From positions 1,373,722-1,437,721 of the forward strand of contig JBHYGA010000001.1 of the NCBI GenBank assembly GCA_051859245.1: a stretch of 64,000 nucleotides of DNA. The letters are read 5' to 3'. Within the stretch, counting starts at the first letter, position 1; every line of letters begins with the position of its first letter. The translations under genes and the position numbers were made by a program. Positions 1-64,000 of the stretch are shown one piece after another. The stretch comes from Gemmatimonadaceae bacterium. Its GTDB lineage: Bacteria; Gemmatimonadota; Gemmatimonadetes; Gemmatimonadales; Gemmatimonadaceae. The notes under the pieces were generated by a model, which worked only from the letters and a program-made list of their open reading frames with translations, was not told where the DNA came from and did no database searches.

Positions 1-2
1 TG

Positions 3-215
3 GGCATTCAGTTCCGCCGCGACTCAACGGCGGTGCTTGAACGCACCCAGGATTGGACGCAGGACATTCGCACGGCCGACGAACCGGGCGAGATTTCGCT
101 GCCGTCGTCGCCGGCGCCCACGCCCACGCCCGACACCGCGCGCCCAGACAGTGCGCGCCCGGATCGCGTTCGTTCCGATTCCACCACCTCGGAGGGCGCG
201 GCCGCGCCGCGCTAA
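3..215 (+). CDS. C-terminal end of a gene truncated by the window edge; Pro/Asp-Ser-rich low-complexity tail
   Basis: Frame open from position 3 (GIQFRRDSTAVLERTQDW...) to TAA at 213-215; the next ORF starts 4 nt later. Confidence 0.6.
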   Translation, partial: GIQFRRDSTAVLERTQDWTQDIRTADEPGEISLPSSPAPTPTPDTARPDSARPDRVRSDSTTSEGAAAPR

Positions 216-218
216 CGC

Positions 219-512
219 ATGCGCTTGTTTCATCGCACCTCGCTGCACCCGGATCTGGTGATGCAAGAGGCGGACACTCACTTCGGTGCACTCGGTCTCG
301 ACCGCGTGCACGTGGAATCGCGCGCGCGACATTTTCGCGGGGCGCTGGGTACGCTTGTGCTCACGGTCAAAATGGAAGGCGGCCACTACACGTTTGTCGA
401 AGCCCACACGGACCAGATCGGTGAAAGCCGACTCGACAAAAACGTGAAGAAGTTTTTTGTGCGCCTGCATCGCACCGCCGATCCTCGGCATCTGCTCGAG
501 GCGGCGTACTGA
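219..512 (+). CDS. Hypothetical protein (97 aa)
   Basis: ATG start, protein-like composition, TGATG coupling to the E1 alpha start. Confidence 0.7.
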   Translation: MRLFHRTSLHPDLVMQEADTHFGALGLDRVHVESRARHFRGALGTLVLTVKMEGGHYTFVEAHTDQIGESRLDKNVKKFFVRLHRTADPRHLLEAAY

Positions 513-1642
513 TGGCGCGCGCCGGGACGTCCCCGGCGCGATCGAAGGCAACGGCTGCGGCGACGAGTTCACGCCCCAGCGACGCCCTCTCGCGCGAGCA
601 ACGCCTCTCCCTCTATCGCTACATGCGTCTCACGCGCGTGCTCGAAGAGCGACTGGTGGCGTTGTACAGACAAACCAAAGTTGTTGGCGGACTTTTCCGT
701 TCGCTCGGCCAGGAAGCGGATGCCGTGGGCAGTGCGTTTGCGCTCGAACAGCGTGATGTGCTGTCGCCGCTGATTCGCAACCTCGGTGCGATGCTCGTAA
801 AGGGCGCCACGCCGCTCGAAGTGCTGCGCCAGTACATGGCCAAGGGCGATTCGCCCACCCGTGGTCGAGAACTCAACATCCACTTTGGCGATACGGAAAA
901 GCGCAACTTCATTGGGCAGATTTCGCATCTCGGTGACATGGTGCCGGTGATGGCAGGTGTCACGCTGTCGTTCAAGATGCGCGGTGAAGATCGTGTTGGG
1001 CTCGTGTACATCGGTGATGGTGCCACGTCTACGGGCGCATTTCACGAAGGCATCAACTTTGCTGGCGTGCAGCGTTGCCCGCTGGTCGTGATCGTGGAGA
1101 ACAACGGTTACGCGTATTCCACGCCCACGCACAAGCAGACGGCCGCCAAACAGTTTGTCGACAAAGCGATTGGTTACGGAATCGCGGGCGTGCAGGCGGA
1201 TGGCAACGATGTGCTGGCCGTGTACGATGTGACCAAAGAAGCTGTGGACCGCGCGCGTCGCGGTGAGGGTGTCACGCTGGTTGAGCTCATGACGTATCGT
1301 CGCAAGGGACACGCGGAGCATGACAATCAGTCGTATCAGCCGCCTGCTGAAATTGAGAAGTGGGCTTTGGAGAACGATCCGATTGATCGCTTTGTGAAAG
1401 TGCTACGCGAACAGCATCAGGTCACCGACGCGGAGTTTGCCGCCATTGAAGCGGAGATCGTCGCGCTGATTGATGCGGCCACAGATGAGTCGGAGGCGTC
1501 ACCAATGCCAGAGCCTACCGATGCACTCGTGGGTGTGTACGCCGATCCCGCCGTGATTCCGCCGCTGTGGTTCCGTGAATCGGTGCGCAGCGCGGTGGAT
1601 ATCAACGAACGCCCGGCCGGATGGGGAACGTATGACGGTTGA
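512..1642 (+). CDS. 2-oxoacid (pyruvate/branched-chain) dehydrogenase E1 alpha subunit
   Basis: TPP-binding motif GDGATSTG...VENN, YRRKGH loop, followed by E1 beta and E2. Confidence 0.93.
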   Translation: MARAGTSPARSKATAAATSSRPSDALSREQRLSLYRYMRLTRVLEERLVALYRQTKVVGGLFRSLGQEADAVGSAFALEQRDVLSPLIRNLGAMLVKGATPLEVLRQYMAKGDSPTRGRELNIHFGDTEKRNFIGQISHLGDMVPVMAGVTLSFKMRGEDRVGLVYIGDGATSTGAFHEGINFAGVQRCPLVVIVENNGYAYSTPTHKQTAAKQFVDKAIGYGIAGVQADGNDVLAVYDVTKEAVDRARRGEGVTLVELMTYRRKGHAEHDNQSYQPPAEIEKWALENDPIDRFVKVLREQHQVTDAEFAAIEAEIVALIDAATDESEASPMPEPTDALVGVYADPAVIPPLWFRESVRSAVDINERPAGWGTYDG

Positions 1643-2609
1643 ACGCACGTACCTTGAGGCCATTCGCGACGCGATGGCCGAAGAAATGGCGCGCGACGAG
1701 AATGTTTTCATCATGGGCGAAGACATCGGCGCGTTCGGTGGTGCGTTCAAGGTCACCGACGGATTGCAGGCGCAGTTTGGTGAAGCGCGGGTCATCGACA
1801 CGCCGATTTCGGAAGCGGGCATTGTTGGCGCCGCAGCGGGTGCGGCGCACATGGGTATGCGCCCGATCGTTGAGTTGCAGTTCATCGACTTTATCTCGTG
1901 CGCGTACGACATGCTCACGAACTACGTGGCCACGGCGCGCTATCGGGCGTTTCTGCCGTGCCCCATGGTGGTGCGCGGTCCGAGCGGTGGATACGTGCGC
2001 GGTGGCCCGTTCCACTCGCAGAATCCCGAAGCGGCGTTCCTGCATACGCCCGGCCTCAAGATTGTGTATCCGTCCACGGCTGCCGATGCCAAGGGGTTGA
2101 TGAAAGCCGCCATCCGCGACGAAGACTGCGTGCTCTTTTTTGAGCACAAGTATTTGTATCGTCGGGTGAAAGAAGTCATGCCCGACGGCGATCACGTGGT
2201 GCCCATCGGTAAGGCGCGCATCGCGCGCGAGGGCACCGACGTGTCGATTATCACGTATGCCGCGACCGTATGGCGCGCGCTTGAAGCCGCCGAACAGTTG
2301 GCCGCGGAAGGCATTTCTGTGGAAGTGCTCGACCTGCGTTCGTTGTTGCCCATGGATGATGAAGCGATTCAGGCAACTGTTCGCAAGACCAACCGTTTAC
2401 TCATCGTGCACGAAGACACGCGCACCGGCGGCATCGCGGGCGAGATCACCGCGCGCGTCAGCGAAACCTGCTTCGAGTGGCTTGACGCGCCGATTCTGCG
2501 CGTCACGGCCGCCGATGTGCCGCTGCCGTATTCGCCGCCGCTCGAAGACTATGTGTTGCCACAAACGTCGGACATTGTGCGGGCCGTGCGTCGGCTTGTG
2601 GCGTACTGA
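1632..2609 (+). CDS. 2-oxoacid dehydrogenase E1 beta subunit
   Basis: GEDIG, DTPISE, ELQFIDF, GPFHSQ, FFEHK motifs; ATG at 1632 overlaps the E1 alpha end. Confidence 0.93.
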   Translation: MTVERTYLEAIRDAMAEEMARDENVFIMGEDIGAFGGAFKVTDGLQAQFGEARVIDTPISEAGIVGAAAGAAHMGMRPIVELQFIDFISCAYDMLTNYVATARYRAFLPCPMVVRGPSGGYVRGGPFHSQNPEAAFLHTPGLKIVYPSTAADAKGLMKAAIRDEDCVLFFEHKYLYRRVKEVMPDGDHVVPIGKARIAREGTDVSIITYAATVWRALEAAEQLAAEGISVEVLDLRSLLPMDDEAIQATVRKTNRLLIVHEDTRTGGIAGEITARVSETCFEWLDAPILRVTAADVPLPYSPPLEDYVLPQTSDIVRAVRRLVAY

Positions 2610-2624
2610 CCCGTTCCCGTCGTC

Positions 2625-2966
2625 ATGAAAGATTCTGATCGGAAGCCCGCGCCCGACCGCCCCAATACGCATCCTGCCGATTTGCCGCAGAGCGCGCTGC
2701 CCTCGGTGCCACTGCAGGATGACGACAAGCGCATGGCGCGCATCGGCGTGGGCTGTTTCACCACGTTCATTGGCGCCATCAGCGGCGCCATGATCGGTGT
2801 GCTGCTCGCGGTGGGCGTCACGTTCGGGACACGTTGTCAGCCCTTGGAAGGGCTGCCGGCGTGCAACTGGCATATCTTTGCAGGGTGGGGCGCGCTCATC
2901 GGCGCGATAACCCTGCCCATTTTGGCACTCTCGCGGCTGCGCCGGCGTGATCGCGCTGGCACCTGA
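2625..2966 (+). CDS. Small membrane protein (two predicted TM helices with a Cys-Cys loop)
   Basis: Two hydrophobic stretches flanking CQPLEGLPAC; fills the gap between E1 beta and E2. Confidence 0.65.
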   Translation: MKDSDRKPAPDRPNTHPADLPQSALPSVPLQDDDKRMARIGVGCFTTFIGAISGAMIGVLLAVGVTFGTRCQPLEGLPACNWHIFAGWGALIGAITLPILALSRLRRRDRAGT

Positions 2967-2988
2967 CCGCTGTCTTTAGGAGAATACC

Positions 2989-4317
2989 GTGGCACGCGTC
3001 GACGTCATCATGCCCCAGATGGGCGAATCCATCGCTGAAGGAACCGTCTCCCGCTGGCTCAAGGCCGTGGGTGATACGGTCAAGCGCGATGAGCCCATCT
3101 TCGAAATCTCCACCGACAAGGTGGACGCCGAGATCCCGTCCCCGTCGTCGGGCGTGCTGCTCGAAATCATTGTCGGCGAGGGCAAGACGGTAGAAGTGGG
3201 CACGGTCGTAGCCCGGCTCGAAACCGATGCTGCGGCTGCAGCCGCCGCGCCGGCCGCTGCCGCGCCCGCTCCTGCCGCTCCGGCGGCCCCTGTGCCGGCT
3301 GCGTCCGCCCCAGTGCCTGCCGCTACCGCACCTGCGGCACCTGAGGCACCGGTGGCCGCGGCGGGATCGCTGGAGGATCGTCTGCGTACCAAGTCGTCGC
3401 CGCTGGTCCGCAAAATGGCCGCCGAGCACGGTGTCGAGATCAGCGCTCTCACGGGATCCGGCATTGCGGGTCGCGTCACGCGCCGCGATTTCGAAGCGCA
3501 CATCGCGTCAAAGCCTGCGGCCGCCGCGCCGAGCAAGCCCGCGGTCGGGGCATCCATGCACGCGCCAGGCGGGATGAACTTCGACACGCCGACCGCCACT
3601 GCATGGCCTGGCGATCGCGTTGAGCCCATGTCAAAGATGCGCAAGGCAACCAGCGATCACATGCTGATGGCCAAGCGCGTCGCGTCGCACGTGACGTCGT
3701 TCTTTGAAGTGGACCTCACTCGCATCTCGCGCATTCGCGCACGTGAGCGCGCCACCTTTGAAAAGCAGACGGGACAAAAGCTCACGTACCTGCCGTTTAT
3801 CTGTCGTGCCGTGGTGCAGCAGCTCAAGCGTCATCCGGTGCTCAATGCAGCAGTGAATGGCACGGACATTATTTTCCGCCAGCAGTACAATCTTGGTATT
3901 GCCGTTGCACTTGAGCCCACGGGATTGCTCGTTCCGGTCGTCAAGCGGGCCGATGAGCTGTCGCTCACCGGACTCACGCGTACGATCAACGATCTCGCGT
4001 CCCGCGCTCGCTCCAAGAAGCTGCAGCCCATGGAGCTGCAGGATGCCACGTTCACCATCACGAACCCGGGCGTGTTTGGTTCGCTCATGGGCACGCCGAT
4101 TGTCCCCGTGGGCACCACGGCGATTCTCGGACTCGGCGCCATCGAAAAGCGTCCCAAGGTGATTGCCGGTGCCGATGGCGAGGACACGATTGCCATTCGC
4201 ACGTGTGCGTATTTCTCGTTGTCGTTCGATCATCGCGTCGTTGACGGCGCCGACGCGGACAAGTTCATGGCCGATCTCAAGGCAGCGCTTGAGAACGTTG
4301 GCGAGGCGATCGAATGA
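2989..4317 (+). CDS. Dihydrolipoamide acyltransferase E2 (single lipoyl domain)
   Basis: Lipoyl motif ISTDKVDAEI, Ala/Pro linker, peripheral subunit-binding domain (GSGIAGRV), catalytic DHRVVDGADA; SD AGGAG before GTG. Confidence 0.93.
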   Translation: MARVDVIMPQMGESIAEGTVSRWLKAVGDTVKRDEPIFEISTDKVDAEIPSPSSGVLLEIIVGEGKTVEVGTVVARLETDAAAAAAAPAAAAPAPAAPAAPVPAASAPVPAATAPAAPEAPVAAAGSLEDRLRTKSSPLVRKMAAEHGVEISALTGSGIAGRVTRRDFEAHIASKPAAAAPSKPAVGASMHAPGGMNFDTPTATAWPGDRVEPMSKMRKATSDHMLMAKRVASHVTSFFEVDLTRISRIRARERATFEKQTGQKLTYLPFICRAVVQQLKRHPVLNAAVNGTDIIFRQQYNLGIAVALEPTGLLVPVVKRADELSLTGLTRTINDLASRARSKKLQPMELQDATFTITNPGVFGSLMGTPIVPVGTTAILGLGAIEKRPKVIAGADGEDTIAIRTCAYFSLSFDHRVVDGADADKFMADLKAALENVGEAIE

Positions 4318-4565
4318 CCGAACGTCGCACGCTGCTCGTGACTGAACGCACCGTGCAACACGCGGAGCGCGAAGGGTACGTGCAGTCCATGCGCGAAACA
4401 CAGCAACGCTGCGCCAACGCGGGTGTGCATTTCTGGATCTTTGAACACGAGAATGACAACACCCGGTTTCTCGAGTTTGCAGAAGCCAAGGCCGACGCGC
4501 GCTTTGAAACGCTCGGCGTTCGGCAGCCGACCACGACGGAGTGGCACGCCGTGGAGCTGAGATAA
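4314..4565 (+). CDS. Hypothetical protein (83 aa)
   Basis: ATGA overlap with the E2 stop; globular-looking sequence. Confidence 0.65.
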   Translation: MTERRTLLVTERTVQHAEREGYVQSMRETQQRCANAGVHFWIFEHENDNTRFLEFAEAKADARFETLGVRQPTTTEWHAVELR

Positions 4566-4832
4566 GTGCCCAGTCGACGGCTAACTTCGAATGGTCGCAC
4601 GTGGCGCGTGTATCCAAGTGGATTTCTCACGCAGTCTGTCGCTGACGAGTTCTCGTTGATTTTTGTGGCGGGTGAAGGGAAGTCGCGAGAGGTTCGGCTC
4701 ACGCGTTACTCGCCCGCTGGCACGCGCTCGCGTGAGCAGGCGCTGGCCGAAATGACAGACGCGCAGTTGGCGCGATTGTTCAGCATGTCACAGTCGAGCG
4801 TGCGATCGCCTGAAGCTGGTTATCAAGAGTGA
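4566..4832 (+). CDS. Hypothetical protein (88 aa)
   Basis: GTG directly after the previous stop; GTGA overlap with the next gene. Confidence 0.65.
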   Translation: MPSRRLTSNGRTWRVYPSGFLTQSVADEFSLIFVAGEGKSREVRLTRYSPAGTRSREQALAEMTDAQLARLFSMSQSSVRSPEAGYQE

Positions 4833-5713
4833 CCGCGCCACACGCGACCACGTGCGAAACTGGTACCTCGGGCAACGCACCCGCCACGCCACGGTTTGTT
4901 GATCTGCAAGTGCACACCACGGCATCCGATGGTGTGCTTGCACCAGCTGCCGTGGTTGAAGCCGCAGCGAGAGCGAAACTCACGGCGATCGCGATCACCG
5001 ATCACGATTCCATTGACGGGCTACCCGAAGCCGAAGCCGCTGGCGAGCGGCTTGGTGTGCGTATTGTGCCAGGCGTTGAACTGGCGGCGCACTTCGAGTC
5101 CGACGAGCTGCATCTGCTGGGCTTGCATCTGGCCGATCGCGATGCCATTGAAGGAGATCTGCAGGCCTTTCGTCGTGAGCGCATTGAACGTGCAGAAGCA
5201 ATGGTGCGTGTGCTCAACTCGCACGGCATTGCGGTCACGATCGATGCGGTACTTGAAGCCGCAGATGTTGGCGCTGTTGGTCGTCCACATCTGGCGCGCG
5301 CGTTAGTGGCCGGCGGTTGGGTGCGTGATTTCCGCGAAGCGTTCGACAAATGGCTCGGCTGGGGAAAGCCCGCGTACGTGGAGAAAGGCAAGCTCACGGT
5401 CACCGATGCGGTCGCGCTCGTGCATCGCGCCGGTGGCATCGCGGTGTGGGCTCATCCTGGCGACCTCGCGACGGAAGCGAGGCTGGCGCGCTTGCACGCA
5501 ATCGGCTTGGACGCGGTTGAAGTGTTGCATCCCAGTCACCCGCAGGCGTTGGCCGAGCGGATTTATGATCGCGCTGAAAAGGTTGGTTTGTTGCCAAGCG
5601 GCGGATCGGATTGGCACGGATCGGCGGAAGGACCGCGACAGCTCGGCGGACAGTTGGTGCCCTATCTCTGGCTCGCCAGGCAGGACACGGCGATTGCGGA
5701 GCGCGGGGGATGA
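4829..5713 (+). CDS. PHP domain phosphoesterase (TrpH/YciV-like)
   Basis: DLQVHTTASDG, AITDHD, PGVE, WAHP, GGSDWHG motifs. Confidence 0.9.
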   Translation: MTAPHATTCETGTSGNAPATPRFVDLQVHTTASDGVLAPAAVVEAAARAKLTAIAITDHDSIDGLPEAEAAGERLGVRIVPGVELAAHFESDELHLLGLHLADRDAIEGDLQAFRRERIERAEAMVRVLNSHGIAVTIDAVLEAADVGAVGRPHLARALVAGGWVRDFREAFDKWLGWGKPAYVEKGKLTVTDAVALVHRAGGIAVWAHPGDLATEARLARLHAIGLDAVEVLHPSHPQALAERIYDRAEKVGLLPSGGSDWHGSAEGPRQLGGQLVPYLWLARQDTAIAERGG

Positions 5714-6438
5714 GCGGGGCCGCGCGCGTCACGCTTGTGACGGGCGGGGCTCGGCGTGTTGGCGCGGCCATTGTTCGCGCGTGCGCTGCGCGTGGCGATG
5801 CGGTAGTGATTCACGCGTCGTCGTCTGCGGTGCAGGCGGAAGCACTCGCCGAAGAGCTCAGGCAGCATGGCGCAGAGATCGCGGTGGTGCAGGGTGACCT
5901 GAGCGACGCCAACACACCAGCACGCGTGGTACACGATGCGGCTGCGTGCTTTGGTCGACTCGATGTGCTGGTGAACTCGGCAGCCTCGTTCGTGCAGGCC
6001 GACATTCTGACGATCACACCGTCGCAGTGGGATGCTGCGTTTTCGGTAAATACGCGCGCGCCGTTCTTTGCGGCGCAGGCGGCCGCTCGTGTCATGCACG
6101 ATGGTGGTGTGATCGTAAACATCGCCGATCATCTGGCCTTTGAAACAATGCCTGACATGGTCGCTCACGCAGCGGCCAAGGCGTCGCTCGTGCACATCAC
6201 GCGCACGCTCGCACGCGCGCTTGCGCCACGTATTCGCGTGAATGCGGTTGCTCCGGGTTTGGTAAGCGCGCCGGAAGAGTTTTCTTCGGAACAGGAAGCA
6301 AAGTTTCTACGGGGTGTTCCGCTGGGACGTGCTGGTCACGCGAGTGATGTGGCGAACGCCGTGTGCTGGTTGATCGACGCACCGTACGTGACCGGAGCGA
6401 TCGTACCGGTCGATGGCGGTCGAGGCGTTGCGCGGTAA
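5710..6438 (+). CDS. SDR family oxidoreductase (pteridine reductase-like)
   Basis: TGGARRVG, VNSA, VNAVAPG, VDGG motifs; ATGA overlap at 5710. Confidence 0.85.
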   Translation: MSGAARVTLVTGGARRVGAAIVRACAARGDAVVIHASSSAVQAEALAEELRQHGAEIAVVQGDLSDANTPARVVHDAAACFGRLDVLVNSAASFVQADILTITPSQWDAAFSVNTRAPFFAAQAAARVMHDGGVIVNIADHLAFETMPDMVAHAAAKASLVHITRTLARALAPRIRVNAVAPGLVSAPEEFSSEQEAKFLRGVPLGRAGHASDVANAVCWLIDAPYVTGAIVPVDGGRGVAR

Positions 6439-7220
6439 TGGTGAACGATCTGCACACCCTGACAAGAAAGCCACGCGAGGCACTCGTGTTTCGACAGATC
6501 GTGGTCATCGGCGGTGGGTGCTACGGCAGCTGGTACGCACAGCAACTTGCGCGCGCGGCGGCACACGGAGCGTTACGCGCGAGTGAAGTGACCGTACTTG
6601 ATCGGGATGACCGTTGTCTGGTGGCCGAGCGACTCCATGCCGGCGAATACAGTGCGCTGCCGCTGCGATTTGTGCAGACGGAGTGGGCGCCGTGGCTCGC
6701 GGAATGGTTGGCCGCCGACGTTCCCGACTCGCGCGCGGCCGATGCGATCGTGCCGTCGCCACTCATGCCTCACTTGTTGTTTGACTGGCTGCTCGAGCGC
6801 GCTCGGGAACGCACGCCAGACCGCGAGATCTCGGTGGAGCCGCTTCGCGTTGCGCCGCAGATGCCGTGGCAGCGCGCCGCGCCCGATGGTCGGCACTACG
6901 TGAGCTTTGCGGACTGGATGTGCCCGGTGAACTGTATTGAACCCGCCCGTTGCCCGGCGACGCGAGGGGAACGGAACTGGAGCATGCCGCCGGCACTTGC
7001 TGCATATGTGGACGGCGAACGCGAGTCCGGCCACCCGCTCGACGGCCCGATTATCTTTCATTGCTTGCACCGAACCTGGGGCGTTGGCATGATCGACGCC
7101 GAAGCCATCGTCGCGGCCGATCGGGTCGTGGCGGAGGCTGCTGCACGCGGGCCAGCTCGCGTGCTCGTGGGAACGGTCTCACACTGTCACGGTGCGCTCG
7201 GCGTGCTGCGGGTTTCGTAG
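6438..7220 (+). CDS. Uncharacterised protein with N-terminal Rossmann motif and C-terminal Cys/His cluster
   Basis: [10 protein letters not shown]...[28 protein letters not shown] coupling. Confidence 0.75.
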
Positions 7221-7254
7221 CTCACACACGCAACGCTTCTTACCAAACGGTCAT

Positions 7255-8271
7255 ATGTCTGAACTTCGTGAAACGCTCGTCATCATTGGCAGTGGTCCTG
7301 CCGCGTGGACGGCTGCGGTCTATGCATCGCGCGCCAATCTCGATCCGGTGGTCTACGAGGGTGAAATCTCCCGTGAGATGGTGCCTGGCGGTCAGCTCAT
7401 GTTCACCACCGACATTGAAAACTTCCCGGGCTTTCCGGAAGCGCTGGGCGGCACCGAACTGATGGAGCGCATGAAGCTCCAGGCGGAGCGGTTTGGCACG
7501 CGGGTGGTCACCGAGAACATCGAGGCCGTGGATTTTTCGCAGCGTCCGTTTGTGCTCACTACGAGCGGCGGCAATCGTGTGCTCGCGAGTGCGGTGATCG
7601 TGTCCACGGGTGCACGCGCAAACTGGCTGGGACTGTCGTCGGAAGAGCGACTTGCGCGTACAGGTGGCGGCGTCTCGTCGTGCGCGGTATGCGACGGTGC
7701 GCTGCCCGCGTTCCGCAATCAGCGACTCGTCGTCGTTGGCGGAGGTGATTCGGCCATGGAAGAAGCGCTCTATCTCACCAAGTTTGCCAGCGAAGTGGTG
7801 ATCGTGCATCGCCGCGATTCGTTCCGCGCCAGCAAGGTGATGGCGGATCGTGTACTGCGGGATCCGAAAGTGCGCGTGGAATGGAATGCACAGGTTGTCG
7901 AAGTGCTCGGCGATGATTTCATCACGGGCGTGCGCATAGAAGCTCTGGTCACCGGCGAGCATCGCGAGATCGCTTGCGGCGGCATGTTCGTCGCCATCGG
8001 TCACACGCCGAACACCGCGTTTCTCGGTGGTCAGTTGGCGCTGCATGACAACGGTTACATCGTCACGCCCGACGGATGGCGTACCACAACGAGCGTGGAA
8101 GGCGTGTTTGCCGCTGGTGACGTGATGGACAGTTACTACCGGCAGGCCGTGACCGCGGCCGGTACGGGTTGCATGGCGGCACTCGAAGCGGAACGTTGGC
8201 TCGCGCACCACGCTGAGCCCACGTCTGATGCGACAACTGCCAGCGCGCACGCCGAAGGAATTCCGGCGTGA
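7255..8271 (+). CDS. trxB: Thioredoxin reductase
   Basis: IIGSGPA, GGQL, CAVCDG redox motif, [14 protein letters not shown]. Confidence 0.95.
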
Positions 8272-8909
8272 GGATTGACGCCTTCACCGTGGGCCCTTTG
8301 CAGGAAAACTGCTATCTCGTGGTGGATGAGCAGGCGGGTGAAGCGGTGCTGGTCGACCCCGGTGACGAAGCGCCGCGTCTGGCTGCAGCAGTGCGCGCGT
8401 CCGGCGCCCGCTTAACGGCGATCTGGCTAACGCACGCGCACGTGGATCACGTTGGCGCGGTGGCACCGCTGGCCAAAGAGTTTAACGTCCCCGTGGCGCT
8501 CCACCCGTTCGATCGGCCGTTGTACGATCGCGCGCCGCAGATCGGACTCACGTACGGCATGCGCATTGATCCGCTGCCGGTACCCGCGCTGGAGCTTGGC
8601 GAAGGGCTTGCGGTGCAGGTGGGAGCGTGCCGATTTGATGTCTTGCACCTGCCTGGCCACGCGCCGGGCCACGTCGCATTTCTGGGACACGGGGTAATGT
8701 TCAGTGGTGACGTGCTGTTTGCGGGTTCGATCGGCCGCACCGACCTGCCGCTGTGCGATCCGAGCGCGATGCGTTCGTCGCTGCAGCGACTGTCAACGCT
8801 TGAGCCTGCGACGATCGTGTATCCCGGGCACGGACCGGCCACCAGTATTGCCCGTGAGCTAAGCTCGAACCCGTTTTTGTCTGGCCTCGCGCGCCCGATT
8901 GGCTCCTGA
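8268..8909 (+). CDS. MBL-fold metallo-hydrolase (glyoxalase II/YcbL-like)
   Basis: THAHVDH, PGHAPG, SGDVLF, GRTD, PGHG motifs. Confidence 0.92.
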
Positions 8910-8976
8910 CGCGTGCTGGCGGGTAGTATCGCCAATTGCTGTCGATCGACTGTACCACTCCTCTGCCTTCCCTTTC

Positions 8977-9798
8977 ATGCTATCATCGCCTGTCATCTCG
9001 CGCGTCGCGCGTCGCCTGCATGCTGTCGCCATGGTCACGCTGGCGCTGGGCGTGTCCGCCTGCATTGACGTTTCGGATCCGGACGCGAACAATCGGTTTG
9101 GCTCCATTTCGATTCGCGCCTCGAGCGGCGGCGCCGGCCCGTATCGCGCGTTGCCCACGGCGATCTTTTTCACGGGGTCGCCGAGCACACTGCCAAACAG
9201 CGCGTCGCAGACTGATCAGTGTGGGCAGTTCCCACTGGCACCGGAGCAGCTCGTGCCAGGAACGTTGGTGGCCGGAGAGGAGCTTGCGCTGCGTGTTGGC
9301 GGGCAGAATTTGACGATGACCGAAGCACCCAACGCGCCTCGGATTTATACCATGCCGCCGCCAGGCGAGTTTATCTACGCTGCGGGAGATACGCTGCGGG
9401 TCACGTTGCCGGGCGCTGCCGGTGGATTTCCGGGATCACAGATTTCGCTGCGGCTTGCTGAGGCGGTCCGCCTCGGTCCTCTCACGCCGACCGCGATCGG
9501 CGAGGATTATCCGATTTCGTGGCAGCAGAATGGAGATGCTCGTTCGGGCATCATCATCTCGATGCGCTACGCCTCAGCGGCTTCGACCACAGCGGCAAAC
9601 CTGCAGGTGCTCTGCCTTGTGCGCGACAACGGATCATACACGATTCCGGGCGGTCTGCTCACTGAGTGGTACACGTCCAACCCGTCGTTCCGTAGTGTGA
9701 ATGTGTTGCGCTGGCGTACGAACACGGTGGAAGTAGATCCGCGCTCCACGCTTTACATCGTGTCAACGATCGACACCACGGTTGTTCTCGCCAACTAA
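8977..9798 (+). CDS. Putative lipoprotein, beta-rich, unknown function
   Basis: Basic N-terminus, hydrophobic stretch and lipobox-like VSAC; start position uncertain. Confidence 0.7.
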   Translation: MLSSPVISRVARRLHAVAMVTLALGVSACIDVSDPDANNRFGSISIRASSGGAGPYRALPTAIFFTGSPSTLPNSASQTDQCGQFPLAPEQLVPGTLVAGEELALRVGGQNLTMTEAPNAPRIYTMPPPGEFIYAAGDTLRVTLPGAAGGFPGSQISLRLAEAVRLGPLTPTAIGEDYPISWQQNGDARSGIIISMRYASAASTTAANLQVLCLVRDNGSYTIPGGLLTEWYTSNPSFRSVNVLRWRTNTVEVDPRSTLYIVSTIDTTVVLAN

Positions 9799-9881
9799 GT
9801 TCGCGCACCAGATGCCCACGCCGAGAACGCGTCGCGCCACGGCGCGTTCGGCATAAGGATTTCCTGTCTTCACGGAACGGC

Positions 9882-11285
9882 ATGAGCACACGCATCGAGA
9901 AGGATCCGCTCGGCGAGTTGCCCGTGCCGACAGCGGCACTCTACGGAGTGCAGACACTTCGCGCCGCGCAAAATTTTCCTATCAGCGGACTTGCTCCGCT
10001 GCCTGCGTTCGTCACCGCCGTCGTGCACATCAAACGTGCGGCGGCGCTCGCGCACAACGCGTCCGGCAGGCTCGACGAGTCCCTCGCGAACGCGATCGTC
10101 TCCGCCGCTGACGAAGTGCTGGCGGGTCAGCATCGCGAGCACTTCATTGTGGATCCGTACCAGGCGGGTGCTGGTACATCGCACAACATGAACGCGAACG
10201 AAGTGCTCGCGAATCGTGCGAACGAGTTGCTCGGATCGGCGCGTGGTACCTATGCTCCGGTGCATCCGAATGATCACGTCAACATGGCGCAATCCACCAA
10301 CGACGTGATCCCCACCGCGATCCGTCTCGGTGCACTCGACATGTTGCGCCCGTTTGATCGTGCGGTGTCGGCGTTGATTGCGACACTGGCGGAAAAGGGC
10401 ATCGAGTTTGACGATGTACTCAAAAGCGGACGCACGCATTTGCAGGACGCCATGCCCATTCGTCTGGGTCAGGAGTTCACGGCCTATGCGCGAACGCTTG
10501 AGCGCAATCTCGCGCGTGTGCATCAGGCGGCAGACTATTTGCGCGATCTCGGTATCGGTGGAAGCGCTGTGGGCACGGGCGTGAACGTGGAGCCTTCATA
10601 TCCGTCGGCCATGGTCGCGGAGCTCTCCAACGCGATGTCGCTCGAACTGCGAGCGGGCAGCGACCGTATTCAGCTCATGCAGAGCCTCGGTGATGCTGCT
10701 GCGTTCAGCGCCACGTTGCGCGTGTTCGCGCTGGATCTCAGCAAAATTGTGTCGGACTTGCGCCTGATGGTGAGCGGGCCGCGCACCGGACTTGATGAGA
10801 TTCGTCTGCCCGCCGTGCAACCTGGCTCGTCGATCATGCCCGGAAAGATCAACCCGTCGATCCCGGAAATGGTGAACCAGGTGTGTTTCCAGGTGGTGGG
10901 CAACGATTCGTGCGTCAGCATGGCCGCCGAGCACGGCCAGCTCGAGTTGAACGTGATGATGCCAGTCATTGCGCACAACATTTTCCAGTCCATGGAGATT
11001 CTCACGAACGCTGTGCGTGTACTCGACGAGAGATGCGTGCGCGGGATCGAAGCGAACCGGGAAATGTGCGCGTACTGGCTCGAGCGTTCGGCGGCGCTGG
11101 CAACGGCGCTGGCTCCCCGTATTGGTTACGCCAGGGCGGCCGAACTCAGCAAGCAGTCGGTCAAGGAAGAGGTCCTGATCCGCGAACTGGTGCACCGCGA
11201 GCAGGTGCTGCCGCCGGAAGAGATCGATCGCGTACTCGATCTGCGGCGTCTCACGGAAATCGGTGTTCCCGGCGAAGCGTCCTGA
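9882..11285 (+). CDS. Aspartate ammonia-lyase / class II fumarase family lyase
   Basis: GSSIMPGKINP signature, GRTHLQDA, QSTND. Confidence 0.9.
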   Translation: MSTRIEKDPLGELPVPTAALYGVQTLRAAQNFPISGLAPLPAFVTAVVHIKRAAALAHNASGRLDESLANAIVSAADEVLAGQHREHFIVDPYQAGAGTSHNMNANEVLANRANELLGSARGTYAPVHPNDHVNMAQSTNDVIPTAIRLGALDMLRPFDRAVSALIATLAEKGIEFDDVLKSGRTHLQDAMPIRLGQEFTAYARTLERNLARVHQAADYLRDLGIGGSAVGTGVNVEPSYPSAMVAELSNAMSLELRAGSDRIQLMQSLGDAAAFSATLRVFALDLSKIVSDLRLMVSGPRTGLDEIRLPAVQPGSSIMPGKINPSIPEMVNQVCFQVVGNDSCVSMAAEHGQLELNVMMPVIAHNIFQSMEILTNAVRVLDERCVRGIEANREMCAYWLERSAALATALAPRIGYARAAELSKQSVKEEVLIRELVHREQVLPPEEIDRVLDLRRLTEIGVPGEAS

Positions 11286-11350
11286 GCCGTTTGCTGCCGC
11301 CGCCGCCGGGCACGACGTGGCGTGTGCAGGGTAGCAGGCACCACGAATGC

Positions 11351-11380
11351 TTGCCATGCAGGGCGCGATTCCGGTAGACT
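11351..11380 (+). promoter_or_regulatory. sigma70-like promoter for the Rrf2 gene (probably leaderless)
   Basis: TTGCCA-N18-TAGACT, ATG 5 nt after the -10. Confidence 0.5.
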
Positions 11381-11385
11381 GATAT

Positions 11386-11880
11386 ATGCGTATTACGACG
11401 TGGGCGGAGTATGGGCTGATTTGCGCGCTGCATCTGGCGCGCCGTCAGGATGAAGGGCCTGTCACGGGCCGCGAAATCGCGGCCAACGAACGGCTCTCGG
11501 GCGACTACGTCGAACAGATACTGCTGCGACTTCGTCGCGCAGAAATCGTGCGCAGCACACGTGGTGCGCGCGGCGGATATCAGCTTGCACGGCCGGCCGC
11601 AGAAATCACCGTGCGTGATGTGATTCAGGCGTCGGAGCTGTCCACGTTTGATCTGCACTGCGTGTCGCATCCCGTGGATAGCGAACGATGCTCCGATGCG
11701 AGCGCGTGCAGCATTCGCCCGGTGTGGCTGTTATTGCAACAGCGCATTGACGAAGTGCTTGAAGGCGTGAAGCTCTCCGACCTGATCGCGCACGAGGCGA
11801 CAATTCGGGCGCGCGTTGGCCTCTCATCCGTTGGCGTACGACCCGGCACGGGTGTAGCGCTGCCCGTATTGCAGGGCTGA
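11386..11880 (+). CDS. Rrf2 family transcriptional regulator with three Cys (Fe-S type)
   Basis: STRGARGGYQLARPAAEITV wHTH; C-x9-C-x5-C. Confidence 0.9.
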   Translation: MRITTWAEYGLICALHLARRQDEGPVTGREIAANERLSGDYVEQILLRLRRAEIVRSTRGARGGYQLARPAAEITVRDVIQASELSTFDLHCVSHPVDSERCSDASACSIRPVWLLLQQRIDEVLEGVKLSDLIAHEATIRARVGLSSVGVRPGTGVALPVLQG

Positions 11881-11885
11881 TTCGT

Positions 11886-12443
11886 ATGCGAGGATTGTTG
11901 GCCTCCATGCAGGAAAAGAAGCGTCGACAGGGGTTGGCCGAACGCTATGTGGCCGCGCTGCTGAAGTCGGCGTCAGCAGACGATGTGAAACTGTTGGCGA
12001 ATGCCGGCGGAAAATCGGAAGCACTCGCGCGTATCGAACTGGCGTACGCGCAGCGTGCGATCGGTTTGATTGTGGCCGAGCGGGATGCGCTTGATGATCA
12101 GACCGCTGCAGACGTGTCGCACGCGCTTGACGCTGTGGTCGCGAAGGAAGCGCGCTCGCAACGAGAGCTGACCGGGGCGTGGAGTGAACACTGGCGCGAC
12201 TACGCCGATGCGCTTGCCGCTCGCGGTCGTGCTGAACCGCCGCTCGGGCGCATTGCGCGCGTGTTGCTGCGGCGCTGCGGCGTGATGGAGCCAAGCGCCG
12301 AGCAGTTGGAGCGAGCGGTTGGCATCGTCACGGCGTTCCGCCACGCCGCGAATGACGCGCTGCGCTCGGTGTACGGGGCGGCCTCGCTGCCTGAGGACAG
12401 AACCCCGTCCGCGTGGTTCCGCGAGAAGACCGGACACGGCTGA
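11886..12443 (+). CDS. Hypothetical helical protein (185 aa)
   Basis: ATG 5 nt after the Rrf2 stop; followed by a hairpin terminator. Confidence 0.65.
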   Translation: MRGLLASMQEKKRRQGLAERYVAALLKSASADDVKLLANAGGKSEALARIELAYAQRAIGLIVAERDALDDQTAADVSHALDAVVAKEARSQRELTGAWSEHWRDYADALAARGRAEPPLGRIARVLLRRCGVMEPSAEQLERAVGIVTAFRHAANDALRSVYGAASLPEDRTPSAWFREKTGHG

Positions 12444-12467
12444 TCGCGCGTGGTGTACACGAACGAC

Positions 12468-12502
12468 AAAGCGGCGGAGCACCCGAGGGTGTCCGCCGCT
12501 TT
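12468..12502. terminator. Bidirectional hairpin terminator between convergent ORF and tRNA
   Basis: AAAGCGGCGGA-GCACCCGAGGGTG-TCCGCCGCTTT inverted repeat. Confidence 0.7.
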
Positions 12503-12530
12503 GTGTACTCAGTCATCAACTCCTCACAGG

Positions 12531-12614
12531 TGCCGAAGGCCGGACTCGAACCGGCACGGGCTTGCGCCCACTGCGCCCTGAACGCAGCGCGTCTACCAAT
12601 TCCACCACTCCGGC
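12531..12614 (-). tRNA. tRNA-Leu (anticodon CAG); CCA not genome-encoded (reads CCT)
   Basis: Reverse complement GCCGGAGTGGTGGAATTGGTAGACGCGCTGCGTTCAGGGCGCAG...GGTTCGAGTCCGGCCTTCGGCA, with long variable arm and T-loop GTTCGA. Confidence 0.95.
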
Positions 12615-12646
12615 GTGCGCAACCCACGAACTTTGCGCGAATCGTG

Positions 12647-12676
12647 AGTATAGGGGGAGGGATATCCCCAAGTCAA
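12647..12676 (-). promoter_or_regulatory. sigma70-like promoter of tRNA-Leu
   Basis: Minus strand TTGACT-N18-TATACT about 30 nt upstream of the tRNA. Confidence 0.65.
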
Positions 12677-12736
12677 CGTGTCGCGCGGCGCAAACTGTTG
12701 TGCCGCGTGCCTGAACCGTCTTAGCTTCACAATCGC

Positions 12737-13210
12737 ATGGCCAAACCTGATGATTCGGACGAACCGAGAAAGCTGATCGCGCGGAACAAGCGCGCCCGTC
12801 ACGACTACGAGATTACGGAGACGTGGGAGGCGGGCCTCGTGCTGAAAGGCACCGAGGTCAAATCCCTGCGTGAAGGCCGTGCCAACCTCACGGACGCCTA
12901 CGGCATCACGGTGGAGGGCGAGGTCTTCATTCTGAACCTCAACATCGGGACCTACGGGCAGGGGAACCAGTTCAATCACGACCCCACCCGGTCGCGAAAA
13001 CTGTTGCTCCACCGGCGGGAAATCCGTCGTTTATACGGTTCGCTCGAGCGGCAGGGACTCACTCTGATTCCGCTGGAGATGTACTTCGTTCGCGGTCGCG
13101 TCAAAGTGCTGCTCGGGCTGGGTCGAGGGAAAAAGGCCCATGACAAGCGCGAGGATATCAAGCGCAAAGACGCGGACCGCGAGATTGCCCGTGCGCTCCG
13201 CACTCGCTAG
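12737..13210 (+). CDS. smpB: SsrA-binding protein
   Basis: NKRARHDY, EAGLVLKGTEVKSLR, RKLLLH, GKKAHDKR. Confidence 0.97.
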   Translation: MAKPDDSDEPRKLIARNKRARHDYEITETWEAGLVLKGTEVKSLREGRANLTDAYGITVEGEVFILNLNIGTYGQGNQFNHDPTRSRKLLLHRREIRRLYGSLERQGLTLIPLEMYFVRGRVKVLLGLGRGKKAHDKREDIKRKDADREIARALRTR

Positions 13211-13254
13211 GTCGCGTCGCGCCCGTCTTTTGTCCTTCGTCGTCCGCTGAACTC

Positions 13255-14496
13255 GTGTTGCTCTCGCTCCTCTGTGCCTGTCAGATCGCTGCTGCCTCGC
13301 CGCCGCCACTGGTTGTGAAGGTGGGCGATCGCGTGCGCTCCGTGCCCGTGGTCGCGCACCCAGAGGGTGGGTCGGCCATGCGTGCCGACCTGCTCGCCGA
13401 GGCCTTGGGCGGCACGTTCGCCCGTGACACGAGCGGTCGCTGGCGTCTGAATATTGGGGAAACGGGGCTCACGCTTACCGTGCTCTCGCCCTTCGCCCAG
13501 AACGGCGACGACGTGTGGCCAATGCCCTCGTCTCCGTACGCCACGGCGGGTCGGGTGTTCGTGCCGTACGCGCTCGCCGCTGACGTGCTGCCGCGTGCCA
13601 TGGGCGGGCTGCTCTTTGACACCCAGCGCATCGAGCTGCGGCGTTTTGCGCCCGTCACACGACGCGCCGTGGTGGCCAAGGAGTCTGAGGATCCGCCGGC
13701 TCGCTCCGTTCCCCCGCCCGTGCAGGCCACAGCCGTGACACCGCCGCCGCTTTCGGCGCCCGCCCGAGCGCCGGCGCGCAGTCGGCTCGTGGTGGTCGAT
13801 GCAGGACATGGTGGACGCGACCCAGGCACGACACTGAACACGGGCACCACGCGAGTCGCCGAAAAAACCGTGGCCCTCGCCGTGTCGCTCAAACTGCGCG
13901 AGGCTCTGCAGGCGCGCGGCGTGACTGTTGTGATGACGCGTACCAAAGACACACTCATCGCATTGCGGGATCGTGGCCCGATTGCCAATCGCGCCAAAGG
14001 CGATCTGTTCGTGTCGGTGCACGTGAACGCGGCCAATCCGAACTGGAAAAACCCCACGGCAACGCGCGGCTTCGAAACCTATTTTCTGGCCGAAGCAAAA
14101 ACGGCGGATGACGCGCGCGTGGCGGAAATGGAGAACGAAGCGGTCAAGTTTGAAACGACCGAAGAAACATCGCGTTCCGATCCGCTCGGCTTCATTCTGC
14201 GTGACATGGCGCAGAACGAACATCTGCGCGAATCACTCATGCTGGCCACACTCACGCAGGATCACCTCAAGTCGGTGCATCCGGGACCGAGTCGTGGTGT
14301 GAAGCAGGCGCCATTCAGTGTGCTCGTGCACTCGTTTATGCCGTCCATGCTGGTGGAGCTTGGATTCGGTTCAAACCCGGCCGAAGCGCGTTGGATGCTG
14401 TCGGAGGCCGGACAGAAGGAACTAGCCGAAGCCATTGCCGACGCGTGTGTCGCGTATCTCGCGCAATACGAACGCAAAGTGATGGGCGAGCCGTGA
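13255..14496 (+). CDS. N-acetylmuramoyl-L-alanine amidase (Amidase_3)
   Basis: Signal-like N-terminus; DAGHGGRDPG, EK, SVHVNA, RGFETYFL, LVELGF. Confidence 0.9.
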   Translation: MLLSLLCACQIAAASPPPLVVKVGDRVRSVPVVAHPEGGSAMRADLLAEALGGTFARDTSGRWRLNIGETGLTLTVLSPFAQNGDDVWPMPSSPYATAGRVFVPYALAADVLPRAMGGLLFDTQRIELRRFAPVTRRAVVAKESEDPPARSVPPPVQATAVTPPPLSAPARAPARSRLVVVDAGHGGRDPGTTLNTGTTRVAEKTVALAVSLKLREALQARGVTVVMTRTKDTLIALRDRGPIANRAKGDLFVSVHVNAANPNWKNPTATRGFETYFLAEAKTADDARVAEMENEAVKFETTEETSRSDPLGFILRDMAQNEHLRESLMLATLTQDHLKSVHPGPSRGVKQAPFSVLVHSFMPSMLVELGFGSNPAEARWMLSEAGQKELAEAIADACVAYLAQYERKVMGEP

Positions 14497-15938
14497 TGGT
14501 GTACGCACCTCGGCGCGTCGCACGGTGCGTCGCCGTCGGGGTGATGCTGCTGAGCAGCGGCTGTGCGTATTACAACGGCATGTACAACGCGCGACAGGCT
14601 ATGCGTCGCGCTGACGCGCTCGCGCAGCGCGGATTGATCGATAGCGCGTCCGTGCACTACGCACGCGCGGCGGAAGCGGCCGAGTACGTATTGCGGCGAC
14701 ATGCGGATTCTCCGTTCCGGTCCGAGGCGTTGTTGCTCGCCGGCCAGGCCTCGGCGCAAACGGGGGCGTGCAGCACGGCAACCGACCGGTTGAGTGCGCT
14801 GCTGGCGCTCGACAGTCTGTCACTTGATGATCGGGCGCGCGCCAGTCTGGCCTTCGCCGTGTGTCACGTGCAGAACGCCGAGTATGCGGCGGCCGCCACG
14901 CGACTTGAAGCGGTGGACATTGCGCTCACCCAGGCTGACAGCGCGGCCACAGCAACCACCGAACGTCAGGAGCTTCGGCGCGCGGTCCGTCGCTGGCGTG
15001 CGCGCATTGCGCTGGCCATGAACGACGCGACACTTGCGGATCAGCTGTTGCGCGACCTGAGTGAACGCGATGCGCCGTGGGAACGCGCTGCGTTCGCGGT
15101 GTCACAACGCGACTGGCCGCGCGCCGATGCGCTGTTGGTTGCGCGGGCCACGGTTGGTGACGTGCATCCCATGCTCGACGCCTTGTTGCGTGACGCGTCG
15201 GTGCAGCAGCAGTACTCGCTCGTTTCGCGCGTTGCGGATGCGTACGCCGCCAGTCAGGCACCGCGTGCCGTTCGGGCGCGTGTGCAGCTGTTGGCAGGCG
15301 ACGCGGCGGCGCTCGCGGGAGATTCGACCACGGCGCGCTCGCACTACAGCCGCGTCCTGAGTCGCGCGCTTGCCGACAGCATCACGGTGCGAGAGGCATC
15401 CGCGCGGCTCACGCAGATGGCGGTCATGCGCGCGGATTCTGTGTCGGCATTACGGGCGCTGCTCGACACCGCACCGGTTGAAGCACGCGGCAGTGCTGTG
15501 TACGACCGCATCGAAGCGGCGAGTGTCTTGTTCCTGAGTTTGTACGACACCGATGATCCATCGGGTGCGGCGTGGTATCTGGCGGGTGAGGTGGCGCGCG
15601 ACAGTCTGTCGTCGCGGCGACTGGCGCTCACGGTGTGGCGCGAACTCGAGATGCGTTGGCCCGACGCGCCGCTGACACCGCGCGCGCTCTACGCGGCGCA
15701 CGTGCTGACGCCCGACTCGGCCGACGCGATCAAGGCACGATTGCTGACTCGGTATAGCGCGTCGTCCATGGCGTCGCTTGTGCGGGGCGAAGGCGTGAAT
15801 GAGTCGGCCGATCAGCGGGCGGCCGATGCGTTGCTCGAATCGCGCTGGCGCTTGGCCGTACGTGGGCTCGACGAAGCGCTTCGCCTGCGGCGCTCCGCCG
15901 CTCGTTCTGACACCACGCGTGCCCCGAATGGCCGGTAA
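14496..15938 (+). CDS. TPR-like alpha-helical lipoprotein
   Basis: Lipobox-like SSGC followed by AYYNGMYNA; Ala-rich helical repeats; TGATG coupling. Confidence 0.7.
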   Translation: MVYAPRRVARCVAVGVMLLSSGCAYYNGMYNARQAMRRADALAQRGLIDSASVHYARAAEAAEYVLRRHADSPFRSEALLLAGQASAQTGACSTATDRLSALLALDSLSLDDRARASLAFAVCHVQNAEYAAAATRLEAVDIALTQADSAATATTERQELRRAVRRWRARIALAMNDATLADQLLRDLSERDAPWERAAFAVSQRDWPRADALLVARATVGDVHPMLDALLRDASVQQQYSLVSRVADAYAASQAPRAVRARVQLLAGDAAALAGDSTTARSHYSRVLSRALADSITVREASARLTQMAVMRADSVSALRALLDTAPVEARGSAVYDRIEAASVLFLSLYDTDDPSGAAWYLAGEVARDSLSSRRLALTVWRELEMRWPDAPLTPRALYAAHVLTPDSADAIKARLLTRYSASSMASLVRGEGVNESADQRAADALLESRWRLAVRGLDEALRLRRSAARSDTTRAPNGR

Positions 15939-15992
15939 TTTCGCTAGATTTCTGGGATAACCACGATCCCCACGGCCTCATCACTGATTCGA

Positions 15993-16982
15993 GTGGCTCT
16001 CTCTACCGCGTCTCCTGACACTACGCAGCCTACGGTCACCGCAATGCCGCGCCAGTTGCCGCTTGGTGTGCATGCCGCGGGGCTCTCGTTTCGAAATCCG
16101 ATTGTGCTGGCATCGGGCACCGCCGGGTACGGATACGAACTCGCTGAAGTGGTTGACCTGGATGCGATCGGTGGTGTGTCGAGCAAAGCGGTGAGTGTGG
16201 CACCGCGTCATGGCGCCGCGCCGCTGCGGGTCGGAGAGTTCGCGGGTGGCATGATCAACGCGGTGGGACTCGCGAACCCCGGCATGGAAGCGGTCAAGCG
16301 CGAACATCTCGGCTACATGACGCGTGAACACGCCAACACGCGCGTGCTAGTGAATGTTATCGGCTTTTCCATTCCTGAGTTTGCGGAAGTGATCGCGCAC
16401 CTCGATGACGCGCCAGGCCACAGTGCCTACGAACTGAACGTGAGTTGTCCGAACACCAAGGCGGGTGGTATCGAGTTTGGCGCCGATCCAAGTGCGCTGG
16501 CCGAGGTAGTGTCGAGTGCGCGTGCCGCCACGAAGCGCCCGCTCTTTGTGAAGCTGTCGCCGGCGCTGGGGACGGGGCTTGTTGCGGCGGCAAAAACGGC
16601 GGTGGACGCCGGTGCGGATGCAATCACCTTAATCAACACCATGCCTGGCCTTGTGATTGATACCGATGCTCGCAAACCGCGTCTGGGATTCGGCAGCGGC
16701 GGCGTGAGCGGACCGGCGCTGTTGCCCATTGGTGTGCTCGCGACATGGCGCGTATCGCAAGCGTTGCCCGGCGTTCCGCTCTGTGGTTTGGGTGGTGTGT
16801 CCACAGCAGATGACGCGTTGCAGTACATCTTGGCGGGTGCGTCGCTGGTTGGTGTTGGTACCGCGATGCTGCGCGATCCACGCGCACCGGAGCGCATTGT
16901 GCGTGATCTCGCCTCATGGTGCCGCAGGCACAACGTGTCGGATCTCTCGAGCGTGCGTGGTTCGCTCAGGTGGCCGTCATGA
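15993..16982 (+). CDS. pyrD: Dihydroorotate dehydrogenase, family 1
   Basis: ASGTAG, NAVGLANPG, NVSCPN, VKLSP, INT, GGVSG; start may be 16044. Confidence 0.92.
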   Translation: MALSTASPDTTQPTVTAMPRQLPLGVHAAGLSFRNPIVLASGTAGYGYELAEVVDLDAIGGVSSKAVSVAPRHGAAPLRVGEFAGGMINAVGLANPGMEAVKREHLGYMTREHANTRVLVNVIGFSIPEFAEVIAHLDDAPGHSAYELNVSCPNTKAGGIEFGADPSALAEVVSSARAATKRPLFVKLSPALGTGLVAAAKTAVDAGADAITLINTMPGLVIDTDARKPRLGFGSGGVSGPALLPIGVLATWRVSQALPGVPLCGLGGVSTADDALQYILAGASLVGVGTAMLRDPRAPERIVRDLASWCRRHNVSDLSSVRGSLRWPS

Positions 16983-17698
16983 GCGCGCGTGTGGTGATCC
17001 CGATCGTCGCGCTGGATGTGCCGGATACGCATTCGGCACGCGCGCTGGTCACGCAGCTGGGTAGCGCGTGTGATTTTTACAAGGTGGGTCTGGAGCTGTA
17101 CGCCGCCGAAGGACCGTCCATTGTGACGTGGCTGCGCGAGCAGGGCAAGCGCGTCTTTGTGGATCTCAAGCTGCACGACATTCCCAACACAGTGCGTGGT
17201 GCAGCGCGCAGTGTGTCACGTCATGGTGCCTCGTTGCTCACCGTGCACGCTGGTGGCGGCGCGGCGATGGTGCAGGCCGCGGTCGAAGGCGCGCGCGAGG
17301 GCGGCGGCGAGTGTGAAATCATTGCGGTCACACTGCTCACGTCGCTCGATGCCGCGACCGTGGCGCGAACGTGGGGGCGCTCCGAAGTTGATGTGACGAC
17401 CGAGGTGGTGCGCCTCGCTGGCATCGCGCGTGAAGGCGGAGCCGCCGGAGTGGTGTGCAGCGGCCACGAGCTTGGCGCGCTCACCGCCGCGTACGGTTCC
17501 GCGCTCGGCTATCTGGTGCCCGGACTCAGGCTCGCCGGCGGCGCAGCGCACGATCAGCAGCGCGTGATGACGCCAGTTGCCGCGGCAGAAGCCGGGGCGA
17601 GTTGGTTGATTCTCGGGCGCGCGGTCACGGGGGCCGCGGATCCTGCGGCGGCCATGCGCGAGATCACGCAGGCACTGCGCCAGCAGCAGCACGCGTAA
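16979..17698 (+). CDS. pyrF: Orotidine-5'-phosphate decarboxylase
   Basis: VALD, KVGLEL, DLKLHDIPNTV, PGLR, DQQRV. Confidence 0.96.
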   Translation: MSARVVIPIVALDVPDTHSARALVTQLGSACDFYKVGLELYAAEGPSIVTWLREQGKRVFVDLKLHDIPNTVRGAARSVSRHGASLLTVHAGGGAAMVQAAVEGAREGGGECEIIAVTLLTSLDAATVARTWGRSEVDVTTEVVRLAGIAREGGAAGVVCSGHELGALTAAYGSALGYLVPGLRLAGGAAHDQQRVMTPVAAAEAGASWLILGRAVTGAADPAAAMREITQALRQQQHA

Positions 17699-17702
17699 CG
17701 GA

Positions 17703-19547
17703 TTAGATCGCGGGAAATATGTCCCGTGACGAGTCGAGATCCTGCCTCGCGGTAGGCGCGGTTTCAATCGCCAGACCCGTCAGCGACGTTTTCGCGCGAT
17801 GTTTGGCGGACGCGGCGGCAGACGCAACATCTTCCGCGTGTGCAAAATCCCGTGGTGAGATGGGCACCGCTCCGATCGAGAGCGTCGTGAACGGGAAAAA
17901 CCGCGCCACACCGTGACGATCTTCTGAGTCAATGCCGCCGCGTTCCACTGCGTGTTCGTCGTACAGTCGTTCCGAGCCCGCATTGAATGTCGCCACAATC
18001 CGCGTGCAGCGTGCGTGCCAATCATCACTCTGGAACAGCACCACAAAATCATCACCGCCAACGTGCCCCACAAAATCGCGCCGAGGATCGCACTGTGATA
18101 CCAGTGTTCGCGCGACGAGGCGGATCATCTCATCGCCACGCCAGTAGCCGTAGTGGTCATTGAACGGCTTGAAATCGTTCAGGTCACAATAGCAGGCAAC
18201 AAAAGAACCACCGCTTCGCAGCAAACGCGCGATGTGTTCGGTAATTGGAATGTTTCCCGGCAAGAAGGTGAGTGGATTCGCGTGTCGCGCGGCTTCAATG
18301 CGTGCCTCCGTTACCACACGCACGAGCTGTTCTCCGGTGCCAAGGCCCATGTATCGCCCGTTGTCGGTAACCACGAAGCCTTCGGTCAGGTAACGCTGAT
18401 CCGACGAGGTGAGCACCGCTGCCATGGCGTCGAGACCGGTGTGGCAATCAAGAACCACCGGCGTGGTGTTCGCAAACTGCAGACACGACTTGCGACCGTA
18501 CAGTTCTCGAAAGAATGGTTTCGCGTACTGATCAGTAAACGACTGTCTGTTCAACATGCCAATCGGACGGTCGTTCTCCACTACGACCACCGCACGCAAC
18601 GACGCGTCCGTCGAGAAGAGCTTCGCGACATCATCAACGGCGGCGTCGGGTGGAATAGCAGGCGACGGTACGGCAAGTCGCGCCACCGTGAAGTCGGATG
18701 CGGCGGCGCGCGTGAGCTCCGGTAGCACTGCGATTTCGGAGTTTGCGATTACAGCGCCGGCGTCCGGAAGCACGGCGATGGCCGGCAGCTCCTGCGGCCG
18801 GCCCAGGAAATACCCCTGACCCAGTGCGATGCCGAGGTCGCGCAATACCTGCAGTTCGCCGGCCGTCTCAATGCCTTCGGCAATCAGCTCTGTGCCAAAT
18901 GACTCCGCGAACCGCATGATGCCGCGGAGTGTCTGCACCTTCACCGCCTGCTGTGGCAAATCGTGCACAAAGTATTTGTCAATCTTCACAAACTCGGGGC
19001 GAAGTTCCGCCCATAGGCGCAAGCTGGATCGACCATCACCGAAGTCGTCCAGCGCAAATCGAAAACCTTCGGCGCGCATCCAGGCCGCCACCTCGATCAA
19101 TCGCGGAAGATCGGCGACGTGCTCATGTTCGGTGATCTCGATGACGAGCGAGGACGGAACGACGGCGATTGCATGCAGCGACTGAAGAATGCTCACGAGT
19201 GTTGCGCGATCACCCATCTGCACAATCGTGTGCGCGCTCAGATTCAGGAAGAGTCGCGTCCCGCGTGCCACACCCACCCATCCGCGTAGTCCTTCGGTGA
19301 GACAGTCGCGCTCGAGTCGCAGCAACAGTTGCTCACGACGCGCTTGCTTGAATATTGCGTCGGACGAGCGAAACGGACTTCCTTCGGGACCACGAATCAG
19401 ACTCTCATGGCCCATCACGTCGCCGTCCTTGAGCCTCACGATGGGCTGATAGTGAGCGCGCAACAGCTTGCGAGTAAGGAGCCACGCGACGGATTGCTCC
19501 GCGCGCGCATCGGCGAGATGGCCGTGGAGCGCGTTGATCGCCGACAT
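17703..19547 (-). CDS. EAL-CBS-GGDEF c-di-GMP turnover protein
   Basis: YQPIV, ESLIR, DDFGDG, IAEGIE, QGYF; central CBS-like pair; NPLTFLPGN, FKPFNDHYG, GGDDF. Confidence 0.9.
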   Translation of the reverse strand: MSAINALHGHLADARAEQSVAWLLTRKLLRAHYQPIVRLKDGDVMGHESLIRGPEGSPFRSSDAIFKQARREQLLLRLERDCLTEGLRGWVGVARGTRLFLNLSAHTIVQMGDRATLVSILQSLHAIAVVPSSLVIEITEHEHVADLPRLIEVAAWMRAEGFRFALDDFGDGRSSLRLWAELRPEFVKIDKYFVHDLPQQAVKVQTLRGIMRFAESFGTELIAEGIETAGELQVLRDLGIALGQGYFLGRPQELPAIAVLPDAGAVIANSEIAVLPELTRAAASDFTVARLAVPSPAIPPDAAVDDVAKLFSTDASLRAVVVVENDRPIGMLNRQSFTDQYAKPFFRELYGRKSCLQFANTTPVVLDCHTGLDAMAAVLTSSDQRYLTEGFVVTDNGRYMGLGTGEQLVRVVTEARIEAARHANPLTFLPGNIPITEHIARLLRSGGSFVACYCDLNDFKPFNDHYGYWRGDEMIRLVARTLVSQCDPRRDFVGHVGGDDFVVLFQSDDWHARCTRIVATFNAGSERLYDEHAVERGGIDSEDRHGVARFFPFTTLSIGAVPISPRDFAHAEDVASAAASAKHRAKTSLTGLAIETAPTARQDLDSSRDIFPAI

Positions 19548-19875
19548 AGGTGTACGAACGGCCACGAAGATCCTGATTCCTGAATGAGATCGAAGCAAAG
19601 GCGGACGCCGGTAGAGTGCGAGTGTCGGTTGGTGCGACGACTTTGCGTAGCGAAAGCGGTGCTCCGACCTGTCACGAACGCGTAACGCGCGCCGCCGATT
19701 CGTTTGTGTTGTTTGCCACCGAACGACGTGAAATGATGTGAACTCGTCGTCTATCCGGCACGAGTTCTCCTCTGCACGCGCGAAAGAGCGGTTGTGTCAC
19801 AGGCGAGACGTTCTACGTTAAAAAGTTGGGGGCGTGCGCGCCCTTTCACACTTTTTACCGAGGGCCGTAGTCATC

Positions 19876-22122
19876 TTGCTACTCGCGACCGATCTCGATG
19901 GGACATTTCTCGGCGGCCGACAGGCTGACCGTTTGACGCTGTATCGCACGATCCGTGCAACTCCGCAGATCCGTCTGGTTTTTGTAACCGGACGTGGCGC
20001 CGAATCCGTGCTGCCTCTGCTGGCTGATCCGCTGGTACCCGATCCTGAGTTCATCATTGCCGATGTAGGCGCCACCGTGTTGCACGGCGATGGACGAACG
20101 CCCGTCACGCCACTGCAGTGGGAACTCAGTGAGCGTTGGGTGGGCACCGAGCCCATTTTGCAATCGCTGGCAAACTTTCCCGGGCTCGTGCGACAGCGAG
20201 TGCCGCAAGAGCGCCGCTGTTCGTTCTTTCTCGATGATGTGACACACGTTGATGCGATTCGCGAACGGCTCGCGCATCTGGATGTTGATGTATTGCTGAG
20301 TGCCGAGCGCTATCTGGATGTGCTGCCACGCGGTGTGTCCAAAGGTGATACGCTCACGCGACTTGTGGCACAACTCGGCGTGGATGCGGGCGATGTGCTT
20401 GTTGCCGGCGACACTATGAACGACCTGTCGTTGTATGAAACCGGCTATCGCGGCGTCGTGGTAGGGCAGGCAGAACCGCTGCTGGTCAACGCCACACGCC
20501 ATCGCGAACGGGTGCACATTGCATCGTCGCCTGGCGCGGGTGGAATTCTTGAGGCAATTGAGCAGATCGGACTGAACATCGCACCACAGGTCGATAGTCC
20601 TGCGGGCGACGCGCAGTTGGTGGTGGTGTACCATCGACTACCGTACGAGGAAACGGGGAAGGACGGTGTTGTCTCGCGACAACGCCATACCAGTCCCAAC
20701 GGAATCGTGCCCACGTTGCTCGGCTGCTTCGAAGAGGGAAGGCACGGCTCGTGGGTTGCCTGGACCGCGCATCACGACGGCTCCGGCGCGACATCGCACG
20801 ATCTGGTCGATGAAGATCGTTTTGCGAATCTCGTTGCTGCCAAGGTACCGCTCACTGCCGACGACGTGCAGCGCTTCTATAAGAAGTTTTCAAAGGAAGC
20901 GTTCTGGCCGGTGATCTTTTCGTTTGTAGATCGCGCACGATTCGTGGAAGCCGACTGGCTGCACTTTCTGGAGATCAATCGCAAGTTCGCGGAGACGGCG
21001 GCGGCCGAAGCTGACTACGGTGCGTTAGTCTGGATCCACGACTACAACCTGTGGATGGTGCCGGCGTATCTGCGGCAGCTGCGCCCGGATGTCCGCATTG
21101 GCTTCTTTCACCACACCGCGTTTCCACCCGCCGATGTGTTCAATGTGATTCCGTGGGCGGGACAGATTGTCGGTTCGCTGGCGCAGTGCGACTACATCGG
21201 ATTTCACATTCCGCGGTACGCCGCAAACTTCCTCGATGTACTGCGATCGCATTCGCCCACCGAAGTGCTGGAAACCATGCACTGCGCGCCACGATTCCGT
21301 GTACACGGTGGCGCACTCGCGATTCCGCGCATGCCGTCACTGGTGCGAAGTGGCGATCGTACCATTCGACTCGGTGCGCATCCCGTTGGTGTGAACGTGC
21401 GGGCCATCCGGCGTATTCTCGCGGATGCACAGCGGCTTGAGCAGATCAAAGCCATTCGTGATCGCTTCCGGCACACGAAGCTTGTGCTCTCAGTGGAACG
21501 ACTTGACTACGTGAAGGGTCCGTTGCAAAAGCTGGAGGCGTTTGAGCGCATGCTTGACGCGCATCACGAGCTCCGTGAGCAGGTTACGCTGCTCATGGTG
21601 ACGACGCCGCCAGCACCGGGCATGGAAGTGTACGAGGAAGTGCGTGAAGCGGTCGATCAAGTAGTCGGCCGTATCAATGGCCGATTTTGTACGCTCGATT
21701 GGACGCCCGTGCACTACCTGTTCCGTTCACTGCCGTTCGAAGACGTCATCGCCTACAGCGCAGCGGCTGACGTTGCCTGGATCACACCACTGCGCGACGG
21801 TCTGAATCTGGTTGCCAAAGAGTTCATCGTGGCACAGCATACCACAGAGGGCAATGGTGTGCTGGTGCTTTCCGAGTTTGCGGGTGCTGCGGTGGAAATG
21901 CATGGCGCGCTGCTGACCAATCCCTACGACGTGGAAGGCATGGCGCGCCATCTTCATGATGCACTGGTGCTGCCTGAGGGTGCGCGGGCGCTGCACGTGC
22001 GGCGACTCGCGGCAATCGTTGAACAATCCGATGTAGACGCCTGGAGTCAGGAGTTCTTGTCGGCCATGGCCGGTGACTCAGGCAGCGCGCTTGGATCGTC
22101 TGCGGCAGTCGCACCGCGGTGA
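19876..22122 (+). CDS. Fused HAD-IIB phosphatase / GT20 glucosylglycerol-phosphate synthase (GgpPS-like)
   Basis: N-terminal DLDGT, TGR, KG, GDTMND; C-terminal [44 protein letters not shown] start at 19876 inferred. Confidence 0.88.
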
Positions 22123-23133
22123 CTAGTTGTCACCGAGCCGAGCCTCGAGCAGCGCGACCAATCGATGCGCCGCGAGTGCCAGGCGGTGTCTGGCAATCAC
22201 TTCGCCTCTGCTCAGATAGCCTTCCGAGAGTACGGGTGGTGCGTTGCCATTGCGAGCGGGCAACTCGTACACCACGTATCGGGCAAGCGTTGCACTCTCG
22301 TCAGCCCACGACTGCACCGTGGCCGCGAGGGCCGCGCCGTCGGGGATGATGAGATCGTCGCCGGGCGTCGCGGCCAGCGGCAACGCGGCGGCGATCAAGG
22401 TCGCCACGGAGTCAAGCGGAAGATCGCGAGACACACGACCGACCATGCCGTCCCACACGGCATGCAAGTTGGTTGAATCGCGATCACTGCCGGGAATTTT
22501 CGCCCACACGCGATTCGCACCGGCGTCTCCATCAGGTGACGCTACCGTTGAGCGCGACGTGCCGTGCACAGGCTGATGTAAATCGCCGACGATGTGAATG
22601 ATCCAGCCGAGGTGATATGCGCGCACGCTGGCGGGAATCGCCTTGTCCGCTAACGCGTCGGCCATCTTTGGCATTTCCGTGCTGACGTTGGGCGCTGTCA
22701 GCCGAATCGTCGTTGTTCCGTCTGTCGAGAACGAACGCGTGAGGTAATGCCAACCCTCCCGTCGTGCCATCGTCGGAAATCCGGGGAGCAGCGGCGTTGG
22801 CGTCGCCTCTGGACTGGTCTCGCGATAGAAGCGTGCATCGCTTCGAATGCGATCCGGCCATACGGATGCGCGCAGAAAGATCTCCCGCACGCCGTCGGCC
22901 GTTTGCGCGTCAAGGCCTTCGCTGAGGCTCACGAGGTCTGGATGCTCGCGCAGCAATGCGTTCACGCGTGCACGGGTGGGTTGGCTGAGTCGATCGTAGG
23001 CCATCGCAGCCATCGCGCGGTGGCCTACGGCGTCCCACCGAAACAGGGTTGTGGCCGTTGGCGAGGCGAGGGAATCTGGCGTGACATTCGGCGTCAGCAG
23101 CAGCAAGAACGCAAAGTAGAGAAGAGAAGTCAT
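22123..23133 (-). CDS. S1/P1 nuclease family protein, secreted
   Basis: Signal peptide; WDAVGH, WPD, WHY, HIVGDLHQPVH, DAGAN, NLHAVWD zinc-ligand motifs. Confidence 0.92.
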   Translation of the reverse strand: MTSLLYFAFLLLLTPNVTPDSLASPTATTLFRWDAVGHRAMAAMAYDRLSQPTRARVNALLREHPDLVSLSEGLDAQTADGVREIFLRASVWPDRIRSDARFYRETSPEATPTPLLPGFPTMARREGWHYLTRSFSTDGTTTIRLTAPNVSTEMPKMADALADKAIPASVRAYHLGWIIHIVGDLHQPVHGTSRSTVASPDGDAGANRVWAKIPGSDRDSTNLHAVWDGMVGRVSRDLPLDSVATLIAAALPLAATPGDDLIIPDGAALAATVQSWADESATLARYVVYELPARNGNAPPVLSEGYLSRGEVIARHRLALAAHRLVALLEARLGDN

Positions 23134-23215
23134 CTCACAACGTAAATCGAGTGCCGCCGTTCAGGTTGGGTCGTCCGGTAACAACGTGTATCGATTTCAA
23201 AGAGTGCTCGTTCGG

Positions 23216-24391
23216 TCAGGCACGTGCTGCGAGCTCCATGCCTGGCGAGAGCATGCGACGCATCGCGCTGATACTGACGGCATCAGGGGTGGCACGCATG
23301 ATGCTGCGTGCGAACGCACTGCCGAAAGCGCTCGACCATTGCCCCAGCGCGCCGAGCTGACGACTCGTGCGCACAATTGCGGCGACGCGTTGAGAACGCG
23401 CTCGTTCGTAGCGTGCAATCGCGTCGGCAATGCCTGATGCCTCGCGCAAACACAATAGCAGCGACAGCACATCTTCGAGCGCCATGGCCGCACCCTGTCC
23501 AAGATTGGGCGTGGTGGCGTGACTCGCGTCTCCAATGAGTGCCACGCGATCGCGTCCCCACACCTGCGATGAGAGGTCCTCAATGTCATGACGCATCAGC
23601 ACGTTCTCGTGGCTCTTCGCCAGCGCATCGAGCACGGGTCGCGCCGCGCCTCCAAACTCGGTAAATCGCTGCGCCACCCACGCATTGCGGTGACTCGTTG
23701 GGTCCTGGCCACCCGCAGGCGCATTTTCTGTCAGAAACAGATACAGACGACCGTCACGTAGTGGCACCAGACCAACCCGCTTGCCGCGTCCCCACATTTC
23801 GATCACATCCGTGATCCCGGAAACATTGGGCACGACCGCGCGCCAACACGTGTAGCCCGCGTACCGAACGCGCGCTTTGGTGTGCGGGAAGGCAACGTGG
23901 CGAACACGCGAGCGCAATCCGTCTGCACCGATGACGAGCGCGTATTCCGCGCGGTGTGCATCCGTGCGGTGCGCGATGACCGCGTCGTGTTGGATTTCGA
24001 CGCGCTCAATGCTGGCGCCAAACACCACGCGCGATTCGTCCACGCCGTGCACCAGCAGCTGATGCAAATCCGCGCGATGCACGGCCAACGGCGGTGCAAA
24101 CGCCGCACCGAGCGCTGACATTTCCATACGCTGCAGTTCACCACCGCGCGCATCCTGCAGCAGCATCACCGGCAGTGGCTGACCAAAGGCTTGTAGTGGA
24201 TGCGCCGCGCCCAGCACCTCCAGCACGCGTTGCGCGTTCGCGCCAAGGACCAATCCCGCACCCAGCGGTTCAAAGCGCGGTGCGCGTTCCAGGACGTCGA
24301 CCAACGCGCCCTCGCGCGAGAGGGCAGATGTCATCGCGAGCCCACCGATGCCGCCACCAACGACGAGAATGGGCAGTCCGGACAGGTTCAT
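23216..24391 (-). CDS. FAD-dependent monooxygenase (group A, salicylate hydroxylase-like)
   Basis: GGGIGG, GADGLRSRVR, GDASHATTPNLGQGAAMALED. Confidence 0.92.
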   Translation of the reverse strand: MNLSGLPILVVGGGIGGLAMTSALSREGALVDVLERAPRFEPLGAGLVLGANAQRVLEVLGAAHPLQAFGQPLPVMLLQDARGGELQRMEMSALGAAFAPPLAVHRADLHQLLVHGVDESRVVFGASIERVEIQHDAVIAHRTDAHRAEYALVIGADGLRSRVRHVAFPHTKARVRYAGYTCWRAVVPNVSGITDVIEMWGRGKRVGLVPLRDGRLYLFLTENAPAGGQDPTSHRNAWVAQRFTEFGGAARPVLDALAKSHENVLMRHDIEDLSSQVWGRDRVALIGDASHATTPNLGQGAAMALEDVLSLLLCLREASGIADAIARYERARSQRVAAIVRTSRQLGALGQWSSAFGSAFARSIMRATPDAVSISAMRRMLSPGMELAARA

Positions 24392-25041
24392 GGCGCGTTC
24401 CTCCGCGTTGAGCGCGTGTTGGGCTCGGAAGCTCGCGATCTCTTGACGCGCGACGCACTGGCAGCGCTGGCAGGGAAGGTGACACTCAGCAGCCGATCGA
24501 GTTCGTGCACCATATCGTCTGGTTTCATTGTCGCGTTCCGCAGCCCGTGCAGGAGCACGGTCAGGTACAAGCCGAAAAACGCGGTCGCTGCGTCCAGCGC
24601 ACTGACACCTTCACGCAGCAGGCCGTCGCGCACGATGGTTTCGGCGACGTCTCCGAGAAAATCCTGCAGCGTTTGTGTACTCAGCGAGTCAGGGGGTGTT
24701 GGCACAAACAGCGCTTGCTGCACCAAAACGGCCGAAAGCGCCGGCTGTTTGGCGTAGTATCGGTACAAGTGTTTGGCGAGATGCAGCAGACGGTCTCGAC
24801 CGCTGGCCGGCGCACTCGCGCGCGCTCGCTTGAGCACGCGCTGCAAGTCGTCGTGCAGCGCCTCCTGCAGCAGCGCCCCTTTGTCCGCGACGTGCACAAA
24901 CAATGTGCCCACCGCCACCTCGGCGCGTTCGGCGACCGCCTTCATGGTGGTGCCGTCGAATCCGCGTTCCGCGAAGATCTCGCGGGCGGCATCGAGCACG
25001 CGGGCACGAGTCTCGGTTTTTCTGAGTTGGCGTGCTGGCAT
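24388..25041 (-). CDS. TetR/AcrR family regulator
   Basis: RARVLDAAREIFAERGFDGTTMKAVAERAEVAVGTLF HTH; 4-nt overlap with the monooxygenase. Confidence 0.9.
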   Translation of the reverse strand: MPARQLRKTETRARVLDAAREIFAERGFDGTTMKAVAERAEVAVGTLFVHVADKGALLQEALHDDLQRVLKRARASAPASGRDRLLHLAKHLYRYYAKQPALSAVLVQQALFVPTPPDSLSTQTLQDFLGDVAETIVRDGLLREGVSALDAATAFFGLYLTVLLHGLRNATMKPDDMVHELDRLLSVTFPASAASASRVKRSRASEPNTRSTRRNAP

Positions 25042-25068
25042 GTACGACCGGGCGCGGAACCGAAAAAA

Positions 25069-25094
25069 GTGAACCCATTCGGTGAACGCGTTCA
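25069..25094. promoter_or_regulatory. Candidate TetR operator
   Basis: Perfect palindrome TGAACGCGTTCA (25083-25094) plus imperfect copy TGAACCCATTC (25070-25080), just upstream of the tetR start. Confidence 0.5.
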
Positions 25095-25147
25095 GTGTAT
25101 TGCGCTGGTCTGTCCCGCGCAAGTGTAGCCTCTGAGCGCCATACTAG

Positions 25148-25566
25148 ACAACGATTCTGTTCTCGCCCGAAACTCATCAGCGTCTGACAGAACTCGCGGC
25201 CCGTCGTGGGACGAGTCTCGGCGCGCTTGTGCGCGAGGCATGCGCGGTGCACTACGGATTGGTCAGCACCGAAGCACGCGTCGAGGCGGTATCGGCGCTC
25301 GCCGCCATGTCGCTTCCGGTGAGCACGCCGCGGGACATGAAACACGAATCGGTGCCGTCTGCCGACGCGTTCCTGTCTTTCCCACCGTTCTTCCGATCAC
25401 TTCGCAAATCCTCGATCGAGCACGCGAGCTGCTGGACAGACACGCGTCGCTGATGGCACGCGATGCGCTGCATGCCGCCGTTGTGATGCACGAGGGGCTG
25501 GATGCCATTTGCAGCTATGATCGGGACTTCGACGTTGATGCCGACCTGTCGCGCGTCGAGCCGTAG
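25148..25566 (+). pseudogene. Decayed RHH antitoxin / PIN (VapC) toxin pair
   Basis: TTILFSPETHQRLTELAARRGTSLGALVREAC (RHH-like, preceded by in-frame TAG) joined to only the C-terminal half of a PIN domain (VFPTVLPIT...ARDALHAAV...SYDRDFD). Confidence 0.75.
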
Positions 25567-25618
25567 GCGCATGCCCCGCCGCGGTCGTGCGCGACGGGGT
25601 TTCCGTGAGGAGACCGGC

Positions 25619-27598
25619 TTAGCGCTGCTCGGCGACGGGCCGTGAGATGCGTATCCATTGTTCGACAAGCTGCGCAAACTCAGCGCGATAGTGCCCCTCG
25701 TCATCACCCATGGCGCCGCGTGCGAGACGCAGGATGTCCTCTGCGGTGGTGGTGCCCATGTGCTCCGAGCCGCGCAAAAGCATGCCGAACGATGCAACCG
25801 ATGACGCGAAGCGGAAATCTTCGGACGTGCTCTGGCCCGATGAGGCGAGACGCACGGGTTGTGTGATCAGGTCACTCGTTGAGGCACCGGGCTTCTTGTA
25901 GCGAAGCTTGACGAACAAGAGTTCACTGCCTGCAGTAGCGGTACGAGCGGTGGATGTGGTGTCATACCGCGACCCGTCCGCTTCACGAATGTTTGCGCTG
26001 GTTGCTGCGCCGTGCGGCACCACTTCGTACAGCGCGGTGACCGTGTGTCCGGACCCGATGTCGCCGGCGTCCTTTTGGTCATCGGCAAAATCTTCGTTGC
26101 GCAGCAGCCGGTTTTCGTAGCCGATCAGACGGTAGGCACGAACAACTGACGGATTGAACTCAACCTGTAGTTTGACATCGTTTGCCACGGTCACCAGCGT
26201 AGCGCCCATCTCGCGAATGAGCGTTTTGCGCGCTTCGCCGATGTTGTCGATGTACGCATAGTTGCCGTTGCCGACCTTGGCGAGTTTTTCCATCTTCGCG
26301 TCCTGAATGTTCCCCGTGCCGAAACCAAGCACGGTCAGATAGGTGCCTTCCTTTCGTTTGGTTTCAATCAGGCGTTCCATTTCTGCATCGCTGCTTGGGC
26401 CGACATTAAAGTCGCCGTCACTTGCCAGGATCACCCGGTTGTTGCCTTCGCGCATGAAGTGCTCCCGCGCTGTGCGATAGGCGAGCTCGAGACCTGCGCC
26501 GCCAGCGGTCGAGCCGCCGGATTCAAGGCGGTCGATCGCGTTCATGATGGTTGTTTTCTGCGAGCCAGATGTGCTGGGCAGCACGAGACCAGCGCTTCCT
26601 GCATATACCACCAATGCCACGCGATCCTGTTCCCGCATCTGCTGCACCAGGAGGCGCAAGGATTCTTTTACCAGCGGCAGTTTGTCAGGGCTGGACATTG
26701 AGCCCGAGACATCAATCAAAAACACGAGATTGTTGGCTGGCAACTTTTCCGTGTCAATGCGACGCGCCTGTAGTGCAATGCGCACCAGCTGATGATTGGT
26801 TTGCCATGGCGCGGGTGCGACTTCCGTGGTGATTGCAATCGGATCCTTGCCGCGTGGTGCGTCCAGCGTGTACGGGAAATAGTTCACAAGCTCTTCAATG
26901 CGCACGGCGTCGGGCGGCGGAACGCGACCTTCATTCAAGAAGCGTCGCATGTTGCCGTACGACGCACGGTCCACATCGATGGAGAACGTGGACAGCGCGT
27001 TGCCGGTGACCGCGAGGAACGGATTGTCTTCAATGCGGTCGTACTGCTCACGATTGCCAATCACGTTGTCAGCAGCACGATCGTCGCGGAACTTCACGGT
27101 GGACGGGGTAACGGTCGCAGGCGTTGCCAGGACTGGCGAAGAGAGCCCACGCGGTCGGCCCTCCCGCAACTCGTGCGAAGCAACCACGACCTGACTCAAC
27201 CGTGAGACGTGCGCCGCAAGTTGGATATCGGCACGCACCGTGTCTGCGCGCGCTTTCACCACAATCGTCTGCGCGCTGTAACCGATGCGTCGTACTTGCA
27301 GTGTGACCGAGCTGCCGCGTGTGACGTTCGAGAGTTTCAGCGTGTACTGGCCGTCCGCGCCGGTGGTCGCACCTTCACCCGGGGTGCTGTTCACTCTCAA
27401 CACCTGAGCCCCTGCAACGGGTGATTGCGTTGCCGCATCACGCACCGTGCCGACTACAACGATCGTCTCGCGGTTTGCCGCAACTTGCGACGCGTCTGGC
27501 GCTGTGCGCTCGTGCGCTGGCGCAAGTATCGCGAGCATTGCTCCAACTGCCGGTACAGCCAGGAATCGTGCAATCGCCGATCGGGATAGGTCAAACAT
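25619..27598 (-). CDS. Secreted VWA domain protein (YfbK-like) with N-terminal carboxypeptidase-regulatory-like domain
   Basis: Signal peptide; GQYTL/RRIGY/LSQVVV domain; STFSIDVDRASY; MIDAS DVSGSM, T and SDGDFNVG; C-terminal RLIGYENR/KLRYK. Confidence 0.9.
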   Translation of the reverse strand: MFDLSRSAIARFLAVPAVGAMLAILAPAHERTAPDASQVAANRETIVVVGTVRDAATQSPVAGAQVLRVNSTPGEGATTGADGQYTLKLSNVTRGSSVTLQVRRIGYSAQTIVVKARADTVRADIQLAAHVSRLSQVVVASHELREGRPRGLSSPVLATPATVTPSTVKFRDDRAADNVIGNREQYDRIEDNPFLAVTGNALSTFSIDVDRASYGNMRRFLNEGRVPPPDAVRIEELVNYFPYTLDAPRGKDPIAITTEVAPAPWQTNHQLVRIALQARRIDTEKLPANNLVFLIDVSGSMSSPDKLPLVKESLRLLVQQMREQDRVALVVYAGSAGLVLPSTSGSQKTTIMNAIDRLESGGSTAGGAGLELAYRTAREHFMREGNNRVILASDGDFNVGPSSDAEMERLIETKRKEGTYLTVLGFGTGNIQDAKMEKLAKVGNGNYAYIDNIGEARKTLIREMGATLVTVANDVKLQVEFNPSVVRAYRLIGYENRLLRNEDFADDQKDAGDIGSGHTVTALYEVVPHGAATSANIREADGSRYDTTSTARTATAGSELLFVKLRYKKPGASTSDLITQPVRLASSGQSTSEDFRFASSVASFGMLLRGSEHMGTTTAEDILRLARGAMGDDEGHYRAEFAQLVEQWIRISRPVAEQR

Positions 27599-27635
27599 GT
27601 GTACGCTCCAGTGTGGTAGTGAAAGTCCGCACTGG

Positions 27636-27664
27636 TAGACGCCGACTCGGCCAAAACTTGCACA
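27636..27664 (-). promoter_or_regulatory. Putative ECF-sigma promoter upstream of the VWA gene
   Basis: Minus strand TGTGCAAGTTTTG-GCCGAGTCG-GCGTCTA; both arms identical to the motif at 29662-29690. Confidence 0.75.
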
Positions 27665-27674
27665 CTCCTGTGCA

Positions 27675-29102
27675 TCAGTTGTTGCGCGAGCAGCGCTGTG
27701 ATGAGGTGTCGGCCATGAATTCGATCTCTTCACGTCGCATAATCGCAGTACGCACGTTCGCGCTACGAAGGCTCGTATCACGAATGTTGGCATTACGAAT
27801 GTTCGTATTACGAATGTTTGTATCACGAATGTTCGTATCACGAACGTTCACGTCACGCGCGTTCGCATCGCGCGCGATTGCACCGAGCGTTTCCGTCACC
27901 GTTCCGAACCATGCACTGTCATCGGCGTGCAGTTCGAACACAATGACGGCGCTGCCACTGACGCCGCGCCCTGTCAGTGTGCCCATGGCGTCCAGATCAA
28001 ACTTCGCGTCCGTTCGCGCGTCGCGCGTGGGCCAGCCCACCAACGTGAGCGTAAGTGCACCCGAGGCAGGCAGCGGCCCGCGCAGCATGCGAAGCATGGG
28101 CGCGCGACCACTCGATGAATCAGCAACGGCAACGAGACACTGCGACCGGCGCGGGGCAGGGAACGCTCGCGCCGACGACACCACGACCTGGCTGAGCGCC
28201 ATGACAGACGGAGTCAGTTCAAAGTTGACCGTCGTGGAATCCAGCGAGCCGCTGGCAATGGGTAGCGACGAGGCGGTGTAACCAATCCGCCTCGCGAGCA
28301 GTGCCGTCGCGTTCACCGGAACGTTGCGCAGCGTGTATTGACCCAGCGAATCCGTCACGACGCCAAGCGCGCTTCCGGGTACGGACACGCTTGCGCTGGC
28401 GAGCGGTCTGCCGCCGTCTGTCACGCGCCCGCTGACCGTGATCAAAGTGGTCGTCGCGACATCCGCCACTGCGCGACCAGCTGGCGGTGTCGCTGCGACC
28501 TCAGGCAACGCGCGCTTGGTTGGAAGTGAGGCATCTGGCTTGGGCACGGCTGGCGTGGCCGCACTCACCGGTTTTGGTGACGCGGGCGTGCGAACGGCAG
28601 CAGACGCAGTCGCCACCGTGCTGTCGCGCGTACCGTCGCGCATACCGTCGCGCGTACTGTCGCGCGTACGGTCGCTCGCGCGGTCGCGGTTCCCCATGTA
28701 CGACACGCCGGCGATCATCAGCATGAGCCCGGCGGCGATCTGCGCCACGAACCGCGTGCGCCAGCGTGAACTCGTCTTTGCCTTCTCCATCGGCGCGCCG
28801 GCGACAATGCGCGCCGACGCACGCCGCACATCGTCACGCGAGATAATCGACCGCGTTGTCACTTCCGCCGCATTCACAATACGCGCTGAGGCCGCAATAA
28901 ATCCGCGCGCCTCGGCCACCGCAGCATCGCAGCTTGCACACGAGCGCACGTGTTGCGCCACGGTGTTACTGTCATTGCGGTCCATCGCGCCATCAAGCCA
29001 GGCATGAATCGATTCTTCGGAGACATGACCATCCGTTGTCCATTCCGGACGGAACGTCGATGAGTCGAACGCGCCCAGCACTTCGTCGTCAGGATGCGGC
29101 AT
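27675..29102 (-). CDS. Zinc-binding anti-sigma factor (HxxxCxxC), single TM, extracytoplasmic carboxypeptidase-regulatory-like domain
   Basis: IHAWLDG...HVRSCASC; TM IAAGLMLMIAGVSYM; GQYTL/RRIGY/LSQVVV; overlaps the ECF sigma stop. Confidence 0.85.
   Translation of the reverse strand: MPHPDDEVLGAFDSSTFRPEWTTDGHVSEESIHAWLDGAMDRNDSNTVAQHVRSCASCDAAVAEARGFIAASARIVNAAEVTTRSIISRDDVRRASARIVAGAPMEKAKTSSRWRTRFVAQIAAGLMLMIAGVSYMGNRDRASDRTRDSTRDGMRDGTRDSTVATASAAVRTPASPKPVSAATPAVPKPDASLPTKRALPEVAATPPAGRAVADVATTTLITVSGRVTDGGRPLASASVSVPGSALGVVTDSLGQYTLRNVPVNATALLARRIGYTASSLPIASGSLDSTTVNFELTPSVMALSQVVVSSARAFPAPRRSQCLVAVADSSSGRAPMLRMLRGPLPASGALTLTLVGWPTRDARTDAKFDLDAMGTLTGRGVSGSAVIVFELHADDSAWFGTVTETLGAIARDANARDVNVRDTNIRDTNIRNTNIRNANIRDTSLRSANVRTAIMRREEIEFMADTSSQRCSRNN
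27751..27870. repeat. Eight degenerate 15-bp tandem repeats (consensus CGAATGTTCGTATCA) in the anti-sigma 3' region
   Basis: Units begin at 27751, 27766, 27781, 27796, 27811, 27826, 27841, 27856; encode NIRDT-type pentapeptides. Confidence 0.9.
28618..28689. repeat. Six degenerate 12-bp tandem repeats (GTAC(C/T)GTCGCGC) encoding RDST/RDGT after the anti-sigma TM
   Basis: Units at 28618, 28630, 28642, 28654, 28666, 28678. Confidence 0.85.
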
Positions 29103-29607
29103 TTGCACCTCCACGCTCGTGTTCCCGCGCCAGCCCTTCGTAGCTTCGCACCACCTTCTTTCTCGCTCGCGTGAGTGTTGTGCCGACCGATTGCACGGAG
29201 AGACCCAGCGCGGCCGCAATCTCCTGGTAGTTCAATCCTTCCTGACTCATGTACAATGCGGCCCGGTCGCGCTCGGGGATGTCATTCAACGCTTCACGCG
29301 CCAGGATCGAGCGCCGCGCGTCGTCCGGGGAAACGTCCTCCGGCTCTGGCGCGCTATGCGACGCGTCGGCGTGCAATGCCATCAGATGCCGTCGCTGGCG
29401 CGTTTCCCGTCGAATCAGGTCACGAATCAGATTAGTGGCCACCGCAAAGAGCCACGCACGCTCATGCACCAGCGGTTGATGTCGCAGCGCGCGCACAAAC
29501 GTCTCCTGGGCCAGCTCCTCGGCCAGATCAGCGTCATGCAGCTGTCTGGTGAGATAGCGGACCAGTGGCGTGTGGAACTCGCGAAACAGACGCTCAATCT
29601 CTTGCAT
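29089..29607 (-). CDS. ECF RNA polymerase sigma factor
   Basis: Region 2 AEELAQETF...AWLFAVATN; region 4 EGLNYQEIAAALGLSVQSVGTTLTRAR. Confidence 0.93.
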   Translation of the reverse strand: MQEIERLFREFHTPLVRYLTRQLHDADLAEELAQETFVRALRHQPLVHERAWLFAVATNLIRDLIRRETRQRRHLMALHADASHSAPEPEDVSPDDARRSILAREALNDIPERDRAALYMSQEGLNYQEIAAALGLSVQSVGTTLTRARKKVVRSYEGLAREHERGGANAAS

Positions 29608-29661
29608 GCAGCAGGGTGCAGATTCATCAAGGCGTCCCGTATTCCGGCCGCGTCTTCATGC

Positions 29662-29690
29662 TAGACGCGCGACCCCGCAAAACTTGCACA
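29662..29690 (-). promoter_or_regulatory. Putative autoregulatory ECF promoter upstream of the sigma gene
   Basis: Minus strand TGTGCAAGTTTTG-CGGGGTCGC-GCGTCTA. Confidence 0.75.
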
Positions 29691-29723
29691 ACTGGCGCTG
29701 GCTGCGTCCCAATACGGTGCTGC

Positions 29724-30497
29724 CTACGAACCGCCTGCTGTCGTCCCCGGCATGGGGAGACGATCGTCCACCAGGAACTGCGCTCGCTCGAAGACGTGGG
29801 TCTGTCTCGAACGCGTGAGATCACCACGCGTGAAGTCCACGGCGTTGCGCGTTGCGGTACAGTGCCACCGTTCGAAGTGTTGTGGCTGGGCCTGGTGGAA
29901 CACGGCGGGTGTGAATGCGCCGATGTTCACGCCCCCGTCGGCATCTCGAGCCGATTGATACGTGAACATCTCGACCTGAGCCTCGCGCATGGCGCGGCCG
30001 AGCGGCTGCGACGCGTGGTAGGATACCGGCGACGAGATCTCATTGGCGTAGGCAAGGAAGGGCTGTGTGGTCAGCTCGACGGCGCGCGCGCTGCGCATGC
30101 GCACGGTGAAACTTGAGAGCGAGGTGGTCACCGGCTCCAACGCCGCGTGTGTGCCTTCCAGGAACAGCAGTCGGTAGTACGCCACTTCGGCAAAGGCAGT
30201 GCGTTGCTGCAGCGCGCCATACCAGATTCCGCGTTCCTGTCGGGATCCAAAGCGCGAGCCGTAGCGCAGCGGCGGATATCGAAACGGTGTGAAGAGCAGG
30301 TAGTGCACGTTCGCCCCCTCTCGCGCCGGCGGCTTTACCCGCTCGATCAACTCCTCGAGCAACTCCTGTTCGGCCGCTGAGTCGACCAGTTTGCGCGTAG
30401 AGACTTCGTGCTGCGATTCGACCACGCGCCACGCGGCGCACCGCAGCGCGCGGATCTCAGAGTTGCCCGCGCATTGCATCCAGATACTGGACGACAT
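29724..30497 (-). CDS. RES domain toxin (NAD+ phosphorylase family)
   Basis: WRVVE (R), GSRFG, AEVAYY (E), YQSAR (S); downstream of an Xre/MbcA antitoxin. Confidence 0.88.
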   Translation of the reverse strand: MSSSIWMQCAGNSEIRALRCAAWRVVESQHEVSTRKLVDSAAEQELLEELIERVKPPAREGANVHYLLFTPFRYPPLRYGSRFGSRQERGIWYGALQQRTAFAEVAYYRLLFLEGTHAALEPVTTSLSSFTVRMRSARAVELTTQPFLAYANEISSPVSYHASQPLGRAMREAQVEMFTYQSARDADGGVNIGAFTPAVFHQAQPQHFERWHCTATRNAVDFTRGDLTRSRQTHVFERAQFLVDDRLPMPGTTAGGS

Positions 30498-30834
30498 CCA
30501 CCAGTCCCTCGACGGTTCGGATTCGCTCGGCGGGCACGCCGCCGAGATGGTCGTTCATGGACAGGAACCAGCCGCGCGCCTTCGTGTCATCACCGCCCAC
30601 GAGGGCGTCGAGGGAGCGAAAGAGCCGCACGAACATGAGCGCGAGTTCGCCTTCCTTGCTTTCCGGGTCCACGCCGCGACTGTGTTGCATGCGGGAGACG
30701 GAGGCCTCGCTGACACCGATCACGGCGGCAAGCTGGCGGCTCGTCAGTCCGAGGCGCTCAGCGGCTGACCGTGCCGCCTTGGCGACCACCAAGGCAGGGT
30801 TCGGATTGGTGAGAACAGTGGAGACAGAGCGCAT
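30457..30834 (-). CDS. Xre/MbcA/ParS antitoxin
   Basis: HTH LAAVIGVSEASVSR; C-terminal ARGWF..N.HLGGVPAERI...VVQYLDAMRG. Confidence 0.88.
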   Translation of the reverse strand: MRSVSTVLTNPNPALVVAKAARSAAERLGLTSRQLAAVIGVSEASVSRMQHSRGVDPESKEGELALMFVRLFRSLDALVGGDDTKARGWFLSMNDHLGGVPAERIRTVEGLVDVVQYLDAMRGQL

Positions 30835-30841
30835 GATTGAA

Positions 30842-30870
30842 AGAATACGGCACGTTTCTTTCTTGTGCAA
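30842..30870 (-). promoter_or_regulatory. sigma70-like promoter of the Xre-RES operon (probably leaderless)
   Basis: Minus strand TTGCAC-N17-TATTCT, ATG 7 nt downstream. Confidence 0.6.
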
Positions 30871-30904
30871 GCGTTGGGCTACTGTCGGCCGTCTGGAGTG
30901 GGCC

Positions 30905-30933
30905 TTGCACCAGGCCTCCAAGTTGGCTAATCT
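30905..30933 (+). promoter_or_regulatory. sigma70-like promoter of the rpmJ-rpoA operon
   Basis: TTGCAC-N17-TAATCT. Confidence 0.55.
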
Positions 30934-31158
30934 CAAGGTCTTGGCCTGAATCGGCTCCGTTTTGTGCGGGGGCGGTGCAGGCAGTCGTGTCGGCCCGCCG
31001 GCCACTTTTCCCAGCACATGTGCGCGGGATCGTCGTATCTCAACCGGGATACATCAACGATGCATCACATGTGATCCACCGACGAACTTCCGTCTGCAAA
31101 GCGGTTGTTCGCCACGGCGCGTAAGCGTCGGGACGCGCGAGCGTCGAGGGTATTCATC

Positions 31159-31275
31159 GTGAAGGTTCGCAGCAGCGTCAAGCCGATCTGCGAGCACTGC
31201 AAGGTCGTTAAGCGACAGGGCGTGACTCGTATTATCTGCAAGCGCAATCCCAAGCATAAGCAGCGTCAAGGCTAA
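31159..31275 (+). CDS. rpmJ: 50S ribosomal protein L36 (missed by the ORF track)
   Basis: GTG start, [38 protein letters not shown]. Confidence 0.97.
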
Positions 31276-31291
31276 GGGGAGCGCTTAACAC

Positions 31292-31669
31292 ATGGCACGT
31301 ATTTCTGGTGTCGATCTCCCGCGCGACAAAAAGGTTGAGATCGGCCTTACCTACATTTTTGGAATCGGCCGCGCCATGGCGCAGCGGATTCTTGCTGCGA
31401 CGGGTGTGGACAGCGCACAGCGCGTTCGCGACCTGTCAGACAGCGACGTCAACAAACTGCGTCAGGAAATCGAGCGCAATCATCGCGTGGAAGGTGCCTT
31501 GCGCACTGAAGTTGCGATGAACGTGAAGCGTCTCATGGACGTGGGCTCATATCGTGGTGGCCGTCACCGTCGCGGGCTTCCCGTGCGTGGTCAGCGTACA
31601 CACACCAACGCGCGCACCAAGAAGGGGCCGCGCCGCGCTATTGCGGGCAAGAAGAAGGTGACCAAGTAA
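31292..31669 (+). CDS. rpsM: 30S ribosomal protein S13
   Basis: [26 protein letters not shown]. Confidence 0.98.
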
Positions 31670-31672
31670 ACC

Positions 31673-32050
31673 ATGGCTACCGCAAAGAAGAGCAAGCGCG
31701 TCGTCGAGGCGGAAGGCATCGCCCACGTCAGCGCCACGTTCAACAACACGACCATCACGATCACGGACATGCATGGCAACGCCGTGTCGTGGGGGTCCGC
31801 CGGCAAGGCCGGATTCAAGGGTTCCAAGAAGTCCACACCGTTTGCCGCCACTGTGGCGGGCGAACAGTGCGCGCGCGAGGCCTTGTCGGCCGGCGTGCGC
31901 CGGGTGCATGTGCGCGTGCAGGGTCCGGGAAGCGGCCGCGAGTCGGCCATCCAGGCGCTGTCCACCGCCGGTCTTCAAGTCAAGTCCATTCGCGACGTCA
32001 CGCCGATTCCGCATAACGGCTGCCGTCCGCCCAAGCGTCGGAGAGTCTGA
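31673..32050 (+). CDS. rpsK: 30S ribosomal protein S11
   Basis: [31 protein letters not shown]. Confidence 0.98.
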
Positions 32051-32052
32051 TC

Positions 32053-32688
32053 ATGGCACGTTATACAGGCGCGTCGTGCCGTCAGTGCCGTCGCGAAGGC
32101 CAGAAGTTGTTCCTCAAGGGCACCAAGTGCTTCACCGAGAAGTGCCCGGTTGAGCGTCGTCCGTATGCGCCGGGCCAGCATGGTCAGGCCACGGCGCGTC
32201 GCCGCAAGATGTCGGAGTACGCCAAGCAGTTGCGCGAGAAGCAGAAGATCAAGCGCATGTATGGCGTGAGCGAGAAGCAGTTCCGCAACACGTTCGAGAA
32301 GGTGGCCACGTTGCCCGGCATCACCGGTCACAACCTGCTCGCCGCGCTCGAAACGCGTCTCGACAATGTGGTGTACCGCATGGGTTTCGCGCCCAGCCGC
32401 AAGGCCGCGCGTCAGCTCATCCGTCACCGCCACATCGAGGTCAAGCAGCGCAAGCTCGACATCCCGTCGTACCAGGTGCGTCCGGGTGAAGAAGTGCGCG
32501 TGAAGCAGAGCTCACGTGAGCTCGTGCTCGTGCAGGCCGCGATGGAGCAGGCGTCGCGTGGCGCGCCGATGTCGTGGATTGCCGTGGACCGTGAGTCGTT
32601 CAGCGGTCGCGTGTTGGAGAAGCCGATTCGTACGGCGATCCCGATCGCGGCGCAGGAACAGCTCGTCGTCGAACTGTACTCCAAGTAA
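32053..32688 (+). CDS. rpsD: 30S ribosomal protein S4
   Basis: MARYTG, CRQCRREG, LETRLDNVVYR, VVELYSK. Confidence 0.98.
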   Translation: MARYTGASCRQCRREGQKLFLKGTKCFTEKCPVERRPYAPGQHGQATARRRKMSEYAKQLREKQKIKRMYGVSEKQFRNTFEKVATLPGITGHNLLAALETRLDNVVYRMGFAPSRKAARQLIRHRHIEVKQRKLDIPSYQVRPGEEVRVKQSSRELVLVQAAMEQASRGAPMSWIAVDRESFSGRVLEKPIRTAIPIAAQEQLVVELYSK

Positions 32689-32890
32689 GTAGCACCATTG
32701 GCGGGTCGGCTTCGCGCCGGTCCGCCAATGTGGTGTGCGCTCACGCGTACATCGTTGTCCAGCGACACGCGAGTGTCGATGGTCGGGACCCGCACTCCCG
32801 TACGAGCGTGCCACGCGGCGGGGCGAGGCACGGCGTCGCGGTTGCAACGAATGTTGCAATCGTGAGACCAACTTCAGAGACCACACGATT

Positions 32891-33973
32891 ATGTCGAATC
32901 AGATTGACCTGAGCGGATTGGTACGGCCGCAGCTCGTGGAAGCCACGAAGCGCGACGATCAGCCGATGATGGCCGAGTTTCGTCTGCAGCCGCTTGAACG
33001 CGGCTTCGGACACACGTTGGGCAATGCAATGCGTCGTTTGCTGCTCTCATCGCTGCGCGGTTCGGCGGTGTGGGCGTTCCGCATTGATGGGGTGGTGCAC
33101 GAGCACCAGACCATCGCCGGCGTCATTGAAGATGTGCATCAGATTATCGCCAACCTGAAGAATCTCACGTTGGCGTTGCCGGACGATGTGGAATCCACCG
33201 TGGTGCGCCTGAAAAAGGTGGGCCCGGGTGCGGTCACAGCCGCCGACATCGAAGCCACGGGCGGCGTGCGCGTGGTTGGCGCGGCCCATCACCTGTTTAC
33301 GATCACCGACGAGCGCGATCTCTCGGTTGAGCTGTACGTGAACAAGGGACGCGGCTACGTGGAAGCGGAGCAGCATCCGATGGATCGCGCGTTGCCGGTG
33401 GATACGGTGCGCATTGATGCGATTTACAACCCCGTGCGTCGTTGCAACTTCACCGTCGCGGAAACGCGCGTTGGACAGCGCACCGACTACGATCGTCTCA
33501 CCCTCACGGTTGAAACGAACGGCACCATCTCGCCGGAAGAAGCCGTGTCGTACGCGGCCGCGCTGGCGCAGACGCACTTCCAGTACTTCGTGGGCTTTGG
33601 TTCGTCCACGTCGATTTCCATTGGCGCGGCTGATGCCGCGGCCAACAGCGACGCGCTGCGTTTGGCGGAGCTGTTCCGTACCCCGATCGACGACATGGAG
33701 TTGTCCGTTCGCTCGGTTAATTCACTCAAGAACTCGAACATCCGTTCGCTCGGTGACCTCGTGCGTCAGACCGAAGCGCAAATCCTGCAGGTGAAGAACT
33801 TCGGCAAGAAGTCGCTGAACGAAATCGCCGAGCTCCTCGAGCGTCAGGGTTTGAACTTCGGCATGCGGTACGAAGAGTCACCATCGGAAGGCGTTCGCAT
33901 TCTCGATATGGGGACGCCCCCCAGCCGCGCTGCCGAAAACGCGCCGGACGACGAAGAGGAAGACGAGGAGTGA
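32891..33973 (+). CDS. rpoA: RNA polymerase alpha subunit
   Basis: [48 protein letters not shown]. Confidence 0.97.
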
Positions 33974-33977
33974 TGTC

Positions 33978-34334
33978 ATGCGCCATCGCAAGGCCCACCG
34001 CCAGCTAAGGCGGACGAGCGAGCAGCGTCTCGCGCTGCTGCGCAATCTTGCCACCTCGCTCATCGAGGTCGGTGCGATTGAAACGACAGAAGCCAAAGCC
34101 AAGGAGCTGCGGCCGTTTGTCGAGAAGCTGATCACCAAGGCCCGGGCCGGCACGCTGCACGCGCGTCGTCTCGCCGGTCGGCACGTGCGCAAGCGCGAGG
34201 CTGCGGACAAGCTCTTCCAGGAGATTGGTCCGAAGTTCGCCACGCGTAACGGCGGCTACACGCGCATTCTCAAGACCGGTCACCGCAAGGGTGACGGTGC
34301 TGAAATGGCGCGTATCGAGCTCATTCTTAACTGA
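33978..34334 (+). CDS. rplQ: 50S ribosomal protein L17
   Basis: [25 protein letters not shown]. Confidence 0.98.
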
Positions 34335-34345
34335 GGGCCGACATC

Positions 34346-34567
34346 ATGGCCATCAATCGCAGTCGCTGCTGGACGTGTAACAAGGGCGTCGCCCATGGCA
34401 ACACGGTCTCGCACGCCAACAACAAAACGCGTCGCGTCTGGAAGCCGAATCTCCAGGTGATGCGTGTGCAGCACGAAGGCGCGATCATCAAGGTGAAGGT
34501 CTGCACGCGTTGCATGTCGGCCGGCAAGGCTGTGCGTGCGCCGCGCGGTCAGGTCGCTGTCGCGTAA
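34346..34567 (+). CDS. rpmB: 50S ribosomal protein L28
   Basis: CWTC, GNTVSHANNKTRRVWKPNLQ, CTRC. Confidence 0.96.
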   Translation: MAINRSRCWTCNKGVAHGNTVSHANNKTRRVWKPNLQVMRVQHEGAIIKVKVCTRCMSAGKAVRAPRGQVAVA

Positions 34568-34595
34568 TGTGTCGCGCCCCGCGCGCGTGATTTGA

Positions 34596-36647
<2,052 letters not shown>

Positions 36648-36664
<17 letters not shown>

Positions 36665-39600
36665 CCTGCACCGGATTCTCGTGATCGGCTCCGGGCCGAT
36701 TGTTATCGGACAGGCCGCCGAATTTGACTACTCCGGAACGCAAGCACTGAAAGCGCTGCGTGAAGAAGGCTATGAAGTGGTGTTGGTGAACTCAAACCCA
36801 GCCACGATCATGACCGATCCGGAGTTTGCCGATCGCACCTACGTTGAGCCGGTCACGCCGGAGTTCGTGGAGAAGGTGATTGCACGCGAACGTCCCGATG
36901 CGATCCTGCCCACGATGGGTGGACAAACGGCGCTCAACGTCGCGCTCACGCTGTACGACTCGGGTGTACTCGCGAAGTACGGCGTTGAACTCATTGGCGC
37001 GAATGCGCGCGCGATTCGCTTGGCGGAAGATCGTAAGTTGTTCGCCGAAGCGATGACGCGGATTGGGTTGAAGAGTCCGGCCGGTCGCACGGTCACATCG
37101 TTCGACGAAGCGGTGGCGGCGGTCGAGGAGTTCGGTTTCCCGTCGATCATTCGTCCGTCGTTTACGCTCGGTGGTTCGGGCGGTGGCGTCGCGTACAATC
37201 GCGAAGAGTTTGAACAGATTGTGCGCCGCGGCCTTGATATGTCGCCCGTGAATTCTGTGCTCGTCGAGCGCTCGTTGCTCGGCTGGAAAGAGTACGAGCT
37301 GGAACTGATGCGCGATCGCATGGACAACGTGATCATTGTGTGCTCCATCGAAAACTTTGATCCGATGGGCGTGCACACGGGCGACTCGATCACGGTCGCA
37401 CCGGCCATGACGTTGACCGATCGCGAGTATCAGACCATGCGCGACGCCGCAATCGCGATCATTCGCGAGATCGGCGTGGACGCCGGCGGTTGCAACATTC
37501 AGTTCGCGGTGAATCCGGAGAACGGCGATCTGATCGTCATCGAAATGAATCCGCGCGTGTCGCGCTCGTCGGCACTCGCGTCAAAAGCCACCGGATATCC
37601 GATCGCGCGTATCAGCGCGAAGCTTTCCGTGGGCTACACGCTCGATGAGTTGCCGAACGACATTACCAAAACGACGCCCGCATCGTTTGAGCCGGTCCTC
37701 GACTACGTGGTGGTCAAGTGTCCGCGCTTTGCGTTTGAGAAGTTTGTGGCGGCCGACCCGGTACTCACCACGCAGATGAAATCGGTGGGCGAGTCGATGG
37801 CGATTGGTCGTACGTTCAAGGAAGCATTTCAGAAAGCGTTGCGTGCGCTTGAGACGGGCCGTATCGGGTGGCAGGTGGCGGACCGTTTGTCGGACGACCG
37901 ACTCTCCGACGAAAGTGTGGAGTCGCTGCGTCGTGCATTGCGCACACCCACACCGGAGCGCGTGTTTCAACTCAAGCGTGCCATGCGCGCCGGTTTCTCC
38001 GTAAGCGAAGTCGCGTCGCTGTCAGGCATTGATCCGTGGTTCATCTCGCAGCTCGCCGAACTGCTCGAAGCCGAAGACGAGTACGCCGCGCTGCCAGCCG
38101 ATGGTCTCACGGCCGACGCCACTCGGCGCATGAAGCGTTTCGGATTCTCTGATCGGCAGCTGGGCAAACTGCGAAGCGAGAGTGAAACAGACGTGCGCAC
38201 GAGACGCTGGGCGCTTGGTGTGCGCCCAGTGTATCGCATGGTCGACACGTGCGCGGGCGAGTTTCCGTCCACCACGCCGTATCTGTACTCCTGTTACGAC
38301 GAAGCCGACGAAGCGCCAACCTCGGACGGTCGAAAAGTGGTGATTCTTGGCTCCGGTCCGAATCGTATCGGACAGGGCGTGGAGTTTGATTACTGCTGCG
38401 TGCGCGCCGTGCTCGCGCTGCGTGAGCAGGGGTTTGAGACGATCATGATCAACTCGAATCCGGAAACGGTGTCGACAGATTTTGACGTCTCGGACAAACT
38501 GTACTTTGAGCCGCTGTCGTTCGAAGATGTGCTGGAGATTGTCACGCGTGAGCAGCCCGAGGGCGTGATCGTACAGTTGGGAGGTCAGACGCCGCTCAAG
38601 CTTACGCGCGCGCTCGAAGCGGCCGGTGTGCGCATTCTCGGCACCTCGCCAGATGCGATTGACATTGCCGAGGATCGCCGTCGGTTTGAGAAGATCGCGC
38701 GCGAACTTGGCATCGCGCAGCCGCCCAATGGTACAGCGACGTCGGTGGAAGAGGCGGTGGAGATTGCCAATCGCATTGGCTATCCGGTGCTGGTGCGTCC
38801 GTCGTACGTGTTGGGCGGCCGAGCGATGGAAATCGTGTACGATGACGAATCGTTGCGCGATTATTTCGACCGCGCGGCTCGCGTGAGCGAGGACCGTCCG
38901 GTGTTGGTGGATTGCTTCCTCGAAGATGCGTTTGAGGCTGACGTTGATGCGCTCAGCGACGGCACCGATGTTGTGATCGGCGCGGTCATGGAGCACATCG
39001 AAGAGGCGGGTATTCACTCAGGTGACTCGGCGTGTGTGTTGCCTCCGTACCTGATTCCGCCGCACGCGGTGGAGACGATGAAGCAGCATGCGATCGCCAT
39101 GGCCAAGGCACTCGGCGTGGTGGGATTGATGAACGCGCAGTTCGCGTACAAGGACGGTGTGGTGTACGTGATCGAAGTGAATCCGCGCGCTTCCCGCACC
39201 ATTCCGTTTGTGTCCAAGGCGATTGGTGTTCCGCTCGCGTCGGTTGCGGCGCGGCTCATGCTGGGCGAAACGCTGGCACAGGTTGGGCTCACGCACGAAC
39301 TGGTACCCGATTTCTACAGCGTGAAAGAAGCGGTATTTCCGTTCAACAAATTCCGTGAGTCAGATCCCGTACTCGGTCCCGAAATGCGTTCCACGGGCGA
39401 AGTCATGGGTATCGACCGCGACTTTGGCACCGCGTTTCTCAAGTCGCAGCTGGCCGCAGACAATGCATTGCCGCGTGAAGGCGCCGTGTTTCTCACGGTG
39501 AACGACAGCGACAAGCCGGCGGCGGCAGAACTGGCGGCGCGTTTGCACGCGCTGGGATTCAAGCTGTACGCCACTGAGGGTACGGCCGCGTTTCTCGATG

Positions 39601-39917
39601 CGCGCGGTGTGCCGGTCACACGCGTGCTCAAGGTGAACGAAGGGCGTCCGCACGGCGTGGACCTGATTGTGAACGGCGAAGTGCATTTGCTGGTGAACAC
39701 ACCGCTCGGCAAGCACGCGCAGCAGGATGACGAACGTTTGCGCATGGCGGCGTTGGCGAATCGCGTGCCGTACACCACCACGCTGAGTGCGGCGAATGCT
39801 GCGTGTGATGCGATTACTGCGCGTCGCTCGAATGATCCGGGTGTGCGTTCGCTGCAGGAGTGGCACGCTGCACTGCATGGGCGACAAGTGCCGATGCCGT
39901 TGGGAGGCGTCGCGTGA
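36648..39917 (+). CDS. carB: Carbamoyl-phosphate synthase large subunit
   Basis: [24 protein letters not shown], duplicated ATP-grasp domains, MGS domain. Confidence 0.98.
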
Positions 39918-40639
39918 GTAACGGTGGTGCTGCCGGTCCGGCACGCGCGCCATCGGAAACGGTGGTGGTGAGTGCGAACCCGGAACTTGTTGGCACGCCT
40001 GGTGCGGGGCACGTGTCGCGTGGCGTCACGCTCGGTGCCGGTTCCCTGGTGCACGAATCTGCGTATGTGGATGAAGGTGCAGTGATCGGTACGAACTCGC
40101 GTATCTGGCATTTCGCCCACGTCATGGGCGGCGCGGTGATTGGTGACCGGTGTTCGCTCGGCCAGAACGTCGTTGTGATGAACGGCGTGCGCATTGGCGA
40201 CAACTGCAAGATTCAGAACAACGTGTCGTTGTATGAAGGCGTCGAGCTGGCCGACGATGTGTTCTGCGGCCCGTCGATGGTGTTCACGAATGTCATGAAT
40301 CCGCGCAGCGCCGTGTCTCGCAAGTCGGAGTATCGTCGCACCATGGTGCAGCGCGGCGCCTCGATCGGCGCGAATGCCACCATCGTGTGTGGTGTGACGC
40401 TCGGCGAGTACTGTTTTGTTGGCGCGGGCGCGGTGATAACGCGCGACGTGCCGGCGTACGCGTTGATGGCCGGCGTTCCGTCAAAGCAGCTGGGCTGGAT
40501 GTCGCGTGCGGGCCATCGGATGGCGAGTGATGGGGCGGACGCCAGCGCGAGTGACGCCGAATGGCTGCGTTGCCCGGAAACGGGCGAACGATATCATCGC
40601 GTGGGCAATACCGTGACGCTGGTGGAGGCTGCCGCATGA
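39914..40639 (+). CDS. Hexapeptide N-acetyltransferase (WbpD/WlbB-like)
   Basis: [35 protein letters not shown]. Confidence 0.88.
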
Positions 40640-41697
40640 GCACGAGCGGAGCTGCAACGGAGCCGGTGCGCATTGCGCTCGTTGGGTGCGGACGCATCAG
40701 CAAGAACCACTTCGATGCGATCGCGCGTGTTGACGGTTTGACCGTGGTGGCGGTGTGCGACACAGTGTCCGAACGTGCGCAGAGCGCCGGCGAGGCGAAC
40801 AACGTGCCGTGGTTTACGAGCCTTGAGGAGATGCTTGAGCGCGTGCCGTCTGATGCGGTGGTGATCGCCACGCCGTCGGGATTGCATCCGCAGCATGGGA
40901 TCATTGCGGCGCGCGCTGGCCGGCATGTCATCGCCGAGAAGCCGATGGCGATTTCACTGCACGCCGCCGACGCCTTGGTGCAAGCATGTGATGACGCGGG
41001 CGTGCGACTGTTTGTGGTGAAGCAGAATCGGTTGAACCCACCGATTCAACTGCTTAAGCGCGCACTCGACAAGGGACGGTTCGGCCGTTTGTACATGGCC
41101 AACTGCACGGTGCGATGGACACGTCCGCAGGAGTACTACGATCAGGCGCCCTGGCGCGGCACGTGGGAGTTTGATGGCGGGGCGTTCATGAATCAGGCGT
41201 CACACTATGTGGACCTGATCCAGTGGTTGGTCGGGCCCGTGGAGAGCGTGATCGCGAAGACGGCCACGCTGGCCCGCAAGATCGAAGCGGAAGATACGGG
41301 CGCGGCCATCTTGCGTTTCCGCAGTGGTGCGCTCGGCGTCCTTGAAGTCACGATGCTCACGTACCCGCGAAACCTCGAAGGCTCGATCACGCTGCTGGGC
41401 GAAAAGGGATCGGTGCGTATTGGTGGAACTGCCGTCAATCGGGTGGAGCACTGGGAGTTTGCCGACTACGACGACGACGACAAACTGGTGGACACCGCGG
41501 CGCCCAATCCACCAACGGTGTATGGCCACGGTCACGAGGGGTATTATCGGAACGTGCTGGCGGTGTTGCGTGGCGAAGCGCAGCCCGACACGGACGGACG
41601 CAGTGGCCGCAAGTCGCTTGAACTGATTCTTGGTATTTATGAGTCGGCCCGTACTGGCCGCGAAGTGCCGCTGCCGCTGCGCAGTGGCGTCGCCTGA
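40636..41697 (+). CDS. Gfo/Idh/MocA oxidoreductase (WbpB/WlbA-like UDP-GlcNAcA 3-dehydrogenase)
   Basis: VGCGRIS, EKPMA, KQNR, WRGTW, NQASHYVD. Confidence 0.88.
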   Translation: MSTSGAATEPVRIALVGCGRISKNHFDAIARVDGLTVVAVCDTVSERAQSAGEANNVPWFTSLEEMLERVPSDAVVIATPSGLHPQHGIIAARAGRHVIAEKPMAISLHAADALVQACDDAGVRLFVVKQNRLNPPIQLLKRALDKGRFGRLYMANCTVRWTRPQEYYDQAPWRGTWEFDGGAFMNQASHYVDLIQWLVGPVESVIAKTATLARKIEAEDTGAAILRFRSGALGVLEVTMLTYPRNLEGSITLLGEKGSVRIGGTAVNRVEHWEFADYDDDDKLVDTAAPNPPTVYGHGHEGYYRNVLAVLRGEAQPDTDGRSGRKSLELILGIYESARTGREVPLPLRSGVA

Positions 41698-41725
41698 GTT
41701 TTCTTTCACTTTACCGACCGTTCCG

Positions 41726-42838
41726 ATGGCTGTCCCGCTGCTCGACCTGAAAGCACAACACGCGACGATTCGCGACGAAGTCCTCGCGGCGGCGATGTCC
41801 GTCATCGACGGGCAAACGTTCATTCTTGGTGAGCCCGTTGGTCAGCTCGAGTGCGCCGTGGCCGGCCTCTCCAATACCAAGTACGCGGTGGGTTGCGCGA
41901 ATGGTACGGACGCGCTGCTCATTGCCCTGCGAGCGCTGGGCGTTGGGCACGGCGACGAAGTGGTCACCACGCCGTTCACGTTCTTTGCAACGGCGGGTGC
42001 GATTCATAACGTGGGCGCGCGTCCGGTGTTCGTGGACATCGCACCGACCACGTACAACATCGTGCCGGATGGTGTGGCCTCGGCGGTTTCGTCACGCACG
42101 AAGGCCGTGATTGCGGTGGACCTGTTCGGTCAGATGGCACCGATTGAAGCGGTTGCGGCAGCGGCGCGTAACGTGCCGGTCATTGAAGACGCGGCGCAGA
42201 GCATTGGCGCGCGCCGTCGCGTGGAAGACCGCTGGGTGATGGCCGGTGAAGCGGCCACGATTGGTACGTTCAGTTTCTTCCCGTCCAAGAATCTTGGCGG
42301 ATGGGGCGACGGCGGCATGATGGTCACGCAGAACGAAGAGCTGTTCGAGGCGATGTCCAAGCTGCGCACGCACGGCAGCCGTCGTACGTACTACCACGAA
42401 GTGGTTGGCTACAACAGCCGACTCGATACGCTGCAGGCCGCGGTGTTGCTGGCCAAGTTGCCGCACCTCGCCAAGTGGAGCGCGGCGCGTCGCGAGAATG
42501 CGGCGTTCTATGATGCGGCGTTTGCCGATGTTGGCGAGATCGGGCGTCCCGTCATCGATCCACGGAACGAGTCCATTTTCAATCAGTATACGATCCGTGT
42601 TCCCAAGCGCGACGCGCTGCAGGCGCATTTGAAGGAGGCGGGCATCGGTACCTCGGTGTACTACCCGTTGCCATTGCACCTGCAGCCCTGTTTCGCGTAT
42701 CTGGGGTATCAGGAAGGGCAGTGCCCGGAAGCAGAGCGCGCCTCCCGCGAGGTGCTGTCGCTGCCCATTTATCCCGAACTTTCACGCACCCAGCTCGAAG
42801 AAGTTGCGAGCGCGGTCCGCGCTTTCTTTGGGCGCTAG
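41726..42838 (+). CDS. DegT/DnrJ aminotransferase (WbpE/WlbC-like)
   Basis: NGTDAL, EDAAQS, SFFPSKNLG, GYNSRLD. Confidence 0.9.
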   Translation: MAVPLLDLKAQHATIRDEVLAAAMSVIDGQTFILGEPVGQLECAVAGLSNTKYAVGCANGTDALLIALRALGVGHGDEVVTTPFTFFATAGAIHNVGARPVFVDIAPTTYNIVPDGVASAVSSRTKAVIAVDLFGQMAPIEAVAAAARNVPVIEDAAQSIGARRRVEDRWVMAGEAATIGTFSFFPSKNLGGWGDGGMMVTQNEELFEAMSKLRTHGSRRTYYHEVVGYNSRLDTLQAAVLLAKLPHLAKWSAARRENAAFYDAAFADVGEIGRPVIDPRNESIFNQYTIRVPKRDALQAHLKEAGIGTSVYYPLPLHLQPCFAYLGYQEGQCPEAERASREVLSLPIYPELSRTQLEEVASAVRAFFGR

Positions 42839-42861
42839 TCGCCCAGCATTGGAGAACACGC

Positions 42862-44187
42862 ATGCAGGATAGAGTGCTCGCAAAGATTCACGACCGGTCC
42901 GCCATTGTTGGTGTGATTGGACTCGGTTACGTGGGACTGCCGCTCGCGATGGAGTTTGCGCGCGCCGGATTCCGCGTGATTGGCTACGACGTGAGTCCGC
43001 GAGTGATCGACACGCTCATGAGCGGCCAGTCGCACATTCAGGACGTCAAGTCGTCCGATGTGGCGGCGGTCGTGGCGAACGGATCGTTTGTTGCCACCAC
43101 GATCGAGTCGCGGCTGGGCGAGTGCGATGCGATCTCCATTGCGGTGCCCACCCCGCTGTCGAAGACGCGTGACCCCGATATGTCGTTTGTGCTCGCGGCG
43201 GCCGACGCCGTGCAACGCCACGCGCACAAGGGCATGCTGGTGGTGCTCGAGAGCACCACGTATCCGGGCACGACTCGCGAACTGCTGCAGCCGCGCATGG
43301 AAGCCGCCGGCCTCGAAGTGGGCCGCGACGTATTCCTTGCCTTCAGTCCGGAGCGCGTTGATCCGGGTAACCCGGTGTACAACACACACAACACGCCCAA
43401 GGTGGTGGGCGGCATCACACCCGGCTGTGTCGCCACCGCGAGCGCGCTCTACGAGACGTGTATCGAGACGGTTGTGCCGGTGTCGTCACCGGAAGCCGCG
43501 GAGCTGGTCAAGCTGCTGGAGAACACGTTCCGGGCCGTGAACATTGGCCTGGTGAACGAAATCGCGATCGTGTGTGACAAACTGGGCGTTAACGTGTGGG
43601 AAGTCATCGACGCGGCGGCGACCAAGCCGTTCGGGTTCATGAAGTTCACACCGGGGCCCGGTATCGGCGGACACTGCATTCCGCTTGATCCGCACTATCT
43701 CGCCTGGAAAATGCGCACGCTCAACTACAAAACCCGATTCATCGATCTCGCCAGCGAGATCAACTCGCAGATGCCGGACTATGTGGTCGAGAAGGTATCA
43801 CGCGCGTTGAACGATGAATCCAAGTCGGTGCGCGGTAGTCGCATTCTTGTGCTTGGCGTGGCCTACAAGCGCGATATCGATGATGTCCGTGAGAGCCCGG
43901 CGCTTGATATCATCCGATTGCTGGAAGAACGCGGCGCCCACGTGGAATATCACGACCCGTTCGTCAGTCAGATTCGTGAAGATGATCACGTGCGTCGCAC
44001 GGTGGATCTCTCCGATGACATGCTGCGATGGGCCGATGCGTGTGTGGTGGTGACTGATCACAAACAAATGGCGTGGCAGCGCGTAGTGGATCACGCATCG
44101 CTGGTCGTTGATACACGAAATGTGTGCGCCGGTCTGACGCCGGGTCGTGCACGGGTCGTTGCTCTTGCTTCGGGGCATGTGGCGTGA
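42862..44187 (+). CDS. UDP-N-acetyl-hexosamine 6-dehydrogenase (WbpA-like)
   Basis: GLGYVGLP, ESTTYPGTT, SPERVDPG, KLLENTFR, GGHCIP. Confidence 0.9.
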   Translation: MQDRVLAKIHDRSAIVGVIGLGYVGLPLAMEFARAGFRVIGYDVSPRVIDTLMSGQSHIQDVKSSDVAAVVANGSFVATTIESRLGECDAISIAVPTPLSKTRDPDMSFVLAAADAVQRHAHKGMLVVLESTTYPGTTRELLQPRMEAAGLEVGRDVFLAFSPERVDPGNPVYNTHNTPKVVGGITPGCVATASALYETCIETVVPVSSPEAAELVKLLENTFRAVNIGLVNEIAIVCDKLGVNVWEVIDAAATKPFGFMKFTPGPGIGGHCIPLDPHYLAWKMRTLNYKTRFIDLASEINSQMPDYVVEKVSRALNDESKSVRGSRILVLGVAYKRDIDDVRESPALDIIRLLEERGAHVEYHDPFVSQIREDDHVRRTVDLSDDMLRWADACVVVTDHKQMAWQRVVDHASLVVDTRNVCAGLTPGRARVVALASGHVA

Positions 44188-44996
44188 GTGCTGTGTGGCG
44201 TCGTTCTCGTCCGATTTTTCTGGTTGCGCTCACCCTGAGCAGTGTGGTGGGTTGCCGACGTGGTTTTCAGCCACGGGATTTTGCGAATCCCGAAGCGCTG
44301 TTCCGCGGGGCAATGCAGGAGTACAGCCAAGGCAAGTGGGCCAATGCGATTGCCGGCTTTGAGCGGCTGACGATTGATCTCTCGTCTCGCGACTCGTTGC
44401 TGGTCCCCACGTACTACTACCTCGCGATGGCGCATGAGAATCGCGAGGAGTTTCTGCTGTCGGCGCAGGCCTACGCGCGGTTGAGCGATGGTTTCCCGTC
44501 CGATACGCTCGCGCCGCGTGCGATGCTCGGCGAGGGACGCTCGTACCAGCGGTTGTGGCGCAAGCCCGTACTCGACGCCGACTACGGCGTGAAGGCGCTG
44601 GGTACGTATCGCGTCTTGCTCACCACGTTTCCGGATACGCCCGAAGCGGCGGAAGCGACCAGGAGTATTGCGGAAGTCGAAGACTGGCTCGCCAAGAAGG
44701 ATTACGAAGTGGGCATGCACTACATGCGCACTCGAAAGGCCTACGACTCCGCGATCATCTACTTCGAAGACGTCATTGAGACGTACCCGTCCACCCCCCA
44801 CGCCAAAAAGGCGTGGCTGGCGATGGTTCGCGCGTACCGGGCCCGGAAGTGGAACGAAGAAGCCGTTGAGACGTGCGTTGAGCTGCATCAGCGCTATCAA
44901 GGTGACGCCGAGGTGGTCGAGCTCTGCGGACCGCCTCCCCGTGCGCCGACGGACACGGCCCCGTCCACGCCGCCACGCCCGCCGCTCAACGATTAA
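44184..44996 (+). CDS. bamD: Outer membrane protein assembly factor BamD-like lipoprotein
   Basis: Lipobox VVGC; TPR helices; LAKKDYEVGMHY...SAIIYFEDVIETYP. Confidence 0.8.
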   Translation: MSAVWRRSRPIFLVALTLSSVVGCRRGFQPRDFANPEALFRGAMQEYSQGKWANAIAGFERLTIDLSSRDSLLVPTYYYLAMAHENREEFLLSAQAYARLSDGFPSDTLAPRAMLGEGRSYQRLWRKPVLDADYGVKALGTYRVLLTTFPDTPEAAEATRSIAEVEDWLAKKDYEVGMHYMRTRKAYDSAIIYFEDVIETYPSTPHAKKAWLAMVRAYRARKWNEEAVETCVELHQRYQGDAEVVELCGPPPRAPTDTAPSTPPRPPLND

Positions 44997-45635
44997 GTGA
45001 GCGCCGGGCGATCGTCGTCGGGCGCGCCACGGCGCATCGGGATTTTCGGCGGAAGTTTTGATCCGCCGCACATGGGGCACGTCCTCATGGCGAACGATGC
45101 GATCGAAGCGTTGGCGCTCGACGAACTGCGGATCGTGCCGGCCCGTGTCCAGCCGCTCAAGGGTGAGGTCGCCGTTTCGGCCGAGCACCGTTTAGCCATG
45201 GTCCAGGCTGCGTTCTCGGGGCTCCCTCGAGTCGCCGTCGACACGATCGAAATTGAGCGGTCTGGGTTATCTTACATGGTTGAGACAGCGGAGCACTTTG
45301 TCCGGCGCTGGCCGGACGCCGAGCTGCTGCTGTTGCTGGGCGCAGACTCCGCCTCATTACTGGGGCGGTGGCGCGACCCGCGGCGGCTCCTCAGCCTGGT
45401 GCAGTTGGTAGTGCTGGACCGATCGAGTGCGACAGACGCGCCGGCTGCAGAGCCCTGGCGAGACTGGCCCGACATTCGGTCGCCGCTGCGGCTGGCAACC
45501 CGGCGAATCGACGTTTCGTCATCGGAAATTCGGACGCGGGTTGCGTCTGGTCGCCCAATTTGTGGATTCGTCCCCGAATCCGTCGCATCCTATATCGCGG
45601 CGTCGGGGCTGTACCTTGCGAGGAACGCATGCTGA
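44997..45635 (+). CDS. nadD: Nicotinate-nucleotide adenylyltransferase
   Basis: GGSFDPPHMGH, LGADS, VSSSEIR. Confidence 0.93.
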   Translation: MSAGRSSSGAPRRIGIFGGSFDPPHMGHVLMANDAIEALALDELRIVPARVQPLKGEVAVSAEHRLAMVQAAFSGLPRVAVDTIEIERSGLSYMVETAEHFVRRWPDAELLLLLGADSASLLGRWRDPRRLLSLVQLVVLDRSSATDAPAAEPWRDWPDIRSPLRLATRRIDVSSSEIRTRVASGRPICGFVPESVASYIAASGLYLARNAC

Positions 45636-48600
45636 AGGGATTGATCAACCGCGTGTTCGGCACGCGGCACGAGCGCGAACAGAAGCGCGTGAAGCCCATC
45701 ATCGACGATATCAAGTCGATGGAAGAGACGTTGCGCGCGATGTCAGACGCCGACCTGCAAGGGCAGACGGCGGTCTTTCGTGCTCGACTGGCCGAGCGCA
45801 CCGGCGAACTCGAACGTCGGATCGCCGAACTGAAAGACTCCAAACATCAGGCGCGTGACGCCGCCGAACGCGAGCGCATCGACGACGAGCTGGGTGGAGC
45901 CGATGGCCGTGGCGGACTGGAAGGTGAGTTGCGGCAGACGATTGCCGACACACTCGACGAGTTGCTGCCCGAAGCGTTCGCGACGGTGCGTGAGGCCTGC
46001 CGCCGTCTGGTGGGCAACACCGTGATGGTGACCGGTCAGGAGCTCACGTGGGACATGGTGCCGTACGACGTGCAGCTCGTGGGTGGTATCCAGCTGCATC
46101 TCGGTCGCATCGCGGAAATGGCCACCGGTGAAGGTAAGACGCTCGTCGCTACGCTGCCCGCGTATCTGAATGCCTTGCCCGGTCGTGGCGTGCATCTGGT
46201 CACCGTGAACACGTATCTCGCGCGTCGTGACTCGCAGTGGATGGGCTATCTGTACCAGTGGCTGGGGCTCACCGTGGCGTGCCTCGATGATACCGAGCCC
46301 GGATCGCCGCAGCGTCGCGCGGCCTACGCCGCCGATATCACGTACGGCACGAACAACGAGTTCGGCTTTGACTACCTGCGCGACAACATGGTGGTGAGCA
46401 CCGAGCAGCGGGTGCAGCGTCCGCACGTGTTTGCGATCATCGACGAAGTGGACTCGATCCTGATCGACGAAGCCCGTACGCCGCTCATTATTTCCGGTCC
46501 GGTCGGCAACGAAGGTGATGTGCAATATGCGCATTACAACGCGGCTGTGGGTCGTCTGGTGCGTCGACAGACAGACATTGCGAACCAGCTGGTGGCTGAT
46601 GGTGAACGGGCGCTTGAAGCGGGCGACACCGCCACGGCGGGCCTGCAGTTGTACAAAGCGCAGCAGGGCGCGCCCAAGAACAAGCGACTGCAGAAGGTGC
46701 TCAACGAGACGGGTGTGAAGACGCTCGTGCAGAAGATGGAGCTTGAGCACATCGCCGATCGCAAGTTGCCAATGGCGCGACGGAACTTCCCGGATATCGA
46801 GAGCGAGCTGCTCTACATTCTCGACGAGAAGGGGCACACCGTGCACCTCACCGATCAGGGCGTGGACTTCATGTCGCCTGATGATCACGACGCGATGGTG
46901 CTGCCGGATATCTCGACCGCGATTCACAAGCTGGAGCGCAATTCGGAGCTTGAGCCGGCCGAACGGTTGGCGCAGCGTCAGGCGATCGAGCAGGAGTACG
47001 CGATCAAGAGTCAGACGCTCAACATCATTCACCAACTGCTGCGCGCGCACGCGTTGTACGAGCGTGACGTGAACTACGTGGTGCAGGAAGGGCAGGTCCT
47101 GATCGTGGACGAGTTTACCGGTCGCACGATGCCGGGCCGTCGCTGGTCAGAAGGCTTGCATCAGGCCGTCGAAGCGAAGGAAGGCGTGCAGGTGAAGGGC
47201 GAAACACAGACGCTCGCCACCATCACCATTCAGAACTACTTCCGCATGTACGAAAAGCTGGCCGGCATGACCGGCACGGCGGAAACGGAAGAGAATGAGT
47301 TCCATCAGATCTACACGCTCGAAGTGTCGGTGATTCCCACGAATCGTCCGATCATTCGGGATGATCGTGATGACTGGGTCTACAAGACGCGTCGCGAGAA
47401 GTACAACGCGATCGTGGAGGAAACGCGCCGTTTGCACGGTCTGGGTTTCCCGGTGCTGGTAGGTACCGCGAGCGTTGAAGCGTCAGAGACGCTCGCTCGC
47501 ATGTTTGCTCGCGCGGGACTCAAGCACAACGTGCTCAACGCCAAGTATCACCAGCGTGAAGCCGAGATTGTCGCGCTTGCCGGACAGCCTGGTGCGATCA
47601 CGATCGCCACGAACATGGCCGGCCGTGGTACCGACATCAAGCTCGGTGGCAACGTGCGCGAGTCCAAGCTCAGCACGGTCAAGGATCTAGACGGCAAGGA
47701 AGTGGAGATCACGGAGATCGGTGGGTTGCACATCATCGGCTCGGAGCGACACGAATCGCGGCGCATTGATCGTCAGCTGCGCGGTCGTGCCGGACGACAG
47801 GGCGATCCGGGATCGTCGCAGTTTTTCCTGTCGCTCGAAGATGATCTGATGCGTCTCTTTGGTACCGATCGTATCGCCAAGCTGATGGATCGCATGGGAG
47901 CGCAAGAAGGCGAAGTGCTCACGCACCCGCTGATCACGCGGTCCATTGAACAGGCCCAGAAGCGTGTGGAGTTGCAGAACTTCCAGTCACGCAAACGCCT
48001 GCTCGATTATGACGACGTCATGAATCAGCAGCGTGAAGTGATCTACTCGCAGCGCGCGTTTGCGCTGGAGGGTGGTGAGGAGCTCAAGGGCGAAGCACGC
48101 AAGTTCCTTGAGCGTGCGGCGGCGCGTCGTGTGGAAACGGCGCTCGCGATTTATGACTCCTCGGATCAGTGGGATTTTGCACTGCTGCAGCAAGACTTGC
48201 TGATGCACTACATGCTCACGGTGCCCGCGTTTGAATCCGAACCGTATCCCGCCACGCTCGCCGAAGCGAAGGAAGCCGCGGTGACCGCGGCGCTCGAAGC
48301 GTTCGATCGCAAGATGGAAACGCTGGATGCGGTAAAGGATCAGGATGGCAACGGATTTGGTAATCGTCTGCTGGCGCTGGTGACGCTCAACGTGATCGAC
48401 GAGAAGTGGAAGGATCACCTCTATGATCTCGATCAGTTGCGCGCGAGCATTCACTATCGCTCGTGGGGGCAGAAGGATCCGCTGATCGAGTACAAGCATG
48501 AGGCCTTCACGATGTTCGAGGATCTCATGCATGACTTGTCGCACACGTTCACGGAACGCTTCCTCAAGGCGCAGCTGGTGTTTGAGCAGCCTGCGCCCGC

Positions 48601-48922
48601 GCCGTTGCCGCCGATCATCACGCGCGCGCCCGAGGGCAAACCCACCAAGCGATTCAACGCGATGGGAATGCTGGAAGACGTGCCCGCTGACGAACCGGCG
48701 AATGTCGAGCCCTCGGGTTCCGACGTGAGCGACGCGCCGCAAGCCGCGTTGCCGGCGGCTCCTGTGGCCGCTGCCACCCCGCGCGTGGTGGGCGCGGGTG
48801 CGATTCGCTCACTGGATGCGCCGTCGTCGGGTCCGGTGGATTTCAGCACCGCCGGGCGCAACGATCCGTGTCCGTGCGGCAGCGGGAAGAAGTTCAAGAA
48901 GTGTCACGGTGCGACGGCCTAG
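45629..48922 (+). CDS. secA: Preprotein translocase ATPase SecA
   Basis: MATGEGKT, DEVDSILIDEARTPLIISG, HESRRIDRQLRGRAGRQGDPG, SEC-C GRNDPCPCGSGKKFKKCH. Confidence 0.98.
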   Translation: MLKGLINRVFGTRHEREQKRVKPIIDDIKSMEETLRAMSDADLQGQTAVFRARLAERTGELERRIAELKDSKHQARDAAERERIDDELGGADGRGGLEGELRQTIADTLDELLPEAFATVREACRRLVGNTVMVTGQELTWDMVPYDVQLVGGIQLHLGRIAEMATGEGKTLVATLPAYLNALPGRGVHLVTVNTYLARRDSQWMGYLYQWLGLTVACLDDTEPGSPQRRAAYAADITYGTNNEFGFDYLRDNMVVSTEQRVQRPHVFAIIDEVDSILIDEARTPLIISGPVGNEGDVQYAHYNAAVGRLVRRQTDIANQLVADGERALEAGDTATAGLQLYKAQQGAPKNKRLQKVLNETGVKTLVQKMELEHIADRKLPMARRNFPDIESELLYILDEKGHTVHLTDQGVDFMSPDDHDAMVLPDISTAIHKLERNSELEPAERLAQRQAIEQEYAIKSQTLNIIHQLLRAHALYERDVNYVVQEGQVLIVDEFTGRTMPGRRWSEGLHQAVEAKEGVQVKGETQTLATITIQNYFRMYEKLAGMTGTAETEENEFHQIYTLEVSVIPTNRPIIRDDRDDWVYKTRREKYNAIVEETRRLHGLGFPVLVGTASVEASETLARMFARAGLKHNVLNAKYHQREAEIVALAGQPGAITIATNMAGRGTDIKLGGNVRESKLSTVKDLDGKEVEITEIGGLHIIGSERHESRRIDRQLRGRAGRQGDPGSSQFFLSLEDDLMRLFGTDRIAKLMDRMGAQEGEVLTHPLITRSIEQAQKRVELQNFQSRKRLLDYDDVMNQQREVIYSQRAFALEGGEELKGEARKFLERAAARRVETALAIYDSSDQWDFALLQQDLLMHYMLTVPAFESEPYPATLAEAKEAAVTAALEAFDRKMETLDAVKDQDGNGFGNRLLALVTLNVIDEKWKDHLYDLDQLRASIHYRSWGQKDPLIEYKHEAFTMFEDLMHDLSHTFTERFLKAQLVFEQPAPAPLPPIITRAPEGKPTKRFNAMGMLEDVPADEPANVEPSGSDVSDAPQAALPAAPVAAATPRVVGAGAIRSLDAPSSGPVDFSTAGRNDPCPCGSGKKFKKCHGATA

Positions 48923-50475
48923 TTGACGTTGGCCGTCAAGGTCGACGTCGACAGAAGTGCCGCGCAGACGTCGGCCAGCTCAGAGTTGCTCACCGGCTTC
49001 TGCAGGACATGTTGAATGCCGGCGTCGGTGAGCACCGCCTGAGGTAGCTCCTCGACGTATCCGGTCAGGAGAAGGATCGGCATGGTTGGTCGGATGGTGC
49101 GAATCTGTTTGGCGAGCGCGAGCCCATTCATGTCGGGCATCGAGTAGTCGGTGATGACCAACGCATACAGATCCGGTTGTGCCTGGATCAGCTCCAGCGC
49201 CTGAATGGGAGACGTCGCGGCCGTGACAACGTACCCCTGTCGACGAAGGCGTCGCTCGCCGAGCGTTGCGAGCGACGCCTCGTCGTCTACAAACAGAATG
49301 TGCTGACCGTGCCCCGTGGGCGACGAGGATGCGACCGCGGTGTGAAAACCGCTGCCTGACTCCTCGCGCGCCGGAAACATGCAGCGCACGGTTGTCCCAT
49401 CCCCGGCTTCGCTCTCGAGCGTGATCGCGCCGCCATGGTCTTGCATGATGCCGTGCACCATGGAGAGACCAAGGCCGGTGCCTTCACCTGCCGGTTTTGT
49501 GGTGAAGAACGGTTCCATCGCGCGAGCGCGTGTCGCTTCGTCCATACCCACGCCGTTGTCGCGGACTTCGATCACGACGTAGTCACCCTCACGCAGTCCC
49601 GCGTGCAGCTGAGCGAGATCGGCGTCCACGTACTGGCGGAGCAGGGAGATCTGAAGTTGTCCACCGCTCGGCATGGCTTGCGCCGCGTTGGTGGCGAGAT
49701 TCATGATGACCTGATGGACCGACGTCGAATCGGCCAGTACGCGAGACGAGTCATCGTGAATGTGGATCTCCATGTGCACCCCGACCGGCAAGGACGCGCG
49801 CAACAGCTGCTGTACTTCGCGCACCACACCAGCCAGTGAAACCGGTACACGTTGCGCTTGTTGCCGCCGACTGAAGATCAGGATCTGCTGCACGAGTTTG
49901 CGCCCACGTTGAGCGGCGACAATAATCTCGTGTACATCGGCGGATACTTCGGCGTTGCCCGACACTGATTGTTGCACCAGTTCGGCGTAGCCCATGATGG
50001 CGCCGAGCAAGTTGTTGAAGTCGTGCGCAATGCCTCCGGCCAGCGTGCCGACGGCCTCCATCTTTTGCGCCTGTCGAAGCTGTTCTGCGACAAGGCGCTG
50101 CGCTTCTTCCGTGGCGATGCGCTCCGAGATATCCACGACCGACCCGATCACGAACAATCCGTCTTCGGTCGCAACCGGCGTCAGTCCGACTTCGACGGGC
50201 ATTTCCGACCCGTCTTTGCGCCTCCCCCGCAGATCACGGCCCGCGCCCATGGCGCGTGCGCGCGGATGCGCGGTGAACCGTGCTCGTGACGACGGGTGAT
50301 GTTCGCGAAAACGATGCGGGAGAAGCAGCTCGATGGCCTGTCCGTGCAGTTCCTCGCGCGCGTAGCCAAAGAGCCGTTCGATTTCCCGATTGACCAGCAC
50401 AATGCGGCCTTCCGCATCCGTCATGATCAAGCCGGTGGGCGCGGATTCGACCGCCGCACGAAGTCGTGATTCCAT
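48919..50475 (-). CDS. PAS-domain hybrid histidine kinase / receiver
   Basis: PAS; H-box AHDFNNLL; NAAQA, DNGVG, PFFTTK, GTGLGL; receiver VDDE/TDYSMP/KP. Confidence 0.93.
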   Translation of the reverse strand: MESRLRAAVESAPTGLIMTDAEGRIVLVNREIERLFGYAREELHGQAIELLLPHRFREHHPSSRARFTAHPRARAMGAGRDLRGRRKDGSEMPVEVGLTPVATEDGLFVIGSVVDISERIATEEAQRLVAEQLRQAQKMEAVGTLAGGIAHDFNNLLGAIMGYAELVQQSVSGNAEVSADVHEIIVAAQRGRKLVQQILIFSRRQQAQRVPVSLAGVVREVQQLLRASLPVGVHMEIHIHDDSSRVLADSTSVHQVIMNLATNAAQAMPSGGQLQISLLRQYVDADLAQLHAGLREGDYVVIEVRDNGVGMDEATRARAMEPFFTTKPAGEGTGLGLSMVHGIMQDHGGAITLESEAGDGTTVRCMFPAREESGSGFHTAVASSSPTGHGQHILFVDDEASLATLGERRLRRQGYVVTAATSPIQALELIQAQPDLYALVITDYSMPDMNGLALAKQIRTIRPTMPILLLTGYVEELPQAVLTDAGIQHVLQKPVSNSELADVCAALLSTSTLTANVN

Positions 50476-50673
50476 CGATAGGGTGGGTGTCGGACACCTG
50501 CGACTCCGCCATCGGGGTCGGTCAGATCCGGTCGTGACAATTTGCGGGCCAAGGCACTAACGCGCCAGCGGCTGCGACCCCTTGCGTCTCGCGTCACCTC
50601 TGTATCAGTTCACCAGACCGGGTTGAGCGCGACGTCGCGAGTCCGGGTGCTACCTCACCTTCCTTCGGAAACC

Positions 50674-51405
50674 ATGTTCTACCCCCTGCTCGCTACCGCG
50701 TTTGTGTTCGGTGTAGCCGCCCTGATGCCGAGTACTTCAACATTTGCGCGCGAATGTGGTGACACGGTGACCGCGTCGCTCGTGCCGAATGAGCGGACCG
50801 TAACGGACTCCACGCACAACGCGCTCTACGCGGCGGGGCAGGCATTTCCGGAGTTCCTCGAGGCCACCGTGCGTCGTCGGGAGGGTTGGCATCGCATCAA
50901 CGACGCTGTGATGCTCGAGGAGAGTGTGGTGGCGCGGGCACGCGCGGTCGGCGGCAACTGGCGCATTCTGGTCATCGCGGTCGATGGCTGCGGCGATTCC
51001 ATGCAGCAGGTACCGTACGTGGCCCGCCTCGCCGAGCGTGTGGAAGGCCTCTCTATGCGGATTGTCACGCCAACGGTTGGATCGGTCGTGCAACGCGCTC
51101 ATCGATCGCTCGATGGTCGCGCGGCCACACCAACGTATGTGCTGCTGGATGAAACCGGCGCGGATCGCGGCTGTGTTGTGGAACTGCCGCGCGAGGTGCG
51201 CGAGTGGACGCACGCACGTCGCGACACGATGAAGACTGAGGCGCTCTACGCGTACCGAAATGAGTGGTACGCGCGCGACAAAGGCGCGTCGATTGTGAAG
51301 GAAATGGTGGAGTTGATGGAAGCGGCAAAGAATGGCACGAGAATCTGCGCGCAGGGCACGGGCCCGGCCGGCGGAGACAGTTCGACCGACGCTGCACGGA
51401 ATTGA
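50674..51405 (+). CDS. Exported thioredoxin-family protein (CxxS-type)
   Basis: Signal-like N-terminus; CGDS motif, ATPT cis-Pro loop. Confidence 0.75.
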   Translation: MFYPLLATAFVFGVAALMPSTSTFARECGDTVTASLVPNERTVTDSTHNALYAAGQAFPEFLEATVRRREGWHRINDAVMLEESVVARARAVGGNWRILVIAVDGCGDSMQQVPYVARLAERVEGLSMRIVTPTVGSVVQRAHRSLDGRAATPTYVLLDETGADRGCVVELPREVREWTHARRDTMKTEALYAYRNEWYARDKGASIVKEMVELMEAAKNGTRICAQGTGPAGGDSSTDAARN

Positions 51406-51497
51406 TGCCGCGTGAGGGCGGCGTGAAGGCGAGAGTAGATCGTCCCGGCCGATCGCGTTCCACGCGTCGGCGCCCACGGCTCTCTCATCCCGTCCTC

Positions 51498-52241
51498 ATG
51501 GCCACACGTCATCTCAGTCGGACAGCAATCACGTCCGCCGCTGGTCCTGCACGCCTTCGTCCGCTAACTATTCGAGAGCTTCCGGCGACCGAGCGTCCTC
51601 GAGAGCGCCTGTTGGCACTTGGGGCACGCTCGTTGAGTACTACCGAGTTATTGGCGCTGCTGCTGGGCACCGGTGGTTCGGCGGGCTCGGCGCTTGACTG
51701 TGCTCGGCGTGTGCTCGACAGCGCCGACGGTTCGCTTGGGCGGCTTGCCTCAGGCTCTGTGGGATCTCTCACCCGGCTCCCAGGCGTTGGTCCAGCACGA
51801 TCCGTGGCATTGCATGCGGCGCTTGAGCTCGGGCGCCGGTTGGCGCTGGAGGCACGTGAGGCGGGAGCGCCAGTTCGTTCGCCAAGTGACGTGGTGGCCT
51901 TGTATGCACCACAACTGCAGGATCTTCCGGTAGAGGAATTCCACGTGGCCGTATTGGATGCACAGCATCGACTGGAGCGCGATATCCTGATCACCCGCGG
52001 ACTGCTGGACTCGTCGCTGGTGCATCCGCGCGAGGTGTTCCGCGAGGCCATTGCGGAACGCGCGGCGTCGGTGATTCTGGTGCACAACCACCCGAGCGGC
52101 GACCCGTCACCGTCGCCACAAGACAAGCTGGTCACGGAGCAATTGGTTGCGGCCGGACGTCTGCTCGACATTCCGGTGCACGACCACATCATCATTGGGC
52201 GCGGTCGATACGTGAGTTTCGCTGAAGCAGGATTGTTGTGA
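51498..52241 (+). CDS. radC: RadC (JAB domain) family protein
   Basis: ERPRERL, VHPREVF, HNHPSGD, DHIIIG. Confidence 0.93.
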   Translation: MATRHLSRTAITSAAGPARLRPLTIRELPATERPRERLLALGARSLSTTELLALLLGTGGSAGSALDCARRVLDSADGSLGRLASGSVGSLTRLPGVGPARSVALHAALELGRRLALEAREAGAPVRSPSDVVALYAPQLQDLPVEEFHVAVLDAQHRLERDILITRGLLDSSLVHPREVFREAIAERAASVILVHNHPSGDPSPSPQDKLVTEQLVAAGRLLDIPVHDHIIIGRGRYVSFAEAGLL

Positions 52242-54505
52242 CGCCAATTACCACCCCGTCTGCATCACCAGAGCCGCCGGGCGTTGGCGCGCCGGCACTG
52301 GTTCCGGATCCCGCGGAAGGCCACGCGGCACGTCAGTCGTTGCATGATGTCATCCCTGGCTTTGTGCCGCGCGTGGAGGGCGATTACGACCGTCTCGACA
52401 CTGAGCTGCTGATTCGCGCCTACAAGTTCACCGAGCGCGCACACGCCGGACAGGTGCGGCACTCCGGTGAACCGTATGTGACGCACTGTGTGGAAGTGGC
52501 GCGCATTCTGGCCGATCTGCAACTCGACTCGGCCACGGTTGCCTGCGGTTTGCTGCACGACGTGGTGGAAGACACCGATATCACGATTGCGGATATCGAG
52601 CGTGAGTTCGGGTCGGAAGTGTCGCGCATTGTGGACGGTCTCACCAAGATTGCGAATCTGCCGCTCACGTGGCGCGAAGATCGACAGGTTGAGAACTACC
52701 GCAAGCTGTTGCTCTCGATTGCAAAGGACGCGCGCGTAATTCTGATCAAGCTCGCCGATCGTCTGCACAACATGCGAACGCTTGACTGGCTCGCGCCGGA
52801 AAAGCGTCGTCGAATTGCGCAGGAAACACGTGATCTATACGCGCCGCTTGCGCACCGCTTTGGTATGGCGAAGGTGCGGTGGGAGCTGGAAGACCTGGCG
52901 TTCAAGCATGTGGAACCGGAAGCCTATCGCTCGCTCGCCAAGCTTGTGGCGGCCAAGCGCGGTGAGCGCGAATCGCTGATCGCGCAAATGAGCGAGCCGC
53001 TGCTACGCCGACTTACGGAAGCTGGCATCAGTGACGTTGATGTGGGCGGACGTCCCAAGCACTTGTGGTCGATCTACAAAAAAATGCAACAGCGTGAACG
53101 TCCGTATGAGGACATTTACGATCTGTTGGCGATCCGTGTCATCGTGCCCAACGTCATCGAGTGTTATCACGCACTCGGTGTGATTCACGACGGCTGGACG
53201 CCGGTGCAGGAGCGCATCAAGGACTACATCGCGCAGCCCAAGTCAAACGGTTATCAGTCGCTGCACACCACGGTGTTCGGTCCGGGACGTCAGTTGTTTG
53301 AAATCCAGATCCGCACGCGCGATATGCATCGCACGGCGGAGTACGGTATCGCGGCGCACTGGCTGTACAAGGAAGACGTGGCGGGTACGGACGAACTTGA
53401 TCGTCATCTGGCGTGGTTCCGTCAGGTGCTCGAACTGCAGATGGACGCCGAGACACCGGGCGAGTTTCTGGAGTTTCTCAAGCTCGACCTGTATCAGGAC
53501 GAGATCTTTGTGTTCACACCAACGGGCGACGTGATTCAGTTGCCCAAGGGTGCGACACCGCTGGACTTCGCGTACGCGGTGCACACGCAGGTTGGTTCTC
53601 ACTGCGCCGGCGCCAAGGTGAACGGACGCATTGCACCGCTGTCACGCGAACTGAAGAATTCGGAAACGGTGGAGATTCTCACCAATCCGAATGCGCGGCC
53701 AAGCCGCGACTGGTTGTCGCATGTGCGCACCGGTCGCGCGCGCCACAAGATCCGGCAGTGGTTGCGACACGAAGAGCAAACGTCGGCGGTACGACTGGGC
53801 CGCGACATTCTCGATCGTGAGCTCAAGCGTCGCAAGCTGCCCAAGGTTGATGACGTAGCGCTTACTCCGGTCGCACGCGCGCTCAAGCTAAAGGACCCAT
53901 CGCACGTGATCGCGTCGATCGGGCAGGGCGATGTGCACGTGATGCAGGTGCTGAAGGTGCTGCATCCGGCGCTGGAATCGGCGCCGGAGCCCGTGGAAAA
54001 AACGGGCACGATCGAACGGTTGGTGGATCGTGTGCGCGGCACCTCGCGCGGTGTGCGAATTCAGGGCGCCGATGGACTGCTCGTTCGGTACGCGCAGTGT
54101 TGTCAGCCAGTACCTGGCGACAAAGTGGTGGGTTACGTCACGCGTGGCCGCGGCGTGAGCATTCACCGTGGCGATTGCCCCAACTTGCTGCTCCTGGTGA
54201 ATGAGCCAGAGCGACGATTGGAGATTGACTGGCAGGAAGTGGCCGGTGAGCGCTTTACGGTGCGTCTCGCGCTTGAGGGCACGGATCGACGCGGCCTGTA
54301 CGCCGATGTCGCGGCGGCCGTGAGCGCGACCGGTACGGATATTCGCTCGCTCGAGCTCCGCACCACGGACGGCAAGGTCACGGGTGCGGCGCTCGTTGAG
54401 GTCGAGAACCTCGCGCATCTTGAGAAGATCATGAAGGCGATGCGACGAGTGAAGGGAGTCGGCGCGGTGTCTCGGCGTGAACGGCTCACCTCAGAAGAGG
54501 ACTAA
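52238..54505 (+). CDS. rel: Bifunctional (p)ppGpp synthetase/hydrolase (long RSH)
   Basis: HDVVED hydrolase, KLADRLHN, YQSLHT, EIQIRT, TGS, CC, ACT. Confidence 0.95.
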   Translation: MTPITTPSASPEPPGVGAPALVPDPAEGHAARQSLHDVIPGFVPRVEGDYDRLDTELLIRAYKFTERAHAGQVRHSGEPYVTHCVEVARILADLQLDSATVACGLLHDVVEDTDITIADIEREFGSEVSRIVDGLTKIANLPLTWREDRQVENYRKLLLSIAKDARVILIKLADRLHNMRTLDWLAPEKRRRIAQETRDLYAPLAHRFGMAKVRWELEDLAFKHVEPEAYRSLAKLVAAKRGERESLIAQMSEPLLRRLTEAGISDVDVGGRPKHLWSIYKKMQQRERPYEDIYDLLAIRVIVPNVIECYHALGVIHDGWTPVQERIKDYIAQPKSNGYQSLHTTVFGPGRQLFEIQIRTRDMHRTAEYGIAAHWLYKEDVAGTDELDRHLAWFRQVLELQMDAETPGEFLEFLKLDLYQDEIFVFTPTGDVIQLPKGATPLDFAYAVHTQVGSHCAGAKVNGRIAPLSRELKNSETVEILTNPNARPSRDWLSHVRTGRARHKIRQWLRHEEQTSAVRLGRDILDRELKRRKLPKVDDVALTPVARALKLKDPSHVIASIGQGDVHVMQVLKVLHPALESAPEPVEKTGTIERLVDRVRGTSRGVRIQGADGLLVRYAQCCQPVPGDKVVGYVTRGRGVSIHRGDCPNLLLLVNEPERRLEIDWQEVAGERFTVRLALEGTDRRGLYADVAAAVSATGTDIRSLELRTTDGKVTGAALVEVENLAHLEKIMKAMRRVKGVGAVSRRERLTSEED

Positions 54506-54542
54506 CCGCTCTCGGTTGGCGCGCGAGCTGGCCACATCCTGA

Positions 54543-54572
54543 TTGACCCGAACGCATCCCGAAGATTATATT
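54543..54572 (+). promoter_or_regulatory. sigma70-like promoter of uvrB (probably leaderless)
   Basis: TTGACC-N18-TATATT, ATG 6 nt downstream. Confidence 0.6.
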
Positions 54573-54578
54573 TCAGGG

Positions 54579-56729
54579 ATGTCTGATTTGATACGCGGTG
54601 GCGCGCATATGCCGGGCGCAGGCGCAGCGCCTACGCCGTTTTCGCTGCAGTCGCCGTTTGAGCCAGCGGGCGATCAGCCCCAGGCGATCGCCGAGCTCAC
54701 CGCCGGTCTGGAACGCGGCGATCGGTATCAGACGCTGCTCGGCGTGACCGGTTCCGGCAAAACCATGACGATCGCTAACGTGATTGCGGCGTGGAAACGA
54801 CCGGTGTTGGTGTTGTCGCACAACAAAACGTTGGCCGCGCAGTTATACGGAGAGCTCAAGAGCTTTTTCCCGAACAACGCGGTTGAGTATTTCGTGTCGT
54901 ACTACGACTACTACCAGCCGGAAGCGTACGTGCCGACCAGCGACACGTATATCGAAAAAGACGCGTCCATCAACGAAGACATCGATCGGCTGCGTTTGCG
55001 CGCGACGTCGAGTTTGATGGAGCGTGATGATGTAGTGATCGTGTCCACGGTCAGCGCGATCTACGGTCTTGGTGATCCGGTGTCGTACCGCGAGCGCATG
55101 CTGGCGTTGGCGCGCGGCGAGAAGCGCAGCCGCGATGATATTTTGCGCGCACTGGTGGGCATTCAGTATTTGCGCAACGATGTCTCGTTTGAACGCGGCA
55201 CGTTTCGCGTGCGCGGCGATACAGTGGAGATTCTCCCCGCGTACGAAGAGCAAGGCTTGCGTATCGAGCTGTGGGGCGATGAGATCGAGCGGATCAGCAA
55301 GATAGATCCCGTTACTGGCGACACGATCGCGGTGCTGGAACGCGCGGCCATTTATCCTGCCAAACACTTTATCACCACGCGGCCAACACTCGAGCGTGCC
55401 GTTGGTGCGATTCGTGATGAGCTCTCCTCTCGCTTGGCCGAACTGCGCATGGCGGGCAAGCTGCTGGAAGCGCAGCGCCTCGAGCAGCGCACGATGTTCG
55501 ATATTGAGATGATGCTTGAAGTGGGTACGTGCGCCGGTATTGAGAACTACTCGCGACATTTGAGCGGGCGTATTGCGGGTGAACGGCCGGCGTGTTTGTT
55601 CGACTACTTCCCGGACGATTTTCTGGTCGTGGCCGACGAGTCGCACGTCACGCTGCCACAGGTGCGCGCCATGTATAACGGCGATCGCGCGCGCAAGCTG
55701 ACACTGGTGGAGTACGGATTCCGTTTGCCGAGTGCGCTCGATAATCGCCCGCTGGTGTTCGATGAGTTTCTGCAACTGGTGCCGCGACTGATCAGCGTAT
55801 CGGCCACGCCCGGCGAAGTGGAGCTTGGGCTCTCGGAAGGCGTTGTCGTGGAGCAGGTGATTCGTCCGACCGGTCTGATTGATCCGATTATCGAAGTGCG
55901 TCCGGTAAAGGGGCAGGTGGACGATCTCCTGCACGAGATTCACTTGCGCGAACGCAAGGGCGAGCGTGTACTGGTCACGGTGCTCACCAAGCGTATGGCC
56001 GAGGACCTCACCGATTACTTGCAGCAGATGGGTGTGCGCGTGCGCTACATGCACTCGGACATTGATACGATCGAGCGCATGGAAATTGTGCGCGGACTGC
56101 GACTCGGTGATTTCGACGTGCTGGTTGGCATCAACCTGCTGCGTGAAGGACTCGACATGCCGGAGGTCTCACTGGTCGCCGTGCTCGACGCGGATCAGGA
56201 AGGCTTCTTGCGTAGCGATCGTTCGCTGGTGCAAACGATTGGACGCGCGGCACGCAATGTGAATGGTCGCGCGATCCTGTACGCCGACCGCGTCACCGGG
56301 TCGATGGAGCGAGCGATCAGCGAAACGGATCGTCGCCGTACGATTCAGTCGGAGCACAACGCGAAGCACGGCATCACACCGCGAGGTGTGACGAAGAGTG
56401 TGAGCGACGTGCGTTTGATTACACGGGTCGCCGACGCGCGCGAAGTGAAAGAAGACAAAACGGCGAAGAATGCCGTGGTGTCGACGCCTGGCGGAAAGCG
56501 CACGCGGGAAGAGCTGGAAGGCTGGGTTGTGGAGCTGGAAGCGGCTATGCGCGAAGCGGCAACGGCACTTGATTTTGAAACGGCGGCGCGACTGCGCGAC
56601 GAGCTGTTCGATGTTCGCACCATGCTCGGCAGCGCGACAGGTGAGAGCAAGGCCGGCGCGCGCGGCGGAACGAGGGGCGGTGGTGGTCGCCCCGGCGGTG
56701 CGCGCGGTGGGCGAGGGAAGCGTCGCTGA
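54579..56729 (+). CDS. uvrB: Excinuclease ABC subunit B
   Basis: [31 protein letters not shown] domain. Confidence 0.97.
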
Positions 56730-57214
56730 TGTACGGAAGTCGCGACATCGCGCCGCGCAGCGCTGAGCTGCAGCTGTTACTGCACCAGACGGAGCAGGGT
56801 CCCATGTCGCTCGAAGACATGGCGGTGTGGGGACGGGCGTTTGCACTCGCGTTGCCGGCTGGCGCAGTGCTGGCGCTGCATGGCGAACTGGGCGCCGGAA
56901 AGACCACACTCGTGCGCGCGATGTGCGAAGCGCTCGGCGTGGGTGACCTGTCGCAGGTCACGAGTCCGACGTTTGCAATTGTGCATGAGTACGACAGCGC
57001 ATCGGGTCTGCTGGTGCACGCCGATCTGTATCGGCTTCGCAGCGAAGCGGAACTGGAACAGTTGGGGTGGGACGAACTTCTCGCGCGTGCGGTCCGCGTG
57101 TTCGTGGAGTGGCCGGAGCGTGCGGGTGCGATGTTGCCGCCGGATGCGTGGCACCTCCAACTCTCGCATGTCGCAACTGCTCCAGACAAACGTGGGCTGC
57201 ATGTGATGGTGTAG
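56729..57214 (+). CDS. tsaE: tRNA t6A biosynthesis ATPase TsaE
   Basis: GELGAGKTT, VTSPTF, HADLYRL, VEWPE. Confidence 0.93.
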   Translation: MYGSRDIAPRSAELQLLLHQTEQGPMSLEDMAVWGRAFALALPAGAVLALHGELGAGKTTLVRAMCEALGVGDLSQVTSPTFAIVHEYDSASGLLVHADLYRLRSEAELEQLGWDELLARAVRVFVEWPERAGAMLPPDAWHLQLSHVATAPDKRGLHVMV

Positions 57215-57269
57215 TCCATTGCGGTGACACTCGGCGTGACGACAGTGCATCGCGCGTCGTGTAGCTGCT

Positions 57270-58766
57270 GTGAAGCCTGTCTCAATTCCCGTTCATCGCG
57301 TGTCGCCGAGCGCGATCGCCGCGCCAACGCCGGCCGACGCCCGCGACTCCGCCTCAACGGTTCGCCTCGCCGAAGTCGTTGGTGCCCTTTCCTACGCGCT
57401 GGATCTCACAGAAGGTCAGCGTCCCGGTCACACGCTGCGCACCTGCGTACTCGCCATGCGCATCGGTCGCGGTATCGACCTCTCGCAGCCTGAGTTGGAG
57501 GCGCTCTACTACGCGTCACTGTTGAAAGACGCGGGTTGTTCGAGCAATGCCGCGCGCATGGCGGCGCTGTTCGGATCAGACGACCAGAGCGTGAAACGCA
57601 ATATGCGGCTGGTCGATTGGCAGGATCGCTGGCGACTCGCCGCTCGTACCGCGGAGAACTGCGGCGTTGGTCGCTCCATGTTTGCTCGGCTGCGACACTT
57701 CATGTTGATCGCGCGCACGCCCGACATGACGCGCGAAATCATTCAAACACGTTGTGAGCGCGGTGCCGCGATTGCGGCGCAACTCGGGTTTCCCAGTGCG
57801 TCGTCGGAAGCCATTGCGTTTGTTGACGAGCAGTGGTGCGGACTCGGGCATCCCACTGGAATGTCAGGGACTGATATCCCAATCCTGTCGCGCGTGTTGC
57901 TACTCGCACAAACACTCGAAGTGTTTGTGACCGAAGAAGGCATCGACAATGCCATGCGCATGGTGCGCGAGCGCCGCGGACGCTGGTTCGATCCGTCCAT
58001 TGCGGATCTGGTGCTGGCGTGGAGTCGGTCGGACGCGATCTGGACGGTGTTGTCGGAAAGCGATCGTCTGGAAGCCACGGTGATTGCGCTTGAGCCGAAC
58101 GAGTCGCCGCTCATGGCCACCGACGAACGTCTCGACGCGATTGCGCAGGGCTTTGCGTCCGTGATCGACGCGAAGTCGCCGTTTACGTCGCGGCATAGCA
58201 CGAACGTGGCGCGATACGCGGCGGCGATTGCGACCGCTCGCGGTGCGTCATCTCGCCAGGCGCGGGAAGTGTTGCGGGCTGGCTTGCTGCACGACCTTGG
58301 CAAGCTCGGTATTTCCAATCGCATTCTCGACAAACCCGCCGCGCTTACCGACGTGGAACGCGCGACGATGAAGGATCACCCCAAGTGGACGTGGGAGATC
58401 CTGCGCCACGTTCCGGCGTTCGCGGGTGTGGCCGGCTCCGCGTCCAAGCACCATGAACGCATCGACGGCGCGGGCTATCCGTGGGGCCTCGGCGACGATG
58501 TTCTCGACGAAACGGCGCGCACACTGGCCGTGGCCGACGTGTACGAGGCGCTCACGGCGAATCGCCCGTACCGCGCCGGTATGACCGCAGAGAAGGCGCT
58601 CAGCATCATGGTGCGCGATCGGGGCAGTGCCTTTGACCGCGAGTTGTACGACGTGGCGGAGTCAATGGCGCAGGCGGGTGCGTTTGCCGCCATCGCCGAC
58701 GTGATCGACGAGCCGCTGGCCGCCGTTCCGGGAATTGATCTAGAGCCGCTGCGCAAGATCGCGTAG
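57270..58766 (+). CDS. Tandem HD / HD-GYP phosphodiesterase
   Basis: C-terminal HDLGK, HHERIDGAGYP, ADVYEAL, RPYR; degenerate N-terminal copy (KDAG, DEQWCGLGHP). Confidence 0.9.
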   Translation: MKPVSIPVHRVSPSAIAAPTPADARDSASTVRLAEVVGALSYALDLTEGQRPGHTLRTCVLAMRIGRGIDLSQPELEALYYASLLKDAGCSSNAARMAALFGSDDQSVKRNMRLVDWQDRWRLAARTAENCGVGRSMFARLRHFMLIARTPDMTREIIQTRCERGAAIAAQLGFPSASSEAIAFVDEQWCGLGHPTGMSGTDIPILSRVLLLAQTLEVFVTEEGIDNAMRMVRERRGRWFDPSIADLVLAWSRSDAIWTVLSESDRLEATVIALEPNESPLMATDERLDAIAQGFASVIDAKSPFTSRHSTNVARYAAAIATARGASSRQAREVLRAGLLHDLGKLGISNRILDKPAALTDVERATMKDHPKWTWEILRHVPAFAGVAGSASKHHERIDGAGYPWGLGDDVLDETARTLAVADVYEALTANRPYRAGMTAEKALSIMVRDRGSAFDRELYDVAESMAQAGAFAAIADVIDEPLAAVPGIDLEPLRKIA

Positions 58767-58849
58767 CGGGCGAGGTGCCGATCGGGGGTCGTTCTGCGCA
58801 GGGGGTTCGCAGGCCTTGTGCGTGGGGCGCCGCGCGTCGATAGTGCGTC

Positions 58850-59542
58850 ATGACAGAAGCTGACACGCGTGTCATCCCTGAGGGCCTGTGGCTCGTGGTT
58901 GAGGCGTCCACCTCTGCCGGATCTGTCGCGCTGCTCAGGCAGTCGGGAGCATTGCCCGCGCATGTCGTCGCGAGTTGCGATGTGCCCATGGGTTCGGCGC
59001 GAGATGACGTGCTGACGCCTGCCGTGCAGACGTTGCTGGCCGAATCGGGTGTGGCGTTGCACGACATTCGGGCCGTGGTGTGCGGCGCTGGTCCGGGATC
59101 GTTTACGTCGCTGCGTATTGCCGGCGCGCTGATTAAAGGACTGGCGTACGGCCTTCAGGTTCCGCTGTTTTCCGTTCCGTCCATGTTGCTGGCGGCGCGT
59201 GGGGTGGATGATCAACCCGAGGCGGGTGCGCGCACCGTGGCCATGGACGCGCTGCGCGGCGAGTTCTACGTGCAGTCGTTCATGGTGCGTTCGCGCGGCG
59301 AGCTCGCACCGATGAGCGGGGTTTCGCGACTTAGCGCCGAGCAGCTTGCCCAGGAGAACACGCCTCGTGTGATCTCGGTCGATGGCGATATCAAACCACG
59401 CGCGAGTGTCGCGCGTTGGATAGATGACTGGTCTCGGTTTGGGCCACAGTCACTGGATGCGTGGGAGCCCGCGTACGGGCGACTCGCCGAAGCGCAGGTC
59501 AAGTGGGAGTCGACGCATGGACGCGCCCTTACTCTCGACTGA
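58850..59542 (+). CDS. tsaB: tRNA t6A biosynthesis protein TsaB
   Basis: GPGSFTSLRI, MDALRGEFY. Confidence 0.9.
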   Translation: MTEADTRVIPEGLWLVVEASTSAGSVALLRQSGALPAHVVASCDVPMGSARDDVLTPAVQTLLAESGVALHDIRAVVCGAGPGSFTSLRIAGALIKGLAYGLQVPLFSVPSMLLAARGVDDQPEAGARTVAMDALRGEFYVQSFMVRSRGELAPMSGVSRLSAEQLAQENTPRVISVDGDIKPRASVARWIDDWSRFGPQSLDAWEPAYGRLAEAQVKWESTHGRALTLD

Positions 59543-60008
59543 TCTGCAGCTGCAGCTTCGGCCCGCAGAGCCGCGTGACATCGCGGAAATGGCGGCCATT
59601 GAAGCAGCGTGTTTTTCGGATCCGTGGCCTGCGTCGGCATTCGATTCGTTGCTCGCGTCAGTCGCCACGCACATCACCGTGGCCGTGCTCAACAACCGCG
59701 TGGTTGGGTACAGCGTGGTCATTCACGTGATTGACGAAGGGGAGCTGGCCAACATCGCGGTTGATGCGAGTGCGCGGCGACGAGGTGTTGCGCGTGCCCT
59801 CATGGAGGCGCTCATGTCACGCGCGCGGCGGGACCAACTGCACTCGATGTTCCTTGAGGTGCGCGAGTCAAACGTGGGCGCGCGCGCGCTGTACGAGGCG
59901 TTTGGATTCAGCGCGCTGACACGTCGAAAGCGCTATTATCAGCGCCCTGATGAGGATGCGATCGTGATGGTGTGGCGACCCGGCACGCTCACGATTTCGG
60001 CGGCATGA
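59517..60008 (+). CDS. rimI: Ribosomal-protein-alanine N-acetyltransferase
   Basis: FSDPW, NIAV...RRRGVA, LEVRESN, RKRYY...EDAIVM. Confidence 0.9.
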   Translation: MDAPLLSTDLQLQLRPAEPRDIAEMAAIEAACFSDPWPASAFDSLLASVATHITVAVLNNRVVGYSVVIHVIDEGELANIAVDASARRRGVARALMEALMSRARRDQLHSMFLEVRESNVGARALYEAFGFSALTRRKRYYQRPDEDAIVMVWRPGTLTISAA

Positions 60009-60086
60009 TTATGGTGCTATTCTTCGGAGCGGAGCGTGGTAGGATGAGTGCGCCAACCGCACTTCACCCGCACGCCTGGAGGCACC

Positions 60087-60578
60087 GTGAGTCGCAGTCT
60101 GAACAAAGCCACCCTGATCGGTAACGTCGGATCCGATCCGGAAATTCGCAGCACGTCCAACGGCGGTCGCGTGGCGACATTTTCGCTGGCCACCAGCACC
60201 GTCTGGAACGATGCGTCAGGGTCCAAGCAGGAAAAGACCGAGTGGCACCGCTGCGTAGTCTGGAATCAGGGCAAGTCCACGCTTGCCGACGTTGTTGAGC
60301 GCTACGTCAAGAAGGGTGAAAAGCTGTTTGTTGAAGGCGAAATTCAGTATCGCCAGTGGACCGACAAGGACAATCAGACGCGCTACACCACCGAGATCAA
60401 AGTACGAGAACTGATTTTGCTTGGTGGCCGGAGCGGCGGAGATGACGACGCCCCGCGTCGCAGCAGCGGACCGGCCGGCGGCGCGCCCAAGAAGGGCGGT
60501 GCAGCGGGTGGGGCGAGTGATGATTTCTCGGATTTCCCCGGCGCTCTGCAGGACGAAGACGACGATCTGCCGTTCTGA
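60087..60578 (+). CDS. ssb: Single-stranded DNA-binding protein
   Basis: LNKATLIGNVGSDPE, TEWH, C-terminal DDDLPF. Confidence 0.97.
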   Translation: MSRSLNKATLIGNVGSDPEIRSTSNGGRVATFSLATSTVWNDASGSKQEKTEWHRCVVWNQGKSTLADVVERYVKKGEKLFVEGEIQYRQWTDKDNQTRYTTEIKVRELILLGGRSGGDDDAPRRSSGPAGGAPKKGGAAGGASDDFSDFPGALQDEDDDLPF

Positions 60579-60756
60579 TCGCGGCAGCACCCACGGGGGA
60601 CCGGCAGTGCAACGCATTGTGCTCATGGCGTGATGCGCAGCGCGTGACGGTCTCCCGCGGTTCGGCGTCCCTCTCCCAGAGGTCATGTCACGAGTCTTTG
60701 GTAAGGAGCCAACTCGGCGTGTCCTGATTTCACATCGCCCTCGAGAGGTTTGCGTC

Positions 60757-62268
60757 ATGTTCCCAGCCCGTTCCCGTCGCGCGTTGGTTCGCGCCAAGGC
60801 TATCGCGCGTCGGTCGGAGTCGGTCAGCGAAGCACAGCAGCTGTTGTTACCGCTGCTGCTCGCCTTCGGATTTGCGCTGCTCCTCGCGTGGCCGCACCGC
60901 GCGCAGGCGCAGACGGCAGGCGCTCAGGTCACCGCATCGGCGTCGTCTACGCACACCGTTCGTCCTGGTGAAACGTTGTGGAGCCTCGCGGCCCGCTACT
61001 TCGGCAATGGTCAGAAGTGGCGGGAACTCGCGTCAATGAACGGTCTCGCCGCGGGTGGTGAGCTGGGCATTGAAGTGGGTCAGGTGCTGCGCGTTCCTGG
61101 TGAGCGGCCGTCGTTCGCGGAGTCACGCGCGGCCATGGCCGAGCGTCCGCCCTTGAGCACGCCCAGCAGCGCTGTGACGCCCGCGGCGGGAACGCCAGAC
61201 GACGCCAGTGCGGCGAAGGCCGCTGCGGACCGAGCTGCGGCTGAGAAGGCGGCATCGGACAAGGCCGCGGCTGACAAAGCTGCGGCTGACAAGGCTGCGG
61301 CTGACAAGGCTGCGGCTGAGAAGGCGGCGGCTGACAAGGCCGCGTCTGAGAAGGCGGCGTTTGATGCTGCCGCCGCGGAAATCGCGGCCGCCGAATCGCG
61401 TCCGGCACCGCTTCCCGCGCCGCAGCGCGGCACGTTCATCGAACCGGAAGGCTCGCAAGGAGCGTCTCGCCTGGGGTTGGTGCGTCGCGCTGATGTGGCA
61501 GCCGCTCGTGGCCGTGACAACACCACGATTTTCCTCGGACCGGCGCCGTTCGACGCCGATACGATGCAGGGCACGATCTACCTGACCGGCGGTGAGAGCT
61601 TTGTGGCGCCCGCCGGACGCCGACCGGCTGAGTTCGAGGCGGCCCCGTTTGCCGTCTCCGTGAACACTCTGAAGGGCGCCGGCTCGGTCAAGGCGCGTGG
61701 CGAGGGCAGTGCGGTCAAGACCCGTGACCTGCAGCGCATGCAGCCACGTGAGCTGGTCGAAATCGCGATGCCGGCCGGCGTGGCTGCTACGCCTGGCACG
61801 AAACTCGTGTCGATCGCTCTGGGCGCCGAACTGGGCGGCTCGCTTCGTGTGGCGCATCCCTCGGCCGTCTTGACCATTGAAGAGCCGCGTAATGGTGTGC
61901 CCATGGCGCGCGTTACCCGCCTGTTCGGCGTAGTAGAGCAGGGTCAGGCGCTGGTGCCGTTCGAAGAAGCGCCGGCGGCGCCGGCCACCGAGACCGTCGA
62001 CTCGATCACCACCACGGTGCGGTGGATCACCGCCAAGCACCTGTTGCCTTCGCTGCAGTCGTACCTGATTCTCGCGAACGATCCAGCCAATCAGATTCAG
62101 GTGGGCGATCGATTCGAGCTGCTCACGAAGTCGTCCGTCGAGTCACGCGTCGCGATTGTTCGCGTGGTTCGCGTGGGCGCAGACGGTGCCACGGCGATCA
62201 TCACGCATCAGGATCAGCCCACGATTCGCGAGGGCATGAGCGCGCGTCGGATTGGCCGGGCGCCGTAA
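60757..62268 (+). CDS. LysM peptidoglycan-binding protein with Ala/Lys helical repeat
   Basis: Signal peptide ending AQA; HTVRPGETLWSLA...GQVLRVP LysM; start may be 60685. Confidence 0.85.
   Translation: MFPARSRRALVRAKAIARRSESVSEAQQLLLPLLLAFGFALLLAWPHRAQAQTAGAQVTASASSTHTVRPGETLWSLAARYFGNGQKWRELASMNGLAAGGELGIEVGQVLRVPGERPSFAESRAAMAERPPLSTPSSAVTPAAGTPDDASAAKAAADRAAAEKAASDKAAADKAAADKAAADKAAAEKAAADKAASEKAAFDAAAAEIAAAESRPAPLPAPQRGTFIEPEGSQGASRLGLVRRADVAAARGRDNTTIFLGPAPFDADTMQGTIYLTGGESFVAPAGRRPAEFEAAPFAVSVNTLKGAGSVKARGEGSAVKTRDLQRMQPRELVEIAMPAGVAATPGTKLVSIALGAELGGSLRVAHPSAVLTIEEPRNGVPMARVTRLFGVVEQGQALVPFEEAPAAPATETVDSITTTVRWITAKHLLPSLQSYLILANDPANQIQVGDRFELLTKSSVESRVAIVRVVRVGADGATAIITHQDQPTIREGMSARRIGRAP
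61216..61359 (+). repeat. 15-bp tandem repeats encoding KAAAD/KAAAE
   Basis: About nine units similar to AAGGCTGCGGCTGAC. Confidence 0.85.
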
Positions 62269-62319
62269 ACGCCGTTGAGCGCACGCATGCGCTGATGCCG
62301 GTCGGCATCTGCCGGTGAT

Positions 62320-62353
62320 ACACGGGCTCCGCACCACTGTGCGGAGCCCGTGT
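62320..62353. terminator. Perfect 15-bp-stem hairpin after the LysM gene
   Basis: ACACGGGCTCCGCAC-CACT-GTGCGGAGCCCGTGT; no clear U tract. Confidence 0.55.
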
Positions 62354-62462
62354 GCAATTGTGACGCTACGCATCGTTCTCAGGCTGTGCGAGGTCGTGTC
62401 GGTGTATACATTCACACGCGTTGCGCGTGTCACCACCAACTGAACCAGAGAGACGTGAACTG

Positions 62463-63431
62463 ATGGCCAACAAGAACGCGCTCGTAACGGGCGGAGCTGG
62501 GTTTATCGGATCGCACGTCGCGGATCGGCTGCTCGCCGCCGGCTACGACGTCACCATCCTCGACAACCTTTCGAGCGGTCGCCGTGAAAACCTGCCCAGT
62601 GCGGCGCGTTTTGTGGAAGCAGACATCACGACGCCTGAGGCCGCGGCGGTTGTGCGCGAAGGTCGATTTGATGTGATGTGCCACCTGGCCGCGCAGATCG
62701 ATGTGCGTCGCAGCATGGATGATCCCGCGTACGATGCGCGGATCAACATCATCGGCACACTCAATCTGATGGAGGCGATTCGCACGGCGAGCCCGAACAC
62801 ACGCGTCGTGTTTTCGAGCACGGGGGGCGCGTTGTACGGTGATTTCGAGCCGCCACCAAGCGCCGAGCGTCTGGCCAAAGATCCCGAGGCACCGTATGGG
62901 ATCGCGAAGTTGGCGGTGGAGTACTACCTCGCGTACTACGGTCGCGTGCATGGCATCGACACCGTGGCGCTGCGATATGGCAACGTCTACGGCCCGCGAC
63001 AGGACCCGCATGGTGAGGCTGGTGTGGTCGCGATTTTCTGCAATCGTCTGCTTGATGCACGCGCGCTCACCGTGTTCGGTGACGGCACGCAAACGCGCGA
63101 CTACGTGTACGCCGGTGACGTTGCAGCGGCGAACGTGCTGGCCGCGGGCGCTACGCTGCCGCCGGCTGCGCGCCTTGATGCGCGCGCGTTCAACATCGGA
63201 ACCGGCGTTGAGACGTCGGTGAACACGGTCGCCGGCTCCTTGCAGCGCGCTGCGGGCAGCACTACGCCCATTGAGTACGCGCCGGCTCGCGCGGGTGAGT
63301 TGTTGCGCTCCGCGCTCGACACCCGCAAAGCGCATGAGGTGCTGGGTTGGTCGCCGTCCATGTCGATCGATGACGGATTGGCTGAAACCTTTCGCTGGTT
63401 CGCCGCGCGGCGCGCTGGTACCACGGCATGA
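62463..63431 (+). CDS. NAD-dependent epimerase/dehydratase (UDP-glucose 4-epimerase-like)
   Basis: TGGAGFIGSH, SSTGGALYG, YGIAK, NVYGPRQDPHGEAGVV. Confidence 0.9.
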   Translation: MANKNALVTGGAGFIGSHVADRLLAAGYDVTILDNLSSGRRENLPSAARFVEADITTPEAAAVVREGRFDVMCHLAAQIDVRRSMDDPAYDARINIIGTLNLMEAIRTASPNTRVVFSSTGGALYGDFEPPPSAERLAKDPEAPYGIAKLAVEYYLAYYGRVHGIDTVALRYGNVYGPRQDPHGEAGVVAIFCNRLLDARALTVFGDGTQTRDYVYAGDVAAANVLAAGATLPPAARLDARAFNIGTGVETSVNTVAGSLQRAAGSTTPIEYAPARAGELLRSALDTRKAHEVLGWSPSMSIDDGLAETFRWFAARRAGTTA

Positions 63432-64000
63432 TGCTCGCGTCTGTGCACGCACTGCTCGATGCTCCGCACGCGTTGTTCGTGGTTGTCGCTCAGCTCGAGG
63501 CGTCGGACGCGTCGGGTTCGTGGCGCATGCTCATTACCGATGACCCGCTGCACAACGCGGTTCTGATTTTTCTGGCGGTGCTCTCGCTCATGAGCTGGGG
63601 CATCATGTTCTCCAAGTTCTCGGAGTTTCGACGCGCGGAAAAGAATGGCAAAGCGTTTATGCGAGAGTTCGAGAGCGCGAAGAACATGAACGAGGCGATG
63701 CTTGCGGCGCAGCGTGCCACGTCCAGTCCGTTCACAGTGGTGTTTGCGCGCGCGCTTCAGTTTTTGAACGAGACCACGCCGGCGCTTGCCGGCTCCAGCG
63801 ATCGCACCGCGCGCTTCAGCGGATCACAGGTGGAAGCACTGCGGCTCGTGCTCGACGCCGAATCCGGCGCGGAACGTGAGAAGCTCGGCCGGTTCATCAC
63901 GTGGCTCGCAACGGTGGGCTCGGTGAGTCCGCTCATCGGTCTGTTTGGCACCGTGCTCGGCGTGATCAGTGCCTTTCAGGGTGTTGTCGCGTCAGGCTCG
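63428..64000 (+). CDS. MotA/TolQ/ExbB proton channel family protein (runs off the window)
   Basis: ATGA overlap; SLMSWGIMFSK and WLATVGSVSPLIGLFGTVLGVISAF. Confidence 0.9.
   Translation, partial: MMLASVHALLDAPHALFVVVAQLEASDASGSWRMLITDDPLHNAVLIFLAVLSLMSWGIMFSKFSEFRRAEKNGKAFMREFESAKNMNEAMLAAQRATSSPFTVVFARALQFLNETTPALAGSSDRTARFSGSQVEALRLVLDAESGAEREKLGRFITWLATVGSVSPLIGLFGTVLGVISAFQGVVASGS

Follow-up and report, generated by a model that had tools for sequence, protein, structure and literature searches.

Why do an anti-sigma factor and the VWA protein encoded behind it both carry the N-terminal extension (NTE) as well as the TonB-box-like end of a SusC-type transporter? The question is raised by a three-gene locus from a Gemmatimonadaceae bacterium, lying in a window of 64,000 nucleotides (the whole stretch of DNA that was analysed). 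The original prediction postulates that the anti-sigma factor is a client of TonB which reports TonB availability or envelope energisation, and that the VWA protein, induced by the sigma factor, competes for the same partner and gives negative feedback.

The features of the locus are presented in Table 1. Profile matches on all three proteins agree with a module of ECF sigma factor, anti-sigma factor and VWA protein; the profiles suggested for checking this (CarbopepD_reg_2, zf-HC2, vWF_A and DUF3520) were run, and the zf-HC2 match to the anti-sigma P0001 falls only slightly below its cut-off (20.3 bits, cut-off 22.2). The sigma factor P0003 is a short protein with Sigma70_r2 and r4_2 only, which makes it an ECF (group IV) sigma factor, and it scores 72.1 bits with TIGR02937 (cut-off 42.9). 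Homologs at E<=1e-30 occur in 245 of 300 genomes of the family; the sigma/anti-sigma pair is found throughout the Gemmatimonadaceae, and this locus represents one copy of it. The gap between the anti-sigma and VWA genes is 76 bp and contains predicted promoter 2. A link with the RES-Xre pair upstream was rejected: by eye, this pair also adjoins the unlinked YfbK gene of another genome (G004), and it does not adjoin the other listed loci.

Table 1. Features of the locus, in order of transcription (positions in the window)
Feature	Position	Strand	Remarks
Predicted ECF promoter 1, upstream of sigma gene	29662..29689	-	-35 GTGCAAG, -10 CGTCTA
ECF sigma factor P0003	29607..29089	-	172 aa
Anti-sigma P0001	29102..27675	-	475 aa; start overlaps sigma stop
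HxxxCxxC zinc-anti-sigma (ZAS) motif of P0001	28929..28952	-	HVRSCASC, residues 51-58
Predicted single transmembrane helix of P0001	28695..28751	-	residues 118-136; hydropathy
Anti-sigma NTE (PF13715)	28179..28442	-	53.5 bits; end LSQVVV 28179-28196
C-terminal eight-stranded beta-barrel of P0001, predicted avidin/streptavidin fold	27678..28145	-	Cys322 and Cys471
15-bp tandem repeat giving RDTNI-type loop insertion in barrel	27743..27876	-	
Predicted ECF promoter 2, before VWA gene	27636..27663	-	-35, -10 and spacing identical to those of promoter 1
YfbK-type VWA protein P0002	27598..25619	-	659 aa
VWA-protein NTE (PF13715)	27182..27463	-	44.6 bits; end LSQVVV 27182-27199

The VWA gene is tied to the sigma factor by a promoter motif which is newly described here. 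The sequence GTGCAAGTTTTG-N10-CGTCTA has exactly two matches genome-wide, the two predicted promoters; 100 shuffles of the window gave no match. Its clade consensus, TGTGCAAG-N15-CGTC, precedes both sigma and VWA genes: it was found before 41 of 54 VIT-VWA genes and before 19 of the 23 sigma genes that have no VIT-VWA gene, at internal control positions in 0/54 cases, and the TGT at its start is invariant in all 60 sites although these letters were outside the search pattern. The free YfbK genes of relatives are preceded by the motif in 28 of 50 cases, never on the opposite strand, and the exact motif is not present before the other 22. Since the motif stands before sigma genes, VWA genes and these 28 free YfbK genes, the proposal that the VWA gene is an induced target is well supported; a direct action of the sigma factor at promoter 2 is predicted and very likely, and promoter 1 is likely to be autoregulatory. 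In 10 genomes, 21 motif sites stand ahead of genes for VIT-VWA proteins (5), sigma factors (3), YfbK (3), SIMPL (3), DUF4349 (2) and, once each, a serpin, a DUF4139-like protein, an NTE-Plug-VIT protein, a phosphodiesterase and a protein of no family. A further 28 sites gave 13 VIT-VWA, 3 sigma, 3 SIMPL, 1 YfbK and 8 unassigned genes. No tonB gene was found downstream of the motif in the clade loci, the 21 sites or the 28 further sites.

The neighbours of the sigma factor were surveyed at 71 loci of its clade, which are not a random sample. A VIT-VWA gene lies immediately upstream in 54, a separate YfbK gene downstream in 4, and YfbK is fused to the anti-sigma in 6; the fetched stretch holds neither VWA type in 7, one of which (G348) has a YfbK gene approximately 8 kb downstream behind the motif. 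The two types never occur together. The constant partner of the sigma clade is a VWA protein, and the three-gene synteny, found in just the 4 loci, fails as a conserved unit. The fused form is a single clade (SH-aLRT 98) with an NTE which groups with the NTEs of YfbK proteins, and none of the 54 VIT-VWA partners has an NTE. YfbK itself was found in 55 of the 300 family genomes and lies beside the sigma gene in just 2 of 15 loci, several of them cut by contig ends.

P0002 contains, in this order, a likely signal peptide (hydrophobic stretch 8-26, score 2.08), the NTE, a disordered linker, vWF_A, VWA and YfbK_C (the same as DUF3520). The MIDAS of the VWA domain is intact (DVSGS, Thr, Asp), and vWF_A, VWA with MIDAS and YfbK_C together assign the protein to the YfbK family; it is likely an exported protein of the adhesion type. 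The YfbK core has its architecture in common with the ITIH/VIT-VWA family, and P0002 differs from inter-alpha-inhibitor heavy chain/VIT-VWA proteins in being 16% identical and having no VIT match in Pfam. We rejected P0002 as a motor-coupled vWA transducer (PMC12204202); those are membrane-tethered and syntenic with tolQ-like genes, and P0002 is not.

P0001 was said to have an HxxxCxxC motif and one transmembrane helix, and both are found, the helix as its sole hydrophobic stretch (Kyte-Doolittle 1.81). The zf-HC2 profile passes its cut-off in 24 of 25 scanned homologs, of 68 trimmed homologs at least 60 have the motif, and a ZAS gene occupies position +1 in most of the 71 clade loci. P0001 is thus likely, as far as its sequence tells, a membrane-bound inhibitor of the sigma factor of the ZAS type. 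The predicted fold of its C-terminal barrel matches the avidin family at 5-15% identity (the Pfam Avidin profile gave zero matches), a disulfide between the two cysteines is likely, and this barrel is a candidate sensor domain. The loop insertion in the barrel is missing in the four closest orthologs. A prediction of the complex of the periplasmic part of P0001 with YfbK and Mg, run without controls, scored 0.00 and is not counted as evidence.

The NTE of P0002 matches that of PDB 6ytc (E 0.007). The claim that neither outer protein has a plug or barrel agrees with the profiles: there was no match to Plug or TonB_dep_Rec in P0001 or P0002 at E<=0.1, and a TIGR04056 match covers only profile positions 1-83 of 981, too little for a SusC-type transporter. 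That the two share the same domain of about 90 residues holds for the family, but the copies are just 37% identical, and each has its nearest relatives in the orthologs of its own protein rather than in its partner. Both do end in LSQVVV. This hexamer occupies the final columns of the PF13715 profile itself and also closes the NTE in a long protein of transporter type from the same genome (C2:6460-9789); identical pairs arise by chance among transporter boxes in 13 of 780 cases, and only 1 of 6 other anti-sigma/YfbK pairs has its hexamer in common. LSQVVV is the usual end of a PF13715 domain, the two copies of the domain are far from identical, and the hexamers are unlike in 5 of the 6 other pairs, so nothing special attaches to their agreement here. 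The domains and the class of motif are far beyond chance; agreement in every letter is a coincidence at the level of a few per cent. The idea of a duplicated or matched pair was rejected on these grounds, together with the separate kinship of the NTEs and the 4 of 18 bases at which the two hexamers differ. We also rejected the idea that barrel-less NTE proteins are rare. The host genome has 57 PF13715 matches in 50 carriers, 19 of them without a barrel, and TonB7 and TonB11 of B. thetaiotaomicron carry the domain too (PMC10350073).

Is the motif a TonB box? Its pattern, L-x-x-V-V-V, lies directly after the NTE, and it is homologous to the proven box of Bt1763, VDEVVV, which follows the NTE and is unstructured in NMR (PMC7782687). 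Predicted models show the box exposed in both proteins, not as a buried core strand, in P0002 within a segment of pLDDT<50. The pattern is kept in orthologs as expected, but the closest YfbK ortholog reads LSMATV; the L (65 of 80) and the V positions are conserved, and the downstream linker is not. With a scoring scheme whose training boxes were partly picked by pattern, anti-sigma boxes have a median of 15.0 (n=17) against 15.1 for transporter boxes (n=40), which they resemble down to the trailing TG. YfbK boxes are degenerate (median 7.4, with 36 of 74 scoring at least 8 and 0 of 74 in the linker control), and 17 other barrel-less NTE proteins in the host score -1.2. The NTE is missing in 44 of 61 unfused clade anti-sigmas. 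A box-like motif is kept in 9 of these 44, compared with 7 of 250 control genes, a tally taken across related genomes; the other 35 have no significant box. Where boxes are left after apparent NTE loss (L104, L123, L137, L114, L145) they lie in low-complexity linkers, 110-165 residues from the C-terminus and immediately ahead of the barrel. The NTE with its TonB-box end is a SusC-type accessory module, real but optional, and the anti-sigma box, judged by its scores and its retention, does not behave as a dead remnant.

The reading we prefer, and consider slightly better than an even bet, is an autoregulated switch for envelope stress. Its principal conserved target, as predicted, would be a VWA protein that is likely exported. 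The anti-sigma would keep the sigma factor at the inner membrane, as its ZAS motif, single helix and +1 position suggest. Periplasmic damage or a ligand would then be sensed, the most likely sensors being the avidin-fold barrel, the VWA protein or both. Release of the sigma factor would follow, probably through regulated proteolysis, a route used by other single-pass ZAS systems. From the strongly conserved motif, the free sigma factor is expected to transcribe the operon to which it belongs, together with the VWA gene and a small number of genes for exported proteins such as SIMPL. Judging by the fusions in relatives, the VWA protein is an output and is likely also involved in a loop of sensing or feedback. 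NTE and box may serve as a tether or for tuning, possibly via TonB, and are dispensable in most relatives. The label "envelope stress", a probable one, is based on the exported nature of the targets and on the roles of SIMPL, serpins and ITIH-like proteins.

As the main reading, the original TonB model found no support in the survey of relatives. It would have host TonB bind or pull the anti-sigma box and so release the sigma factor, with the box of the induced YfbK competing. The exposed, transporter-like box and its homology with that of Bt1763 speak for it, as do the boxes retained in linkers, the low scores of other barrel-less NTE proteins, 9 TonB_C matches in the host (one of them upstream of an exbB-like gene at C1:1359891-1360604), and one relative in which the motif precedes the gene of an NTE-box-Plug-VIT lipoprotein. 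A Bacteroides finegoldii anti-sigma of the ECF255 type has an NTE, LSEVVV and TonB_C in this order, and its YfbK an NTE with LEECVVV; the sigma factor there is only 22% identical to P0003, so the same parts have likely been assembled twice. However, most unfused clade anti-sigmas lack the NTE and most of these the box, an NTE is also missing from VIT-VWA, the most frequent partner, the YfbK boxes are degenerate, and no tonB gene was found among the motif targets. TonB_C (PF03544) is not found in P0001 (E<=0.1), nor with a local profile in 68 clade anti-sigmas (best E 0.057), and the box enrichment and scores carry the reservations on related genomes and pattern-chosen training boxes given above. 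We regard this model as a minority reading, and unlikely.

A feedback acting straight between VWA protein and anti-sigma, without TonB, in which the box is an internal docking strand (for the edge of the VWA sheet or the protein's own barrel) or a strand recognised by a protease, would fit the fusion of anti-sigma and YfbK in one clade and an exposed box kept directly before the barrel. It seems improbable, for most NTE-less anti-sigmas beside a VIT-VWA protein have no box, and the likeness to transporter boxes, trailing TG included, is better suited to a TonB-type partner. Quite improbable, finally, is that regulator and target are all there is, with NTEs and boxes as neutral spacers copied time and again from transporters and the VWA protein outside signalling. 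PF13715 is indeed promiscuous, a tree of low resolution disperses the anti-sigma NTEs among those of transporters, and YfbK is mostly unlinked to the sigma factor. Against this, conservation is confined to the L and V positions of the box and leaves out the linker behind it, and in the fusions YfbK takes the place of the sensor, which is also its place in ECF226 and ECF289.

Little regulation has been described so far in the phylum Gemmatimonadota. In this system the promoter motif is sharp and the predicted regulon small, the VWA partner comes in two interchangeable types, relatives provide a natural fusion, and a barrel of avidin fold is the candidate sensor; the function of bacterial YfbK/VIT-VWA proteins is therefore directly testable with a two-promoter reporter. 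Were the box TonB-dependent, TonB would be acting, without a transporter, on a regulator in the inner membrane, which would bear on the role of the SusC NTE. A wider and doubtful idea is a TonB-coupled logic on barrel-less inner-membrane anti-sigmas and VWA targets which arose at least twice, in ECF255 with a TonB_C of its own and here, in an unrelated clade, with TonB borrowed from the host. Envelope energisation would then be passed by the motor directly to transcription, with the induced VWA protein competing as a decoy, and the box would have been kept as a free linear motif despite NTE loss.

Our literature search, mostly of open-access work, found none that joins YfbK or VIT/vWA proteins to ECF systems, none on anti-sigmas with a TonB box plus a domain of the carboxypeptidase regulatory-like type, none tying SIMPL/DUF4349 to ECF, and on Gemmatimonadota ECFs only papers seemingly unrelated by title. 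SusC-type systems combine PF13715 and a TonB box (Bt1763, PMC7782687; PDB 6ytc, 9hfj) with a plug and 22-stranded barrel which the locus proteins do not have, and their TonB dependence has been demonstrated for transporters only. FecIRA resembles the locus in having an ECF sigma factor, a single-pass anti-sigma and a TonB-related element. The prediction that the locus differs from it was right: there is no FecR, STN domain or linked transporter, and the ZAS motif is in their place. The published promoter of ECF25 s1 and s2, GGAAC/GTC, is unlike the locus motif (s4 is the Gemmatimonadetes one).

The nearest systems are ECF226, ECF289, ECF35 and ECF255, which pair ECFs with VWA-DUF3520 proteins; in the sections of the classification consulted (Casas-Pastor et al., 2021, PMC7826278) these partners are described from genomes only. 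ECF226, ECF289 and ECF35 belong to other phyla. ECF226 and ECF289 have the anti-sigma fused to VWA and DUF3520, the overall plan of the fused relatives, whereas the genes are separate and NTE-bearing at this locus. The -35 of ECF289, CCCAAGGA, is unlike the locus promoter, and P0003 shares 29% identity with a Rhizobium sigma of the ECF289 type across 104 residues. ECF35, with its DUF3520 protein at -1 or -2, has the ECF and the YfbK-type VWA protein in common with the locus. ECF255, 98% Bacteroidetes in the sections consulted, is most alike: a single-pass anti-sigma at +1 with a carboxypeptidase-regulatory-like domain, a soluble or secreted neighbour with that domain, VWA and DUF3520, and a TonB-box contact already proposed. 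The arrangement is thus unlike FecIRA but less new than supposed, the domain being on both ECF255 proteins. The differences are that the ECF255 anti-sigma has its own TonB_C where P0001 has avidin-fold barrel and ZAS motif, that the VWA gene is at -1 and not +2, and that the promoter is TATGGAT/GCATCT compared with TGTGCAAG/CGTCT; the low sigma identity given above refers to one example put in ECF255 by its architecture. The locus is apparently an independent version of the catalogued pairing of ECF and VWA-DUF3520 proteins.

The locus codes for an ECF sigma factor, a single-pass anti-sigma factor with a ZAS motif and a YfbK-type VWA protein. The source genome's close relatives that carry a name belong to the Gemmatimonadaceae. 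The module of the original prediction stands: all the domains named are there, and a Pfam scan of the anti-sigma and the VWA protein found no plug or transporter barrel in either. The interpretation, that of a TonB client with feedback, is borne out only in part.

We judge it slightly more probable than the opposite that the locus works as a switch for envelope stress, under autoregulation. The anti-sigma would hold the sigma factor by its ZAS domain until a periplasmic cue, presumably sensed by the barrel (the predicted avidin-fold C-terminal domain) and/or by the VWA protein, frees it. In other ZAS systems the sigma is released by proteolysis, and the same release is supposed here. The freed sigma would transcribe its own operon as well as the VWA gene and genes for a handful of exported proteins with a putative role in stress, and the VWA protein likely feeds back on the switch. 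What is demonstrated of this model is its anatomy, together with the census of partners and the conserved motif.

The source genome has just two exact matches to GTGCAAGTTTTG-N10-CGTCTA, one preceding the sigma gene and the other the VWA gene. A looser search pattern (GCAA, 16 bases, CGTC) was used for the 71 loci with relatives of this sigma, in which VIT-VWA is the commonest VWA partner. It precedes 41/54 VIT-VWA genes, 19 of the 23 sigma genes lacking VIT-VWA and 0/54 internal controls; a TGT prefix, outside the search pattern, is invariant at 60/60 sites. TGTGCAA-N16-CGTC precedes 28 of 50 YfbK genes not fused to an anti-sigma, 515-778 bases upstream of the YfbK core, and is on the opposite strand at none of the 50 (8/58 loci were excluded because the flanks were too short). 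As judged from sequence, the motif is a predicted promoter and the sigma is predicted to be autoregulated.

The other well-positioned sites in the source genome precede a SIMPL gene, a lipoprotein without family and the VIT-VWA operon of a paralogous module (L219). This module carries the same motif; its sigma is 52% identical to ours, and its anti-sigma has a different C-terminal domain with no Pfam match. Since the motif is shared at the paralog's operon the two sigmas may cross-talk. Ten genomes gave 21 motif sites against 3 in the reversed control, and the genes behind them code for sigma, VIT-VWA, YfbK, SIMPL, DUF4349, serpin, a DUF4139-like protein, phosphodiesterase, one NTE-Plug-VIT lipoprotein and a single unknown. 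The count over 41 genomes was 68 sites, compared with 13 in controls; 20 of the 28 inspected lead to VIT-VWA, sigma, SIMPL or YfbK, and TonB was found by BLASTP behind none of the 28, 8 of which got no assignment. In one relative (L236, G582) the motif precedes a serpin lipoprotein.

Features of the locus and related genes (window positions, the window being G000:C1:1373722-1437721, unless a contig or locus is named; G000, source genome; C, contig)
Feature	Position	Strand	Remark
ECF sigma	29607..29089	-	first of three co-directional genes
Anti-sigma	29102..27675	-	start overlaps sigma stop
VWA protein	27598..25619	-	76 bp after anti-sigma
15-bp tandem repeat	27743-27876		in anti-sigma; RDTNI-type loop in barrel
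12-bp tandem repeat	28623-28688		in anti-sigma; RDST-type linker
Xre/MbcA antitoxin, RES-domain toxin	29724-31017	-	immediately upstream of sigma; a similar pair (by eye) adjoins the sigma-unlinked YfbK gene of relative G004 (L039)
TetR regulator, FAD monooxygenase, S1/P1 nuclease	22123-25122	-	downstream of locus (Pfam)
Presumed HAD phosphatase-glycosyltransferase fusion	19834-22122	+	likely trehalose/glucosylglycerol type
Paralogous module L219	G000:C4:603064-608338		PAS/GGDEF-like gene (by eye), VIT-VWA, sigma, anti-sigma with ERDIA repeat
Motif before SIMPL (DUF541) gene	G000:C4:293770
Motif before proline-rich lipoprotein	G000:C5:268124		no Pfam family
Five tandem barrel-less genes (L206)	G000:C4:807971-815074		PF13715 domain(s) in each; Plug match at C-terminus in two; ends alike in all five; further NTE + plug-only proteins dispersed across G000
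TonB-dependent receptor ORF	G000:C1:1469363-1471450		695 aa, without aromatic C-terminus; possibly broken
Protein with two TonB_C domains	G000:C4:309143-311020		625 aa; N-terminus like peptidase M56/BlaR1 (by eye)
Motif-preceded lipoprotein of relative G124	L247:2350-5643		NTE, box, Plug, VIT; then L,D-transpeptidase gene; G124 sigma locus without VWA neighbour

The original prediction gave weight to a domain and a hexamer shared by two proteins. Both matches to PF13715, the N-terminal extension (NTE), do terminate in LSQVVV, but the two NTEs are 37% identical and each is closest to those of its own orthologs. The source genome has 57 PF13715 matches, 41 above cut-off, in 50 proteins, and their usual end is L-x-x-V-x-V. 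Nineteen of the 50 are barrel-less (our two and 17 others below 600 aa without Pfam barrel); the other 31 were called transporters mostly from length and C-terminus, the 2 scanned both having a barrel. Conservation in orthologs holds for the pattern but not for the hexamer: exact LSQVVV is found in only 3/109 NTE-bearing YfbK homologs, while 80 unfused homologs have L in 65/80 and V in 56/80, 47/80 and 49/80. The hexamer is identical in 1 of 6 other anti-sigma/YfbK pairs, the pairing being tentative for 2. The box does not model as a buried core strand; it is non-strand in both AlphaFold models (pLDDT 79 dropping to 49 in the anti-sigma, <50 in YfbK), in accord with the passages of Gray et al. 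(PMC7782687), which identify the NTE as PF13715 and describe the box following it as essential and unstructured. Because of the usual PF13715 end, the NTE identity, the pairs, this paper and the models, we conclude that LSQVVV is a genuine TonB-box homolog, and that its identity in the two proteins has little evidential weight.

That TonB is the input of the switch, with the box as its true entry point, we consider unlikely. Counted for a function are the anti-sigma boxes, which score like transporter boxes (leave-one-out medians 15.0, n=17, and 15.1, n=40, with a training set partly pattern-selected and one box from the flagged genome G021); the score is -1.2 for the remaining 17 NTE proteins without a barrel, and -4.6 for linker controls. 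Box-like motifs in 9/44 NTE-less anti-sigmas against 7/250 control genes also count for function (Fisher p 9e-5, overstated because related genomes are not independent); several of them sit within plain low-complexity linker. A functional box could instead be a docking strand internal to the system, which seems quite improbable. Against a core role count the 35/44 NTE-less anti-sigmas with no box, the finding of an NTE in 0/54 VIT-VWA partners, the weaker YfbK boxes (median 7.4, n=74) and the closest YfbK ortholog, which reads LSMATV. If the NTEs were neutral, sigma and VWA gene would be linked purely as regulator and target; this we hold to be very unlikely. The value of the locus lies in promoter, regulon and interchangeable VWA partners, by which an untested class of systems becomes testable, and further in the low remaining chance that the box is a genuine TonB input.

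The supplement passages of Casas-Pastor et al. (PMC7826278) contain no group with a GTGCAAGTTTTG-type promoter and no mention of VIT domains. There, ECF226 and ECF289 have the anti-sigma fused to VWA-DUF3520, and in ECF255 the anti-sigma is single-pass and carries TonB_C together with a domain of carboxypeptidase-regulatory-like type, adjoined by a VWA-DUF3520 protein that also contains this domain. A Bacteroides finegoldii locus follows the ECF255 plan and has a box on each of the two proteins; the identity between its sigma and ours is 22%. The locus falls outside ECF255 on TonB_C, which its anti-sigma lacks, and on its different predicted promoter, whereas its working plan is like that of these systems.
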